NCBI GenBank assembly: GCA_946410555.1
Contig: CAMKAT010000002.1
Coordinates: forward strand, 45,235 to 109,234
Direction: 5' to 3'
Length of the DNA stretch: 64,000 bases
Source of the DNA: an uncultured Bacillales bacterium
GTDB lineage: Bacteria; Bacillota_I; Bacilli_A; RF39; UBA660
Part shown: positions 1 through 64,000 of the stretch, piece after piece
How positions within the stretch are numbered: the stretch's first letter is position 1
Layout: every line of letters begins with the position of its first letter
The notes under the pieces: generated by a model
The model's input: the letters and a program-made list of their open reading frames with translations, nothing else
The model's database searches: none
What the model was told of the DNA's origin: nothing
Position numbers and translations under genes: made by a program

Positions 1-372
1 GTTTATTTTATCAGCAAGAAAACATCCTTGTTTAGTATATAAAACATCTAAGTTATCATTGTTAAATTGCATATCACTAATTTCATAATTAGTATTTGAA
101 TAATTAGTAACATGTACATCAAACATAATTGAAGCACCTGGATCTAATGTTACTGGTAAAGTAACACTATTTAATTTATGAGAAATATTAGTAAATGATG
201 CTCCACCACTCATAGAATTATAATCTACCGATACAATTTGAATAGTTGCTTTTTCTATAGTTGCTATACCATTAATAGTAAAGTCATCACTAAATGATGC
301 ATAAACATATGAAAAACAAATAGTAAAAATAAGCAACAAAAAAGAAGGAAGTATTATTTTTATTTTTTTCAT
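1..372 (-). CDS. Secreted protein, 5' part only (runs off the window edge); TasA/camelysin-type signal peptide
   Basis: My own translation from ATG at 372 gives MKKIKIILPSFLLLIFTICFSYVYASFSDDFTINGIATIEK..., open to position 1. ATGA start/stop overlap with the upstream gene. The hydrophobic signal ends in the YASFSD motif seen in SipW substrates. Confidence 0.6.
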   Translation of the reverse strand, partial: MKKIKIILPSFLLLIFTICFSYVYASFSDDFTINGIATIEKATIQIVSVDYNSMSGGASFTNISHKLNSVTLPVTLDPGASIMFDVHVTNYSNTNYEISDMQFNNDNLDVLYTKQGCFLADKIN

Positions 373-1466
373 TTCTTTACTCCCGCTTTTTCTAATAACA
401 TTTCTTTTCTAGATATTTTATATTTATATAAAACATCATCATCTATAATTACAAAATGACATTCTTGATTTGGTTTAACATCATAGAATAGAATTGGTTC
501 TGATATATTTATTGATGCATCCACCAGTTCCTCAAACTTAGATGGATATATTACATTTGAATAATTAGATTCATCTATATCATACTTACCACTAACTATT
601 AATCTATCATAGTTTTTAAGTATTCTATTAACTTCATTTCTATATGGATCTTTATTAATTATTTTATGAAGTTCTACTACTATAAGAATTACACAAATGA
701 ATATAACTCCTAGTGAACACATTGATGTAATAAATAATGCACTATTACTTATTCTAATCTTTCTTATGTTACACATAGAACCACTTGTATTTAAATCATT
801 TGATTTAGTAATCTTAATAGTAGATCCACTTAATGGTACTTTAATTGTAAATGTTCTTCTTAAAGAATCTTTATCAGTATAATCTTTATTAGAAATATCT
901 AAATTAACATTAAAGTTTAATTCTAATACTGCACTTGAAGAAACACCTGTTGTTTGATTATACTTCTTAGCTTTCATGAAGTAATCTTTATAGTTAATAT
1001 CATAATTCTCTTCTAGAACTAAATATGAACCTGAATAATATTTTTTATCATTAAATAAAAGTCTTTCTTCATCTACATTTAGTATTTCTTCTTCATCTAT
1101 ATAATCATAATATGTAATTTTACCCGTTACTGAATATGAATAAATATAATCAAATTCTGATGTAGCATGAATTTCATATTTATAACTTGTTTTAATTTTA
1201 TCAATCATATTAGAAATATATTTCCATCCTTCGCTAGGGTTCTTATAATCTTCATTATTATAAGTAACTGAATAATTACTACTTCCTAACTCATTATAAG
1301 AAATACATCCTATTTGTTCATTGATTTTAACACTCTTTTGTAGAATAAATGCAGTGAATAATGCATAAGCTAAAAGTGGTAATAAAAGACATAAAAACCA
1401 GCCAGTTATAGTAAAAACTGGATCTGTATTTTTAATAACAATTTTTCTTTTATTACTTTTTGCCAT
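369..1466 (-). CDS. Two-TM membrane protein of the SipW operon (N- and C-proximal TM helices flanking a large exposed domain; DUF5305-like topology)
   Basis: 365-aa ORF with RBS AAAGGTGA 4 nt before the ATG. It starts 4 nt after the sipW stop. TM helices near residues 20-42 and 245-265. The family assignment is from memory of SipW-neighbour genes, not from a search. Confidence 0.5.
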   Translation of the reverse strand: MAKSNKRKIVIKNTDPVFTITGWFLCLLLPLLAYALFTAFILQKSVKINEQIGCISYNELGSSNYSVTYNNEDYKNPSEGWKYISNMIDKIKTSYKYEIHATSEFDYIYSYSVTGKITYYDYIDEEEILNVDEERLLFNDKKYYSGSYLVLEENYDINYKDYFMKAKKYNQTTGVSSSAVLELNFNVNLDISNKDYTDKDSLRRTFTIKVPLSGSTIKITKSNDLNTSGSMCNIRKIRISNSALFITSMCSLGVIFICVILIVVELHKIINKDPYRNEVNRILKNYDRLIVSGKYDIDESNYSNVIYPSKFEELVDASINISEPILFYDVKPNQECHFVIIDDDVLYKYKISRKEMLLEKAGVKK

Positions 1467-1470
1467 GTTA

Positions 1471-2607
1471 TCACCTTTCTATTGCATTCTTTAACCAAAT
1501 AGATGGAAGTCCAATGTATTTTATTTTAAACTCTACTCTTCCAACAAGTTCTTCACCTGTAACTGTCCAATTATCAATAGATTGTCCTTTTCTATCTCCT
1601 TTTGTAACTAATAAGATTTTTCCGTTATTTTGATTTATTTTAATTACTCTATGGCAATAAATATTACCATTCATTTTAAAGACAATTACATCTTGTTCTT
1701 TTATTTTTTCTATATTCTTTTTATAACTTTTATCTATATATATTACATCTCCTACTTTAATAGTTGGTTCCATAGAACCAGATGCAACTACTGCTATCCA
1801 GTATCTAAATATTCCGCTATTAAGTGAGACTAATATAATTATAAAAATTATAATTATTAATCTTATTAATTTTGCTCCTGTATTCTTAACTCTTATATCT
1901 ATTTTTTCTTTAAAGAAGTCTGTTAAAATATAATTTGCAAATAGATATAAAATAATAGGAAATGCAATCATGATTGCAGCCTCTAGATATTCTCCAAAGT
2001 TTGGGAATATCGGAATTATATAGATATAAAGGTTCATGATAAGTGTATAAGTTAGCGAACCACTATAACCAAACTTTTTAGAAATAAATGTAAGAGCAAT
2101 ATTTTCAAATAACGTAACTAATATATCTGTAGTAACAAGAATAACTATTTGTTTTAAACTTGTTAATCCAATTAAATTAGTTGTTATGTTTAAATATACT
2201 AAAGTAAAAATTACTACTGTTAGTATATGATTTATAAATTTACCTTTAGTGGTAAAGTTATATCTTAAGAATTCCGATACTATAAGAAGATAAGCAATTG
2301 GAAATGTATTTCTTATAATACCTATGAATGTTCTATTATAAGGAGAATATAAATAACCTGTAATAATACCTAAACCATATTTAATAGTTAATAAACTTAA
2401 AGTTAATATTAAAAGTATTCTTACATTCTTCTTTTTATTATTAAATCTTTCTTTTTCAAATCCTAATAGGAAGTAACTTATAATAAATATAACTGTTATA
2501 AATATAGCCATTCCTAGATTTGAAAATATATCTTTATAAAAAGCATTGATGATAAGAATGAATAAAGTGAATAATTGTAAAGATGTTAATTTCTTTCCGC
2601 CCTTCAT
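1471..2607 (-). CDS. sipW: Signal peptidase I, SipW/ER-archaeal type (S26B), fused to a ~260-aa N-terminal polytopic membrane domain
   Basis: C-terminal motifs SGSMEPTIKVGDVIYI, CHRV and TKGDRKGQSID match SipW-type Ser/His peptidases. The N-terminal ~260 aa form about 8 hydrophobic helices. ATG at 2607 is preceded by GAGGTGA. Confidence 0.75.
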   Translation of the reverse strand: MKGGKKLTSLQLFTLFILIINAFYKDIFSNLGMAIFITVIFIISYFLLGFEKERFNNKKKNVRILLILTLSLLTIKYGLGIITGYLYSPYNRTFIGIIRNTFPIAYLLIVSEFLRYNFTTKGKFINHILTVVIFTLVYLNITTNLIGLTSLKQIVILVTTDILVTLFENIALTFISKKFGYSGSLTYTLIMNLYIYIIPIFPNFGEYLEAAIMIAFPIILYLFANYILTDFFKEKIDIRVKNTGAKLIRLIIIIFIIILVSLNSGIFRYWIAVVASGSMEPTIKVGDVIYIDKSYKKNIEKIKEQDVIVFKMNGNIYCHRVIKINQNNGKILLVTKGDRKGQSIDNWTVTGEELVGRVEFKIKYIGLPSIWLKNAIER

Positions 2608-2640
2608 CACTTTAATCACCTCGCTTTATAAAAATGATTA

Positions 2641-3381
2641 CTATGCTTGATCGAATTTTGCTTGTAAGTTACTAATAGTAACTGTTACATCTTTTGTTGG
2701 TAAAGCTTCTTGCTTAATATCTTTATTCTTATCAAAATAAATAGTTAACTCTAAATCAATTACTCCACCAGTAGCGATACCAGAAGCAGTAGTTTTATCT
2801 AATATTAAATTATTAGGTAAAGTAGTAAAATCTGTACCAGCAGTTACAGAACTTGTAGTTGCACCAGTAAATGCATTTTTAACTTTTAGTTCATAAGTCA
2901 TGAATGCACATACAGCTGCTGCTCCAATATTAGTATAGTTATTAGCAGATATTGCATTAGTATAAGCAGTCATACCAGATGTTGGAGTATAACTTGTTGT
3001 TCCTCCATCATCAGTACATGAAATTGTTGGTGCTGTATATTGAACAAATTTAGCATCAAATGTACCACCATTTGTAATTGATACATCATAAACTGCTTTT
3101 TGACCAGGAACATTATAACTTGCATCTAATGCACTTAATGTAATTGTTGATGTTGATGATCCGATTGAATCAATTGATGCTGAAACAGAAGTTGAACTTC
3201 CATTATTAACAGATGCAGCAGACCAATATACATTCCATGTTTGAGATTTAACTGTAGCAGTTCCACTTATTTTAAGTGTAGTTGAAAATGCAGCCCATGC
3301 GATTGTTACAAAAGTAAAAATAGCACAAACTATAACTGATGCTAACAGTATAATTTGATATTTATTTTGTTTTTCATCCAT
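2641..3381 (-). CDS. TasA/camelysin-like secreted protein (candidate SipW substrate, S/T/G/A-rich beta-type body)
   Basis: The N-terminus ...VIVCAIFTFVTIAWAAFSTTLKISGTATV resembles the TasA signal (..TWAAFND). It is the first gene of the sipW operon. Confidence 0.5.
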   Translation of the reverse strand: MDEKQNKYQIILLASVIVCAIFTFVTIAWAAFSTTLKISGTATVKSQTWNVYWSAASVNNGSSTSVSASIDSIGSSTSTITLSALDASYNVPGQKAVYDVSITNGGTFDAKFVQYTAPTISCTDDGGTTSYTPTSGMTAYTNAISANNYTNIGAAAVCAFMTYELKVKNAFTGATTSSVTAGTDFTTLPNNLILDKTTASGIATGGVIDLELTIYFDKNKDIKQEALPTKDVTVTISNLQAKFDQA

Positions 3382-3474
3382 ATAAACCTATTCTCTCCTA
3401 TTCTATTTAAATAATATAATAAAAAAAAACAAATATCAATAAATTATATGCTATAATTTTCCTAGGGTGATGGT

Positions 3475-4974
3475 ATGAAAAAGATACTCGAAAGAGCGAA
3501 AAATATAAATATTTTATTCCTAATTATGTTAGGTTTTATAGTATATTGTTTATTTACAAATTTTGTTAATTTTGATAATGATTTATGGTTCATAATGGCA
3601 ACAGGAAGAAACATCTTAAATAATGGTATTCCTCACTTTGATGTATTAAGTATGCATAATGATTACTTAATAGTTACACAACAATGGTTAACTTCAGTAA
3701 TTTTCTTTTTTACTGCATTAAAACTTGGAGCAACTGGACTAGCAGTTTTAGTTTCAGTTATCTCATTTGCAGGTATTGCAGTTCTTTATAGATATAGTAA
3801 ATATTTAAGTAAAAATACTACAATTACAAGTTTATTATTAATACTTTATATTTATTTTTTTGTTAAAGGATTTACTACTTCAAGACCACAAATATTATCT
3901 TATTTAATATTTACTACTGAATTATTTTTAGCAGATAGATTTATTAATTCAAAGAATAAAAAGTATTTATACTTATTACCTATTCTTTCTCTTTTAGAAA
4001 TTAATTTACATGCATCTGTTTGGTTATTACAATTTTGTTTCTTAGGAGTTTTCTTAATTGAATTTATTAATATAAAAGAAATAAGAAGACCTTTATTAAT
4101 TACTTTAATTATTATGTTTATTTCAGGATTAATTAATCCTTACGGAATAAATGCTATTACATATGTATTTAAATCTTATGGTATAAATATTATTAATATT
4201 AATATTCAAGAAATGGCTACTGTATCAGTAGAATATTTCTTAGGAAAAGTTGTATTACTTACTCTATTCTTAGTTTTATTTATTTCTTCTTTATATAAGA
4301 AAATAAAATTAAGATATCTATTATTACTTGGAGGAACTTGTTATCTTGCATTAAGTCATTATAAGAGTTTCCCTTATTATGGAATTGCTTTTGTAATTAC
4401 AATGTCACAATTATTAAGTGGTATTAATTTAAAAGAAATTTATTTAAATATAGTTAATAAAATTAAAATTAAAAATGTAAAAAATATATTAGTTAAATTA
4501 TCTACTTATAGTTATAAGTATCTTAAATTAAGTTTGTTTGTAGTAGTACTTATTCTATTCGTTGAATCATATCAAATAGTTATTAAAGAATCTAATTTTG
4601 ATAATCCATTAGAAAGAGTTGTAGCTAATCTTAAGTTTGATGCTAAAACATATGATGTAACTGTTTATACAAACTTTATGGATGGTGGTTACCTTGAATG
4701 GAAAGGATTTAAACCATATATAGATCCACGTGCTGATGTTTTTATTAAAGCTACAAATAATAAGTTTGATTTACTAGATGAGGCTTTTAGTTTAAATACA
4801 AATGCTAATATTAAAAGATTTATAAGAAAATATAATTTTGATTATTATATTGTTGATCCAGAACAAGACAAATATTTATATAATTATCTTAAAGATGAAA
4901 TGAGTTATAAATATAAACAAATATATAGATCATATGGTGATGATGATAGAGCTCTATTTAAAAGGATTAATTAA
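3475..4974 (+). CDS. Polytopic membrane protein (10 or more TM helices) with a ~110-aa C-terminal soluble domain; possible GT-C-like glycosyltransferase or polymerase
   Basis: 499-aa hydrophobic ORF with RBS AGGGTGA. TAATG overlap with the downstream FAD oxidoreductase. No diagnostic motif was recognised. Confidence 0.4.
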   Translation: MKKILERAKNINILFLIMLGFIVYCLFTNFVNFDNDLWFIMATGRNILNNGIPHFDVLSMHNDYLIVTQQWLTSVIFFFTALKLGATGLAVLVSVISFAGIAVLYRYSKYLSKNTTITSLLLILYIYFFVKGFTTSRPQILSYLIFTTELFLADRFINSKNKKYLYLLPILSLLEINLHASVWLLQFCFLGVFLIEFINIKEIRRPLLITLIIMFISGLINPYGINAITYVFKSYGINIININIQEMATVSVEYFLGKVVLLTLFLVLFISSLYKKIKLRYLLLLGGTCYLALSHYKSFPYYGIAFVITMSQLLSGINLKEIYLNIVNKIKIKNVKNILVKLSTYSYKYLKLSLFVVVLILFVESYQIVIKESNFDNPLERVVANLKFDAKTYDVTVYTNFMDGGYLEWKGFKPYIDPRADVFIKATNNKFDLLDEAFSLNTNANIKRFIRKYNFDYYIVDPEQDKYLYNYLKDEMSYKYKQIYRSYGDDDRALFKRIN

Positions 4975-6467
4975 TGAAGAAAAAAAGAATTATTATCGCG
5001 GGCGCAGGACCTGCGGGATTAACTTTTGCATATGATTTATTAAAGAAAAGTAAAAAGTATGAAGTAATTATTTTTGAAGAATCTGACTCTTACGGTGGTA
5101 TTGCAAAAACTATTAATTATAAAGGTAATAGAATTGATATCGGTGGTCATAGATTCTTTACTAAAGAAAAAGTTATAAATGACTTATGGGAAGAAATACT
5201 TCCTATTAGTGATGATACAAATAAAGATAATATATTATTAAAAAGAAAAAGAGTTTCAAGAATTTTATTTGAAAATAAATTTTATGATTACCCTATCAGT
5301 TTAAAGCTTGAAACTTTAAAGAATATGGGATTCATAAGAACTTTTAATGTAATAATAAGTTATATAAAATCTATTATATTTAAAAGAAAAGAAAATAATC
5401 TTGAAGATTTTTATATAAATAGATTTGGTAAAAAATTATATTTCCTATTCTTTAGAGATTATACAACTAAAGTTTGGGGAAGAACTCCATCATGTATTGA
5501 TTCATCTTGGGGTAAACAAAGAGTCAAAGGAATATCAATAAGAAAAGTACTTTCAAATGCTTTAAAAAGAATCTTTAAAATTAAAGATAAAAATAAAGAA
5601 ACGTCTTTGATCGAAGAATTCCTATACCCTAAGTTTGGTCCTGGATATCTTTATGAAGAAATGGCAAAAAAAATTCAAGAACTTGGTGGAGAAATTATTC
5701 TAAATAGTAAAGTTATTAAAATTAATAATAAAAATAATACTATCAAAGATATTACAGTTCTTAGTAAAGATAATGAGATTAATTATAAATGTGATTACTT
5801 TATATCAAGTATGCCTATCAAAGATTTAATTAATGGTATGGATACACCAAAGAAAATAAATAGAATCGCAAATAATTTACCTTATAGAGATTTTATTACA
5901 TTTGGTATATTAGTTAAAAAACTAAATATAAGAAATAATACAAAGATAAAAACATTTAATAATAGAATCCCAGATACTTGGTTATATGTTCAAGATAATT
6001 CTGTTAAATTAGGAAGAATTCAAGTGTTTAATAATTGGTCTCCTTACATGGTTAAAGATAATAAAAAGACTGTATGGTTAGGACTTGAATACTTTTGTAA
6101 TGAAGATGATGAATTTTGGAAATTAAGTAAAAAGAAATCAATTGAGTTCGCCATTGATGAACTAGTTAAACTAAATATAATTGATAAGAAAAATGTTATT
6201 GATGCTACAAGAATTAAAATAAAAAAAGCATACCCTGCTTATTTTGATTCTTATAGTGAATTAGATAAAGTAATTAAATACTTAAATAAAATAGACAATC
6301 TATATTGTATTGGAAGAAATGGTCAACATAGATATAACAATATGGATCACTCTATGATGACAGCTTTGGTAGCTGTAGATTCACTATTAAACAATAAAAG
6401 TAAAAAAGAAATCTGGAATGTTAATACTGAAGATGATTATCATGAAGAAAAAGAAAACGAAGTTTAG
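4974..6467 (+). CDS. NAD(P)/FAD-dependent oxidoreductase (amine-oxidase / UDP-galactopyranose-mutase-like fold)
   Basis: N-terminal Rossmann motif IIIAGAGPAGLTFAYDLL..FEE; C-terminal GRNGQHRYNNMDHSMMTA typical of this family in glycan loci. Confidence 0.75.
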   Translation: MKKKRIIIAGAGPAGLTFAYDLLKKSKKYEVIIFEESDSYGGIAKTINYKGNRIDIGGHRFFTKEKVINDLWEEILPISDDTNKDNILLKRKRVSRILFENKFYDYPISLKLETLKNMGFIRTFNVIISYIKSIIFKRKENNLEDFYINRFGKKLYFLFFRDYTTKVWGRTPSCIDSSWGKQRVKGISIRKVLSNALKRIFKIKDKNKETSLIEEFLYPKFGPGYLYEEMAKKIQELGGEIILNSKVIKINNKNNTIKDITVLSKDNEINYKCDYFISSMPIKDLINGMDTPKKINRIANNLPYRDFITFGILVKKLNIRNNTKIKTFNNRIPDTWLYVQDNSVKLGRIQVFNNWSPYMVKDNKKTVWLGLEYFCNEDDEFWKLSKKKSIEFAIDELVKLNIIDKKNVIDATRIKIKKAYPAYFDSYSELDKVIKYLNKIDNLYCIGRNGQHRYNNMDHSMMTALVAVDSLLNNKSKKEIWNVNTEDDYHEEKENEV

Positions 6468-6478
6468 TAACTTCGTTT

Positions 6479-8497
6479 TTAAATTTTATCAAATACTTTT
6501 GCGTTTTTATTAATGCATCTAACTAAATCATCTTGATCATATTTATCTAGAAGATCTTTAAAATCTTTAGTATCTAGCATAAGATTTGTTGGATATTTAG
6601 TTAAACATTCTCTTGCATTATCAATTCCTAAATTGTTTAAAACAGAATAGTTTTCCACAACATTATTTGAAAGTAGATTTAATTTTGTTAATGTTTCTTC
6701 TGAAACACTAGACTTTAATGTTTCAAATTCTTCATCAGTCATTTCTAATTTTTCTTTTAAAGAATCATCTACCCCATTTACTGTGGGAACAATAATATCA
6801 ATTATATCTTTATCTTTATTAACTTGAATTGAATCTTCAAGTTTAGAAACATCAATCTTATCTAATACAGGAATAACTGTATCAACCTTTTTATTATTAT
6901 TTTCTAAGATTGTTAATATCTTATCTAATGTATCAGGATATACATCAGTAAATACTTTTATATTTGCATAAACTTTATCTAAAGATACATTATGATTATT
7001 TAATACATTAATTGTTTTCTTTAATTCATTAACATTTGCATGATTAATTAAGTATTGTTGATCTCTATATGAAAGTGAATCAACATTAATTCCTAGAAGT
7101 GAAATATCTTCAGAATCTAATGTAGCTTTAACTACTTCTTTTTCATCATTATCATCTGGAATATCTAATTCAATCGAATCATGTGATTCTTCATCAACAT
7201 ATTCTTCTTCACCAGGAAGAACATTTTCATTTTCTTCTGATAAATCATCTTCAAGAAGATTTAAATCAATTGAATCTGTATTAAATGAAGGATAAGTCAT
7301 ATTATCTAATGTTTTAGAAATAAGTTCATTTAATTTTTCTTCTTCATCTTCTTCAGGAGTCTCAATTGGTTTGTCTGAGAAAGGATCATCCATATCTATT
7401 GATTCTTCAACATTATTTTCTTTTACTTCTTCTTTTGGTTCATCTGTTGGAGCTTCTTCAGCTTGTGGAGTTTCATCAACTTTAGTTTCTTCAACTAATT
7501 CCTTTTTAGTTAAATCTTCAGTTGTAATAGCATCGAATGCTTTTTCTGAAATTCCATCAGTAATTTCAACTTGAGGTTCTTCTTTAGTTTCAACTACTTC
7601 TACCTTTGGTTCTTCAGCTGTTGCTTCAACTTGAGGTTCTTCTTTAACCTCTTCTTTTATTTCTTCAACAGGAACAACTGTGTTTTCTTTGTTGATATCA
7701 CTAGAGTTTTCAACAATTTCTTTAGAAGCTTTTAAATTATTTAATTCTTCTTTAACATCTTTGATAAATGCATTTTTAATATCTTCAATTTCTAAAGAAG
7801 CATTATCATATGTATTATTAACTACAGATTTTAAAGCTTTTTCAACAAGAGCTTCATCTGGTTCATTAACTGTAATTTCATCTATTTCTTCAAATACATG
7901 ATCATTTAATACTTTAGATACTTCTACAAACTCTCTTTGATAGTCATTGTTAGACATAAGTTCAGCTTGTGGAGTGTTATCTACATATAATTCAAGATCA
8001 TTTCCAGCTTCTGTATAATCAATAATTTCATTTACTTTAGCTGAATAATATTTTTCTACGATTGTAGTATTCTTTATTTCTTTTTCTAATAATCTTTTCT
8101 TTTCTTTTAAATCTATTAATTCATCTTTTAGATTTCTAGCTTTATTAGTTAAATCTAAAATCTTTTGACTTTCTTTTTGAATAAGTGCTCTTTTTTCAAT
8201 TATCTTTGAGTTTATTTCTTTATTACCAGCAGATAATATTTCCTTAAAATCTGTACCACCGAATTTTTGATTTAATTCATCTAAGTCATGTTCTAAAGAA
8301 GCAATCTCATCTTCAAGAGTATTAATTGTATTTTTAGATTCTATAACAACATCTTTATATTTTTGAGCTATATTTACTTTTTCATCCATTTCTGAATCGA
8401 TTGATGTTAGATGTTTCTTTGACTTTTCTAAATGTTCACGAATACCATTGATAACTTGTCTAAGATTCTCATTTACAATTTGAATGCTCTTATCCAT
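6479..8497 (-). CDS. Acidic coiled-coil protein with an E/P/V/K-rich repeat linker and a helical C-terminal domain; function unknown
   Basis: 672-aa ORF with an N-terminal heptad-like region and KEEPQVE repeats (DNA repeat 7565-7586 / 7625-7646, 60-bp period). Confidence 0.5.
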   Translation of the reverse strand: MDKSIQIVNENLRQVINGIREHLEKSKKHLTSIDSEMDEKVNIAQKYKDVVIESKNTINTLEDEIASLEHDLDELNQKFGGTDFKEILSAGNKEINSKIIEKRALIQKESQKILDLTNKARNLKDELIDLKEKKRLLEKEIKNTTIVEKYYSAKVNEIIDYTEAGNDLELYVDNTPQAELMSNNDYQREFVEVSKVLNDHVFEEIDEITVNEPDEALVEKALKSVVNNTYDNASLEIEDIKNAFIKDVKEELNNLKASKEIVENSSDINKENTVVPVEEIKEEVKEEPQVEATAEEPKVEVVETKEEPQVEITDGISEKAFDAITTEDLTKKELVEETKVDETPQAEEAPTDEPKEEVKENNVEESIDMDDPFSDKPIETPEEDEEEKLNELISKTLDNMTYPSFNTDSIDLNLLEDDLSEENENVLPGEEEYVDEESHDSIELDIPDDNDEKEVVKATLDSEDISLLGINVDSLSYRDQQYLINHANVNELKKTINVLNNHNVSLDKVYANIKVFTDVYPDTLDKILTILENNNKKVDTVIPVLDKIDVSKLEDSIQVNKDKDIIDIIVPTVNGVDDSLKEKLEMTDEEFETLKSSVSEETLTKLNLLSNNVVENYSVLNNLGIDNARECLTKYPTNLMLDTKDFKDLLDKYDQDDLVRCINKNAKVFDKI

Positions 8498-8590
8498 AGT
8501 GATTCCTCCTTATTCTTCTCTTCGATTATAACAAAAAAGAATATTCAAGTAAATAAATCATGTTATAATAATTTTAATAAGGAGGATTTT

Positions 8591-9739
8591 ATGGAAAATA
8601 AAAGTATTTATAAATCAATGCTTAAGAACGAAGAATACCTAAGCGAGTATGCAACTAGAGACTCCGACGCTATAAGATTAGAAGAAGAAAAAAAATTAAG
8701 TAATGATATAAGACCTAACTATTATCATGATATAGATAGAATTATTTATTCTCTATCTTATACAAGATATATTGATAAGACTCAAGTATTTAGTAATATT
8801 GATAATGATCATATTACTAAAAGAATGATTCATGTTCAATTTGTAAGTAAGATTGCTAGAACTATCTCAAGAGCTCTAGGATTAAACGAAGACTTAACTG
8901 AAGCAATTGCTTTAGGTCATGATATTGGTCATGTGCCATTTGGTCATTTAGGAGAAAAATTCTTAAATGAAATATCACTTAGATTTAATGAAGGTTATTT
9001 CATGCATAATGTTGAATCAGTAAGAGAGTTAATGACTCTTGAAGATAATGGTCATGGTAAAAACCTTTGTATTCAAACTCTTGATGGAATGTTATGTCAT
9101 AATGGTGAGTTCCTTCAATCGAATTATAAACCTAAGAAGAAAACTAAAGACGAATTCTTAAGAGATTACTATAACTGTTATAAAATAGAAAACTATTATA
9201 AAGAACTAGTTCCAATGACTATGGAAGGTTGTGTAGTAAGAATCAGTGATATTATCGGTTACCTAGGAAGAGATATTGAGGATGCTATTAGACTTGGAGT
9301 TCTAGATAAAGAAACTATTCCGGATAGTATTAAAAATATCCTTGGTGACTCAAATAGAAGTATTGTCAATACTATTGTTGAAGATATCATTAAAAATTCT
9401 TATGGTAAAGACTATATAGCAATGTCTCCATATATCTATAAAGCTGTCAGAGATCTTAAAGATTTCAATTATGTTAATATTTATGATAAAGCTAACACTC
9501 CTGAAGAAAAAGAACATATCAGAGAGATGTTTAATACAGTAGCTGATTATGTATTGAATGATTTAAATACTAACAACTTAGAATCTAATATTTATAGAAC
9601 ATTCTTAGATAATATGAATGAAGATTATATAAAGAATACTTCTAATGAAAGAAAAGTAATTGATTATATAGCAGGTATGACTGATTATTACTTCACTAAA
9701 GTATATGAAGATATAAAAAAACTAAAGAGAGTTAATTGA
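8591..9739 (+). CDS. HD-domain dNTP triphosphohydrolase-like protein (dGTPase family)
   Basis: Motifs RMIHVQFVS and ALGHDIGHVPFGHLGE, plus C-terminal DYIAGMTDYY. Start moved to ATG 8591 behind AAGGAGGA; the longer track ORF overlaps the upstream gene. Confidence 0.8.
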   Translation: MENKSIYKSMLKNEEYLSEYATRDSDAIRLEEEKKLSNDIRPNYYHDIDRIIYSLSYTRYIDKTQVFSNIDNDHITKRMIHVQFVSKIARTISRALGLNEDLTEAIALGHDIGHVPFGHLGEKFLNEISLRFNEGYFMHNVESVRELMTLEDNGHGKNLCIQTLDGMLCHNGEFLQSNYKPKKKTKDEFLRDYYNCYKIENYYKELVPMTMEGCVVRISDIIGYLGRDIEDAIRLGVLDKETIPDSIKNILGDSNRSIVNTIVEDIIKNSYGKDYIAMSPYIYKAVRDLKDFNYVNIYDKANTPEEKEHIREMFNTVADYVLNDLNTNNLESNIYRTFLDNMNEDYIKNTSNERKVIDYIAGMTDYYFTKVYEDIKKLKRVN

Positions 9740-9750
9740 TTAACTCTCTT

Positions 9751-12006
9751 TTAATTTGTCTTTATAGTTACTCCATTATTATTACTTTGATTTAGTTTAT
9801 TAACAGCATCACTATTTTTAACAATAATGGTTGCTCCACTCTTAAAGTTATTTATCACATTATTTGCACTTGTGCTTGAAGTAATATTCATATTTCTTAT
9901 ATCTAAGTAAGATAAATTTCTTACATTACTAAACATTGAGTCCATCTTAGTAACAGTACTTGGATTCCATGTAGATATATTTAAAGAAGTAAGAGCGGCA
10001 TCATTAACAAATAATCCATTGAAATCTGTTACACCACTAACATCAAATCCACTCATATCTAATGATTCAAGTTTAAAGCAGTTAGTAAATGCATTAAACA
10101 TTTCTGTAATATGTGGATTCCAATTACTAAAGTTTATTGATTTTAAGTTTTTACATTCACGGAATGTTCCCCACATTGAATATATTTTAGATGTATTCCA
10201 TCCAGATAAATCAAGTGATTCAAGTGATTCATCTCCTTGGAACATACCAGCAATCATTTCAACATTCTCAGTATTAAAGTTTCCAAAGTTAATACTCTTT
10301 AAATTCTTCATATCAGAGAATAAATATTTAGAAATTTTTGGAGCATAAATAATACCCTCGCAACTAATTGTTAAGTTATAAGTATCTCCACCTGCAGATG
10401 TTAAATAACCAATTACTGAATTATCTTGTAAAGCTGATAAATCCCATTTCTTTACCGCATTTCCTGGGATGCTACCACCTTTTACAAAATTAATAGACAC
10501 TATTTTATCTCTCCATTCAGAAGCTCTATAGGTTTCAGTTGATTCATCTTCCCTATTTTCAATTAATAATGAATCCTTAACATCAAAATGTTTTTCAGCG
10601 AGAACATCTTTTAATAAGAATCCTGTTTCATTAAGTATTGAATCTGGCAAATCATTTCTCCATGTACCACGAGTAGCAATTCCATATCTATCTCCACCAT
10701 TAAATGTGCTTGATCCAAAGCCAAAGAACATATAACTTAACTTATATTGATTTAAAAGATTAATAAATCTATATACATGAGGTTTTATAATTTCAACTGC
10801 ACCTGAACCGTTTCCTTCAGGTCCCCATTCAGTTACAAACACTGGTAACTTTTTATCTAAAGCATATTTTAATCCATATGTTGTTTTTGCTGTAATTGAT
10901 CTCATGTATAAATGATGTGAATACATTATATTTGAATAATTAAGTGGATCATTTGCTGGGATTGTTAAGTCTTGAGATGCCCCAGGCGAACCTACGAATA
11001 TTACTGCATCAGGAGATATTGCTCTGATAGCAGGTATAATAACGCTTGCATGATTCTTACAATCTTGCCATGTATTTTGAATTTGAGGTTCATTCCATAT
11101 TTCAAACATTACATGTGGATCATTTGGATAAAGTGATGCAATTCTTGTTAATGCTTCCTTACATTTTTCCGTTAATGGATTAGCATCATTAGATGCTGGA
11201 TCCCAGTTAACAATAACATACATATCATTCTTAATTGCAGCATCAATACCAACTTTCATTCCATTTATGTAAGCATCTTCATGACCAATATAAGAAGCCA
11301 TCCATTTAATATTAGCTGTAATAAATAATCTTAATCCATTTGCTCCCCAAGATTTAATTGTTGCAAGAGATTCATTATTTATTTCTCCATGGAATGGATT
11401 ATTAAAATCGTTTTCTCCACCAAGACCACCATTAGAAACACCTTTGATTCTAACTAATCTATTGCTTTTATCACAAAGGTTAGAACCACATACATGTAGT
11501 TGACCTGAATAACCAGTTAGAATACTGTTATTAGATTCTTCTTTAGCTTTTTCTTCGATATATTCTTTTGTTAATTCTTCTTGTGAGACATCTTTTACCT
11601 TTTCTATCGCATCAATAATATTTTTTATTATTCCATTTTTGTCTTTTTTATCTGAATAGTTATAACCTACGACTGTATTTTCACCATCAGTAAGTGTGAC
11701 AAATTCTTTGATTGTATCTCCGATTTTTTTAATAGTAACAAATCCAGAATATTTTCCTGTATCTGCTAATTCTAAATTTGTTTTAACATCATATGTTTTT
11801 ATATCATCACTATTACCATCGACTTCATCTTTTATATATTGTTTTTCTGCTTCAATTACAACTTTATCTGTATATTCTTCAAAAGCTTTTTTCTTAGATT
11901 GATTAACTATATTAAGTATTGCAGGAATCGCAAATATCATGATAAGAGCTAGAACAACTATAACTGCTAAAATTTCAACAAGCGTAAAACCTCTATTCTC
12001 TTTCAT
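9751..12006 (-). CDS. Surface glycoside hydrolase: prepilin-type (class III) signal peptide + GH5 cellulase-family domain + C-terminal DUF285/BspA-like repeats
   Basis: N-terminus MKENRG|FTLVEILAVIVVLALI. GH5 catalytic motifs FEIWNEP and VFVTEWG. The C-terminus has at least 6 repeats of the L.S.D.S.WNTS.V..M..MF type. Confidence 0.7.
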   Translation of the reverse strand: MKENRGFTLVEILAVIVVLALIMIFAIPAILNIVNQSKKKAFEEYTDKVVIEAEKQYIKDEVDGNSDDIKTYDVKTNLELADTGKYSGFVTIKKIGDTIKEFVTLTDGENTVVGYNYSDKKDKNGIIKNIIDAIEKVKDVSQEELTKEYIEEKAKEESNNSILTGYSGQLHVCGSNLCDKSNRLVRIKGVSNGGLGGENDFNNPFHGEINNESLATIKSWGANGLRLFITANIKWMASYIGHEDAYINGMKVGIDAAIKNDMYVIVNWDPASNDANPLTEKCKEALTRIASLYPNDPHVMFEIWNEPQIQNTWQDCKNHASVIIPAIRAISPDAVIFVGSPGASQDLTIPANDPLNYSNIMYSHHLYMRSITAKTTYGLKYALDKKLPVFVTEWGPEGNGSGAVEIIKPHVYRFINLLNQYKLSYMFFGFGSSTFNGGDRYGIATRGTWRNDLPDSILNETGFLLKDVLAEKHFDVKDSLLIENREDESTETYRASEWRDKIVSINFVKGGSIPGNAVKKWDLSALQDNSVIGYLTSAGGDTYNLTISCEGIIYAPKISKYLFSDMKNLKSINFGNFNTENVEMIAGMFQGDESLESLDLSGWNTSKIYSMWGTFRECKNLKSINFSNWNPHITEMFNAFTNCFKLESLDMSGFDVSGVTDFNGLFVNDAALTSLNISTWNPSTVTKMDSMFSNVRNLSYLDIRNMNITSSTSANNVINNFKSGATIIVKNSDAVNKLNQSNNNGVTIKTN

Positions 12007-12043
12007 AGTATCACCATTATTATTTTATCATGAAACAAAAGAA

Positions 12044-12065
12044 AACACACTCGAATGAGTGTGTT
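12044..12065 (-). terminator. Intrinsic terminator after rny
   Basis: AACACACTC-ATTC-GAGTGTGTT hairpin followed by TTCTTTTG on the minus strand, 4 nt after the stop. Confidence 0.7.
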
Positions 12066-12068
12066 ATA

Positions 12069-13628
12069 TTACTTAGCTTCTTCAGTAGCTCTTGTTTCAC
12101 GAATAACTGTAATCTTAATAGTTCCTGGATATTGCATTTCAGATTCAATTTGATTTTTGATATCTCTAGCAATCTTCATTGATTTTAAGTCATCAATTTG
12201 ATCTGGTTTAACAATTACTCTGATTTCTCTACCAGCTTGCATTGCATAAGATTTTTCTACTCCTTCATAAGAGTTTCCAATCTTTTCAAGTTGTTCTAAT
12301 CTTTCAATGTATTTTTCCATTGAATCATTTCTAGCACCAGGTCTACTTGCGCTCATTGTATCAGCAATTTGAACAAGTACTGCGATAACTGATTCTTGTT
12401 CAGCATCTCCATGGTGAGATGCAATTGAATTAACAACCACTTTATCTTCATGATATTTCTTAGCTAAATCTACACCGATTTCAACATGTGAACCTTCAGT
12501 TTCGAAATCAATTGCTTTTCCAATATCATGTAATAATCCTGCACGTTTTGCTAAGTTAACATTTTCACCAAGTTCGCCAGCCATGATTCCACATAGGTTA
12601 GCAACTTCGATTGAATGTTGTAGAGCATTTTGTCCATAACTAGTTCTGAAGTTTAATTTACCAATAATATGAACTAATTCTGGATCAATCTTTGAAATAC
12701 CAAGTTCATAAATTGCTTCTTTACCAATTTCAGTAACTTTAGTATTCATTTCTTTACAAACTTTATCATAGATTTCTTCAATTCTAGTTGGATGAATTCT
12801 TCCATCTTTAATTAAAGTTTCAATAGTTTGTTTTGCAATTTCTCTTCTGAATGGATCAAAAGATGAAATTGTAATAGCTTCAGGTGTGTCATCAATAATT
12901 AAATCAACACCAGTAACTGCTTCGATTGTATGAATATTTCTACCTTCCCTACCAATTAATCTTCCTTTCATATCATCACTAGTAAGTGCAATTGTAGATG
13001 TAGTAGATAAATTTGTTACATCATTTGCATATTTTTCCATTGAGCTAACTAACATATCTTTAGCTTTAGCATCAATTTCAAGTTTAGCTTCAGCTTCCAT
13101 GTCTTTGATATATTCTGCTATTTCAACTTCCATTTCAGCTTCTACTCTTTGCATGATTAAGTCATGCGCTTTTTCTTTGGAAAATTTAGCAATCTTTTCT
13201 AATTTTTCCATTTCTTCTTTCATAAGTTCGTCCATCTTATTTTCTTTTTCTTGGACCTTTTTTTGTAAAGCATTTAAATTATCATTTTTTTGTTCTAGTT
13301 GAGCATCACGATTTTGAAGCATTTCTTCTCTTTTATCTAAAGATTTTTCTCTTTGTAATAATCTATCTTCAGATTCTTTAATTTCTTCTTTTCTTTCTTT
13401 TACTTCTTTATCAGTTTCTTGCTTCAACTTATAGCTTTCTTGCTTTAGTTCTGCAAGTGAATCCCTTTTATATTTTTCCGCTTCCTTTTTAGCATTGTTT
13501 AATAATTTTTCAGCTTTTTTACCAGCTCCAAAGCCAGTAACTACAACTAATATAAGTGCAAGTACGATACCTGCAATTAATCCAAGTAATCCGAAAACTA
13601 ATGACGAACCATTCATGGCCATTATCAT
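12069..13628 (-). CDS. rny: Ribonuclease Y
   Basis: N-terminal TM helix, long K/E coiled coil, KH domain ([11 protein letters not shown]) and HD domain (GLLHDIGKA). RBS AAAGGAG. Confidence 0.95.
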
Positions 13629-13740
13629 TATTTTTCTCTCCTTTATACATCTAATAGAATATTAATCAATATTAACCTTCTATATTTAAATTATAGTTTA
13701 TAAGACAATCTTTTACAACAAAAAAATGAAATCAGAGATT

Positions 13741-14115
13741 TCACTTTTCATTTTTAATTTTAAGATAATTATTAAATAGTACAACTAATATTCCATTAAT
13801 GAAATTAGCATATGTTACAAATCTAAATGATATTAAATAAAACATTACAAATAAATGTATAATAAAGTATCTATTAACAAAATTAAAATGTTTTTTTTCA
13901 GGAGTTAATGCAATTAGATGTACTGCAATTATTAAGAATACATAAACTGCTATTTCATAAGGTAGTACATGTCCAAATGTTACACCTGCTTTTACATACT
14001 CTTCTCCTTTTAAAGTATTAAACAATAAATAAATAAAAATTCCTTCAATTATTGTCATTAAAACCATAACAATTATAGATAATATTTTCTTACTCATACG
14101 CTTCACCTTTTTCAT
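13741..14115 (-). CDS. Small 3-4 TM membrane protein, unknown function
   Basis: 124-aa hydrophobic ORF between recA and rny. Confidence 0.5.
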   Translation of the reverse strand: MKKVKRMSKKILSIIVMVLMTIIEGIFIYLLFNTLKGEEYVKAGVTFGHVLPYEIAVYVFLIIAVHLIALTPEKKHFNFVNRYFIIHLFVMFYLISFRFVTYANFINGILVVLFNNYLKIKNEK

Positions 14116-14136
14116 TATATCATAAAAGGTGAAAAA

Positions 14137-15150
14137 TTACTTTTCACCTTCATTTAAAATATTATAATGTTCACGAACTTTATAGTCAATTTCAGCTGCT
14201 ATGTCAGGATTATTTCTTAAGAAGATCTTAGTATTTTCTTTTCCTTGTCCAATTTTCTCCCCATTGTACGAATACCATGCTCCAGATTTATTGATAATAT
14301 CAATATCTGATGCTAAATCTATAAGTTCTCCTTCATAAGAAATTCCTTCACCATACATCATATCAACAGTTGCTGATTTAAATGGTGGAGCCATTTTGTT
14401 TTTAACAACTTTAACAGTAGTTCTGTTACCAATAACAGAATCTCCCATTTTAATTTGTTCTCCTCTTCTTACATCTAAACGAATTGATGCATAGAATTTT
14501 AATGCACGTCCACCAGTAGTAGTTTCTGGATTGCCAAACATAACTCCAACTTTTTCTCTTAATTGATTAATAAAAATTGCTATAGTATTTGTTTTATTAA
14601 TAATACCTGCAAGCTTACGTAATGCTTGAGACATAAGACGAGCTTGTAAACCTACATGATTATCACCCATCTCACCTTCGATTTCAGCTTGAGGTACAAG
14701 TGCTGCTACTGAATCAATTACAACAATTTGAACGGCATTTGAACGCACTAAAGCTTCACAAATTTCTAAAGCTTGTTCACCCGTGTCTGGTTGAGAAAGT
14801 AAAAGCTCATTAATATCTACACCTAAGGCTTTTGCATAAACAGGATCAAGTGCATGTTCTGCATCAATAAATGCTGCTCTTCCTCCAGTCTTTTGTACTT
14901 CAGCTACAGCTTGTAAAGCAATTGTAGTCTTACCACTTGATTCAGGTCCATATACTTCTATAATTCTTCCCTTTGGAAATCCACCAACTCCTAAAGCAAC
15001 ATCTAAACTTAAAGATCCAGTAGAAATTGTTTCTATTTCCATATGAGACTCATCACCGAGTTTCATAATAGCACCTTTACCAAATTGTTTTTCAATCTCG
15101 GCCATTACTTCTTCAAGCGCTTTATCTTCTTTAATATCACTTTTTTTCAT
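14137..15150 (-). CDS. recA: Recombinase RecA
   Basis: Motifs [22 protein letters not shown], Walker [10 protein letters not shown] and [28 protein letters not shown]. Start set to ATG 15150 (MKKSDIKE...). Confidence 0.97.
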
Positions 15151-15185
15151 ATTGTACTCCTTTGTTTGATCTTCCTTACATAATA

Positions 15186-15215
15186 ATTGTATCAAAATAA
15201 AATCTTAAAAGTCAA
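15186..15215 (-). promoter_or_regulatory. Candidate sigma-A promoter for recA
   Basis: TTGACT - 18 nt - TACAAT on the minus strand, about 35 nt upstream of the recA start. Confidence 0.45.
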
Positions 15216-15252
15216 GAAAAAATCAAACAAGTGTACGAATATTAATTTTTAA

Positions 15253-15287
15253 CATAAAAAAAGTAGAATTATTTAAATTCTACTTTT
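15253..15287 (-). terminator. Intrinsic terminator overlapping the pgsA stop
   Basis: AAAAGTAGAAT / ATTCTACTTTT 11-bp stem followed by a T-run on the minus strand. Confidence 0.6.
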
Positions 15288-15870
15288 CTTTAAATGCATC
15301 TTTATTAACTGAATAGTATTGAATTCCACTTACAATTGAAAGAATTGTTGCTGCATAAACTAAACCTTTTGCAACTTGAATACCAATTAATTCAAATGGA
15401 AGATTTCCAAAGAATACTAAAGTTAATCCTGACATCATACAAATTGTTTTAAGTTTACCTAAGATTGAAGCACCAACTGCATGTCCACTTTGACCTGCAA
15501 CCATTTTAATTGAATCAACTGCAATATCTCTTGTAATAATAATTACAGGAACTACTACACTAATCATTCCGTTACATGCAAGAACAATTAAGATTCCATT
15601 AACTAACATTTTATCTGCAATTGCATCCATTACTTTACCGAAGTCAGTAACTAGATTTCTACTTCTTGCAATATGTCCATCTAATGAATCTGTTAGAGAT
15701 GCTATTAAGAAAATTACACCTCCAATAATATATTTAAGTTCTAATGTAACTTTTCCAATTAAATATTTAGGTAATTCTATACCACATAAATCAAATGGAA
15801 AAATTAAAAATACAATTAATAATATAGATAATACTATACGTGCCATTGTAATCTTATTTGGTAAATTCAT
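15280..15870 (-). CDS. pgsA: CDP-diacylglycerol--glycerol-3-phosphate 3-phosphatidyltransferase
   Basis: CDP-alcohol phosphatidyltransferase motif DSLDGHIARSRNLVTDFGKVMDAIADK. Multi-TM protein positioned between rodZ and recA as in Bacillus. Confidence 0.9.
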   Translation of the reverse strand: MNLPNKITMARIVLSILLIVFLIFPFDLCGIELPKYLIGKVTLELKYIIGGVIFLIASLTDSLDGHIARSRNLVTDFGKVMDAIADKMLVNGILIVLACNGMISVVVPVIIITRDIAVDSIKMVAGQSGHAVGASILGKLKTICMMSGLTLVFFGNLPFELIGIQVAKGLVYAATILSIVSGIQYYSVNKDAFKEK

Positions 15871-15882
15871 ATCCCATTCCTC

Positions 15883-16362
15883 CTATTCTGTATAATAACT
15901 CAATACATCAGTACTGTTATTACCAACTGTTATTTGTGATACACTCCACCATATAGCAAGTACTACTAGTATAAATACTACTAAAGTAATAATAATATAT
16001 GGAAGTGTTTTTTCCTTAGGAAATGCGCGTGTATAAGGAGATGCAATTCTATCTGGATCATCAACTTCAGATTTAGAATTTTCCTTAATAGCAGCTACTA
16101 TTTCTTGTGAAGGAATTTTACTTGTATGATCAAACATATATTCATTAAATTCTTTAATTACTTTATCAGTGTCATATCCTAAATACTTAGCATAATCAAC
16201 TAAATATCTTTTAAGCACATAGATATCCTCAAATGAGCCTAATGTACCAGCTTCAATTTGCTCAAGGGCAATTACTGGAATATTAATATCATTAGATACT
16301 TCTTCTAGTGAAATACCTGCTGATTTTCTTAACCCCATTAATATTTCTCCTGTCTTATGCAA
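15883..16362 (-). CDS. rodZ: RodZ-like cytoskeleton protein (XRE-type HTH + single TM)
   Basis: HTH GEILMGLRKSAGISLEEVSNDINIPVIALEQIEAG followed by a TM helix. Sits immediately upstream of pgsA. Start proposed at TTG 16362, 8 nt after AAGGAG (alternative ATG 16338). The longer track ORF runs into rnpB. Confidence 0.65.
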   Translation of the reverse strand: MHKTGEILMGLRKSAGISLEEVSNDINIPVIALEQIEAGTLGSFEDIYVLKRYLVDYAKYLGYDTDKVIKEFNEYMFDHTSKIPSQEIVAAIKENSKSEVDDPDRIASPYTRAFPKEKTLPYIIITLVVFILVVLAIWWSVSQITVGNNSTDVLSYYTE

Positions 16363-16395
16363 AAGAAACCACTCCTTAATATTAATATAAAAAAA

Positions 16396-16737
16396 GAATA
16401 ATCTTATAAGCCATGTTCTGTACCTCTTACGAGGCGGTAAACATTTATCTAGCATTACTGCTCCTTATCTCCCTTATCATTCGTTCAATAAGACTCTCCT
16501 ACCAAAATTTGGATTTCTCACTTGCGGGGCTTACCACGTTCCACCTTAACCGTTTCCAGTTAAGCTCGTCTCTTTGGCGCTTTATGGCTACTATAACCAT
16601 GGTTAGGTTATCTCGCCGCCGTCAGTCTTACAACTGCCTAGGTTTTATCCTAGCACAAACACTACTTTCATCACAGAAAGTGTGAGCATGGACTTTCCTC
16701 AACACATATTTCAGCGCAGCGTTTACCCAGATTATTC
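16396..16737 (-). ncRNA. rnpB: RNase P RNA (bacterial, Firmicutes type-B-like)
   Basis: The minus strand carries GAGGAAAGTCCATGCTC (CR-I) and ACAGAACATGGCTTA (CR-V). P1 pairs GAATAATCT with AGATTATTC. The region is GC-enriched, has no real ORF and ends in a T-run. Confidence 0.9.
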
Positions 16738-17070
16738 GTCTTTTCCGTATACTGTTTTTTCTAGATTTGAAATTCTCTTAAGAAGGTCAATATTATTGTA
16801 ATTAGCATTTGGACCTGCTTGAGAAGTTTGTCTAGCTGAATCAATAATATTTTTCATCTTCATATTATCTGCTCTTAATTTTTCTTTATCTTCTTTTAAT
16901 TGAGCATTTTCAAGTTGAAGTTTTTTAATAATATTAATAAATCCAGTATAATCTCTTATTATCATATCAAGATATTTATCTACTTCTTGAGGTCTATAAC
17001 CCATAGGATCTCTTTTAAAATCTTTATTTAAAATATCTTGAGGTGTTAAATAGATTTTCTCATTATACAT
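16732..17070 (-). CDS. gpsB: Cell-cycle protein GpsB (DivIVA-domain)
   Basis: LTPQDILNKDFKRDPMGYRPQEVDKYLDMIIRDY plus a C-terminal coiled coil. Confidence 0.85.
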   Translation of the reverse strand: MYNEKIYLTPQDILNKDFKRDPMGYRPQEVDKYLDMIIRDYTGFINIIKKLQLENAQLKEDKEKLRADNMKMKNIIDSARQTSQAGPNANYNNIDLLKRISNLEKTVYGKDE

Positions 17071-17134
17071 ATATCTCTTTCCCTTCTTACATGGTTTATT
17101 TTAATCTTAATTCACGTCTTTGTCAATTAAACCA

Positions 17135-18841
17135 CTAATTTATATCATAATAGCTAAGTATAGAATCAGCGATTGTTTCTGCTATTTTTTCACGATTATT
17201 TATAATAAATTTAGCATCTGTTTCATTATCATGATATCCAAGTTCTACCATTAGAGATAACATATTACCCTTTTCAATTGTGTTAGATCCTTTGATATTA
17301 TTTGAATACATAAGTTTAGATTCTTTTAATTTATTTAAATTACTATTAATTATATTAGATAAACTATAACTATTTGATGAACTGTTAGTTATAATTGTTT
17401 GAATTCCTGACTTATCATGTGAATCACTTGATGTAGTTTCTAGTGAAACAAGTAAATCAATATTATTGTATTCACACTCACTTAGAATATTACTATATGA
17501 AGATAAATAATCATTTCTATATACTTTAATATTCTTTGAAGTAAGTTTCTTTTCAATAAGATCACTTACTAAGTTCATTTCTTTTCTTTCATTAGTATAT
17601 GGAGTAACTCCAATATTAAAGTATTGATTAGAAGATGCTAAATATACACTTACATCTTTTTTATTTATCTTTAATTCATAAGTTTTAACATCAGAATGAA
17701 TATCTTTATTAATTACTACAGTTTTAAGTGTAGTATTTTCATTTATAGTAATTGGACTTGAATAAACTAATCCACCATTTAATGGATCTGTTCCATCAAC
17801 TGTGTAATAAATAGTTCCTTCATTAGTTGAATAAAGTTCTATTTTTTCACCCTTAGTTAAATGGTTGATATCTTTACTTACATATACTGGAGAAACTACA
17901 GATTCAACTTTAAACATAGTTAATGCTTTAGTTGAGTATTCTCCTAGATAAGCATTAACATTAATAGTATACATACCATCTTTAAAGATAGACTTATCAA
18001 TTAATACTTCGTTTTCTTCAGTACTAGTAGTAGCTATTACATTTCCACTACTATTAACAATTTGTATCTCATATCTTTCAGCCCATGTTAAATCTTTAAA
18101 TTTAAGATAGATTTCGTTAAGCTCTACTGTTGAACCATTTTCTGGACTAATTACCTCAGGAGTTTCTTGAGGATACATATTATTATAAAGTTTTACTGTA
18201 TCTATTAAAGTTTCATTTTTAAGAAGTTCTACTACTAACTCTACTTTTTCATCTTTGAAGTATGATTCATTGATTTCATATACATCACTAGTAATAATAT
18301 CTTCTTTAATTAGTTTATTTTCTATTAATGTATTATTATCATCATATTTATTCTTAGTTAATTTAATAGAATAATTCTTAGTATCTACAAGTCTAGATAA
18401 ATAAATATAAGTAGTTTCATTATTTAAGAAGTTATTACTATCTTTAGTTAGATATACTTCTTTTTGATAGTTAAACTCATATGTATTATTAGCTTTTCTA
18501 GATTCATCTTTTTTATTATAAGCATATACATCTAATTTATATGTTTCATTTTCTTGAATGAATCCAAAATCTTGAGTAAATTCATTTTTATCTATTTTCT
18601 TTTTATATAATAATTCATCTTTAGAATCATGAATTTCTACAATATAGTATTTAGAAGCTCTTACTTTATCAAAAGATATAGTAAAAGATGTATCTATAGT
18701 ATTTATTACACTATTTATATTAAAACCAGTTAGTATTGGAAAAATACCACTATAAAGAATAATAAATGCTAGTAAAAATACGACAGCTAATATAGAAACT
18801 AGTACTGCAGAAACTTTAATCATTCTTTTCACTTTTATCAA
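17135..18841 (-). CDS. Membrane-anchored cell-wall protein: Ig/Fn3-like repeats, chitobiase-C-like module and a C-terminal amidase_3-like domain with non-canonical motifs
   Basis: N-terminal TM helix; GTIYYTVDGTDPLNGGLVYSSPITINENTTL; C-terminal VYLASSNQYFN...LLVSLETTSS...LMVELGYHDNETDAKFI. The true start may be ATG 18823. Confidence 0.5.
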   Translation of the reverse strand: MIKVKRMIKVSAVLVSILAVVFLLAFIILYSGIFPILTGFNINSVINTIDTSFTISFDKVRASKYYIVEIHDSKDELLYKKKIDKNEFTQDFGFIQENETYKLDVYAYNKKDESRKANNTYEFNYQKEVYLTKDSNNFLNNETTYIYLSRLVDTKNYSIKLTKNKYDDNNTLIENKLIKEDIITSDVYEINESYFKDEKVELVVELLKNETLIDTVKLYNNMYPQETPEVISPENGSTVELNEIYLKFKDLTWAERYEIQIVNSSGNVIATTSTEENEVLIDKSIFKDGMYTINVNAYLGEYSTKALTMFKVESVVSPVYVSKDINHLTKGEKIELYSTNEGTIYYTVDGTDPLNGGLVYSSPITINENTTLKTVVINKDIHSDVKTYELKINKKDVSVYLASSNQYFNIGVTPYTNERKEMNLVSDLIEKKLTSKNIKVYRNDYLSSYSNILSECEYNNIDLLVSLETTSSDSHDKSGIQTIITNSSSNSYSLSNIINSNLNKLKESKLMYSNNIKGSNTIEKGNMLSLMVELGYHDNETDAKFIINNREKIAETIADSILSYYDIN

Positions 18842-18866
18842 CCCTTTTATTATTTTAATAATAGCA

Positions 18867-20090
18867 TTATTTAATTAATTTTTCTACAGCCTTCTTAATA
18901 GAAAGTTTTCCATAATTGTATGTTAAACTTCCTTGTTGGTAAGCGATGAATGGAGGTCTGATTGGTCCATCACAAGAAAGTTCAATTGAAGAACCTTGTG
19001 TGAAGCATCCAGCAGCCATTATTACTTGATCGTCATATCCTGGCATATCCCATGGAATTGGAGTTACATGTGAATCAACTGGAGATGATGCTTGAATACC
19101 TTCAACATATTTAATTAAATCATCTTTATTACCAAATTCAATATTTTGAACAATGTCTGCTCTTATTTCATTATATTTAGGACTAACTTTATAATTAAGT
19201 TTTTCTAATGCATAAGAAGTAAGAATTGCAGTCTTTAAAGAAGAAGCTACTACTGAAGGTGCTAAATATAAACCTTGATATAAACTTTTGTTTATTCCTA
19301 AAGTTGGACCTACTTCTCTACCTTCACCTGGTAAAGATAATCTTTCAGCAACTAAATCAACTAATTTTTTAGAACCAACTACATAAGCTCCGTTTGGTGC
19401 AATTCCTCCTCCTAAGTTTTTAATCAAAGAACCAACACAAATATCACAACCTACTTCGATCGGATTCTTTTCTTCAACAAATTCACAATAGCAGTTATCA
19501 ACCATGATAATAGTTTCAGGTGATACTTCTTTAATTAGTTTAGCAACATTTGCAACTTTATCTATAGTAATAGATTTTCTAGTTGAGTATCCTTTAGATC
19601 TTTGAATTTCAATTACTTTAACTTTATTATTAGTTAAATATTCCTTGATAGCATCATAATTAAAATCATCATTAACTAAATCAATTTGAGAATATTTAAT
19701 TCCAAATGATTTTAAACTTGAACCATTTTCTTTAATGCCAATTACTTCATGTAATGTATCATATGGAAGTCCTGAGATAGATAATAGTTCATCTCCAGGT
19801 CTAAGTAAACCAAAGAATGTAACATTTAATGCATGAGATCCTGAGATAAATTGACTTCTTACTAATGCAGATTCAGCATTAAATACATCAGCATAAATAC
19901 TTTCTAAAGTATCTCTACCTAAATCACTATATCCATATCCAGTAGTAGAATTAAAACATGCTTCTTGAACATTATTCTTATGAAATGCATTCATAACTTT
20001 TTCACTATAAATAGCTTCAATTCTATCTACTTTTTTAAATTCTTCTTGTAATGCGTTTTCAGCTTCTATAAATAAATTATTAAGATCCAT
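18867..20090 (-). CDS. PLP-dependent aluminum-resistance / methionine gamma-lyase family protein (YnbB-like)
   Basis: The whole length resembles the YnbB family (..GYGYSDLGRDTLE.., ..GSLIKNLGGGIAPNGAYV..). Start set at ATG 20090 (MDLNNLF). Confidence 0.75.
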   Translation of the reverse strand: MDLNNLFIEAENALQEEFKKVDRIEAIYSEKVMNAFHKNNVQEACFNSTTGYGYSDLGRDTLESIYADVFNAESALVRSQFISGSHALNVTFFGLLRPGDELLSISGLPYDTLHEVIGIKENGSSLKSFGIKYSQIDLVNDDFNYDAIKEYLTNNKVKVIEIQRSKGYSTRKSITIDKVANVAKLIKEVSPETIIMVDNCYCEFVEEKNPIEVGCDICVGSLIKNLGGGIAPNGAYVVGSKKLVDLVAERLSLPGEGREVGPTLGINKSLYQGLYLAPSVVASSLKTAILTSYALEKLNYKVSPKYNEIRADIVQNIEFGNKDDLIKYVEGIQASSPVDSHVTPIPWDMPGYDDQVIMAAGCFTQGSSIELSCDGPIRPPFIAYQQGSLTYNYGKLSIKKAVEKLIK

Positions 20091-20151
20091 AATAATCCCT
20101 CTTTTCGTTCGTATTATACAATAAAAAGGCATCTTTGTCATAAAGATGCTC

Positions 20152-20775
20152 TTATTTTTTTATTAGTGCTTTAAAATATGTAATATATGTACTTGATATT
20201 AAAACTGAACCAACAATATCAGTAAACCAATGTACTCCAGATATGTATCTTGTTAATACTATACTTACGCCTAAGATAAGTAATAAAATATTAACTAATT
20301 TGAATTTATCTTTAAACATACTTTTGTTAGCAATTATTGCACTAATTGAAAAACATAAACTCATTAATGTGTGTGATGATGGGAATGATGCTTCTAATCC
20401 TTCATCTAAAATAACAGGTCTATAATTTAAAGTTAATTTTTCAAATAATATATATGTAAGTAAGATAACTGCATAAAAGCCAGCAAGAATATAAAGTTCT
20501 CTATTAATCTTTTTAAAACTCTTATTCTTAATTAATTGAATAAAACCGTATCCAGCATATACTACTGGAATAAGTAATGCAACATAACCTAAGTATTCAC
20601 TTATTTTATAAATTGTTTCATTATAATTAAATGTTAATTTAGAATTAATTGATGCAAAACCAACAGCGCTATTTTCTGGTCCAATATTTGAAATATCTAC
20701 TTTAGTAATAAGTATAGTAAATACAATACTCATTATTAATAATAAAGTACCTGTAATTAATAATCTTTTCTTCAT
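20152..20775 (-). CDS. PAP2-family membrane phosphatase
   Basis: Motifs SFPSSHT and SGVHWFTD; about 6 TM helices. Confidence 0.8.
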   Translation of the reverse strand: MKKRLLITGTLLLIMSIVFTILITKVDISNIGPENSAVGFASINSKLTFNYNETIYKISEYLGYVALLIPVVYAGYGFIQLIKNKSFKKINRELYILAGFYAVILLTYILFEKLTLNYRPVILDEGLEASFPSSHTLMSLCFSISAIIANKSMFKDKFKLVNILLLILGVSIVLTRYISGVHWFTDIVGSVLISSTYITYFKALIKK

Positions 20776-20835
20776 AAAAATCACCAAAAGAATTATAACA
20801 TCTTTCGTTATGTTTTTAAACTTAAAAGTAGAAGA

Positions 20836-21183
20836 TTACTCTTCTACTTCTGTTTTATCTTTCTTACTTGCTAAAAAAGAAATCTTATCTACGATAACTT
20901 CTGTTATGTATTTCTTTTCTTTGGTTGATTCATCTTCATAACTTCTATTTTGAAGTCTTCCTTTGATACCTACCAAATCTCCTTTTTTGCAATATTCACA
21001 TGTGTGTTCTGCGACACTATCCCAAAGGACACAACGAATAAAGTCAGTTTCAAAAACACCATCTTCATTCTTATATGCTCTTTGGACTGCTAAATTGATA
21101 GATGTCATACGATAATCTTCATCAGTTTCTTTTAGAGTTGGATTATCAGTTAATCTACCAATTAAATAAACCATGTTGTGCAT
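20836..21183 (-). CDS. ssb: Single-stranded DNA-binding protein, short form without the acidic C-terminal tip (SsbB-like)
   Basis: OB-fold sequence MVYLIGRLTDNPTLKE...FIRCVLWDSVAEH...GDLVGIKGRLQNRSYED. Ends ..KKDKTEVEE, with no D-D-D-x-P-F tail. Confidence 0.8.
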   Translation of the reverse strand: MHNMVYLIGRLTDNPTLKETDEDYRMTSINLAVQRAYKNEDGVFETDFIRCVLWDSVAEHTCEYCKKGDLVGIKGRLQNRSYEDESTKEKKYITEVIVDKISFLASKKDKTEVEE

Positions 21184-21409
21184 TGCTTTTCCCCCTTTCT
21201 GGTTACAAGATAACAAATATGAATTCTTAAATCAAAAGTCAGAACTTTAAAATTTAATGATTATTTTTTATGAATTATTAACATGAATTTATATTATTTT
21301 TCATATCTGTTTTATATTTATATACAAATAAAAAATATTGGTAGAATGCATATTTTTTACACAAAGATTTTATTAAATGATATAATTATTGTGTTTAGGA
21401 GGAAACAAA

Positions 21410-22411
21410 ATGAAAAAGAAAAATATTATTATAGGAAGTGTTATTGGAATCGAAACAGTAGCAATCATTGTATTAGCAATTCTATGTGCTGTTGGACATT
21501 TCTCTAAGAGTCCAAAATTAAAAAATGGTGAAGATTTAGTTGTTTCATTAGGAACTGGTACTAAATATTCAGTAAACCAAGTATATGAAATGGTTAAAGA
21601 TTCTTATGCATTACAAAAAATATTAGATAAAGTTGATGCTGAATTATTAGGAAACAAGTATAAAGATAATGAAGAAGTAGCATCTTATATTGAAACTAAA
21701 ATTGCAACAGCTCATGCTAATTATCCAGAAGAAGCTGACTTTGAAAAATATTTAAGTTACTTCAATTGCAATACTGAAGATGAATACAGAGAATATTTAA
21801 AAGCTGAAAAAGAAAAAGAATTAATTACTACTGATTATGCTAAAACAACTGTTACTGAAAAAGAAATTAAAAAATATTATAAAGAAGAATATGTTGGAGA
21901 TATCGCTGCTAGACATATCTTAGTAAGACCTAAAGATAATGATACTAGTTCAGCAAGAACTTTATCTCAAGAAATCTTAGATAAGATTGATTCTTTAGTA
22001 GCTGAAGGAAAATCAGTTAGTGATGCATTTGATGCAGTTACTAACGAATATAGTAGTAATGAACTAGTTAAAGCTGAAGATTTAGGATACTTTAACAAAG
22101 GTGCTATGGTTGAAAGTTTTGAAACTGCAGCATTCAAATTAAAAGTTGGTGAATATTCATCAAGTCCAGTATATACTCAATATGGATATCATTTAATTTA
22201 TGTATATGATCAAAAAGAAAAAGGTAAACTTGAAGATGTTAAAGATAATATGATTGAACAAGTTGCTAAGAATAAAGTTGATGAAGATAAAACTAAGTTA
22301 CAAACTAAAGCTTTAGAAAATTTAAGAAAAGAAAACAACTTTGAATTATTCGATTCAGAACTATCTAAACAATATGGTAGATACATTAATTACATGTTAA
22401 ATAGTAAATAA
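21410..22411 (+). CDS. prsA: Foldase PrsA-like parvulin peptidyl-prolyl isomerase (membrane anchored)
   Basis: Parvulin core ARHILV...GYFNKGAMVESFETAAFKLKVGEYSSSPVYTQYGYHLIYV. RBS GGAGG and ATG at 21410. Confidence 0.85.
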   Translation: MKKKNIIIGSVIGIETVAIIVLAILCAVGHFSKSPKLKNGEDLVVSLGTGTKYSVNQVYEMVKDSYALQKILDKVDAELLGNKYKDNEEVASYIETKIATAHANYPEEADFEKYLSYFNCNTEDEYREYLKAEKEKELITTDYAKTTVTEKEIKKYYKEEYVGDIAARHILVRPKDNDTSSARTLSQEILDKIDSLVAEGKSVSDAFDAVTNEYSSNELVKAEDLGYFNKGAMVESFETAAFKLKVGEYSSSPVYTQYGYHLIYVYDQKEKGKLEDVKDNMIEQVAKNKVDEDKTKLQTKALENLRKENNFELFDSELSKQYGRYINYMLNSK

Positions 22412-22439
22412 AAGTCGATATAAATCGACTTTTTATTTT
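22409..22439 (+). terminator. Intrinsic terminator after prsA
   Basis: AAAGTCGAT-ataa-ATCGACTTT followed by TTATTTT. Confidence 0.7.
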
Positions 22440-22476
22440 ATTCTATAGTATAATAATTAACGAAAGAAGGTTACAC

Positions 22477-23388
22477 ATGAATAATAAAACATACTCATAT
22501 AAAATAAGTGATAATCTTAAAGATGAAATTTATAATCATTATAAAGAAACATTTAAATTAAAAACTCCACCATACGCTGTATTTCAAAGTGATGATGGTG
22601 CTGGAACTATAGTTACTTTATATGAATCAGGTAAGATTGTATTTCAAGGTATTAGTGCTGATATAGATTATGACTTTTGGAAACAAAGAGAATTAATGGA
22701 AAATGATAGAGATATAGATGCTGATAAACCAGAGAATTCTATATTTAATCATACTAGTACAATCGGTAGTGATGAAGTTGGTACTGGAGATTACTTTGGT
22801 CCAGTTGTAGTTACAGCAAGTTATGTTCCTAAAGATAAAATTAAAGATGTTCTTAAATTAGGTGTTAGAGATTCTAAAAAGATTAACGATACTATGATTA
22901 AAAGAATTGCCCCTGCCCTAATTAAAAATGTAGTTCATGAAACTTATATTATGACTAATGAAGAATATAATAATTTAACTAATAGTAATTTAAATAAAAT
23001 TAAAGCAGTATTACATAATAAAGCATTATTTAAATTAAATAGTGATCCTAAGAATGTACACTCTTATATAGTTGTAGACCAATTCTGTGAAAGAAATTTA
23101 TACTATAACTATATTAAAGATGAAAAAGATATATGTAGAAAAATATGGTTTACTACTAAAGCTGAAGATAAATGTTTATCAGTTGCTGTTTCTTCAATTA
23201 TATCAAGATATGTTTTCTTGCAAGAAATGGAAAAGTTATCAAGTAAGTATGGAGAACTTCCAATGGGTGCATCTGATAAAGTTGATGCTAAAGGTGCTGA
23301 GATAGTTAAAAAATATGGTTTTGATGAACTTAAGAAAATAGCAAAATTAAATTATAAAAATACTGAGAAAATAAAAAAGTTGGTTTAA
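22477..23388 (+). CDS. rnhC: Ribonuclease HIII
   Basis: N-terminal DUF3378-like domain plus RNase H2/H3 core IGSDEVGTGDYFGPVVVTA ... DSKK ... SVAVSSIISR. Confidence 0.88.
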   Translation: MNNKTYSYKISDNLKDEIYNHYKETFKLKTPPYAVFQSDDGAGTIVTLYESGKIVFQGISADIDYDFWKQRELMENDRDIDADKPENSIFNHTSTIGSDEVGTGDYFGPVVVTASYVPKDKIKDVLKLGVRDSKKINDTMIKRIAPALIKNVVHETYIMTNEEYNNLTNSNLNKIKAVLHNKALFKLNSDPKNVHSYIVVDQFCERNLYYNYIKDEKDICRKIWFTTKAEDKCLSVAVSSIISRYVFLQEMEKLSSKYGELPMGASDKVDAKGAEIVKKYGFDELKKIAKLNYKNTEKIKKLV

Positions 23389-23397
23389 TACCAACTT

Positions 23398-24603
23398 TTA
23401 TTTTGTAATAAATTCTAATGCTTTTTCTAATTGTAAATCCTTACCTGTTTTATTAATGATAAAGTCTTTAGATTCTTTAACACTTATTCCAGGTGTAATA
23501 CCTATTTCATCAATATTATTATGATTTGGAGAATACCATTTAGCTGTAGTGTATTTAATCATAGTATCATCACTTAAAGTAGATGTTACTTGTACTTTTC
23601 CTTTACCAAATGTTTTTTGACCAATTAATGTAGCTCCATATGACTCTTTAAGAGCAAGTGCAAGTACTTCACTTGCAGAGGCTGTATATTCATTTACTAG
23701 AACTACGATTTCATAATTTCTAGATTCATCACTTTTAGCTTTAACTGTTTTTTCACTATCTTTATATTCAAGACTATATAATACTTTATTTTTACTTATA
23801 AATAGATCTGCGATTGATTCAGCAGTATTTAGATAACCTCCAGTGTTATCTCTTAAGTCTATAATAAGTGAATCTATTCCAGTATGTTCAAGTGTCTCTA
23901 AACCGTCTTTAAATTGATTATAAGCGTTCTTAGAGAATGATGATAAATATATATATCCTGTGTTAGAATCACTCTTATTTATGATTCTATAGTTAACTAC
24001 AGGTAATGCTACATTCTTTACATCAACATCGAATGATAATTCTTTAGAATCTCTTTCTACTACGATATTAACTTTGTTAGATTCATTAATCATTTTAGAA
24101 ATATCATCTAGTGCTATTTCTCTTGTAATAGTTGTTCCATTAACACTTCTTAAAATATCATTTTTTTTAAGTCCTGCTTTGAAACTTTCTGAATCTTTAA
24201 CTACATTATAGATTACATAGTTAGAACCATTATCATAAACAACAATCCCTATTCCTTTATATGAATCACTCAAAGAATCAGTTAGACTTTCGGTTTCTTC
24301 AGAATCTAAATATTTAGAATAATTCTCATTTAAATATTCAAGCATCCCATCGATTGCTGAATCAGCAAGATTCTTATTATCTACTTTCTCATAATATGTA
24401 CTTGTTATTTCTTTATATGATTTAACTATATCATTTAAGTTCTTATCAAATACATTATTTTTAGTTACGTTAAATACTATAAAAGTAGTAAAAATACAGA
24501 CTACTACTCCAAAGATAATAGTAATAATTAAGAGTTCCTTCAAGGTGAAAGTATTCTTATGTTCTTTATTATTTAACTTATACTTATCCTTGAATTCTTT
24601 CAT
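23398..24603 (-). CDS. S41 carboxy-terminal processing protease with PDZ domain
   Basis: Motifs LIIDLRDNTGGY, VLVNEYTASASEVLALALKE and GQKTFGKG; N-terminal TM helix. ATG 24603 follows AGGGTGG. Confidence 0.88.
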   Translation of the reverse strand: MKEFKDKYKLNNKEHKNTFTLKELLIITIIFGVVVCIFTTFIVFNVTKNNVFDKNLNDIVKSYKEITSTYYEKVDNKNLADSAIDGMLEYLNENYSKYLDSEETESLTDSLSDSYKGIGIVVYDNGSNYVIYNVVKDSESFKAGLKKNDILRSVNGTTITREIALDDISKMINESNKVNIVVERDSKELSFDVDVKNVALPVVNYRIINKSDSNTGYIYLSSFSKNAYNQFKDGLETLEHTGIDSLIIDLRDNTGGYLNTAESIADLFISKNKVLYSLEYKDSEKTVKAKSDESRNYEIVVLVNEYTASASEVLALALKESYGATLIGQKTFGKGKVQVTSTLSDDTMIKYTTAKWYSPNHNNIDEIGITPGISVKESKDFIINKTGKDLQLEKALEFITK

Positions 24604-24648
24604 TATTACCACCCTAACATAAGTATATCATGAAATAAAAAAAGAAGA

Positions 24649-26322
24649 TTAAAAATCTTCTCTTTTAGTTAAAGTATTTAATAATGGACATGAAGGAATC
24701 TTTATTGATAATGTATAAGTATAATCTTTAGAAACATATATTGTTTTTAATTTAGGACAAAGAGATGCTATATTAGGGTTTATTTGTTGAGTCATAAATG
24801 ATAAATCTATCATTTCTAGATTAGGACAATTATAAAACATATCATCATATTTTAATTTACTGTTAGTATTCTTTTTTGGTTTAAATGTAATACTAGTATT
24901 TACCACTAAATGATAAAACATTTTAGATACATTTTCAGCAGAAGACATATCAAAATTAGATACATCAATTGCTGAAACATGCATTCCATTAAACATTAAA
25001 TTAAAGTTTTTAACTTTACTTGTATTAAAACTAGTCAAATCTAGTTTTTTAATATTACTGGCTCCACAGAACATATAACTCATATCAGTTACGTTTGAAG
25101 TATCAAAATTTGAAACATCTAATTCTAAAAGATTAAAATCATTTTGAAATAAACCATTCATTTCTTTTACTTTCGATGTATCCCATAAAGAAACATTTAA
25201 ATAAGTTATTGCCTCACAACCACAGAACGTTCTATTCATATATTCAACATTTGATGTATTCCATCTGGTTACTTCAAGATATTCTAACTTATGACAATTG
25301 CCAAACATATCACTTATATCATTAAAGTTTGAAGTATCCCAATCAGATACATCAAGGCTTATTAAACTTTCACAATATCTAAAAACACTTGGTGCATATG
25401 AGACACCCGAAACATTCCATTTAGTATTTTTAATTTCTTCAAGCATCTTGTCTTCAGCAAACATTGAACTAATACCACTACAATACTTAAAATCAAATAA
25501 ATCTAAGTCTATTGTTTTTACATTTGGTAATTTAGAAAACATATCACTACCATCATAAAAATATATTCTATCTCCATTTGTACCAAAATAAATTGTTCCA
25601 TTATCATACCATAGATATGTTTCTATACCAGAATCATTAGTATCTTTAGGAATCATATTAATATACATTCCACTATTATTTATATAATTAACTGTTTTAA
25701 TATCTTTAACATTTTCTGCACCACCAGCAAGATTTTTTATAATTTGATTAATTGTGTTACCTGGATAAATAATATTTTCTTTTATATCACCTAAATAATA
25801 TCCTGCAAGTGCACCTGTATAATCATATTCCATACAAGCATGGCAATCGGGGATTAATTTACAAAATCTATTTAAGTCTGATACTTCTCTCCATTTTGAA
25901 TCATTATATTTATATACTCTATCATTTATATTAACATTGCTATCGATTGAATAAGAATCAATTATAAATTCTCCATTAGTCAATGTAACATATATATTTT
26001 GGCTTTTTGTATCTCTAATAATAAATCCATTATATTCATTTTTAATTCCAGATTGAGCAAGTAATATAGGATTAACTCTATTTAACAAACAAAAATCTAA
26101 TTTACTATCAGGATATGTAGTTTCATCAAATAAGCTTTCAGCTTGTATCTTAGTTAAATCTCTTTGAACTTGAGCAACAAATAAATTTTTCTTTGCACCA
26201 GGAATTACATTTAAAACTGTTGGAACCGCAATTATAAGAAGTATTCCAAGGATAATTATTACTGCTAATAACTCAACCATAGTAAATGCTTTTTTATTTT
26301 CATAAGTATATATTTTATCCAT
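24649..26322 (-). CDS. Prepilin-type signal peptide protein with C-terminal DUF285/BspA-like repeats
   Basis: N-terminus MDKIYTYENKKA|FTMVELLAVIIILGILLI. The C-terminal half has at least 8 repeats (..LDVSDWDTSNFNDISDMF.., ..LDVSNFDTSNVTDMSYMF..). The track start is TTG; ATG 26322 follows AGGGTGA. Confidence 0.7.
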   Translation of the reverse strand: MDKIYTYENKKAFTMVELLAVIIILGILLIIAVPTVLNVIPGAKKNLFVAQVQRDLTKIQAESLFDETTYPDSKLDFCLLNRVNPILLAQSGIKNEYNGFIIRDTKSQNIYVTLTNGEFIIDSYSIDSNVNINDRVYKYNDSKWREVSDLNRFCKLIPDCHACMEYDYTGALAGYYLGDIKENIIYPGNTINQIIKNLAGGAENVKDIKTVNYINNSGMYINMIPKDTNDSGIETYLWYDNGTIYFGTNGDRIYFYDGSDMFSKLPNVKTIDLDLFDFKYCSGISSMFAEDKMLEEIKNTKWNVSGVSYAPSVFRYCESLISLDVSDWDTSNFNDISDMFGNCHKLEYLEVTRWNTSNVEYMNRTFCGCEAITYLNVSLWDTSKVKEMNGLFQNDFNLLELDVSNFDTSNVTDMSYMFCGASNIKKLDLTSFNTSKVKNFNLMFNGMHVSAIDVSNFDMSSAENVSKMFYHLVVNTSITFKPKKNTNSKLKYDDMFYNCPNLEMIDLSFMTQQINPNIASLCPKLKTIYVSKDYTYTLSIKIPSCPLLNTLTKREDF

Positions 26323-26394
26323 ATACAATCACCCTATTGTAATTATAAAATATTACACATAATAATTAAATAAAAAATAGAAACTTTTCAGTTT

Positions 26395-27000
26395 CTATTT
26401 CTTCTTTGTAGTTGTTGTAGTTGTTTCTTCTTCACTTAGTAATTTACCAATTTCATTCTTATCAGTAATAAATGAAGAAACTTTCTTTTTATTAACTTTA
26501 ATTAAAGTAGTTTTAGTAATAACTAATTCATCACTATTTTTTGGTTTAGTATTTTCTGTTCCATTTGGATCATAATACTTTTTGTTCATTAAATCATTTA
26601 ATTCAACTTTATATAAAGGTACTGCAGAAACATTATATTTATTAATAAATTCTTCTGCAAAAGCTTTTTCATCAGTATTATCAGCATCATAGAATAATAC
26701 ATAATATGATTTATCACTTAAACTTAAGAATTCACTAGCTAAGATTAACTTAGAATCATATTCAGCTTCAGTTGTAGTTGTAGTTGTTTCATCTTCTTTT
26801 AAATCTTTAGTAACAAAGTTTCCATTTAAGAAGAATAATAATCCTATGAAAATACCAATAATTACTACTAGTACAATAAAACCTTTAACTTTATCATATT
26901 CTTCATTAGATAATTTGGATTGTTTTAATTCACTAGTAATAAATACAACTTCCTTTTTTTCTTTTTTAATATCATTATTTATCTCTTTTTTCTTTTTCAT
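26395..27000 (-). CDS. Membrane-anchored thioredoxin-fold-like protein lacking CxxC; Thr-run linkers
   Basis: TM helix, then TTTTTEAE, then YYVLFYDADNTDEKAFAEEFINKYN. This aligns by eye with the CPWC protein at 61979..62746. Confidence 0.45.
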   Translation of the reverse strand: MKKKKEINNDIKKEKKEVVFITSELKQSKLSNEEYDKVKGFIVLVVIIGIFIGLLFFLNGNFVTKDLKEDETTTTTTEAEYDSKLILASEFLSLSDKSYYVLFYDADNTDEKAFAEEFINKYNVSAVPLYKVELNDLMNKKYYDPNGTENTKPKNSDELVITKTTLIKVNKKKVSSFITDKNEIGKLLSEEETTTTTTKKK

Positions 27001-27041
27001 CTTAAATCACCATATTCATTATACCATAAAATCGTTATATT

Positions 27042-27200
27042 TTATTTTTTATTTTCTTCTTGAGACTCAAGAATCTCATTTAATTCTTCAGTATAATCTT
27101 TAATCTTATCATTATTTACTTTTAGTTCTTCTTCTAATCTTTCATTTCTAATTTGTAATCTAGAAATACTAGTAGCTAATTCTTTAATCTTGTCTTCCAT
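27042..27200 (-). CDS. Small (52 aa) coiled-coil protein, not in the ORF track
   Basis: My translation is MEDKIKELATSISRLQIRNERLEEELKVNNDKIKDYTEELNEILESQEENKK. RBS AGGTGA lies 8 nt upstream, and the ORF fills an otherwise empty gap. Confidence 0.45.
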   Translation of the reverse strand: MEDKIKELATSISRLQIRNERLEEELKVNNDKIKDYTEELNEILESQEENKK

Positions 27201-27277
27201 AATATGTTTCACCTATGTCGTTTATTATAAATAATTAAATAGTCATATGCAATAAAAAAATAAACTAGATAACTAGT

Positions 27278-27961
27278 TTATTTTATGTTAGCAACATATA
27301 ACTTATCATCTTCTTTAATGATAGTTAATTCAATGCTTGATGGATAATCAAGTTTCTTTTCATATTCAATACTTACCTTTGCTATATAAGCATCATATTT
27401 TTTATTAATAGATTTATCACTATCAGGTTTATATTCAAATGTTCCTGTTTTAATAGAAACATCTACACTCTTAACAATTGGAAGACTTTGTTTTCTTGTT
27501 CCTTTAGAATTGTCTTCTAGATTATTATAGATAGTATCTTCAACTTTAAGTGAATAATTATCTACATTTGCAGGATAAATAAATTCTTTTCCACCAACGT
27601 CATATTTATTAATCTTATTATCCATTGTGAATAAATCTATAGTAAATAATTTAGCTATTGATTTAGCATAGGCTTCAAAGTCTACTTTTTCAGATTCAAG
27701 ATTAGTCTTTAAAATATTAAATTCAGTTTTATAAAGTTCAGTATCCATATCATCTAATGTATAACCATACTTTTCAAGTGTACTTAATGTTTTCTTTTCT
27801 ACTGTTTCAGTCTTTTTATCATCACCCTTAAATAAGAAGATAAGAGCAAGTGCAATAAGTACCATTACTAGTAAAATAATTACACTAAATACTACTGCTT
27901 TTTTAACTAATGGATTCTTTTCTTTCTTTTCTTTATTTTTTTGTGTTTTCAAGTATATCAC
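27278..27961 (-). CDS. Membrane-anchored extracytoplasmic protein, unknown function (overlaps the ltaS end by 29 nt)
   Basis: 227-aa ORF with a K-rich N-terminus plus TM helix, followed by a hairpin terminator (about 27255-27285). Confidence 0.5.
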   Translation of the reverse strand: MIYLKTQKNKEKKEKNPLVKKAVVFSVIILLVMVLIALALIFLFKGDDKKTETVEKKTLSTLEKYGYTLDDMDTELYKTEFNILKTNLESEKVDFEAYAKSIAKLFTIDLFTMDNKINKYDVGGKEFIYPANVDNYSLKVEDTIYNNLEDNSKGTRKQSLPIVKSVDVSIKTGTFEYKPDSDKSINKKYDAYIAKVSIEYEKKLDYPSSIELTIIKEDDKLYVANIK

Positions 27962-30038
27962 TTCTTTCTTTTTGTTCTCTTAATAAATCATATACTATTA
28001 TATCATTACTTATTTGCAAGATATCTTCTGTATATTTAATTCTATCACTAATATAGTCTTCATCTAAAGTTAATTTAGATGTTTTTAAATCATCGAGTAA
28101 TCTATAAGAACCTTTAGAACTTGTATAGTATACTTTATCTGTTATAAAGTTACCATTTGGGAATACTACAATATTACCATTATTAATATTAAATATATCA
28201 TTTCCTAAAGCATATGTAGGTTTTAATCCTAACATATTAGAAATTGTTGGTAAGACATCTATCATACCCATTGGGTATGAGTATGTGCCGCTTAGTGTTC
28301 CATTAGGTGTCCATATAATTAGAGGAACTTTCTTGAATAACTCGAATTCAGTTTGATCGAAATCAATGTAGTTTTGATCATCCTTCTCATAATCCTCCCC
28401 TGTTTCTGGGTTGAAGTTAACAAAATGACTGAATTGTTTTCTACCAATTTGAGCAGCATGATCTCCATAAAGAACAAATACTGTATTATTATATTTATCA
28501 CTTTGTTTAACATATTCTATAAATGAACCTAATTGCTCATCTGCATAATGGGCAGCTTGTAGATATCTACCTAGAGATTCCATATTATCACTAGATAAAT
28601 AGTCATATACTATTTCTTTTTTAGTTACTGGATCATATTTACCAGTATGATATGTTAAATCTAAAGAATCAACACCTTCAAGGTATGTTGAATCTTGCCA
28701 TGGAGTATGATTAGATAACATGATTAATGTTCCCATATAATTATCATACTTATCATCTTCATCAATCATTGTTTGAATCTCTTCAAGTTTTGTGGCAGTT
28801 TGTCTAAAGAATGATTTATCTGATAAACCTAAACCTACGATTTCATCTATTTCATAATCATCTTCAGAATAGAATCTTTGATATCCTAAATACGGATACA
28901 TTTTATCTCTATTCCACATAGATGCTTTGTTTCCATGCATTGAGAATGTATAATACTTTTTATCATTTAATAAGTTTTCCAATGTTTGATATTTTCTATT
29001 GTAGTAAGATACAAATACTGTACCACTTTGTACTGGCATTAAAGATGTATTGTAAGTAAACTCAGCATCACTTGATGTTCCTACGGATACTTGTGAATAG
29101 AAGTTATTAAAATACATTGATTCATTAACTAATTTATTTAAGTTAGGTGTTACTTCTTCACCATTTATTTTAAGTCCAATAAGGAAATTCATTATACTTT
29201 CTAAGTGAACATTAATTACATTATATCCATTTAATACATTAGTATATTGATTAGAAGTTTCTTTATATGGATGAGTTTTATAATACTCTACAAATCTATC
29301 ATAGGCTTCTTCCTTACCGAAAAGAGTACTAAGATGAGTAACAGTTGTTTGAATAATATCATTTACTTGATAAACTATGATTCCAAATCTTTCTACGATA
29401 TACTCTCTATTCCATTGTTTAGTAAGTCTTGATACATCCTTAGGTTGTAATGTAGAAATACTCATAAATAAACCTATTACTCCGATAATAAGAACATTAC
29501 CTAGAAGTTTTCTACTTGTTTCTACTTTTTCAACATAATTAAAATAATCTTTTTTCTTAAGATATATATGTAGAACTACAAAAAGAATTGGTCCTAATAA
29601 ATAAAGAAAATTAGTATAATCAAGTTTTGAGAATACTGCATCTGTTACTTCACCAGTTTGTCCTAGAGATTCAAGTAATCCTACAGAAACAAAGTTAGTA
29701 AAGAATTTAAAATAAATACCATTTATAAAATTGATAAGAGTAATAATTATTAACATGGTATTCCAATATATATGTTGTTTTTTAACTTTAAAGAAGTAAC
29801 CAAAACTACCTATGATCATTACACAACTAAAATCAAAGGCAAAAGCAAGCATATTAAATCCTTCATTAATTGTATACTTTCTTACTAAAGAACAACTAAT
29901 AAGACTTAATATTAAAAATGCAAGAAATTGTCTATTATAAAGACTAAAGTTATATAAATCATTAACTGTTTTATTAAAGAATTTTTTAAAATTGAAATTA
30001 ATGATTTTCTTTTTTAAATCTCTCATTCTTTTTCTCAT
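27933..30038 (-). CDS. ltaS: Lipoteichoic acid synthase family protein (polytopic N-terminus + sulfatase-type domain)
   Basis: About 5 N-terminal TM helices. The extracellular domain carries FYSQVSVGTSSDAEF and VLYGDHA, as in LtaS-type phosphoglycerol transferases. Confidence 0.85.
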   Translation of the reverse strand: MRKRMRDLKKKIINFNFKKFFNKTVNDLYNFSLYNRQFLAFLILSLISCSLVRKYTINEGFNMLAFAFDFSCVMIIGSFGYFFKVKKQHIYWNTMLIIITLINFINGIYFKFFTNFVSVGLLESLGQTGEVTDAVFSKLDYTNFLYLLGPILFVVLHIYLKKKDYFNYVEKVETSRKLLGNVLIIGVIGLFMSISTLQPKDVSRLTKQWNREYIVERFGIIVYQVNDIIQTTVTHLSTLFGKEEAYDRFVEYYKTHPYKETSNQYTNVLNGYNVINVHLESIMNFLIGLKINGEEVTPNLNKLVNESMYFNNFYSQVSVGTSSDAEFTYNTSLMPVQSGTVFVSYYNRKYQTLENLLNDKKYYTFSMHGNKASMWNRDKMYPYLGYQRFYSEDDYEIDEIVGLGLSDKSFFRQTATKLEEIQTMIDEDDKYDNYMGTLIMLSNHTPWQDSTYLEGVDSLDLTYHTGKYDPVTKKEIVYDYLSSDNMESLGRYLQAAHYADEQLGSFIEYVKQSDKYNNTVFVLYGDHAAQIGRKQFSHFVNFNPETGEDYEKDDQNYIDFDQTEFELFKKVPLIIWTPNGTLSGTYSYPMGMIDVLPTISNMLGLKPTYALGNDIFNINNGNIVVFPNGNFITDKVYYTSSKGSYRLLDDLKTSKLTLDEDYISDRIKYTEDILQISNDIIVYDLLREQKERSDILENTKK

Positions 30039-30162
30039 ATGTTTAACCTCTTATCTTCTTGATTATATCATGATATAAAGAAAAAAAGTATATAGGAAAG
30101 AAAAAACAAGTTATGCTTGATTTATATTAATTAATTTGATATATTAATTGTGTTATTGAAAC

Positions 30163-30236
30163 GCAGGTGTGGTTCAATGGTAGAATGCGACCTTGCCAAG
30201 GTTGAGACGGGAGTCCGATTCTCCTCACTTGCTCCA
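30163..30236 (+). tRNA. tRNA-Gly (anticodon GCC), CCA encoded
   Basis: Cloverleaf folded by hand: acceptor GCAGGTG/CACTTGC, anticodon arm CGACC-TTGCCAA-GGTTG, T arm GGGAG-TCCGATT-CTCCT; 74 nt. Confidence 0.85.
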
Positions 30237-30248
30237 TAGTGAAATCTG

Positions 30249-30302
30249 CTCGAACTTTTCGAGTTTTGATAAATAGCTAATCCAATTTGGATTAGTTTTT
30301 TT
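30249..30302 (+). terminator. Two tandem hairpin terminators after tRNA-Gly
   Basis: CTCGAA-ctt-TTCGAG+TTTT (30249-30267) and CTAATCC-aattt-GGATTAG+TTTTTTT (30277-30302). Confidence 0.6.
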
Positions 30303-30375
30303 GTGTTTCGAACACCCACTTGTCAGCTTGGAAGAATACAAAGACTATCCTACTTTATAAAGAAAGGATGGAACT

Positions 30376-30648
30376 ATGGTAAATATTATTAAGGAAGAAC
30401 TATCATTAGAAGAATCGTTGAAAAAGAAAATTGAGTTTATTTGTGATTTTACTAATAATAAACCTATTATCATAAATGGTAGTATTAGAAAAATTGATAA
30501 AACTAATTTAACTTATATTGAACCACATAGAATAATTATTAATAATACTACATTTCTTGCTTTCAACTATTCTAATGAAATATTTATTGAAAATTTATCT
30601 AATAAGATAAAATTATCAGAACTAGAAGATTATTTAAAGACTATCTAA
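30376..30648 (+). CDS. Hypothetical protein (90 aa) at the left edge of the element
   Basis: ORF only; no motif recognised. Confidence 0.35.
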   Translation: MVNIIKEELSLEESLKKKIEFICDFTNNKPIIINGSIRKIDKTNLTYIEPHRIIINNTTFLAFNYSNEIFIENLSNKIKLSELEDYLKTI

Positions 30649-30851
30649 ATACTACTATTCCCTATATAAGGAATTGACAAATCATAAAAAAGTGATATTA
30701 TAAATAACCAATGAAAGAGGTATGCTCTAGAAATGGAGGTACATCTATGAAGAATAAACACAATTTACCCAAAATTTATAATATTGAATTATTTGAGGAG
30801 TCAGTAGTATTTAGACTTTACTAGATACTATTGTCTCCTCTTTTTTAGTAA

Positions 30852-32756
<1,905 letters not shown>

Positions 32757-33001
32757 TTGCTTGTGAAATTCTTGACTAACAATAGTAAAAATAATAATGG
32801 AAAAATATCAAAACAAAATACTTTTTCGTTTTGATGTTATCCATCATATAAAAAATTTTTTGCTTACTTTTTTCTAAAAAAAAGTAATAACAAACGAACA
32901 CGTTTTGTTGAAACTTGTTTCAATGAAAGTGGGAAAAGTTTGTTTAAATAAATTATGAAAATAATCGTTAGTTATTTGAATAATTTACATAGATAAAATA
33001 A

Positions 33002-33138
33002 AAAGTAGTACTTTCTATTTTATCAATACTTTATGTAGTTTTAACTATTTATAGTTATTACGAATAAAGTATAAACGGTTTCTAAGGTGGTAAACCTTAG
33101 CTTCCATATCTTGTCTCTGACAAGATATATAGGAAGTT
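33002..33138 (+). promoter_or_regulatory. Candidate oriT / regulatory inverted-repeat field upstream of mob
   Basis: AAAGTA-g-TACTTT (33002-33014). ATACTTTAT...ATAAAGTAT, 9-bp arms (33026-33034 / 33064-33072). CTTCCATATCTTGTC...GACAAGATATATAGGAAG (33101-33138). Confidence 0.4.
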
Positions 33139-33203
33139 ATGAATAATGACAAAGCCACTTTCGTGCCATTTTCAATATTCATAATTTAGGGGGTGTAAAA
33201 AAT

Positions 33204-34529
33204 ATGGAATTATCTTATTCACTACATTTAGGTAATGATAAAAACAAATCTATTAAAGCAAGACAAGAAGCAAAGAATACTCCATCAGGTACTACATCAA
33301 AGAATAATAATGCTATTCAAAATGTTAAACAATTAGGAAAAGTAAATCATCATAATTTAAGACAATATGATAATAATCAAGAACTAATAAAAACTATTAA
33401 AGGTTCAAATGATATTGTTAAAGATGTTAAAGAATTATATTTAGAATTATTTGATGAAGCTAGATTAAAATACAATAATAAACAAACTAGAGATGATAGA
33501 AAAATAGATAACTACTTTAATAAAATTGCTAATGATACAAAACATGATCTTGCTTGTGAGATAGTTATCGAACTTGGAAATATGGAGTATTGGGATGAGA
33601 AAAGTTTAGAATATAAATATCAAATGACACAAGTATTTGAACAACAACTAGAAGATATACAAGAAATTGTTCCAGACTTTTATATAGCAAATGCGACTAT
33701 TCACTTTGATGAACACTCTCCACATATGCATATAGTCGGAGTTCCTGTTAAAGAAAATTGTAAAACAGGTTTATCTAGACAAGTTGGTAAAACATCAATA
33801 TTTACCAAAGAATCATTAGTAGTTATTCAAGATAAAATGAGAGAAAGATGTATCAACGAATTTAATATTGCATATGGTTTAGATTCCAAACTTAAAGAAA
33901 AGGAAAAAGGTAAAAATAGAGATATTACTTCATATGAAAGAAAAGTCTTTAATGAAAGAGTTAAAGGACTTAAACAAGAAATATCTAATTTACAGAATGA
34001 AGTATCTGATTTAGAAGATAATAAAAAGTCTATCAATAAACAAATAGATAAACTTAATAAAGATAAAACTGATATAGTTGATGAAATTGATAAAAAGAAA
34101 AAACTTAATAATAAAATTGTTATTAAGTCTAAAAATCAATTACTAGATGAAAACAAAAAGTTAAAGGTAGAAAATGAGCATTTAAAAAGTATTAATTATC
34201 AAACTGAAACTAGATATAATGATTTAAAAGAAAGAACTGATTATCTTATTTATCATTTAAATAAAATAATCAAAAAGCTTCCAGAATTTATTCAAAATTT
34301 AATTGATAGATTATTTAATTATAATAATATTAATATTAAATATTTTAAACAACAATATGATCCTGAAGTTATAAGAAAAAGAGAAAAATCATTTAAAGGT
34401 TTTAATTTATTTAATAAAAAAGAAATTGATAAATCAACTCAACATATTAATGATGAAATGAATGAAGTTGCTGAAGAATTTTATAAAGAAAAAAAAGATA
34501 AAGAAAAAGACAATAGCTTTGAAAGATAA
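33204..34529 (+). CDS. MobV-family (Mob/Pre) relaxase with a long C-terminal coiled coil
   Basis: HHNLRQY (HxxR motif) and IHFDEHSPHMHIVGVP (HxDE...PHxH motif). Confidence 0.88.
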   Translation: MELSYSLHLGNDKNKSIKARQEAKNTPSGTTSKNNNAIQNVKQLGKVNHHNLRQYDNNQELIKTIKGSNDIVKDVKELYLELFDEARLKYNNKQTRDDRKIDNYFNKIANDTKHDLACEIVIELGNMEYWDEKSLEYKYQMTQVFEQQLEDIQEIVPDFYIANATIHFDEHSPHMHIVGVPVKENCKTGLSRQVGKTSIFTKESLVVIQDKMRERCINEFNIAYGLDSKLKEKEKGKNRDITSYERKVFNERVKGLKQEISNLQNEVSDLEDNKKSINKQIDKLNKDKTDIVDEIDKKKKLNNKIVIKSKNQLLDENKKLKVENEHLKSINYQTETRYNDLKERTDYLIYHLNKIIKKLPEFIQNLIDRLFNYNNINIKYFKQQYDPEVIRKREKSFKGFNLFNKKEIDKSTQHINDEMNEVAEEFYKEKKDKEKDNSFER

Positions 34530-34543
34530 GCTATTGTCTGCTT

Positions 34544-35044
34544 TTACTTTGAAGTTGTCTTTTTTACCTCGTCTGATTTAAAATATCCTGATTCTCTTAA
34601 GTTTTTTCTTACCTCCATAAGTATATTTGCTGTAGAATACCCCATATCCGAATATAGGTTTTTAAATCTTTCAGCAAATAAATCATATGGTATGTCTTGG
34701 TGTTGAAGTATAATCTTAGTTAATTCTTCTGCAATTGCAATTTCATTATGAGTAATATCTTTTTTTATTTCAGATTCATATATTTTTCCAACTTTATTAA
34801 TATCTTCAACATCCTTAATAACTTGTTTTGCTTTTTCTATTCCATAAGCCTCAATCAATTTTTTTTCTGCTTCTTCTTCAGAAAGATTATTTTGTTTTTT
34901 ATAGTTTAAAAAATCAACTGCTGTTTTAAATCTAACTCCTTTTTGAGATAACTCATCTTCTTCACTTTTTAAATTATTATCATAATAATTAACATCAAAT
35001 ATTCCATTTGATTTATTAGATTCTTGTTTTAATTCTTCGTTCAT
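34544..35044 (-). CDS. Cargo protein E, hypothetical (166 aa, acidic/helical)
   Basis: ORF 36 nt downstream of cargo D; no motif recognised. Confidence 0.4.
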   Translation of the reverse strand: MNEELKQESNKSNGIFDVNYYDNNLKSEEDELSQKGVRFKTAVDFLNYKKQNNLSEEEAEKKLIEAYGIEKAKQVIKDVEDINKVGKIYESEIKKDITHNEIAIAEELTKIILQHQDIPYDLFAERFKNLYSDMGYSTANILMEVRKNLRESGYFKSDEVKKTTSK

Positions 35045-35080
35045 AATAATTCTCCTTAATAAATTTTATTATATAAAAAA

Positions 35081-35839
35081 TTACATTTTTTTGCTATTTT
35101 TAAAATATATTTCTAGAACCAGATCTTTTGTATTTTTATATGATTGTATTAATTCATAATTTGCTTTATATTCATCAAACATTAATTTCTTTTCTTTTTC
35201 AAATTTTTCTTTATCCTCTTCGGATGCATCTGATTTTTTCACATTTTTAGCGGATTTCATAAGTAGTAAATTGCTTGTTGAAACAGGATTTAAAGCAAAT
35301 TGACAATTTATTCCATCTCTACTTGTATTAATAGAATTTAAACCAAAAATATTTTCAGCTTCTTCCAATGAAAAGAAATCGCCGACTGCAATCATTGGAA
35401 TCATATAACCTGTTGGTATTGTTTCTTGAACGCCAGCAGTTATATATGGAACTTGTTTAATTTTTTCAAGTCCATTTGACTCATCTGGATTTTTTAATAG
35501 TTTTCTTATTTCTGGCGTTGCACATTCTAAATTATCAATAAAACAATCGCCAACTAAATTAAAAACACTAAATAAATCACTTGATTTAATTATCATATTA
35601 ATGTCATAAGTATTCATTGCTTCATAGAATCTAATTTCTGAATCAATTCTTTCTAAAAATAGATTCATTTCTTCTTCTGTCATGTTTTCAACATTAATTA
35701 TTTGACAGCCATCTTGCTTAATTTGTCTTATATTATCATGTGCTTTTTTTGCTTCTTCACTTCCTAAAGCAAAAGTTTCATACTTACAATAGGCATAATT
35801 ATCTTTTCCGTATAACACTACTAATTCTTCTTCACACAT
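35081..35839 (-). CDS. Cargo protein D, hypothetical (252 aa)
   Basis: ORF preceded by RBS (GGAGG); no motif recognised. Confidence 0.45.
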   Translation of the reverse strand: MCEEELVVLYGKDNYAYCKYETFALGSEEAKKAHDNIRQIKQDGCQIINVENMTEEEMNLFLERIDSEIRFYEAMNTYDINMIIKSSDLFSVFNLVGDCFIDNLECATPEIRKLLKNPDESNGLEKIKQVPYITAGVQETIPTGYMIPMIAVGDFFSLEEAENIFGLNSINTSRDGINCQFALNPVSTSNLLLMKSAKNVKKSDASEEDKEKFEKEKKLMFDEYKANYELIQSYKNTKDLVLEIYFKNSKKM

Positions 35840-36058
35840 AAATAAACCTCCTATAACAATTTTATCATATTTTTTATCGTTTTTATCAATTTTACGTAAA
35901 TTTAGTAAATTAATTTACATTTTTATAGTTTTTATGGTATTATTATTTTAGTGATTGGTTGTTTATCAACTTTTAATATTAGGAGTTTCAAATAGCCTGT
36001 GCTATCGCTCCATTTGAAACTTAAAACTAGTCTTATGACTAGTTTTTTTAGTTATAAA

Positions 36059-37408
36059 TTATCTACTTTTCCCATCAGTTAAATCATTATTAACTATATT
36101 ATTCATCATTGCAAGCATATTTTCTTTATTTAAGTTACCTTTTTGTTGAAGCGTTAAAAATGCATTAACTATATCATCTTTATATTGATTCATTAATTCG
36201 CTTAAATCACTTAGGCCATTATTTTCGAATGATTTTTCAATTAATTCATCTCTTGATATACCATAATAAGATAATAATGAATGAAATGTTATATATTCTT
36301 TGTCTACTTCAGATAATGAATTTTTATAATTTAAAGTATTAATATTATATAGTGGTAGATTCATTTCTGCAGAAAGATTTATTGCTTCCTGATAATCTAT
36401 ATTTAAATCATTTTCTCCCAAACCAATAAGTGCGATTGCACAAGGTTTAGAATTAACTAATATTTCATTATAACTACTTGAAGAATATAAATCTTCTTCT
36501 TTTTTAGTGGTCCTACTTATACCTATTTCTTCTAAAACTTTAGGTGTGGAAAGTTTTGTTCCCTTTTCTTTATTAACAGAATCACTTCCAAATACATTGG
36601 AAGAAAGATCATAAGCACTAATCATTTCTATTTGTGAATCATTAGGATATATAAAACCAATTCTTCTTGTTGATCCTAAATAAGTTGCTATAAAATTCGA
36701 ACTAATCATACTGCAAGAAGAATGCACTGGTCTATTCATTAATGCATAAACTTGATCTCTTAATTTTCCACCAGTTATATTTGAGAATAAGAATCTAAAC
36801 TTACCTTCTTCATCAATATTATTTGTTAATGATCTTTCCCAAATAAATTTAATAATATCATTATATTTTGTTTCAAGTTTTTTTAAATCGGCTTTACCAT
36901 TATTTAATTTGACAATATCTATGATTACTTCTTTAATTTTATTATCATCTATAAGTTTTCGATAATCATTGTTTTCAATTAATGATTTTAACGACTCTTC
37001 TGCCAAATATAATCCTTCTTTTCCTTGGATATCTTTATACTTATTAACAATAAAATTCAAGTTTTTAACATTATTTATATAATTATTAAATACATTGGAT
37101 ATAGATTCATATTGTCTTTCTATATCATTAGAATCTATAGTCATATTATTAAGTGTTTCTTTTATACTTTCTAATTCAGGCGCATTATTAATTATAGATG
37201 ATTCGAAACCATGTTTTAATCTTATTACGCCAATCACAGATAACAACCTATTATATAAATTTTCTAGATTATTCTCATCAGCTTTTTTTATTTCTTTTTC
37301 CATAAAAACAAGATAGTCCATATCATTATATAATTGATCACTTTCTTCATATTGCCATGTTTCCATTGAAAATGAATTAATTAAATCTATAATTTCATTC
37401 TTTGACAT
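36059..37408 (-). CDS. Cargo protein C, hypothetical (449 aa; helical N-terminal half, mixed C-terminal half)
   Basis: ORF with its own upstream gap (109 nt) and a downstream hairpin terminator (36026-36043); no motif recognised. Confidence 0.45.
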   Translation of the reverse strand: MSKNEIIDLINSFSMETWQYEESDQLYNDMDYLVFMEKEIKKADENNLENLYNRLLSVIGVIRLKHGFESSIINNAPELESIKETLNNMTIDSNDIERQYESISNVFNNYINNVKNLNFIVNKYKDIQGKEGLYLAEESLKSLIENNDYRKLIDDNKIKEVIIDIVKLNNGKADLKKLETKYNDIIKFIWERSLTNNIDEEGKFRFLFSNITGGKLRDQVYALMNRPVHSSCSMISSNFIATYLGSTRRIGFIYPNDSQIEMISAYDLSSNVFGSDSVNKEKGTKLSTPKVLEEIGISRTTKKEEDLYSSSSYNEILVNSKPCAIALIGLGENDLNIDYQEAINLSAEMNLPLYNINTLNYKNSLSEVDKEYITFHSLLSYYGISRDELIEKSFENNGLSDLSELMNQYKDDIVNAFLTLQQKGNLNKENMLAMMNNIVNNDLTDGKSR

Positions 37409-37517
37409 AATAACTTCATCCTATCATCTATGATAATTATATCGTTATTCTGATAAACTATAATAAATAAGCATTAATGTTTTACAATTATATGTAAATA
37501 AAAAAGACGACTAATAA

Positions 37518-38633
37518 TCATCTTTTTATAGTTACTAATTCAATCTTTTTATTATCTACATTATTAGATTCAGTTAATACCGAACTAAAATCTTTCTTAA
37601 GTTGTTCCTCATCAGATGTATTAAAAATATAATATTTAGTCTTAATACTAGTTGGAATTAATGTTAGAATATCCATAATACTTTGTAAATTTACTAAAGA
37701 ATTAAGTGATTGTCCAGGATTATCTTTAATCTTCTTTCTTAACGAAAGTCGTACTAAAAATGAATTAACATCTTTAAAATTACTAATTAATAATTCTTTA
37801 GAACTATGATTTAAATGTTTGTCATATATATGTTTATTTAAAAAATCCAATTGATGTATAAAATTATAAACTTCTTCTTCAGAACTATATATCTTTAAAT
37901 AATCTATTAAACCACTTAGATTTGCATTGAAATATAATGATTGCATTCTTTCTTTACCTATAATTATTTCAAGAACCTTTGCAATTCTTTTTTCATATAC
38001 ATAACTATTTAAAGTATTGTCTTTTCCGAAATATTTTTCTGTAAGATATTGAGTATATCCTTCGTTTATTCCTTCTCCAATTCTTTCATTATTCTTAGTT
38101 ATTTGATTAAAACCACAATAAATCATACCAGTTTCTTCATTTATAATTGTAGAAATAACATGAAATAATTCATGATAAATTGTAAGTTTATAATTATTTT
38201 TAGATACTTCAATCGTATTATTATCATGATTATATTGTCCTGCAGTATTATTATTTGTAATATAATTTATTAATCTGAAATCTTTATTTTTTATTTTTAA
38301 CAAGTAAATATTATTTGCAAGTATTGCAGGATTAATTTCTGGTATATTGTCTTTTACAACATTTATAAAATTCATTATTGAATCGCCATATTGCTTTTTT
38401 AAAACTAATTCTTCTTTAATATCATCATATTTTCTTATAGCTTCAGGCGGAAGTGATAAAGTTTTTACTCCACTTATTTTAGAATCTTTTTTTAATTTAT
38501 AATTAACTATTACATGTTCACTAGCAGAATAAGAAGAATAATATACTATTGTAGGAGCTAGAAAACGTATAATAGGTCCAAAATCCATTTGTGATAATTG
38601 AGCAAAAAAATTAGATATATCTTCACTATTCAT
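37518..38633 (-). CDS. Cargo protein B: putative zinc metallopeptidase-like protein (HExxH ... NEGYT)
   Basis: LTIYHELFHVIST followed 25 residues later by GEGINEGYTQY (gluzincin-like third ligand). Hydrophobic N-terminal segment. 8-nt overlap with cargo A. Confidence 0.5.
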   Translation of the reverse strand: MNSEDISNFFAQLSQMDFGPIIRFLAPTIVYYSSYSASEHVIVNYKLKKDSKISGVKTLSLPPEAIRKYDDIKEELVLKKQYGDSIMNFINVVKDNIPEINPAILANNIYLLKIKNKDFRLINYITNNNTAGQYNHDNNTIEVSKNNYKLTIYHELFHVISTIINEETGMIYCGFNQITKNNERIGEGINEGYTQYLTEKYFGKDNTLNSYVYEKRIAKVLEIIIGKERMQSLYFNANLSGLIDYLKIYSSEEEVYNFIHQLDFLNKHIYDKHLNHSSKELLISNFKDVNSFLVRLSLRKKIKDNPGQSLNSLVNLQSIMDILTLIPTSIKTKYYIFNTSDEEQLKKDFSSVLTESNNVDNKKIELVTIKR

Positions 38634-38895
38634 TTTCTACACCATTCATACTTTCTAAAATATTTTCAACTTCAGCCCAATCTTCATCACTTACAATATT
38701 TTCTAGTTCTCTTTCTGGTTCTTCTGGATAATAGATTGAAGAGTAAATATTTAAACTGTTAGTTTCATCGTATTTATTATCTGTATAAATAATATAATCT
38801 TTTTTAGTTTTAAGTGATTTAAATACATATAGTATTTCAACTTCTCGTTCTTCACCATCAATAAAAGCTTTAAAAGTATTTTTGTCTGTTATCAT
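38626..38895 (-). CDS. Cargo protein A: DUF1292-like small acidic protein
   Basis: FIDGEEREVEILYVFKSLKTKKDYIIYTDN...IYSSIYYPEE...LENIVSDEDWAEVENILE follows the DUF1292/UPF0473 pattern. RBS AAGGAG. Confidence 0.5.
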   Translation of the reverse strand: MITDKNTFKAFIDGEEREVEILYVFKSLKTKKDYIIYTDNKYDETNSLNIYSSIYYPEEPERELENIVSDEDWAEVENILESMNGVENE

Positions 38896-39028
38896 AGTAT
38901 CTCCTTATTTTTTGATATTAAAATATTTTTAAACATGTTTAATTTAATTTTTTTCACTTGATTACATTTTTCATCATTTGAATAAAAAAAATTCTATTAC
39001 AATTATATTTATAAGTCAAATTTAATCA

Positions 39029-39721
39029 TTAAGATTGTATTAATACTAATTCTTCTTCTGTTAGTTCTCTTATTTCACCTTGACTCAAATCTTTAGGAAG
39101 ATAAAATGAGCCCATACATATTCTATTTAGTTCTACTACTTTAGCTTTGTAGCAACCAAACATTCTTTTTATTTGGTGATATCTACCTTCTTTTAGAGTT
39201 ACATTACATGTTTTATCTCCAGTGATATCTAGGATGGCTGATTGACATTCTCCATCACTTAAGTTAACGCCTTTAAGGAATCCTTTTTTCATTTCTTCAG
39301 TAACCGGAATATCTAATGTTACTTCATATATTTTTTGAACATGTTTCTTTGGAGAAAGAATGTTATGTGCGAATTCTCCATCATCAGTTATTATCATTAA
39401 ACCAGTAGTGTCTTTATCAAGTCTACCTGCAGGAAATAATTCTCTATTCATATATTCATCAGGAACTAATTCAAGAACACTTCTTTCATTCATATCAGTT
39501 GTTGATACAAATCCTTTAGGTTTATTTAACACTAAATATATATTATCTCTTGTATCAATTTCTACCCCATCGATTGTAATGGTTACATTATCATCATATT
39601 TATCTTCAGGTTTTTTTACTAGTTCGCCATTAACTTCAACTAATCTATTAGAGATTAGTTTTTTTATTTCTTTTCTACTGTAGTCTGTATGTTCTGATAT
39701 TATACGATCTATTCTTTTCAT
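39029..39721 (-). CDS. rsuA: rRNA pseudouridine synthase, RsuA/RluB family (S4 domain + catalytic GRLDKDTTGL)
   Basis: Motifs S4 N-terminus, AGRLDKDTTGLMIIT and YHQIKRMF. ATG 39721 follows AGGAG. Confidence 0.85.
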   Translation of the reverse strand: MKRIDRIISEHTDYSRKEIKKLISNRLVEVNGELVKKPEDKYDDNVTITIDGVEIDTRDNIYLVLNKPKGFVSTTDMNERSVLELVPDEYMNRELFPAGRLDKDTTGLMIITDDGEFAHNILSPKKHVQKIYEVTLDIPVTEEMKKGFLKGVNLSDGECQSAILDITGDKTCNVTLKEGRYHQIKRMFGCYKAKVVELNRICMGSFYLPKDLSQGEIRELTEEELVLIQS

Positions 39722-39729
39722 AAGCACTC

Positions 39730-40515
39730 CTATCTATTTTTAAAAGTTGTATATACTAGGTCTTCAATATTTAGATTTATATTCTTGTCTATTTTATTAG
39801 AAATAAGAGTTAAGTATTCTATATTTCCATCTCCTCCTCTGATTGGAGAAGAAGTTAAATTCTTAATATAGAATCCTTTATCATTAAAATATTTAATCAT
39901 ATCTTTAATGATATCTATATGTATTTGTTTATTTAAAATAATACCTTTATATTTATCTGCGATTTCTTTTCCACATTCAAATTGAGGTTTAATTAAACAA
40001 ACCATATCTAACTTAACATTTTCAGATGCTATTTTATCTATTATTTTCTTTAAAGAGATAAATGAAACATCACATACTGCAATATCTATATCTTTAAAGT
40101 AAGAACTCTCAAATTCTTTAAAATTAGTTTGTTCATGAAGATCTATTCTTGGATCATTTCTTAATGATTCATGCATAAGATTAGTTCCTACATCTACAGC
40201 TACAATGTGAGATGCACCATGTTTAAGTGCACAATCACTAAATCCACCGGTAGATGAACCTATATCCATAACTTTTTTGTTAGTCATATCTATATTAAAT
40301 ATATTTATAGCCTTATCTAACTTTAATCCACCACGAGATACATATTTAAGTTTATCATTTTCTTTGATTTCAATAGAATCTGATTCACTAACCATATAAT
40401 TAGATTTATCTATAACTTTTCCATTAACTAAAACAAGTTTTTCTTTAATAAGTTCTTGTGCTTTAGTTCTTGATGGAACTAAAGATCTTTCAACTAACTC
40501 TTTATCTAATCTCAT
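39730..40515 (-). CDS. tlyA: TlyA-family rRNA 2'-O-methyltransferase (S4 + FtsJ domains)
   Basis: MRLDKELVERSLVPSRTKAQELI; VSRGGLKL; DIGSSTGGFSDCAL; DVSFISL. Confidence 0.9.
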   Translation of the reverse strand: MRLDKELVERSLVPSRTKAQELIKEKLVLVNGKVIDKSNYMVSESDSIEIKENDKLKYVSRGGLKLDKAINIFNIDMTNKKVMDIGSSTGGFSDCALKHGASHIVAVDVGTNLMHESLRNDPRIDLHEQTNFKEFESSYFKDIDIAVCDVSFISLKKIIDKIASENVKLDMVCLIKPQFECGKEIADKYKGIILNKQIHIDIIKDMIKYFNDKGFYIKNLTSSPIRGGDGNIEYLTLISNKIDKNINLNIEDLVYTTFKNR

Positions 40516-40647
40516 AGTAAACCTCCGTTAAAAACTGTTTTTAATTATAACATACTAGCAATTAAATTATAACAAATAATATTTTTTAAGTATTATTTAT
40601 TAAAATAATAACTGTAAATAAAAAATGATGACTTAAAGTCATCATTT

Positions 40648-42084
40648 TTATTTGAATTCAATTTCATATAGATTATTATCTGAATCAATCATACCATTAT
40701 GAATTTCATCTGATGTGAAATATATATATTCATTTCCATCTTCAAGTTCAATAGTACTAAATGATGTTAATTTAGGAACATCATATTCCTCTTTAACATA
40801 ATCATCTATGTATTTAGAATTATAATAATTACTCTTTAGATAAATGATTTTACTATTATCTTTATCATAAACGCTTACTATGTAATTATCTTCATTATGA
40901 ATTACTAATAATTCATTTTCAGAAGATGTTATTCTTACTTTATCTTCATTAGCATTATTAACTAAATAATAATCGTTATCAATTACTTTGATAGTATAAC
41001 TATTATATCTATCTGCTAAGTCATAAGTATCATAATGATAATCTCTGATTGAATAATTACCTTCGACTACTTTTATTGGATAAACCTTACATTCCATTGA
41101 ACTTGTTGGTATTGTATATTCAATTAAGAAAGTTAAGAAAATACATATAATTATAATAGCTTTATAAAGTGATGTATTTTTCTTCGTTTCATTAATATCT
41201 TTTTCAGTTAATTCTTTTACTTCAGGAAGTAATTTATATGTTTCTGTTTTTCTTAAATTATATTCACCAAGAACAATATATATTACTAATAGTAATACAG
41301 AAATAATAAATAATTGGTTCGATGACTCTCCCCCACCTGTACACGTTTGGTAAGGTGCTATTTCACTCAACATTAAGGAAAAATCATAAAATGCATGTAT
41401 AAATATTACTGACCATATATTTCTTGTTCTATAGAAGACAGTTCCAAGAAGAAATCCTATTCCAAGAGTTTGTATTATTTGAGTAAATGTTTCAAATAAA
41501 GTTTGTCCATAAAATACATTTGTTATGTGCATGCATCCAAAGACAACTGCAGATAAAAGTACAGAAAGTCTAACATGTTTATAATCATATCCATATCTTT
41601 CAATAAACTCTGTTAATAACCATCCTCTACATAGAAGTTCTTCTGCGATACCTATTAATATACAATAAATTAATAATCCACATACATCTATAAAATTATA
41701 ATATAAAGCATTAGTAAAAGATGAACGAAAAGCAAATAATGCAATAATAACTGGCGGTAATGCTAATCCCAAAGATTTCCATATACTTAGTCTCTTTCTT
41801 GATTTGGTGAATATATAACTATTACCAGCAAGTAATAATACTACTAAAATAGTTAATATCCATAATGATTCAAGAATTATTCCTTTACCATATTTTGAAG
41901 TTGTAATGATTGAATAAGCACTTGAGTAAGCTACTTGAGATACAATATCAAAAATAATAAATAATATAACCATTAATATGAAATATAAAAGCATATGTTT
42001 CTTTTTAGCTATTAATTTACCACATTTGGAACAATACTTTTCATCTATATTTACTGCTTCTCCACAGTGATTACAAAATTTCAT
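40648..42084 (-). CDS. CPBP (CAAX/Abi) intramembrane protease with an N-terminal zinc ribbon and a ~150-aa C-terminal extracytoplasmic domain
   Basis: MKFCNHCGEAVNIDEKYCSKCGK; CPBP motifs AEELLCRGW, FGCMH and IHAFYD. Confidence 0.75.
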   Translation of the reverse strand: MKFCNHCGEAVNIDEKYCSKCGKLIAKKKHMLLYFILMVILFIIFDIVSQVAYSSAYSIITTSKYGKGIILESLWILTILVVLLLAGNSYIFTKSRKRLSIWKSLGLALPPVIIALFAFRSSFTNALYYNFIDVCGLLIYCILIGIAEELLCRGWLLTEFIERYGYDYKHVRLSVLLSAVVFGCMHITNVFYGQTLFETFTQIIQTLGIGFLLGTVFYRTRNIWSVIFIHAFYDFSLMLSEIAPYQTCTGGGESSNQLFIISVLLLVIYIVLGEYNLRKTETYKLLPEVKELTEKDINETKKNTSLYKAIIIICIFLTFLIEYTIPTSSMECKVYPIKVVEGNYSIRDYHYDTYDLADRYNSYTIKVIDNDYYLVNNANEDKVRITSSENELLVIHNEDNYIVSVYDKDNSKIIYLKSNYYNSKYIDDYVKEEYDVPKLTSFSTIELEDGNEYIYFTSDEIHNGMIDSDNNLYEIEFK

Positions 42085-42085
42085 T

Positions 42086-42592
42086 TTACCCCTCTAATTC
42101 TAAAACTATTTCTTTTCTATTTGATGCCTCAAACTTTCTATATGTTACCCCACATTCATTAAACATTCTAATTGATGCTTCCATCTCATCAGAATGATTT
42201 CCATGATTATAAGGAAAAGAATAAATAACTTCTTTTATACCAGATTGAATAATTGCTTTTGCACATTCATTACATGGAAAATATCTAACATATATTTTTG
42301 ATCCTTCGAAGTCTTTTTTGTTTCCACGATAATTTAGAATAGCATTTATTTCACTATGACATACATACATGTATTTAGTATTAAGTCTATCTCCTTCCCT
42401 TTCCCATGGAAAGATATCATCATTAAATCCATTTGGAGCCCCATTGTAACCAACAGATAATATTCTATTATCTTCACTTACTATACAGCATCCAACTTGA
42501 GTATTAGGATCTTTACTTCTCATCGCAGATAATTTTGCAATACTAATAAAATATTCATCCCAATTTAAATAATCTTCTCTCTTACTACTCAT
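42086..42592 (-). CDS. comEB: dCMP deaminase (ComEB type)
   Basis: CHSEINAI ... PCNECAK zinc motifs; 168 aa. Confidence 0.88.
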   Translation of the reverse strand: MSSKREDYLNWDEYFISIAKLSAMRSKDPNTQVGCCIVSEDNRILSVGYNGAPNGFNDDIFPWEREGDRLNTKYMYVCHSEINAILNYRGNKKDFEGSKIYVRYFPCNECAKAIIQSGIKEVIYSFPYNHGNHSDEMEASIRMFNECGVTYRKFEASNRKEIVLELEG

Positions 42593-42674
42593 ATTATCAC
42601 CTATCTCAATTTTAACATTTAATTGAATATAAAAATAGATTATGTTAGAATAAACTTAATTCAGGGTGGTCAAG

Positions 42675-43073
42675 ATGTATGGAGATAAAGTAATTGTTGG
42701 TTATTCAATCAGCAATATAGATAATAATAATAAAATGTGTTTACCAAGATATACTTGTTGTGAAGCAGGGGATAAATTATTAATAATACCTGAGGATGAT
42801 AAATTAGTTATTTGTTCTTCGATTGTACTTGAAAACTATATGAATAAAATAAAATATATAAATAATCATAAAGAAGAAAAAGAACTTTTATGTAAATTAA
42901 GAGAATTATGTAAAACAGTTTTATATGAAACTATCGTTGATAATCAAAATAGAATTGATTTATCTGGTCATATTGATTTTTTAGATAAAACTGTAGAAAT
43001 CAAAGGTTCTAAAGATAAAATTATTATTAGTGGTAATTTTACTTACCCTTCACTATACAGAAAAAGAGTTTAA
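42675..43073 (+). CDS. Divergent MraZ-like / SpoVT-AbrB-type two-repeat protein (orphan, not in a dcw cluster)
   Basis: NIDNNNKMCLPRY... and VDNQNRIDLSGHIDFLDKTVEIKGSKDKIIIS mimic the two DxxGR-x-x-P/iP repeats of MraZ. Confidence 0.35.
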   Translation: MYGDKVIVGYSISNIDNNNKMCLPRYTCCEAGDKLLIIPEDDKLVICSSIVLENYMNKIKYINNHKEEKELLCKLRELCKTVLYETIVDNQNRIDLSGHIDFLDKTVEIKGSKDKIIISGNFTYPSLYRKRV

Positions 43074-43140
43074 TAACTCTTTTTTAATTTACAAATTATA
43101 ATTTTTATATTATATTTAATTTAAGGTAGTGTGAGGTATT

Positions 43141-43404
43141 ATGAGAAGCAATAATATAAAAACTGATATCGAAAGAAAAATCGAAAAGAAAATCAAACAT
43201 ATGAATTATGATTTTAATGATTATGGAAGAATGGAAAAAGAAAAAGAACAAAGAAAAGTAAGTAATTCTATTTTCTTTATTCTATTTATGGCACTTGCTC
43301 TATTCTTAGTTATCGCAGGTTTATTTATTCTTCCTTATGGATGGATACTAATTGTTGGTGGTGTATTCGTATTCATTTGGGGCTTATTATTAACATTTAT
43401 GTAA
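43141..43404 (+). CDS. Small membrane protein (87 aa, 2 TM)
   Basis: RBS GTGAGG; C-terminal hydrophobic hairpin; terminator hairpin at about 43409-43440. Confidence 0.5.
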   Translation: MRSNNIKTDIERKIEKKIKHMNYDFNDYGRMEKEKEQRKVSNSIFFILFMALALFLVIAGLFILPYGWILIVGGVFVFIWGLLLTFM

Positions 43405-43535
43405 AATATAAGAAATGGTTTAATCCATTTCTTTTTTTTGTTCTCTTTAATTTTCTCATAGCATTTGCTTCATAAAGAATACCTTCTAATTCATCAAAAT
43501 TATTTTTTTAGAATTACAAAAAAAGTAGACTTAGT

Positions 43536-46295
43536 CTACTTTTTCATAAATCCTCCGAAGAAACTTTTTTTCTTAGGAACTTCCTTGATATTGTTAACAG
43601 ATTTAACATACCATTCCATTATATCTTTAACAGATTTATTTCCATCTACTGCAGCTGGTAAAACATATTCTCTAATGAATGTTCTTCCATCTACTGAATC
43701 TGCTCTTGTTGAATCTTTTAAATAGATTCTAGAATCTAATGGGAATGCTTCTAAGATTTTATTATATTCAAGATAATCTAAGAATGTATATGGACTTCCA
43801 TCTCTTTTTTGAAGGACATTATCATCTTCGTCTTTAATTTGGAAATCAAAGATTTGAGGATCCATAGATACACCATTATATTTATCAATTATTTGTTGTT
43901 TTACTGGATCAACTTGTTTAACTGGTTCATTATTTGCAACAACTGCAACTGCTTCATCTTGAGTTAATTTTGAAGCATTTGGAACTTCAGTTTGTACTGG
44001 TTGAGCTTGAACTGGTTGAGCTTGAGTTTCAGTAATTTTATTTAAATCATTTCCAAGTTCAGATAATTCAATAGTTTTTTCATCTACATTGTTTTCAGCT
44101 TCTTCAATTTCTTTCATAATTGAATCGATAACACTTATTTCATCTTCTTCAGTAGATTGAGTAACTTCTGGAATTATTGGTTCACTTGGTTTTGTTTCTG
44201 GAATAACTTTAAGTATTTGAGTTTTATCAGTATCATCAGGAATAACTACATCCTCATGTGTTTCTTCAACTGGGGCTTGATAAACTTCAGTATCATTACT
44301 TGATTGAACTTCAACTTGACTATCATCTTCGATAGCAATATCAGTTGCTTCTGGAATTTCTACATTTGCTGGAGTTTCTACAACTTCGTCTTTAAATGCA
44401 GGTTCTTCTTTAACTTCTTCAACTGGTGCAGTAGTTTCTACTGGTGTTGGAACTTCATTTAATTCATTAAGATCTGCTGCTTGAACTTCTCCATTTACAT
44501 CATTTGTTGGAGCAATTGATACAGCTTCATCTTCATAAAGTGAAGTTTCTTTATCATTATTATCATATAAAACTGGGTCAGTTGCTAAAGCAGTAACAAC
44601 TTCAGGAGTTTCTGAAACAGGTTCTTCAACTGGAGGTACTACAGGTGTACTTTCTACAGGTGCTGGAGTTTCTACTACTGGAGTATTAACTACAATTGGT
44701 TCAGTTGGAACTTTTGGAGCAACTTGAGTAATATAAGCATCTTCACCAGGAAGACCAATACTTTCTTCTTGAACTGGAACTTCAGTTTCCACTACTGAAG
44801 TTTGTGCTACAGGAGCAACTGCTTGTTCTTGAACTGGAGTTTCAACTACTTGAGTTTCAACTTTTGGAACATCTACTTTAGCTTCTTCAACTTGTGTAGG
44901 TATTTCTTCTGGCATTAAAGCAGGTTCAATATCTTCTTCAATTTTATCAAATACAGGTTCAGGTAATTCATTAAAATTATCCTTTACAATAGGTTCAATT
45001 ACTTGAACACTTGGATCATTAGTTTTTAATGATTCATAATCAGTAGCTTTAACAGCTTCTTCATGGATTTGTTCTAGAGTACCAGCACCAAATGTAATAG
45101 CTGGTTGAATATAATTAGATGAAAGTAATGATTCAATACCATTTGTTTTAATATTACTTACTAATGATTTAGCAGCATCTGCAGCTTTTTCTAAAACATG
45201 TACCTTTTCAGGTTCTTCTAATTCTATTTCATTTTCGTTAACTATTTCATTTTCGTAAACTACTTCTTCATCATCTACTACACCAAATTCAACATTTAAT
45301 TCACTTTGTGCAAGTTCTGATGCGAATATATTTTCTAAATCTAGTGGAATTTTTTCTTCTTTAACTATTTTTTCAAAATTAGATGATAATGTTTCATAGA
45401 ATAAATCGTATTCATTAGATTTTTTAGCAAATACTTCTTTATATACTCTTTTTCTAGCTTCATCTTTATTAGACGCATTCTTAAGATATTCTACAACTGA
45501 AACACCATCAAATGTTTCGTCTGCTCCAAGTTCAATTAATGTATTATCTAATGCTTTAATTAATGTTGAACCAAAAAGATCACTAGTTCTTGTTCCATTA
45601 ATATCAATTAATGAATCATATCCAATTAAGTCTTCAATGTTAGCATTAAACATGTTTGGAGCTTTTATTTTATTTTTATAAACTTTATCTAATCTATTAA
45701 TTGCGTTAATAGTATCTTCTAAATCCATAGTAGGAACATGTAATTTAATTGCTTCAGTTGTTCCACTATTCATATTAACAGTCTTTGGAATTTCAATATC
45801 AAATGGAATATCATATTTTGTTAATTGATTATATAAAGATCTTGTAATACTGATAATATCACTAGACTCTACATTTAATGTAAGTATATGAACTGATTCA
45901 TCTTTTTGTGGATTATTTAAGATATCTCCACTTTTTAAAGATAGTGAATCAGGTCTAGAGTATAATGATTTTCTTAGGATAGCTGATATTTCTCTACTTT
46001 TTTGCTTTCTATCTTCATGATTTAATCCGGCAAATTGTAAAAAGGCATTTTTGCTATTTAAGTAATCAGTTTTTAATACTTTGTTAAGAAAATATACTAC
46101 TTCATCTTGATAGAAACCTTTTTTGTTATCTTCGTTGTATAAATCTATTTCTCTAAGCTTGTTTCCGTTGTTTGTATCTATAATTGAAAAATCACTGTTT
46201 TCATATTTAGACATGATTTTATCAACTAGTTTTTTAGAAACATCGACTTTAAGATTTCTTCTGAAGTTATCAATACTTATTGCCATATCAATCAT
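43536..46295 (-). CDS. Large acidic protein with a central P/V/E/T-rich disordered region, unknown function
   Basis: 919-aa ORF. It contains a 15-bp tandem duplication (ACTGGTTGAGCTTGA x2 near 43990-44025, encoding QAQPVQAQPV) and PVETP-type low complexity. The start may be ATG 46286. Confidence 0.5.
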   Translation of the reverse strand: MIDMAISIDNFRRNLKVDVSKKLVDKIMSKYENSDFSIIDTNNGNKLREIDLYNEDNKKGFYQDEVVYFLNKVLKTDYLNSKNAFLQFAGLNHEDRKQKSREISAILRKSLYSRPDSLSLKSGDILNNPQKDESVHILTLNVESSDIISITRSLYNQLTKYDIPFDIEIPKTVNMNSGTTEAIKLHVPTMDLEDTINAINRLDKVYKNKIKAPNMFNANIEDLIGYDSLIDINGTRTSDLFGSTLIKALDNTLIELGADETFDGVSVVEYLKNASNKDEARKRVYKEVFAKKSNEYDLFYETLSSNFEKIVKEEKIPLDLENIFASELAQSELNVEFGVVDDEEVVYENEIVNENEIELEEPEKVHVLEKAADAAKSLVSNIKTNGIESLLSSNYIQPAITFGAGTLEQIHEEAVKATDYESLKTNDPSVQVIEPIVKDNFNELPEPVFDKIEEDIEPALMPEEIPTQVEEAKVDVPKVETQVVETPVQEQAVAPVAQTSVVETEVPVQEESIGLPGEDAYITQVAPKVPTEPIVVNTPVVETPAPVESTPVVPPVEEPVSETPEVVTALATDPVLYDNNDKETSLYEDEAVSIAPTNDVNGEVQAADLNELNEVPTPVETTAPVEEVKEEPAFKDEVVETPANVEIPEATDIAIEDDSQVEVQSSNDTEVYQAPVEETHEDVVIPDDTDKTQILKVIPETKPSEPIIPEVTQSTEEDEISVIDSIMKEIEEAENNVDEKTIELSELGNDLNKITETQAQPVQAQPVQTEVPNASKLTQDEAVAVVANNEPVKQVDPVKQQIIDKYNGVSMDPQIFDFQIKDEDDNVLQKRDGSPYTFLDYLEYNKILEAFPLDSRIYLKDSTRADSVDGRTFIREYVLPAAVDGNKSVKDIMEWYVKSVNNIKEVPKKKSFFGGFMKK

Positions 46296-46379
46296 CCCAT
46301 TTTCTATTCACTATTATTAAGTTCATTATATCATGAGAGAGTGTAAATTAAAACACAAAAAAAGCATTAAATTTTAATG

Positions 46380-46607
46380 CTAATTGTATATTTTTTTGTT
46401 TAGGTCTAACCCTAAAAGTTGTAATTTAATGATGATAATTTTTATATCAGCATCCTTAAATCCCATAGTTTTTAATTTTTTTCTATTAAGTATCCACACA
46501 TCTCCAACGGTGTTTAGCCCTTGATCTCTTAACATTTGGCAAATATCAGATGATAGTTCAAGAGTTTTTAAATCATCATGCTCATAAATATTTATATTTT
46601 TAGCCAT
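46380..46607 (-). CDS. Stand-alone RNA polymerase alpha C-terminal-domain-like (helix-hairpin-helix) protein, 75 aa
   Basis: LELSSDICQMLRDQGLNTVGDVWILNRKKLKTMGFKDADIKIIIIKLQLLGLDL parallels the alpha-CTD pattern LeLSvRs.NcL...I.tvgdL......L....N.G.kS..EI...L...GL.L. Confidence 0.45.
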   Translation of the reverse strand: MAKNINIYEHDDLKTLELSSDICQMLRDQGLNTVGDVWILNRKKLKTMGFKDADIKIIIIKLQLLGLDLNKKIYN

Positions 46608-46690
46608 TTTATCCCCTCCAGATTTTACTAGACTACTTATTATATGAATATTATAACATTATTTAAATAAAGTTGTTTCATTTTTTTGTT

Positions 46691-47461
46691 TTAGTTGTCA
46701 CTCTTATTTTTTGAAATCTTTGATTTTTGATAATTATAAATGTAATTTAAAAGGACTCTTTCAGGTAAAAATCTCATAAAGAATTTACCTATTCTTAAGA
46801 TTATACCTGGGATAATAATCATTTTTCCTTTAAACATAGAATCAATAGCATACTTAGCTACATATTCAGGAGTTAAAGGTTTAGTACTAAAAGTTCCTTT
46901 AGCTACTTTATTAAATTCTGTATCTACAGGTCCAGGACATAATGCACTTATTTGTACTTTAGATTTGTTTTGTCTTAATTCTTCGTTAATTGCTTCAGTA
47001 AGTCTTAAAACATAATTCTTTGTTGCATAATAAGTTGAAAGATTAGGTCCTGCAAGGAATCCTGCAGAAGAAGCTACATTAAGAATATATCCTTTATTCT
47101 TCTTTTTCATTCTAATTAAGAATTCTTTTGTTAATATATGAACTGCTTTAATATTAACATCTATCATTTCTAGTTCTCTATTTAAGTCTGTCTTATCAAA
47201 TTCTCCAAATAAACCAAAACCTGCATTATTAATTAATACATCAATAGACTCATCTTGAGTAATTTCTATTAGTTTAAACACATCTTCTGTTTTAGATACA
47301 TCAAGTGTTATTATTTCACTCTGATTCTTTAATTCTTTAGATAGCTCTTTTAGTCTATCTTCTCTCCTAGCAACAAGGATAGTGTTATATCCTAAGGAAT
47401 CTAAATACTTTGTTATTTCTCTTCCGATTCCCGAAGAAGCTCCAGTTATAAGTGCTTTCAT
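46691..47461 (-). CDS. Short-chain dehydrogenase/reductase (SDR) family oxidoreductase
   Basis: TGASSGIG, NNAG, and S...YYATK catalytic motif. TAATG overlap with the upstream 4-TM gene. Confidence 0.88.
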   Translation of the reverse strand: MKALITGASSGIGREITKYLDSLGYNTILVARREDRLKELSKELKNQSEIITLDVSKTEDVFKLIEITQDESIDVLINNAGFGLFGEFDKTDLNRELEMIDVNIKAVHILTKEFLIRMKKKNKGYILNVASSAGFLAGPNLSTYYATKNYVLRLTEAINEELRQNKSKVQISALCPGPVDTEFNKVAKGTFSTKPLTPEYVAKYAIDSMFKGKMIIIPGIILRIGKFFMRFLPERVLLNYIYNYQKSKISKNKSDN

Positions 47462-47982
47462 TATTTACCTCTTTTAAATATACTAAATATCTTAGCAATT
47501 CTTATTATTATATTATTTGCATTATTAACTGCGATTGGTTTAAATATAGCTTTTCCACCGACAGTAAATGATGAAATAATAGCTGCAATTACAATGCTTA
47601 CTAAAGTCTGACTAAATCCAAAAGTACTAGAAATAGATATTGCAAGTACTGCACCAATCGAACCAGATATAATACCTGAAACATCACCCACTACATCATT
47701 ACAAACAGATGAAATCTTAGATCCATTTTTAACAATAAATAAGCCAATTGGTCCTTCTTTTTTCTTCTTTGAATTAAGTGCATGGAATGTAGCTTCATCT
47801 CCAGAGATTGCAGAAGTTCCAATCATATCAAAAAGAATCCCTAATATGATTACACATATAAGAAGAATCCCTAATACAACATTATTTGCTTTCATGGTAA
47901 TTACATTAGATAAAGTACTAAATACTACTGATAAAACAAATGTAATTAAAAATATAGTTAATATCCAATTATCTTTTTTCAT
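47461..47982 (-). CDS. Small 4-TM membrane protein with lysine-rich loop and tail (DUF21/CNNM-TM-like by eye; candidate partner of the upstream ncRNA)
   Basis: Start at ATG 47982 behind AGGTGAGAG (MKKDNWIL...); 174 aa. Four hydrophobic helices, loop HALNSKKKKEG and tail IFKRGK. Confidence 0.55.
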   Translation of the reverse strand: MKKDNWILTIFLITFVLSVVFSTLSNVITMKANNVVLGILLICVIILGILFDMIGTSAISGDEATFHALNSKKKKEGPIGLFIVKNGSKISSVCNDVVGDVSGIISGSIGAVLAISISSTFGFSQTLVSIVIAAIISSFTVGGKAIFKPIAVNNANNIIIRIAKIFSIFKRGK

Positions 47983-48019
47983 ACTCTCACCTAGAATAAT
48001 TATACCAAATTTATTGCAT

Positions 48020-48055
48020 AAAAAAACTTTAATTCGTCTTTCCCCGTAATTAAAG
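48020..48055 (-). terminator. Intrinsic terminator ending the large ncRNA candidate
   Basis: Minus strand CTTTAATTaCG-GGGAAAGA-CGAATTAAAG followed by TTTTTTT. Confidence 0.7.
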
Positions 48056-48526
48056 TTCATTTGTATGGAATACCACAAATCAATTTTACGGCTTAGGTCG
48101 AGGTGAATTTCTCTTTCTAAAGCTTGAGATTACTCTCAAGTGCTTTCGCCTTGGTCTAGAAAACTACCTGTTACCAAATGTAGTTCCTCGATTACCACTT
48201 AGTCCGTACCTTAATACCCATGGTATCTACACGCTAGAGGTTTTCCCTAACAAAAGTGACTATTCTTATATGCTTTTGCATCAATGATTTCAATTTCTAT
48301 CCCTCATTAACACTCACATCATGTACGTTATTATATTACTTTTATTATTAAGTGACGCATCAGAAGGAATCACCTAAATGCCGTTTTAGACTATCCTTAA
48401 GATTTAAATTACTCACACACCCGAACTTGGGCAGAACAAGCATGTGTGTAAAGTGTCATTCGACAATTGATGGATTTTTAGCCCCACCTTCAAATAGTAT
48501 AATGACTAGCATAATGCTCCACACAT
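48020..48526 (-). ncRNA. Large (~0.5 kb) structured ncRNA candidate, class unassigned (OLE-like context)
   Basis: ORF-free and GC-enriched (23/60 and 27/60 G+C in two lines I counted). It has its own promoter and terminator. Nested helices 48520-48527/48441-48448 and 48501-48506/48455-48460, and a GUAA-capped helix at 48123-48140. The G-U pairs work only on the minus strand. Confidence 0.6.
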
Positions 48527-48532
48527 GACTAA

Positions 48533-48561
48533 AGTATAGCATATTTTAGTCAAAATATCAA
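48533..48561 (-). promoter_or_regulatory. Candidate sigma-A promoter of the large ncRNA
   Basis: TTGATA - 17 nt - TATACT on the minus strand, directly after the terminator hairpin of the upstream gene. Confidence 0.5.
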
Positions 48562-48596
48562 ATCGCACAAAAAATAAGAAAGTAATAAATACTTTC

Positions 48597-48986
48597 TTAT
48601 CTAAAGTTTCTAATTATCGAAGGAAGTTCAAATAATAGTATTAAAACTATAATAATTATAGCTATTACTAATATTTTAGTAACTTGCTTCTTTCTTTCTT
48701 CAGGGGTTTGAAAGCCTAACGTTTGATTTGTTTTGTTAAACTTCTCTTCATCAAAAGTTTTGTTCATTTCTTGCATAATATCTTTTGCATTTGTATTTTG
48801 AACAGGAATCTCTTGAGTTTTAGTATCAACACTCTTCTCTTCGATTGAATCATCTTTAAATTGAGCTTGAGATTTATTATCTTCTTCTAACTTTTTTAAA
48901 GCGTCTTCATCAGAGATAGCAATTGGTTTAACTGTTGTTGATAAATCAACCGTTATTCTTGTTACCTTATTATTCTCGTTACTCAT
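48597..48986 (-). CDS. Tail-anchored small protein (129 aa; acidic N-terminus, C-terminal TM)
   Basis: ORF 8 nt downstream of the pyrophosphatase gene, with a hairpin terminator overlapping its stop. Confidence 0.5.
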   Translation of the reverse strand: MSNENNKVTRITVDLSTTVKPIAISDEDALKKLEEDNKSQAQFKDDSIEEKSVDTKTQEIPVQNTNAKDIMQEMNKTFDEEKFNKTNQTLGFQTPEERKKQVTKILVIAIIIIVLILLFELPSIIRNFR

Positions 48987-48994
48987 AGTTGCTC

Positions 48995-50614
48995 TTAATG
49001 ATCGATTACAGACATTAAGTTAGGAACCATTTGTTTCTTTCTACTCATGACACCTTTTAATAAATGTCCTTGTTCGATAGACTCTAAACCATATGCTATT
49101 CTAATTAAATCTTTAGATTTTGTTGAGAATAATACATTAGAATCATTAGTAATAATATTTGTTACGAATAATGCACAAATCTTATAACCATGATGTTCTT
49201 GTTCTTCGTCTAATGCTTTTATAATATCATCCTTTACATTCTTGAATCCTGCAAAGTCTGTTGTGAATACTTGTCCTACAACCATTGATTCTTCGCCAAT
49301 GTTATAAGTTTTGAAATCTCTGAAGATGATATCTCTAGCTGATAATCCTTCGATAGAAATACCACTTTCTAGAAGTTCCATACCATATTTTTGTAAATCA
49401 ACTTTAGCAATCTTAGCTAAATCTTTAGCAATAAGTTTATCCTTTTCAGTTGTTGTTGGACTCTTAAGTACTAAAGTATCAGATAAAATACCACTTAATA
49501 ACATACCAGCGATTTCTTTTGGTATCTTAATTCCATTTTCTTGGAATAAGTAGTAAATAATACTACAGCATGAACCAACAGCCATATTTCTGAAGTTAAT
49601 TGGATTAGATGTAATAATATCACCGATATTATGATGATCAATTATTTCTAAGATATTAGCTTCGCTAAGTCCTGTTGCTGATTGATTAAACATATTATGG
49701 TCTACTAATATAACTTTCTTTCTTGTGATTTCATGAGCATCAATAGTTCTTAACATACCTAAACATACACCATTGTTATTAACAATTGGATAGTTAGTAT
49801 GTTTAACTTTACTAGTTGCTTCTTCGAAATCAGTTAAGTAATCATTAGCATTGAATGTAATAATCTTTTCATTTCTCTTAATTGATTTAATTGGATTAGC
49901 TAAACATAATAATCTCGCAATCTTAAATGAAGATTTTGAAGATACAAGAATATTAATCTTATTCTTTTTAGCTAATTCTTTTTGTTCTTTAGTTAATTTT
50001 CTATTCTTAACTAAGATAATCATTTTAACTTTCTTATTTAATGCATAGTTGATGATTGATTCTCTATCACCTACGATTAATATTGATTCTTCATCTAATG
50101 GAATATCTCTTATAAATGTAACATCATCAAATGTTGCAGCATGAGCATATCCACTAATTTGTTCATCAAATTTAAGATATTCAGAAACATTTAAAATATC
50201 TAAAAGATTTTCAAATGGAGTTTCAATCTTAATTGATTCATTATAAATCATATCGTATGCAATTTCTTTTAAAGATACATATCCTACGAACTTCTTATCA
50301 TTATCTACAAGTGGAATACCTGTGAATGCATATTTGTTCATTAAACTATATGCTTCGAAAATAGTTTTATTTTCATTAATCATATAGTTTTTGTTATATT
50401 TAACATCTTTAATTTTAACTTTTACGTCATTTAAATATTCAGGAGCTTCAAGTCCGAATTTCTTAAGTGCAAATTCAGTTTCAGGATTAATATCACTTAA
50501 TCTTCTTGGTTCAGTATTCATTCCAAGTTGATTCTTTAAATAAGATAAAGCGATAGATGAGCATATTGAATCTGAATCTGGATTTCTATGACCAAAAACA
50601 TAAACTTTTTCCAT
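48995..50614 (-). CDS. CBS-domain-containing family II (DHH/DHHA2) inorganic pyrophosphatase
   Basis: VFGHRNPDSDSI (DHH motif I), VDHN, paired CBS/DRTGG insert and a DHHA2-like C-terminus. Start at ATG 50614. Confidence 0.82.
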   Translation of the reverse strand: MEKVYVFGHRNPDSDSICSSIALSYLKNQLGMNTEPRRLSDINPETEFALKKFGLEAPEYLNDVKVKIKDVKYNKNYMINENKTIFEAYSLMNKYAFTGIPLVDNDKKFVGYVSLKEIAYDMIYNESIKIETPFENLLDILNVSEYLKFDEQISGYAHAATFDDVTFIRDIPLDEESILIVGDRESIINYALNKKVKMIILVKNRKLTKEQKELAKKNKINILVSSKSSFKIARLLCLANPIKSIKRNEKIITFNANDYLTDFEEATSKVKHTNYPIVNNNGVCLGMLRTIDAHEITRKKVILVDHNMFNQSATGLSEANILEIIDHHNIGDIITSNPINFRNMAVGSCCSIIYYLFQENGIKIPKEIAGMLLSGILSDTLVLKSPTTTEKDKLIAKDLAKIAKVDLQKYGMELLESGISIEGLSARDIIFRDFKTYNIGEESMVVGQVFTTDFAGFKNVKDDIIKALDEEQEHHGYKICALFVTNIITNDSNVLFSTKSKDLIRIAYGLESIEQGHLLKGVMSRKKQMVPNLMSVIDH

Positions 50615-50673
50615 TATAACCACACCCTATTCTTTAACTGGAAAAAACTATCTGTATAGATAGTTTACCGTTA

Positions 50674-51423
50674 TTATTCACTTGTAGTCTTAGTAGCAGG
50701 TTTTTTCTTTCTTCTTCTACGTTTTCTTGTTGTAGTAGTTTTTTCTTCTTTTATCTCTTCTTTATCGTTTTGAGTTTTTAATTTTAATTTTTCTATTTCT
50801 AAATCTGATATTTGTGCTCTATAATCTTCAAGTTCAATATCATATTCGTTTTGTTTTTTCTCTAAGTTATAACCTGATACGAATACCATGTACAATAAAA
50901 CGGCAACAAACAGGAACATTATACCACTAAAATCAAACGAAGAAAAGTTTAAAAATGCATGTGTAATCACAATATTTACCATCATTAAGAATGGTTGTGC
51001 AAATGTTAAAACTAATCCTAATTTTAATGAATCATATAATAGATTAATATTCTTACTTGTAAAGATTTTATTATTAATAATTGATTTGAAAATTTCTTTA
51101 AATCTATATAGTAAAACATAGATTAATCCATAATGAATTGAATATATAAATGCATATCCAAGTAAACCTGCTTTTGCACGAGTTTTACCAATTAATTTAA
51201 TTAAACTTAATGCATCATTATATCCATAATAAGTTACATAACTATATATTCTTGCAATAACACTTTCTTCGATAGTATTACCTTTAAAGAAGAATATTAG
51301 TCCAGATGCGATAAATGAACCTAGATATACAACCGCTAAAGCTAAACAGAAATATTTAAAAATTGTTATTGTTGTACATCCTATTGAGTAAATTCCTGCT
51401 TTTGTATCAATCTTATTCTTCAT
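50674..51423 (-). CDS. Polytopic membrane protein with C-terminal coiled coil and poly-basic tail
   Basis: About 5 TM helices, then DLEIEKLKLK..., then TTTTRKRRRRKKKPATK. ATG 51423 follows GAGG. Confidence 0.5.
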   Translation of the reverse strand: MKNKIDTKAGIYSIGCTTITIFKYFCLALAVVYLGSFIASGLIFFFKGNTIEESVIARIYSYVTYYGYNDALSLIKLIGKTRAKAGLLGYAFIYSIHYGLIYVLLYRFKEIFKSIINNKIFTSKNINLLYDSLKLGLVLTFAQPFLMMVNIVITHAFLNFSSFDFSGIMFLFVAVLLYMVFVSGYNLEKKQNEYDIELEDYRAQISDLEIEKLKLKTQNDKEEIKEEKTTTTRKRRRRKKKPATKTTSE

Positions 51424-51481
51424 TTTAACCAACCTCTTATCATTAAAAGAATATCATATATTGTTTACTTTTTAAAGTTAA

Positions 51482-53437
51482 CTACTCGCTTTTTAATTCA
51501 AATAAAGCATTTCTTAATTCTATAGCTCTTTCGAAGTCCATTTCTTTAGCTGCTTTTTTCATTTCTTCTTCAAGTTCAACAATTAGAGTTTCTTTATCTT
51601 TCTTATTTAAGTTATCAATATCGGCTTTATCAATTGTTTCTTCAACTTTAATTGAAATAGTATCTCTGATTTCTTTAATAATTGTTTTAGGAGTAATACC
51701 ATGTTCTTTATTATAAGCATCTTGAATTTCTCTTCTTCTTTTTGTTTCTTTGATTGCATAATTCATTGCTTCAGAAACTGAATCAGCATACATTATTACA
51801 TGTCCATTTGCATTTCTTGCACATCTACCAATAATTTGGATTAAACTTCTTTCACTTCTTAAGAAACCTTGCTTATCTGCATCAAGAATTGCAATTAATG
51901 ATACCTCAGGTAAATCTATACCTTCCCTAAGAAGATTTATACCAACTAAAACATCTATTTTTCCAAGTCTTAAATCATTTAAGATTTTTAATCTTTCTAA
52001 TGTTTTGATTTCACTATGTAAGTATCCTACCTTTATACCAATTGATTTTAAGTAAGAAGTAAGTTCTTCAGACATACGAATTGTTAGAGTTGTAATAAGT
52101 ACTCTTTCGTTCTTTTCTTTTCTTATATTAATTTCATTAATTAAGTCATCAATTTGTCCTTCAGTTTTTCTTACATCAATCGTTGGATCTAACAATCCAG
52201 TTGGTCTTATGATTTGTTCAACTGTTTCATTATTAACAAGTTCCATTTCATAATCTCCAGGAGTTGCTGATACATAAATAGTTTGATTTAATTTAGATTC
52301 AAATTCATCAAACTTAAGTGGTCTATTATCAAGTGCACTAGGTAATCTAAATCCATAATCAACCAATGTAGTTTTACGCATTCTATCTCCATTGTACATT
52401 CCCCTTACTTGTGGAACTGTAACATGTGATTCATCTATAATAAGTAGAAAGTCTTTTGGGAAGAAATCGATTAATGTTGATGGAGTTTCTCCTTCACCTC
52501 TTAGAGCTAAATGTCTTGAGTAATTTTCAATACCATGACAGAATCCTGTTTCTCTTAACATTTCTAAGTCGTAATTAACTCTTTCTTTTAGTCTTTGTGC
52601 TTCAATGTATTTATTGTTATCTTCAAAATATTTTAATCTTTCTTTTAATTCAGCTTCAATTCTTGAACATGCTTCATTTAATTTTTCTTTATTAGTTACA
52701 AAGTGAGTTGCTGGGAATAATGTACAACTTTTCTTTGTACTAATTATTGAACCAGTTAAACAATCAAATTCACATATTCTATCTACTTCATCGCCAAATA
52801 ACTCAATACGAATTCCATTTTTCTTTTCAGATGATGGAATAATATCAATCGTGTCACCACGAGATCTGAATGTACCTCTATGGAAGTCTATATCATTTCT
52901 TTCATAGTTCATTTCAACTAGTCTTTTTAAAATATATTCTTTTGGATATTCTTCACCTTGAAGAATAACTAAAGCTTCATTTTCATAATCTTCTTTATCA
53001 CCTAAACCATATATACAAGATACTGATGAAACTATGATAGTATCATTTCTTGTGATTAATGCTTCAGTAGCTGCATGTCTTAACTCATCTATTTCATCAT
53101 TAATAGAAGCATCTTTTTCAATATAAGTGTCACTAGATGGAACATAAGCTTCTGGTTGATAATAATCATAATAAGATACAAAGTATTCTACCCTATTATT
53201 AGGAAATAATTCTTTAAATTCACTATATAGTTGACCTGCGAGTGTTTTGTTATGCGCAAGTATTAATGTTGGTTTATTTACTTCTGCGATTACATTTGCC
53301 ATAGTAAATGTTTTACCAGTACCAGTTGCTCCAAGTAATACTTGTGAAGTTTTACCAGAGTTAATTCCCTCCACTAACTTCTTTATAGCTTCTGGTTGAT
53401 CACCGCTTGGTTTATATTTAGAAACAAGTTCAAACAT
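51482..53437 (-). CDS. uvrB: Excinuclease ABC subunit B
   Basis: [15 protein letters not shown] (Walker A), DESH box, helicase motifs and a C-terminal UVR domain ([14 protein letters not shown]). Confidence 0.97.
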
Positions 53438-53463
53438 AGTTCCACCTCAATTCCCCTTTATTA

Positions 53464-53497
53464 TATAAAAAAAGGATATAAAAATATATCCTTTTTA
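53464..53497 (-). terminator. Hairpin terminator after the 238-aa gene (bidirectional shape)
   Basis: GGATATA-aaaa-TATATCC flanked by A- and T-runs; overlaps the stop at 53495. Confidence 0.6.
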
Positions 53498-54211
53498 GTA
53501 ATGATAGATATGATTACTTACTTTAGTATTACCTATCTTTAATACTTTTTCATTAGTATCTATATTATAGAACTCTGTGAAGTCTTTTTTATATCCTCCG
53601 ATTATATTCTTAATAGTATTAGCGTATTCTTCTTTATTAATTCTTTCTTTTAAAGCTTTTATTTCAAGCATAGCTAAATCTCTGCTTTGAATAAGTTGAT
53701 CTTTTTCAACATTTAAATTAAATGATTCTTTATTATATTTATCTTTATACTTTTCTATATCTTTATCTACATTAGTTATTTGAATATCTAAAAATGAAAT
53801 TCTATTGTTTTCAATATCTTTGATTTTATTTTTTCTATATTCTTCATCTATAACCAAATCAAATAACATTACTTCATCCTTATATGGATTATATGAATAT
53901 ACTTTATAATCTTTGATATGTGTAGGTATTATTACATCTAATTTTTCTTTACCTGTATATAACTTTTTAAGTCTTGAATCTCCTTCGAGTGTAGTTAAAG
54001 CATTTTCATAAATGTTGAATCTAGCAACATCATCATAAAACTCAGTATGTCTTAGACATTCTAAGATATCCTCTGGAATATAATCTTTATTTAAACTAGA
54101 TATTTCTAAGTTTATTAAAGAGTTATAGTATTCAATTACTTCTTTTGTGTAGATCTTTTTGTAAAAGTCCATCTTTCTAATTAATTCTTCTTGTGTTTTT
54201 ATAATTCCCAT
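53495..54211 (-). CDS. Hypothetical cytoplasmic protein (238 aa)
   Basis: ORF with RBS (GGAGG); no motif recognised. Confidence 0.45.
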   Translation of the reverse strand: MGIIKTQEELIRKMDFYKKIYTKEVIEYYNSLINLEISSLNKDYIPEDILECLRHTEFYDDVARFNIYENALTTLEGDSRLKKLYTGKEKLDVIIPTHIKDYKVYSYNPYKDEVMLFDLVIDEEYRKNKIKDIENNRISFLDIQITNVDKDIEKYKDKYNKESFNLNVEKDQLIQSRDLAMLEIKALKERINKEEYANTIKNIIGGYKKDFTEFYNIDTNEKVLKIGNTKVSNHIYHY

Positions 54212-54239
54212 ATGTATACCTCCTAAAAAAAATCCTCAC

Positions 54240-54722
54240 CTATCGTGAAGATTTTAATTCCTTATTTTTAGCGCTGATAACAGCAATTCTATTTATAAAA
54301 AATGTAAGAACATAATAAATAGCAAAACCAATAAATAATCCTTTAGCAGTTCTAAAATCACTATTAGCAAGAAGTGCTTTAGCTCCTGTTAAAGAAGAAT
54401 CTTTAAAGTGAACATAAGCTTGAATAAGTTTAACTAAAGTAATTAGTAAAACAACTCCTCCGATAAGTGAGAATTTACCAACTTTAAATTTAGTTAATAA
54501 GTTAAATCCATATAGACTAGCTAGTAAAATAATTAAATTAATAAATATAATTATTAAAACAATAATAGTATTATTAAAGCTTGATCCTGTATTAACAAAA
54601 TCAGTAAATGCTTTATAGCTTAAATACCCCATCAAAGGAATAAGTACTAATACATATATAATATATGGAATAGATGATATTACTTCACTCATAATATTTG
54701 TTTCTTTAGTTTTCTTTTTCAT
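54240..54722 (-). CDS. Membrane protein (160 aa, about 4 TM)
   Basis: Hydrophobic ORF; RBS AAGGGTGA. Confidence 0.5.
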   Translation of the reverse strand: MKKKTKETNIMSEVISSIPYIIYVLVLIPLMGYLSYKAFTDFVNTGSSFNNTIIVLIIIFINLIILLASLYGFNLLTKFKVGKFSLIGGVVLLITLVKLIQAYVHFKDSSLTGAKALLANSDFRTAKGLFIGFAIYYVLTFFINRIAVISAKNKELKSSR

Positions 54723-54774
54723 AATGTCACCCTTTCTTGATTAATTATAATTTATTGTTATTTTTAACTCAATA

Positions 54775-56778
54775 TTATTTTCTTATTTTATTTCCACATT
54801 CAGGACAGAATCTTGAATCCTTATCAATTTTGTTTCCACATTCTGTACAATAGTTAACTCCTCTCTTTGAAGGTTTAACTTCTTTTTCTTCTTCATGTGG
54901 TTCTTTAATGTATTTTTGTATCTTTCTATAGATGATAATTACTACTGCTAAACCTAAGATAAGTAGATATACAAATGTAGGAACTTCATCAATCAATGAA
55001 AGTGTTAATATTACAGATATAACTGTTAATACTGTGCTAGTTTTAAATAGTACATTATTACTCTTCATATAAGTAATTAGTAATATTACATTAATAGCAA
55101 GTGAAACTAAGATAGAAATTGTTGAATCACATTCCCATAGAATTAATGAGTTAGCTATGATAGCTACAATCTTAAATACATTGTTATTTAAAGAATCACT
55201 TGTAGTTATTAAATAATATAGAATACCAAATACTATTAATTGGTTAACTGTTTTTGAAACATCAAGACTAATTGGTAATTCACCAATGAAATAAGTTAAT
55301 GCATAAAGGAATGCAAGTAAACTTATTACCTTTACTCCTCTTTCTTTTGATGCTATGAATAAACCAACAAATAATAGTGAAGCTACTAGATATAATATTG
55401 GTTGTTTAAATAAACTTAAATTAATTAAAGTAATACCTGTAATTAAAGTAGTAAATAAATATTTAAATCCTGTGGATTTCTTTTCACATATTAACAATAC
55501 TATATAATCAAATACAAATATCGTAGTCATTATAAGGAATCCAAATACTGTATCTAATTCAAGTAAATATAAATAAGTTATAAATACTATAGTTAAGAAC
55601 ATATTTTTAAATATATTGCTCTTTGTTAAGTAAGATACAATTGTAGCAAATATATTAACTACTAATACTATAATTAATGGATCAATCTTAATTGTATTAT
55701 TTAACTCTACAAGTAAAGCTATAATACAAAGAACAGTTTTAAATGGTAATATATATTGTTCATGATAATCACTCTTTAATGCATATGTAGATGCAAGTGA
55801 TGATGCAAGAACGATCACAGATACTAAGATTAAATCTGTTTTATTTACTATTGCAATTAATAAAGCAATTAAAGTTAAGATATCAATGAATATTTTAAAA
55901 ATTAATCCTTCACTCTTATCTTTAACAATGTCAAATACAACAATTAACATATCAGTAATAGTTATTACTATTAATGGTAGTATAAGTACATCATTTTCAA
56001 ATGAAGATAATAAATTCATTAAGAATATCATAATTCCTATGAATGGTACTACATCATATGCTTTACTCTCTTCTTTTCTGATTCTAATTAAGAATGCAAT
56101 GATAGATACTGATGTAATAAATAATGCAGGTACTAATGTTTTGATATTAAATGATGCATCATATATTACATATAATGTGAAGAATAAATTCGCAATTGAT
56201 AATGTTTTTGAATATTTAAGATTAAATAAATAATTATAAATTAATACTATGATTGATAGTATTGAATATTCAAATAAATAATTTCCATATTCCATTCCTA
56301 ATAGTTTAATATCAAAATTCTTATTAATAGTATTTAAACAATAAAAGAATAAGAAATATGTAGTTAATATAATAATCTTTTTATAATTAATATCTTTATT
56401 TAAGAATATACCTATCAAAGACACTATGATTGCAAATATAGGAATAAATAAATATTCATTTACAAATATACTACCTATTTTAATAAATCCATCATTTACT
56501 CCATATGAATCTATTACATCAAAGTATACTCCACTTAAAGATATAAAATATGTAAACATACTTATTAATTGAATATGTTTAGAAGTACTTTCTAACTTTA
56601 AGTCTTTTTCTACTTCAAATGATATGAATAAAAGAATGCTAGGAATTAAGAATCCAATCATTCCTTTGATTATTGATGATGAAATAAAATTGCTTGTGAA
56701 TAATCCAATGTTAGCAAGTGCAATAAAACATGATGCTAGAACAAGGATTATTTCCATTCTTTTTAACTTTTTACTCAT
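54775..56778 (-). CDS. Very large polytopic membrane protein (about 20 TM segments) with a C-terminal cytoplasmic zinc ribbon
   Basis: Ends ..GVNYCTECGNKIDKDSRFCPECGNKIRK. Start at ATG 56778 behind AAAGGAG, one nucleotide after the upstream stop (TAAtATG). Confidence 0.6.
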   Translation of the reverse strand: MSKKLKRMEIILVLASCFIALANIGLFTSNFISSSIIKGMIGFLIPSILLFISFEVEKDLKLESTSKHIQLISMFTYFISLSGVYFDVIDSYGVNDGFIKIGSIFVNEYLFIPIFAIIVSLIGIFLNKDINYKKIIILTTYFLFFYCLNTINKNFDIKLLGMEYGNYLFEYSILSIIVLIYNYLFNLKYSKTLSIANLFFTLYVIYDASFNIKTLVPALFITSVSIIAFLIRIRKEESKAYDVVPFIGIMIFLMNLLSSFENDVLILPLIVITITDMLIVVFDIVKDKSEGLIFKIFIDILTLIALLIAIVNKTDLILVSVIVLASSLASTYALKSDYHEQYILPFKTVLCIIALLVELNNTIKIDPLIIVLVVNIFATIVSYLTKSNIFKNMFLTIVFITYLYLLELDTVFGFLIMTTIFVFDYIVLLICEKKSTGFKYLFTTLITGITLINLSLFKQPILYLVASLLFVGLFIASKERGVKVISLLAFLYALTYFIGELPISLDVSKTVNQLIVFGILYYLITTSDSLNNNVFKIVAIIANSLILWECDSTISILVSLAINVILLITYMKSNNVLFKTSTVLTVISVILTLSLIDEVPTFVYLLILGLAVVIIIYRKIQKYIKEPHEEEKEVKPSKRGVNYCTECGNKIDKDSRFCPECGNKIRK

Positions 56779-56779
56779 A

Positions 56780-57370
56780 TTATTCTCCTTTTTCTTTAAA
56801 AGGAAGATCTTTAAAATCATCTATCTTTTTAATTACTACTAGTGATTCAATAATTTCATATACTGATGAAATAATTAAGATAATTCCAATTACTCTTAAA
56901 ATAGTACTTGCTGTTTCAATTGGATAGAAAATAATTATAAGTCCCATTGAAAGAACAATAAGACCTGATACTAAATTATATTTCCAAGTATTAGAATAAC
57001 TCTTTAAACTAATAGCAAGTTGAATCTTATATATAGATTTAATACAGATAAGTAAACCTATGATAGTAGTAAATACATTAGTTAATGATTTATCATTAAT
57101 AAATATATATAACCCTATTGCAAATAGAATTATTCCTAATGCAAATGATGCACTAGCTACCCTATCTTCTTTAGTATTCTTAAAGAAGACTACGATTTGA
57201 GAGACTCCAATAATCATTAGAGCAACTCCAATTACTTTTCCAATCAAACTTAAAGTGTTTCCTGGATAAATTGCAAGCATTACTCCTACTACTAAAGTAA
57301 GTATTGAGCTTGCAATAATACTTTTTTCTGAACGCTTAGCATTCGTAATTAATTTTTCTTTAATATTCAT
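56780..57370 (-). CDS. HdeD/DUF308-like membrane protein
   Basis: Six hydrophobic helices in the repeated ..G.L.I..G....... pattern typical of DUF308. Confidence 0.5.
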   Translation of the reverse strand: MNIKEKLITNAKRSEKSIIASSILTLVVGVMLAIYPGNTLSLIGKVIGVALMIIGVSQIVVFFKNTKEDRVASASFALGIILFAIGLYIFINDKSLTNVFTTIIGLLICIKSIYKIQLAISLKSYSNTWKYNLVSGLIVLSMGLIIIFYPIETASTILRVIGIILIISSVYEIIESLVVIKKIDDFKDLPFKEKGE

Positions 57371-57486
57371 ATTATCACCCTAAGAATATTATAGTTTTTT
57401 GAGTAAAAAAAAACAATATCAAAAGATATTGCTGAATTATCACAAATAAAAATGCAGTAGGCACTGCAATTAGATTATAGCACAAC

Positions 57487-57684
57487 TTATATTATTTCTC
57501 CAATAGAATCTACTTCAATTAAGTAAATAATTTTATAATCATCTTCTTTTATCCTAATTTGTAGTGCTGTATAGAAGTAATCTCCATCTTCATAATCCTT
57601 TACAGCTGTTAAGATTCCTTTATATTTTTTACCATTTCTTAACTCTACTTGTATATATTTATCTATTAAATCTTTTAAATCCAT
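57487..57684 (-). CDS. Small beta-rich protein (65 aa), possibly Sm-fold-like
   Basis: IQVELRNGKKYKGILTAV...; 2 nt after the DUF1294 gene stop; terminator hairpin at about 57451-57475. Confidence 0.35.
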   Translation of the reverse strand: MDLKDLIDKYIQVELRNGKKYKGILTAVKDYEDGDYFYTALQIRIKEDDYKIIYLIEVDSIGEII

Positions 57685-57686
57685 AA

Positions 57687-57950
57687 TTAAACTCCATATG
57701 TTCTAAATAAAATGTATGTGTAAATAAAGAATAATATTAAATTAAATATCCAAAACTTAATCTTTTTAGTTTTATGATGAAATACTTTCATTCCAAGTAA
57801 TGCTCCTAAAGATCCTCCGATTAAAGAGATAAAAAATAAAACTACCTCTGGTATTCTAGTTAAGTGTTTACAAGCTAGAAACTTATCTAAACCGTAAAAA
57901 CAAAAACATATTAAATTAATAATTATTAAATATTCAATCAAATCATTCAT
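57687..57950 (-). CDS. DUF1294 family membrane protein
   Basis: FYGLDKFLACKHLTRIPEVVLFFISLIGGSLGALLGMKVFHHKTKK matches the DUF1294 signature (DK..A....RIPE...GG..GA....HKT.K). Confidence 0.7.
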   Translation of the reverse strand: MNDLIEYLIIINLICFCFYGLDKFLACKHLTRIPEVVLFFISLIGGSLGALLGMKVFHHKTKKIKFWIFNLILFFIYTYILFRTYGV

Positions 57951-58025
57951 AAAGAAATTATATAGTGTGTAAAATTTTATGTCTAGTATTTTTTTATTTT
58001 TAGAATTTATATATTCTATTGAAAT

Positions 58026-58549
58026 CCTGTAGTAATATTAATGTAGGTGGTTAGAGTACTATAGGTTTTACCGATATTCTTGGTGTACAAGGAGTACAGA
58101 ATATCCATTGTAGTGTAAAATTTTGTGTTTGGAATAGTTCTTGAATAGCAAGCAACAGTGATTTGACAACAGACTACCAAGTGAGTACTTAAAATGTACT
58201 GATGACCTAAATTAATCTAAATTCCAACTTATAAGCAGGATGCTTATAGTTGAAGGCTTTTATCTAGCAATCACATACTTGTTAGAATATTACAAGTGCT
58301 AGGCGGTTAAATGAGAGATGTATTTATTCTCGTAAATGTGATGATTTTTATGGAAAATTTTAGTTTTTTAGTTAAAATGAGCACGAGCTGTTCATTAAAG
58401 TCTTATGGAGTAAGATGCGAGAATTTGAATTTGATTAGTACAATAAAAAGATAAAAAAAAATTCTTTCCCCTAAACTACTTCTGTACTAAATTAAAATTA
58501 AATTCCGTGTTAGTTGAAAAAAATAGATCCGAGTTGATCTATTTTTTTT
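58026..58549 (+). ncRNA. Second ORF-free hairpin-rich region; candidate structured RNA (strand tentative, class unknown)
   Basis: 588-bp gap with no ORF of 60 aa or more. Stems at 58073-80/58098-105, 58225-37/58241-52, 58264-68/58298-302 enclosing 58277-82/58292-97, and 58377-83/58389-95. Wobble pairs favour the plus strand. Ends at a hairpin with T8. Confidence 0.35.
58517..58549. terminator. Bidirectional intrinsic terminator
   Basis: A7-TAGATC-cgagtt-GATCTA-T8; overlaps the stop of the 171-aa gene on the minus strand. Confidence 0.7.
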
Positions 58550-59054
58550 GGCATTTATAATAATCAGATTTTTCTATATAATCATCTACTTTAATTTTAG
58601 ATGTTAGGTTAGCTTGTAGTGAATCTTTATCAAGTACTTCTTTCAAATCATTCTTTAAAGTTTTAAAGTTAATCTTATTATAATCATACTTAATACTAAC
58701 TATAGTATTTTTCTTTTTCTTTAAAATACTTGTTTCTACCCCATCGATATCATCATATAAACTTAAAACTTGTTTAGTTAAGTTTTCAAGTGATTTATCA
58801 AATACATTAGAATCATATATACTTTCATATAGTGCTTCACTTACATATGAATCATTATCGACTTTTAGATACATCTTTTTAGATATGTTACTTGTAGTTT
58901 CACCTTCATCATCTTCCATGGAAGCTTCGTATGTACATACATAATCATAATTATATGTAGTTTTCTTTTCACCTGGTTTAGATGTAATAAGTAAACCTAT
59001 AACAATAGTTATAATAATAGAAATAATAATTGTAATTAAAAAACTCTTCTTCAT
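58539..59054 (-). CDS. Membrane-anchored secreted protein (171 aa), unknown function
   Basis: N-terminal signal/anchor MKKSFLITIIISIIITIVIGLLI; no motif recognised. Confidence 0.5.
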   Translation of the reverse strand: MKKSFLITIIISIIITIVIGLLITSKPGEKKTTYNYDYVCTYEASMEDDEGETTSNISKKMYLKVDNDSYVSEALYESIYDSNVFDKSLENLTKQVLSLYDDIDGVETSILKKKKNTIVSIKYDYNKINFKTLKNDLKEVLDKDSLQANLTSKIKVDDYIEKSDYYKCQKK

Positions 59055-59091
59055 GTGAATATTATAACATAAAAAAATTAGGAATAAATTC

Positions 59092-60093
59092 CTAATTAAA
59101 GTTAACTAAACTATGAGCTAATCTATATCCACCTAGGGATAATTCTCTTCCAATTTTACCTGGTAGAGATGCCCATCCACACATTCTGAATGGCCCATGA
59201 ATCTTTTTATAAATATGTGGATTCTTTTCTTTGATTTCTTTCCACATTTCCTTATATTGACGTTCTGATTCATCTGTTCTTCCAAGTCTTGAGAAGATGA
59301 TACCTAAAGTAACAATTAATGATAAGTGTCTCATCATCACTTTTTTATGCTTACCTTTTAAATCTTTAAGATCATATAAAGTTGCTACCCTAGTAGATAC
59401 TAGTACTTGATGAGAACTTCTTTTAATTAATTGAGGTTCTTGAACTGATTGATCTGCCCTACCTATGAAATATCTATAGAAGTCTAAATTCATATAATGA
59501 ATAGTTTCTACATATTTTAATGCTGAATAGATAAATAAGTTATCTTCATAGAAACAATGTTTTGGAAGTTTTATATTAGTTTTATCTAATACTGTCTTTT
59601 TAAACATCATTGAATGAAGACTTAAATATTGTTGAGTTTTAAACTTTTTAGTATCTTCCCAAGTACATTCTTTATTATCTGGAAATACATTTGAGAAGTT
59701 AATAACTTGATTCTTTCTTCCATCAGTATATGTATAAACATAGTTCATGATGATTGCATCACTATCAATTTTCTTAATTCTTTTTAGTAATGTCTTATAA
59801 GCTTTTTCATCAGCCCAGTCATCACTATCAATTACTTTAAAGTATTTACCTGTAGCTATTTTTAAACCTTGGTTAATACCTTCCCCGTGTCCACCATTCT
59901 CTTGATGAATTACTTTAACAATATTCTTATACTTCTTTTCATATTTATCTGCGATTTTACCAGTTTTATCTGTTGATCCATCATCAACAATAATAATTTC
60001 TACATCTTCACCACCAATAAGAAGTGAATCTATACAATGTTCCATATAGTCTTGTGAGTTATAACAAGGAACTACGAATGTAATATATTTCAT
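59092..60093 (-). CDS. Family 2 glycosyltransferase
   Basis: TFVVPCYNSQDYMEHCIDSLL..EIIIVDDGSTD..., DSDD. Confidence 0.88.
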   Translation of the reverse strand: MKYITFVVPCYNSQDYMEHCIDSLLIGGEDVEIIIVDDGSTDKTGKIADKYEKKYKNIVKVIHQENGGHGEGINQGLKIATGKYFKVIDSDDWADEKAYKTLLKRIKKIDSDAIIMNYVYTYTDGRKNQVINFSNVFPDNKECTWEDTKKFKTQQYLSLHSMMFKKTVLDKTNIKLPKHCFYEDNLFIYSALKYVETIHYMNLDFYRYFIGRADQSVQEPQLIKRSSHQVLVSTRVATLYDLKDLKGKHKKVMMRHLSLIVTLGIIFSRLGRTDESERQYKEMWKEIKEKNPHIYKKIHGPFRMCGWASLPGKIGRELSLGGYRLAHSLVNFN

Positions 60094-60100
60094 CTTGCAC

Positions 60101-60559
60101 CTACTTAATTATATTATTATTAACTTCGATTGGTTTGCCTTTGAAACCAGAAGTTATTTTAAATTTTATATTATTTGTATTATCAGTTTGATTAGTAATA
60201 GTAACTATAAAAGAAGTTTCCTCTTGAGGAGATAAATCTCTTTTAATAGCAGACTTATTCTCTATTAAGAAAGATTCTCCTTCATAGAAAAGCGAGTATG
60301 ATGTATCAATATCATTATTACTCTTAACATGGAATACTAATTCTTTAGTTTCATTTGGAGCAAATTCTATTTCATTATCATATCCTTCGATTGTAAGAAC
60401 ATTTTGTATTTCCTGGATTGTCATAATTGTAGTATCTTTTGATACTGGTATGTAATATGAGAAAGATACTTTCATTAACACGACAGTCAAAGTCATCATA
60501 GCAATAATTGAAAAATATAAACCTCTTGGTTTATTCAAGAAATTTCTAAAATATTTCAT
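60101..60559 (-). CDS. Membrane-anchored Ig-like protein (152 aa), unknown function
   Basis: N-terminal TM helix, then a beta-rich body; 7 nt upstream of the GT2 gene. Confidence 0.45.
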   Translation of the reverse strand: MKYFRNFLNKPRGLYFSIIAMMTLTVVLMKVSFSYYIPVSKDTTIMTIQEIQNVLTIEGYDNEIEFAPNETKELVFHVKSNNDIDTSYSLFYEGESFLIENKSAIKRDLSPQEETSFIVTITNQTDNTNNIKFKITSGFKGKPIEVNNNIIK

Positions 60560-60644
60560 AAAATCACTTTCCTAAATGTATTATAACATATTTTAATTAA
60601 TTTACTAATATAGTATGTGATGATATAATTTTCTTGGTGGTTAT

Positions 60645-61412
60645 ATGGAAACTTTCGTTTATTATGTGTTTATCTTTTATATTTATTCATTTATTGGATG
60701 GGCACAAGAAGTATTACAAAGTATTGTTAAATTTAAGAGATTTATTAATAGAGGTTTTTTAATTGGTCCTATTTGTCCAGTTTATGGATTTGGATCAATT
60801 ATGATTACTTTCTTCTTAAAAAAATATATTGATCAACCATTCTTTGTATTTTTAACAGCAATATTTATATGTTGTACACTTGAATACTTTACTTCATATA
60901 TATTAGAAAAATTGTTTAAAGCACGTTGGTGGGATTACTCACATATGAAATTTAATATTAATGGACGTATTTGTTTAGAGTGTGGATTAGGATTTGGAAT
61001 TGGAGCTATGGCTATTCTTTATATTATCAATCCATATGTAATAGATCCTATATTTAAACATTGTGATATTCAATTGCTTACTCACATTACATATATAGTA
61101 TTAAGCCTACAAGTATTAGATACAGTTGTATCATTTAGCTTTATATCTAAACTTAAAAATATTTCAAATTCAATTAAATCTGATAATACTGAAGTTATTA
61201 CAAGAGAAGTAAAGAAAATGCTTGAAGCATCAACTATGCCATACAAGAGATTACTTGAATCATTCCCTAACATGCAAATTAACAATAGAATGTCTATTAT
61301 AAAAAGTAAGTTAGAAGAACAAAAAAAGAAATATTTAAAATATATTAATAAGACTAAAAGAAAATATAAGATAGCCAAGAAAACTTCTAAAGAAAATAAA
61401 AAACGCATTTAA
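60645..61412 (+). CDS. Putative ABC-transporter type IV / CmpB-like membrane protein (PF06541-like)
   Basis: IYSFIGWAQEVLQSIV...NRGFLIGPICPVYGFG signature; K-rich C-terminal tail. Confidence 0.6.
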   Translation: METFVYYVFIFYIYSFIGWAQEVLQSIVKFKRFINRGFLIGPICPVYGFGSIMITFFLKKYIDQPFFVFLTAIFICCTLEYFTSYILEKLFKARWWDYSHMKFNINGRICLECGLGFGIGAMAILYIINPYVIDPIFKHCDIQLLTHITYIVLSLQVLDTVVSFSFISKLKNISNSIKSDNTEVITREVKKMLEASTMPYKRLLESFPNMQINNRMSIIKSKLEEQKKKYLKYINKTKRKYKIAKKTSKENKKRI

Positions 61413-61425
61413 TAATGCGTTTTTA
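61398..61425. terminator. Bidirectional terminator between convergent genes
   Basis: ACGCATT-taat-AATGCGT flanked by A- and T-runs. Confidence 0.65.
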
Positions 61426-61899
61426 TTGTTGATTATTGTTATCTTGATTATCACTTGGAGGTGCCATTAAATCAGGCATCCCAGTATTTGCAGGTTCTTC
61501 TGTAACAGGTGCTTCAGTTACTGGAGTAGCATTAACACTTGGAGTTACTAAGTAAGCTAACATGATAATAGGTCCACCAATTGGAATAAATAGGATTAAA
61601 TAATACCAACCGGATTTACCAATATCATGAAGTCTTCTTACAACGATAGAAATACTAGGAATGACATTAGCTAAAACCCATAAGTAATAAATCATTATAC
61701 CTACATGGTTACCAGTTATTTTATAAGTTCCTTCAAAATAATCAATTTCAAATCTTATAGGAAAGAGAATTCCAATAATTATTCCTAGGATAAGAACAAA
61801 TACAAAAATTGATAATACTGTCATCCAGTATTCTTTTCTTGTAGCCTTTCCTTTGAAATCAAATGCATTTACCCAATATTTTTTAAAATAATCTAACAT
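61423..61899 (-). CDS. DUF805 family membrane protein with a proline-rich C-terminal tail
   Basis: FDFKGKATRKEYWM ... VRRLHDIGKSGWYYL. Start set at ATG 61899. Confidence 0.78.
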   Translation of the reverse strand: MLDYFKKYWVNAFDFKGKATRKEYWMTVLSIFVFVLILGIIIGILFPIRFEIDYFEGTYKITGNHVGIMIYYLWVLANVIPSISIVVRRLHDIGKSGWYYLILFIPIGGPIIMLAYLVTPSVNATPVTEAPVTEEPANTGMPDLMAPPSDNQDNNNQQ

Positions 61900-61978
61900 A
61901 TAAACTTTCATCCTTTCTATCTTAATTATAATAAATAAACTCAATTTTTCAACAAAATAAAAAACGCTTTATAAGCGT

Positions 61979-62746
61979 TTAACATTTAAAGTTATCACAA
62001 GTTGTTGTTACTTCACTTCTAGATAGTAAGGAAAATAACTTATCAAATGTGTCTTTTTCATTTTTTTTGATTTCTTCAGTTAATTCCATGTAAGGATCAC
62101 TAATAGTTTCAGGAATACCTGTAACTTTCATTTCTGCTACTCCATCTTTAACTAATATAAAGTTAGGTGCATATATTCTTTTTTCGTTAATTGTAACCTT
62201 TTTAGTTTTTCCTTTAGCATTAACATATGTTAATGGTTCATAATCATCTAAAACATTTGAAAGTTTATTTAATAATTCATAATAAGCATTTGAACCTTCT
62301 TTAGTTCTAATAGCTTCATGAGATTCATTTAATTCATATTTATCTCTGATTTCTTTAATATCTAAGTAATAAACATTTTCAATTGAATGATCTTTAGCTG
62401 AATTAATAAACTCTTCGATTACACTTCTACACCATGGACATGATGAGAACCCAAAATAAACTACAAATGTTTCCTTATTATTAATTAATTCTAATAATTT
62501 TTCATCAGTAATATATTCAAATGGATTATTATTATCAATATTTAAATTTCTAACTGTTTTACCAGATTCTGTTTCTTTGCCATTAATGCCTTCGTATTCT
62601 TCTTTAAACTTTATAGCGTCTGTAATACTGTTTTCTATATTAGATGTCATATCACTTTCTGTATATAATTCAGAAAAGATATAAACTATAAATAATGCTA
62701 CTAATAAGAAGATGCAAATCACAAATGCTGTAGTTTTCTTCTTCAT
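61979..62746 (-). CDS. Membrane-anchored thioredoxin-fold protein (CPWC active site)
   Basis: FVVYFGFSSCPWCRSVIEEFI; N-terminal TM helix. Confidence 0.65.
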   Translation of the reverse strand: MKKKTTAFVICIFLLVALFIVYIFSELYTESDMTSNIENSITDAIKFKEEYEGINGKETESGKTVRNLNIDNNNPFEYITDEKLLELINNKETFVVYFGFSSCPWCRSVIEEFINSAKDHSIENVYYLDIKEIRDKYELNESHEAIRTKEGSNAYYELLNKLSNVLDDYEPLTYVNAKGKTKKVTINEKRIYAPNFILVKDGVAEMKVTGIPETISDPYMELTEEIKKNEKDTFDKLFSLLSRSEVTTTCDNFKC

Positions 62747-62874
62747 GCTTTAATTGCCTCATTTCCAAATAAAATTATATCAAATGGGATATTAAAAATA
62801 AACATAAAATTTAGCCCTGCAACCTATGAGAAATATTACATATGTAGTATAATTATTTTAGGAGGCTTTAGAAA

Positions 62875-64000
62875 ATGAAAGTTTTATTTAAAAAGTTAAA
62901 AAGGACAAAACTAAGTATTAGACTTATATACTATTTTGTATTAATTCTATTCTTAGTTTCTTATATATTCTTTGTAAGATCACTACTCTTACTTAATGGT
63001 GTAGAAAATACAATTAGAATTGTGGTAATGATTGTACTGGGTACATTCTTACTTCTATATTGGTTTATAGACCTACTCTTACTGTTAGTTAAAAGATATA
63101 AGACAGTAGTGGTCTTAAGTACAATATGTATGTTGATATCATGTGTTTGTATTATTGGTAGTTTATATATCAATAGAGCTTACTCATTACTTGGTAAGAT
63201 AACTGAAGATAAACTTACTACTTATACTAGTGATTTAATACTAATGAGTGGTACTGAATTTAAAAATGAATCTTCATTTAAAGTTGGTATTATTAATAAT
63301 GAAAGTGATATCGAAGGTAATGTACTAGCTTATGAACTTATAGATAAAGAAAAAATTAAGAATGTTACAATTAATAAATATGATACATACTTTGAAATGT
63401 TAGAACTATTATATAACGGTGAATTAAATGGTGTATTTGTTGGTGATGGATATGTAGATACATATTCTACTTATGAACAATATGAGAACATAGCAACAGA
63501 TACTAAAGTTCAATTTAGTTATTCTAAAAAAATGGAAGCAAAAGAAATAATTGAAAATAACCATTCTAATGTAACTGAACCATTCTCAATATTACTTATT
63601 GGAGTTGATTCAGAAAAGAGTTCATTAAATTTCAACTCAGGATTTAATAGCGATACATTAATGATGGTTACATTTAATCCAAAAACATTAAGTGCTACAG
63701 TATTCTCTATTCCAAGAGATACTTATGTACCTATTTGTAATAAAGGTATTTCAAGTAAAATAAATTCTGCTTCTGCTTATGGTGGAGCATGTGTTGTTAA
63801 AACGGTAGAAAACTTAACTGGTATTCCAATTGACTTCTATGCAATGATTAACTTCCAAGGTGTAGTTGATTTGGTAGATGCTCTTGGTGGAGTTACAGTT
63901 GATGTACAAACTCCTGATTTTACAAAACAATATGGTGGTCAAGTTTGTGAACAAAATTCAAAGAGACAATTTGGTAATCAAATAATTTGTATGAATCCTG
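62875..64000 (+). CDS. LytR-CpsA-Psr (LCP) family protein, 3' end beyond the window
   Basis: Not in the track because it is open at the edge. ATG 62875 lies 9 nt after GGAGG. TM helices, then FSILLIGVDS...SDTLMMVTFNPK...SIPRDTYV...INSA...GIPIDFYAMINFQGVVDLVDALGGV. Confidence 0.85.
   Translation, partial: MKVLFKKLKRTKLSIRLIYYFVLILFLVSYIFFVRSLLLLNGVENTIRIVVMIVLGTFLLLYWFIDLLLLLVKRYKTVVVLSTICMLISCVCIIGSLYINRAYSLLGKITEDKLTTYTSDLILMSGTEFKNESSFKVGIINNESDIEGNVLAYELIDKEKIKNVTINKYDTYFEMLELLYNGELNGVFVGDGYVDTYSTYEQYENIATDTKVQFSYSKKMEAKEIIENNHSNVTEPFSILLIGVDSEKSSLNFNSGFNSDTLMMVTFNPKTLSATVFSIPRDTYVPICNKGISSKINSASAYGGACVVKTVENLTGIPIDFYAMINFQGVVDLVDALGGVTVDVQTPDFTKQYGGQVCEQNSKRQFGNQIICMNP

Follow-up and report, generated by a model that had tools for sequence, protein, structure and literature searches.

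The locus described here is almost certainly an ole-oapA locus, in which a shortened OLE RNA has the OapA gene next to it. We analyzed a 64-kb stretch of DNA (the window), and all coordinates are window positions; ole, oapA, and a gene for a short-chain dehydrogenase/reductase (SDR) all lie on its minus strand. When the window was scanned with Rfam, the covariance model of OLE RNA (RF01071) matched at 48538-48049 on the minus strand with 227.7 bits (E = 6.7e-63; the gathering threshold is 50 bits). The match runs from position 1 to position 616 of the 616-position model and takes up 490 nt. As judged from sequence, the minus-strand RNA belongs to the OLE family and, at 490 nt, is of the shortened type. 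OLE is a long-standing Rfam family, and its shortened form is already published as "variant 2," hence the locus is genuine but of a type described before. Its annotation is a routine matter: a standard Rfam scan suffices to detect ole here.

Identity and fold of the RNA

A preliminary description of this DNA had pointed to an ORF-poor gap at 47983-48596 and had proposed that it holds either an OLE-type locus or a new class of noncoding RNA. The gap is as poor in ORFs as described: there are only a 58-aa and a 31-aa ORF on the plus strand, besides a 205-aa ORF (47461-48078) that we rejected as a mechanical TTG extension of the downstream gene into the RNA. The G+C counts given for two segments, 23/60 (48081-48140) and 27/60 (48181-48240), are exact. 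G+C is 35.9% in the RNA versus 26.1% in the window, and just 18 of 1,271 sliding windows of 490 nt reach the RNA's value, with the highest at RNase P. The Rfam scan for which the description had asked returned OLE over the whole model. Since this full-model match has 227.7 bits and the downstream protein has the testable features of OapA (see below), the OLE/OapA proposal was right, in the form of a shortened OLE, and a new class is excluded.

The RNA had also been said not to be RNase P, and indeed the Rfam scan placed RNase P RNA at 16402-16734, the sole match in the window among the other large noncoding RNAs considered. ROOL, GOLLD, raiA, HEARO, 6S, and tmRNA had no match at the gathering threshold anywhere in the window. 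With E values up to 1, the region 47900-48700 gave nothing beyond OLE and snoZ112; we rejected the latter as weak and due to chance (23.6 bits, where the threshold is 40).

All of the conserved sequence blocks of OLE are present, namely, L4 CUAAAAAU, L5 GCCCA, L6 GGCAU, GGACUAAGUGGUAAUC, and GACCUAAGCCGUAAAAUU, and the same blocks are invariant or nearly so across an alignment of 18 short OLEs. We scanned 40 related OapA loci and found OLE directly upstream in all 40. The scores of OLEs beside homologous OapA genes are graded, from about 300 to 345 bits up to 550 bits. One relative, L073, has a full-length OLE (549.6 bits), and comparison with it shows exactly which hairpins the window RNA is without. 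The architecture of full-length OLE (about 600 nt, with P7, P8, and a long P9 arch) was not found. Because the window RNA has 490 nt and is without model segments 199-241, 249-272, about 309-358, and 424-435, it is a variant and not the full-length form.

For the structure, we projected the Rfam consensus onto a MAFFT alignment of the 18 short OLEs. In the window RNA, 95 of the 105 projected pairs are canonical. Across the 18 sequences, 86.8% of the cells are paired, versus about 40% if the partners are slid. Covariation in relatives, which the preliminary description had named as a check, was found: 54 of the 105 modelled pairs pair through changes on both sides, which was reached by none of 500 shuffles. 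Given this covariation, the RF01071 alignment is not an artefact of composition. De novo folding with RNAalifold recovered the same helices as well as P1, P2, and P3. The short architecture, the promoter, and approximately 190 invariant columns are common to these 18 species-level genomes.

The 5' strand of P1, CAUGUGUGGA (48518-48527), pairs with a 3' strand at 48058-48069 (RNAalifold columns 16-22/540-546). The 5' strand of P2, UAUGCUAG (48506-48513), contains a CUAG palindrome and pairs with CUAGCGUG at 48230-48237; RNAalifold gives eight pairs for P2, one of them with nine changes on both sides. The P4 hairpin (48469-48488; helix 1, 100% paired) carries the invariant A-rich L4 loop. The Rfam alignment and the covariation also place the P5/P5.1 hairpin (48408-48453; helix 2), whose GCCCA loop is invariant, and the P6/P6.1 hairpin (48359-48403; helices 3 and 4), whose loop is AAACGGCAU. 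The GGC of L6 is complementary to the GCC of L5.

At the site of P7 and P8, comparison with L073 reveals a single-stranded, A/U-rich linker of 32 nt (48327-48358): the window RNA has just 13 and 15 nt where the model has segments of 44 and 36 positions, and L073 carries two hairpins in this stretch (model 199-241 and 249-272). P9 (48269-48320) is truncated in the Rfam alignment. It retains its basal stem and the internal GGAU/UGAAA motif (helices 5 and 6; nine pairs have changed on both sides), and its distal arm of about 50 nt has become A-GAAA-U, that is, 50 positions have become 4. A GNRA cap replaces the distal arm in 13 of the 18 short OLEs, including the window's; relatives such as L040 and L024 retain a P9 with a GAUC loop. 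A small hairpin at model 424-435 is also missing. The region of the four-way junction (48098-48191), which is supported by covariation in helices 11-15, comprises P12.2 (UCGAGG/CCUCGA), P13, and P14/P14.1 (stem names after PMC7936274). Both P13, which has a bulge, and P14/P14.1 have GUAA tetraloops; P13 retains the GNRA loop and bulge of the kind recognised by OapB.

Two helices of an earlier fold made by hand survive this analysis: the GUAA-capped helix is P13, and the UCGAGG/CCUCGA helix is P12.2. Parts of its long-range fold are without covariation support, and its AUGUGUG/CACACAU helix was rejected. Covariation puts AUGUGUG in P1, where its partner is the 3'-terminal CCAUACA, and CACACAU in the P5 hairpin, where its partner is the downstream GUGUGUG.

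Transcription signals, oapA, and the SDR gene

The ole promoter that had been reported, TTGATA-17-TATACT, is present at 48561-48533 on the minus strand, with a TG extension and 10 of 12 matches. All 18 related loci have an equivalent promoter (TTGACA-17-TGnTATAAT). Positions 1-7 of the Rfam model align to the -10 box of ole. OLE would start from this promoter of its own, which is of the sigma-A type, about 7 nt past the -10 box. It would end, at least partly, at an intrinsic terminator at 48057-48020 (minus strand), giving an RNA of about 0.5 kb; a transcript from about 48526 to 48020 is likely from these signals. Folding bears out the claim that a terminator closes the RNA: an A/U-rich hairpin of 12-13 bp (48057-48027; -11 kcal/mol, z = -5.35, with 0 of 200 shuffles as good) is followed by U7. 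A consensus terminator scan, whose rule asks for three G-C pairs, found no terminator at the locus because the stem has fewer than three. Among the 18 related loci, the hairpin is kept only in L001, L002, and L014. Another terminator-like hairpin on the minus strand (48568-48602; 13 bp, -12.6 kcal/mol, z = -5.38, then UUUUUU) ends the upstream 129-aa gene and overlaps its TAA stop codon (48599-48597).

Between ole and oapA, the window and its three nearest relatives have both a terminator and a putative second promoter of the extended -10 type. The window's candidate promoter is TGGTATAAT (48007-47999), which is followed by an AGGUGAG Shine-Dalgarno sequence (47992-47986); both were read from the minus strand. 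The oapA gene starts 66 nt after the end of the Rfam OLE match. At 14 of the 18 related loci, the ribosome-binding site of oapA is 7-27 nt past the end of OLE with no terminator in between, so ole and oapA must be co-transcribed there. The window's oapA is translationally coupled to the SDR gene and is apparently transcribed from an extended -10 promoter of its own. A comparison of fused and terminator-split loci could tell if co-transcription matters for assembly of the ribonucleoprotein (RNP).

We placed the start of oapA (47461-47982, minus strand) at the ATG at 47982, based on the Shine-Dalgarno sequence and on alignment with the N termini of homologs. The protein has 173 amino acids, rather than the 174 first given for it. 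It had been described as having four transmembrane segments, and it does have four hydrophobic segments (residues ~7-25, 36-54, 97-119, and 123-141) as well as four long helices in its AlphaFold model (residues 6-31, 34-60, 87-121, and 125-153; pLDDT 84.4). A DxxxD motif, D96-V-V-G-D100, lies inside a CNDxxGD block; this block and other residues are invariant across 17 synteny-defined and 53 database homologs, and the window's OapA is intact, with all of the invariant residues. The protein has 16 K+R versus 7 D+E, and between the helix pairs is a positive loop, NSKKKKEG (residues 70-77). We infer that this loop, which has KKKK at 73-76, is cytoplasmic.

At normal thresholds, neither Pfam nor NCBIfam had a match for the 173-aa protein (PF01595, the CNNM family, was below threshold at E = 9.7), and a profile search of PDB sequences with OapA found none. 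The identification was therefore made from synteny, motifs, and the predicted fold. Some close homologs do have a precomputed match to PF01595. The best PDB matches of the model in Foldseek were MtCorB (7M1T/7M1U; probability 1.00, TM score of about 0.5), and the transmembrane domain of CorC (7CFF) matched with TM scores of 0.50/0.54. The published match for OapA of H. halodurans is the same CorB structure, 7M1U. On this evidence, the gene after OLE is oapA. Its product, a membrane protein with four helices and a resemblance to CNNM, is the constant companion of OLE.

As described earlier, the SDR gene (46691-47461, minus strand) is coupled to oapA by TAATG, with its start overlapping the oapA stop by one base. 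This linkage is conserved only in L001, L002, and L014. A dltE neighbour is mentioned in PMC12265935; for the window's SDR gene, Pfam and NCBIfam searches gave only generic SDR matches and did not identify it as dltE.

Weighing other explanations

We considered whether the RNA might belong to an undescribed class of large structured RNAs that resembles OLE in gene context only. In favour of this, the RNA falls 126 positions short of the OLE model and has less than half the bits of full-length members. However, the match spans the entire model with a minute E value, every conserved OLE block is there, the scores of OLEs beside homologous OapA genes grade through about 300-345 bits up to 550 bits, and no other Rfam family is above threshold, so we give this explanation practically no credence. 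The gap does contain the 58-aa plus-strand ORF (48352-48528), and such ORFs might encode small proteins. But the closest relatives, L001 and L002, do not keep this ORF, the longest ORFs vary in frame and position across the 18 sequences, and the substitutions compensate for pairs rather than following codons; a coding role for the gap is next to inconceivable.

It is also very unlikely that a shortened OLE has lost its function and is a decaying, still recognisable remnant in a reduced genome. Several substructures are gone, including a dimer contact, and PMC11332333 mentions, for these clades, genome reduction and the occasional ole gene that looks defective. Decay does not fit with an architecture, a promoter, and invariant columns that are common to 18 species-level genomes, or with helices that are maintained by compensatory changes; the deletions are clean swaps for a linker or a GNRA cap, without scattered damage, and oapA is intact. 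Finally, the main role of OLE might be in cis: it would be an extended, structured leader through which oapA is regulated, and not an independent RNA. Co-transcription at 14 of the 18 loci would suit a leader, but the terminator and the separate promoter split ole from oapA in the window and its three nearest relatives. Furthermore, a conserved fold of 480 nt with dimer and protein sites goes far beyond what a leader needs, and H. halodurans builds up large amounts of a processed OLE of about 630 nt, which assembles into an RNP (PMC9723947). We consider a mainly cis-acting role highly improbable.

Proposed mechanism and comparison with known systems

To our knowledge, OLE has no assigned biochemical function even in model species, and few bacterial RNAs in that position are as large. 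The mechanism that we propose is carried over from published work on OLE from Halalkalibacterium and Clostridium. The RNA would fold as a 5' domain (P3-P9) and a 3' domain (P1, P2, and P10-P15). OapA would bind palindromic sites near P2 and P4a and tether the RNA to the membrane; PMC12265935 reports OapA sites at palindromes that lie within P2 or close to it. A second copy of the RNA may pair with the first via the A-rich loop of L4 and the kissing loops L5 and L6, all of which are invariant here. In published structures, the L4 loop is a dimer bridge (PMC12265935), and the published dimers show L5 GCC kissing L6 GGC. Since the window RNA is without the P9 arch and the kissing loop on it, dimerisation, if any, must rest on the remaining contacts. 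The complex may contribute to stress responses and to the homeostasis of divalent cations (Mg2+).

The short OLE of this clade might be a natural minimal OLE, which has lost P7 and the whole P9 arch with its palindromic kissing loop, the arch being replaced by a GNRA tetraloop, and ole of the rumen subclade might be a transcription unit apart from oapA with its own terminator; we offer this tentatively and consider it rather doubtful. A published remark holds that only the non-contact stems (P7 and P8) are dispensable, and the P7 loop is part of a dimer bridge in one cryo-EM study. If our suggestion is true, the loss exceeds that remark, and either the arch is dispensable for the core function or the GNRA cap makes some other contact. 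The 480-490 nt form keeps L4, L5, L6, P1-P3, and the P12.2-P15 junction and drops P7, P8, and the P9 arch, which would mark the dispensable parts. It could also serve as a more compact construct in structural and binding studies.

According to Fernando and Breaker (mSphere 2024, PMC11332333), variant 2 OLE is defined by the loss of P7 and P8 and is common in the RF39 clade. Because the window RNA is without P7 and P8, it is of this type. The two are alike in being entirely without P7 and P8, in keeping most of the highly conserved OLE nucleotides, in scoring low against the full-length model, in having oapA immediately downstream, and probably in their hosts, which for variant 2 are uncultured gut or rumen Bacilli with small AT-rich genomes. 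The genomes nearest to the window's are MAGs from rumen and gut, whose titles read Bacilli, Mollicutes, Tenericutes, or Erysipelotrichaceae bacterium. The paper's band for variant 2 (235-310 bits) comes from the authors' own covariance model, and the Rfam score of 227.7 bits cannot be placed on that scale; by Rfam, relatives of the same type have 204-241 bits, clearly apart from groups with 298-345 and 388-550 bits. Variant 2 genomes are described as lacking OapB (YbzG) and OapC (YbxF), and the published pattern for these clades includes the absence of MpfA as well. Within its accessible portion, the main text mentions neither a GNRA-capped P9 in variant 2 (the consensus figure may show a short P9) nor a terminator and second promoter between ole and oapA, and the supplement has neither a drawing nor text on the P9 of variant 2. 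Variant 1, of the TANB77 clade, is described there as a shortened OLE of gut bacteria with reduced genomes that keeps shortened P7, P8, and P9. Three relatives (L010, L015, and L018; 575-578 nt, 298-345 bits), whose P9 arm measures 51-53 nt and carries a GGCC loop, fit this type, whereas the window RNA lacks P7, P8, that arm, and the GGCC loop.

Full-length OLEs (RF01071; H. halodurans, Clostridium acetobutylicum, and C. botulinum) share with the window RNA P1-P6, the basal P9, P10-P15, the L4, L5, and L6 loops, and the P12.2/P13/P14 junction with two GNRA loops, and both forms have an OapA partner and their own promoter. But they have about 577-690 nt, versus 490 nt, and the window RNA is without P7, P8, the P9 arch with its GGCC/GAUC kissing loop (bridge B3 of the cryo-EM dimer), and the hairpin at model 424-435. 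Another difference is that ole of H. halodurans is inside a large operon (PMC9723947). As to the protein, the transmembrane domains of MtCorB and CorC, from the CNNM/CorB/CorC/MpfA family of Mg2+ transporters (PF01595), are the best structural matches of the OapA model. OapA differs from this family in having four helices instead of three and in lacking CBS and CorC_HlyC domains. It also has the DxxxD motif, which is missing from CNNM domains and which PMC11332333 calls distinctive of OapA.

An OLE RNA of the short type

An Rfam scan of the whole window gave three matches: class B RNase P RNA (16402-16734, minus strand, 271.4 bits), a tRNA, and OLE RNA (RF01071), which matches minus-strand positions 48049-48538 with 227.7 bits (threshold 50, E = 6.7e-63). 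No other Rfam family approached its threshold at the OLE locus. The match spans the model from position 1 to 616 but is only 490 nt long. The preliminary description had proposed either a shortened OLE-type locus, which is correct, or a new class of large RNA, which the RF01071 match excludes. The match is therefore the "confident hit to an ordinary known family" that the same description had named as counting against novelty. The ole-oapA locus is real and strongly supported, but its short type has been published before, and the finding is not new. RNase P also lies where it had been placed; mechanically called ORFs overlap its RNA on both strands.

The sequence features listed for the region are there. 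From the stop of the upstream 129-amino-acid gene (48597) to the ATG at 47982, the only ORF of at least 60 amino acids arises by mechanically extending the downstream gene upstream to a TTG start. The two reported G+C counts (23/60 and 27/60) are exact. More broadly, the RNA region is 35.9% G+C versus 26.1% for the window, a level matched in only 18 of 1271 sliding 490-nt windows, with the highest values over RNase P. The promoter, TTGATA-17-TATACT at 48561-48533, scores 10/12 and has a TG extension. The terminator hairpin, with a folding energy of -11 kcal/mol (z -5.35), precedes a U7 run; a pattern scan did not detect it because its stem is A/U rich. The upstream 129-amino-acid gene ends in a second, similar terminator hairpin (z -5.38), so terminators bracket the OLE unit. 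Positions 1-7 of the Rfam model align to the promoter's -10 box (window 48533-48538, and the first 7 columns of an alignment of 18 loci), so the 5' end of the OLE model is promoter DNA, not RNA.

Relatives and a conserved fold

With the downstream protein as query, a search of species-representative genomes yielded 80 loci. Rfam was run on 40 of these, and in all 40 OLE lies immediately upstream of the OapA homolog. The RNAs form a full-length group from Oscillospiraceae and Clostridium (600-692 nt; 388-550 bits, with two lower, at 317 and 358), an intermediate group from three uncultured Clostridia (575-578 nt, 298-345 bits), and a short group from MAGs titled Bacilli, Mollicutes, Tenericutes, or Erysipelotrichaceae bacterium (481-535 nt, 204-241 bits). 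The window's OLE falls in the short group, and closest to it are two Bacilli MAGs (OapA 85% identical), one of which carries goat rumen in its title.

We aligned 18 short OLEs and projected the Rfam structure onto the alignment. Paired cells made up 86.8%, versus 37-43% when partners were slid by 1-3 columns, and 54 of 105 pairs had changes on both sides; none of 500 shuffles reached the observed values. RNAalifold recovered the same helices without the Rfam structure and added a long-range P1 (GUGUGG with CCAUAC), P2 (UAUGCUAG with CUAGCGUG), and a P3-like helix, all with compensatory changes. The earlier hand fold had the GUAA-capped hairpin (P13) and UCGAGG/CCUCGA (P12.2) right, but its AUGUGUG/CACACAU pairing was wrong because the RNAalifold and covariation pairs differ. 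Inside the RNA, the longest ORFs vary in frame and position across the 18 sequences. A 58-amino-acid antisense ORF in the window was considered and rejected, as it is absent from the closest relatives.

To define the missing parts, we compared model alignments with that of a full-length OLE (L073, from Clostridium sp. KNHs214; 609 nt, 549.6 bits). The window's RNA lacks the hairpins at model positions 199-241 and 249-272, the distal ~50 nt of the long stem that follows the second of these, and a small hairpin at 424-435. A 32-nt A/U-rich linker (48327-48358) replaces the first two hairpins. Based on loop sequences and the text of PMC11332333 and PMC12265935, from which we took the stem names, these hairpins correspond to P7 and P8 and the long stem to P9.

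OapA, neighboring genes, and transcription

The downstream product had been described as 174 amino acids and translationally coupled to an SDR; the one-base overlap of its stop with the SDR start stands, but its length is 173 amino acids. It has no match in Pfam or NCBIfam. Among its 1822 database homologs, some have a precomputed CNNM (PF01595) match or a CorB-type name. Its sequence contains four hydrophobic segments and a loop with KKKK. An alignment with homologs adjoining full-length, intermediate, and short OLEs has 21 invariant positions, including a C-N-D-V-x-G-D block that holds a DxxxD motif (residues 96-100); this block is also invariant in a 53-sequence alignment. The best PDB matches to its AlphaFold model (pLDDT 84.4) are MtCorB (7M1T, 7M1U) and the CorC transmembrane domain (7CFF). 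DxxxD, four helices, and a match to 7M1U are exactly the traits that the text of Fernando and Breaker gives for OapA (PMC11332333).

The gene order pyrophosphatase, 129-amino-acid gene, ole, oapA, SDR, 75-amino-acid gene, 919-amino-acid gene is confined to the window's subclade. The four genes described next lie on the minus strand. The 129-amino-acid protein (48597-48986), just upstream of ole, has a single C-terminal hydrophobic segment and only subthreshold family matches (EssA-like, MacP-like), and is 64% identical in the related locus L002. The SDR gene (46691-47461), which overlaps oapA, has generic SDR matches only; besides the window, its linkage to oapA was seen only in L001, L002, and L014, which are other loci with OapA homologs. 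It could correspond to dltE, which the text of PMC12265935 says is common near ole. The 75-amino-acid ORF (46380-46607), between the SDR and 919-amino-acid genes, has no family match; over its first 50 residues it shares 96% identity with L001 and L002. The 919-amino-acid ORF (43536-46295) has no Pfam match; L001 and L002 match its N-terminal ~464 amino acids at about 50% identity, and the remainder is acidic, Pro/Val/Glu-rich, and of low complexity, with a local G+C peak near 44.35 kb. In another relative, L040, an L31-Firmicutes ribosomal-protein leader lies downstream of oapA (3573-3603, plus strand; 34.8 bits, just above threshold).

A TTGACA-17-TGnTATAAT promoter is present in all 18 short-OLE loci, and in 14 of them the oapA ribosome-binding site lies 7-27 nt after OLE. 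In the window and in L001, L002, and L014, ole is separated from oapA by a hairpin terminator with its U-run and by a putative second promoter of the extended -10 type. The window's OLE would probably be made as a separate RNA of ~0.5 kb, perhaps with a fraction of transcripts continuing into oapA. The analysis establishes that the RNA belongs to the OLE family, that its fold and promoter are conserved, and that the partner gene is present. By analogy with published work in other species, OapA may bind palindromic sites near P2 and P4a and hold the RNA at the membrane, the RNA may dimerize, and the complex may support tolerance of cold, alcohols, and excess Mg2+ as well as growth on poor carbon sources.

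Published variants and dimer contacts

According to the text of Fernando and Breaker (PMC11332333), variant 1, with shorter P7-P9, is most common in TANB77, and variant 2 RNAs, which "entirely lack P7 and P8," are common in RF39; members of both clades are uncultured gut symbionts whose reduced genomes mostly lack OapB and OapC. In architecture, and probably in its kind of host, the window's RNA fits variant 2 as described there. The published variant score bands come from a model other than Rfam's and are not comparable with our 227.7 bits.

In cryo-EM dimers, one contact is the kissing of palindromic loops on long P9 arms (PMC12265935; Kretsch et al.). In 13 of the 18 short OLEs, including the window's, only 6-8 nt of the P9 arm remain, and 11 of these 13 arms read A-GNRA-U (GAAA, GCAA, GUAA, or GUGA); the apical region of the window's P9 (48288-48303) has such a GNRA cap. 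Three short OLEs keep a GAUC palindrome on a long P9 arm (L040, at about 2690-2735; L024, at about 2470-2510; and L014), and one has UAGUACUA. The P9 loop is GUAC in L002 and GGCC in the intermediate and full-length forms that we checked; the GGCC/GAUC switch agrees with covariation reported in the text of Kretsch et al. All 18 short OLEs share the remaining contacts without variation, namely loop L4 (CUAAAAAU) and L5 GCCCA with its complement L6 GGCAU. If the window's RNA dimerizes, it would do so via the L4 and L5/L6 contacts only. In the text of PMC12265935, Lyon and Breaker attribute the absence of P7 and P8 to these stems not being dimer contacts, an explanation at odds with the missing P9 loop. 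The short P9 and the subclade's transcription units go slightly beyond the text of the published account.
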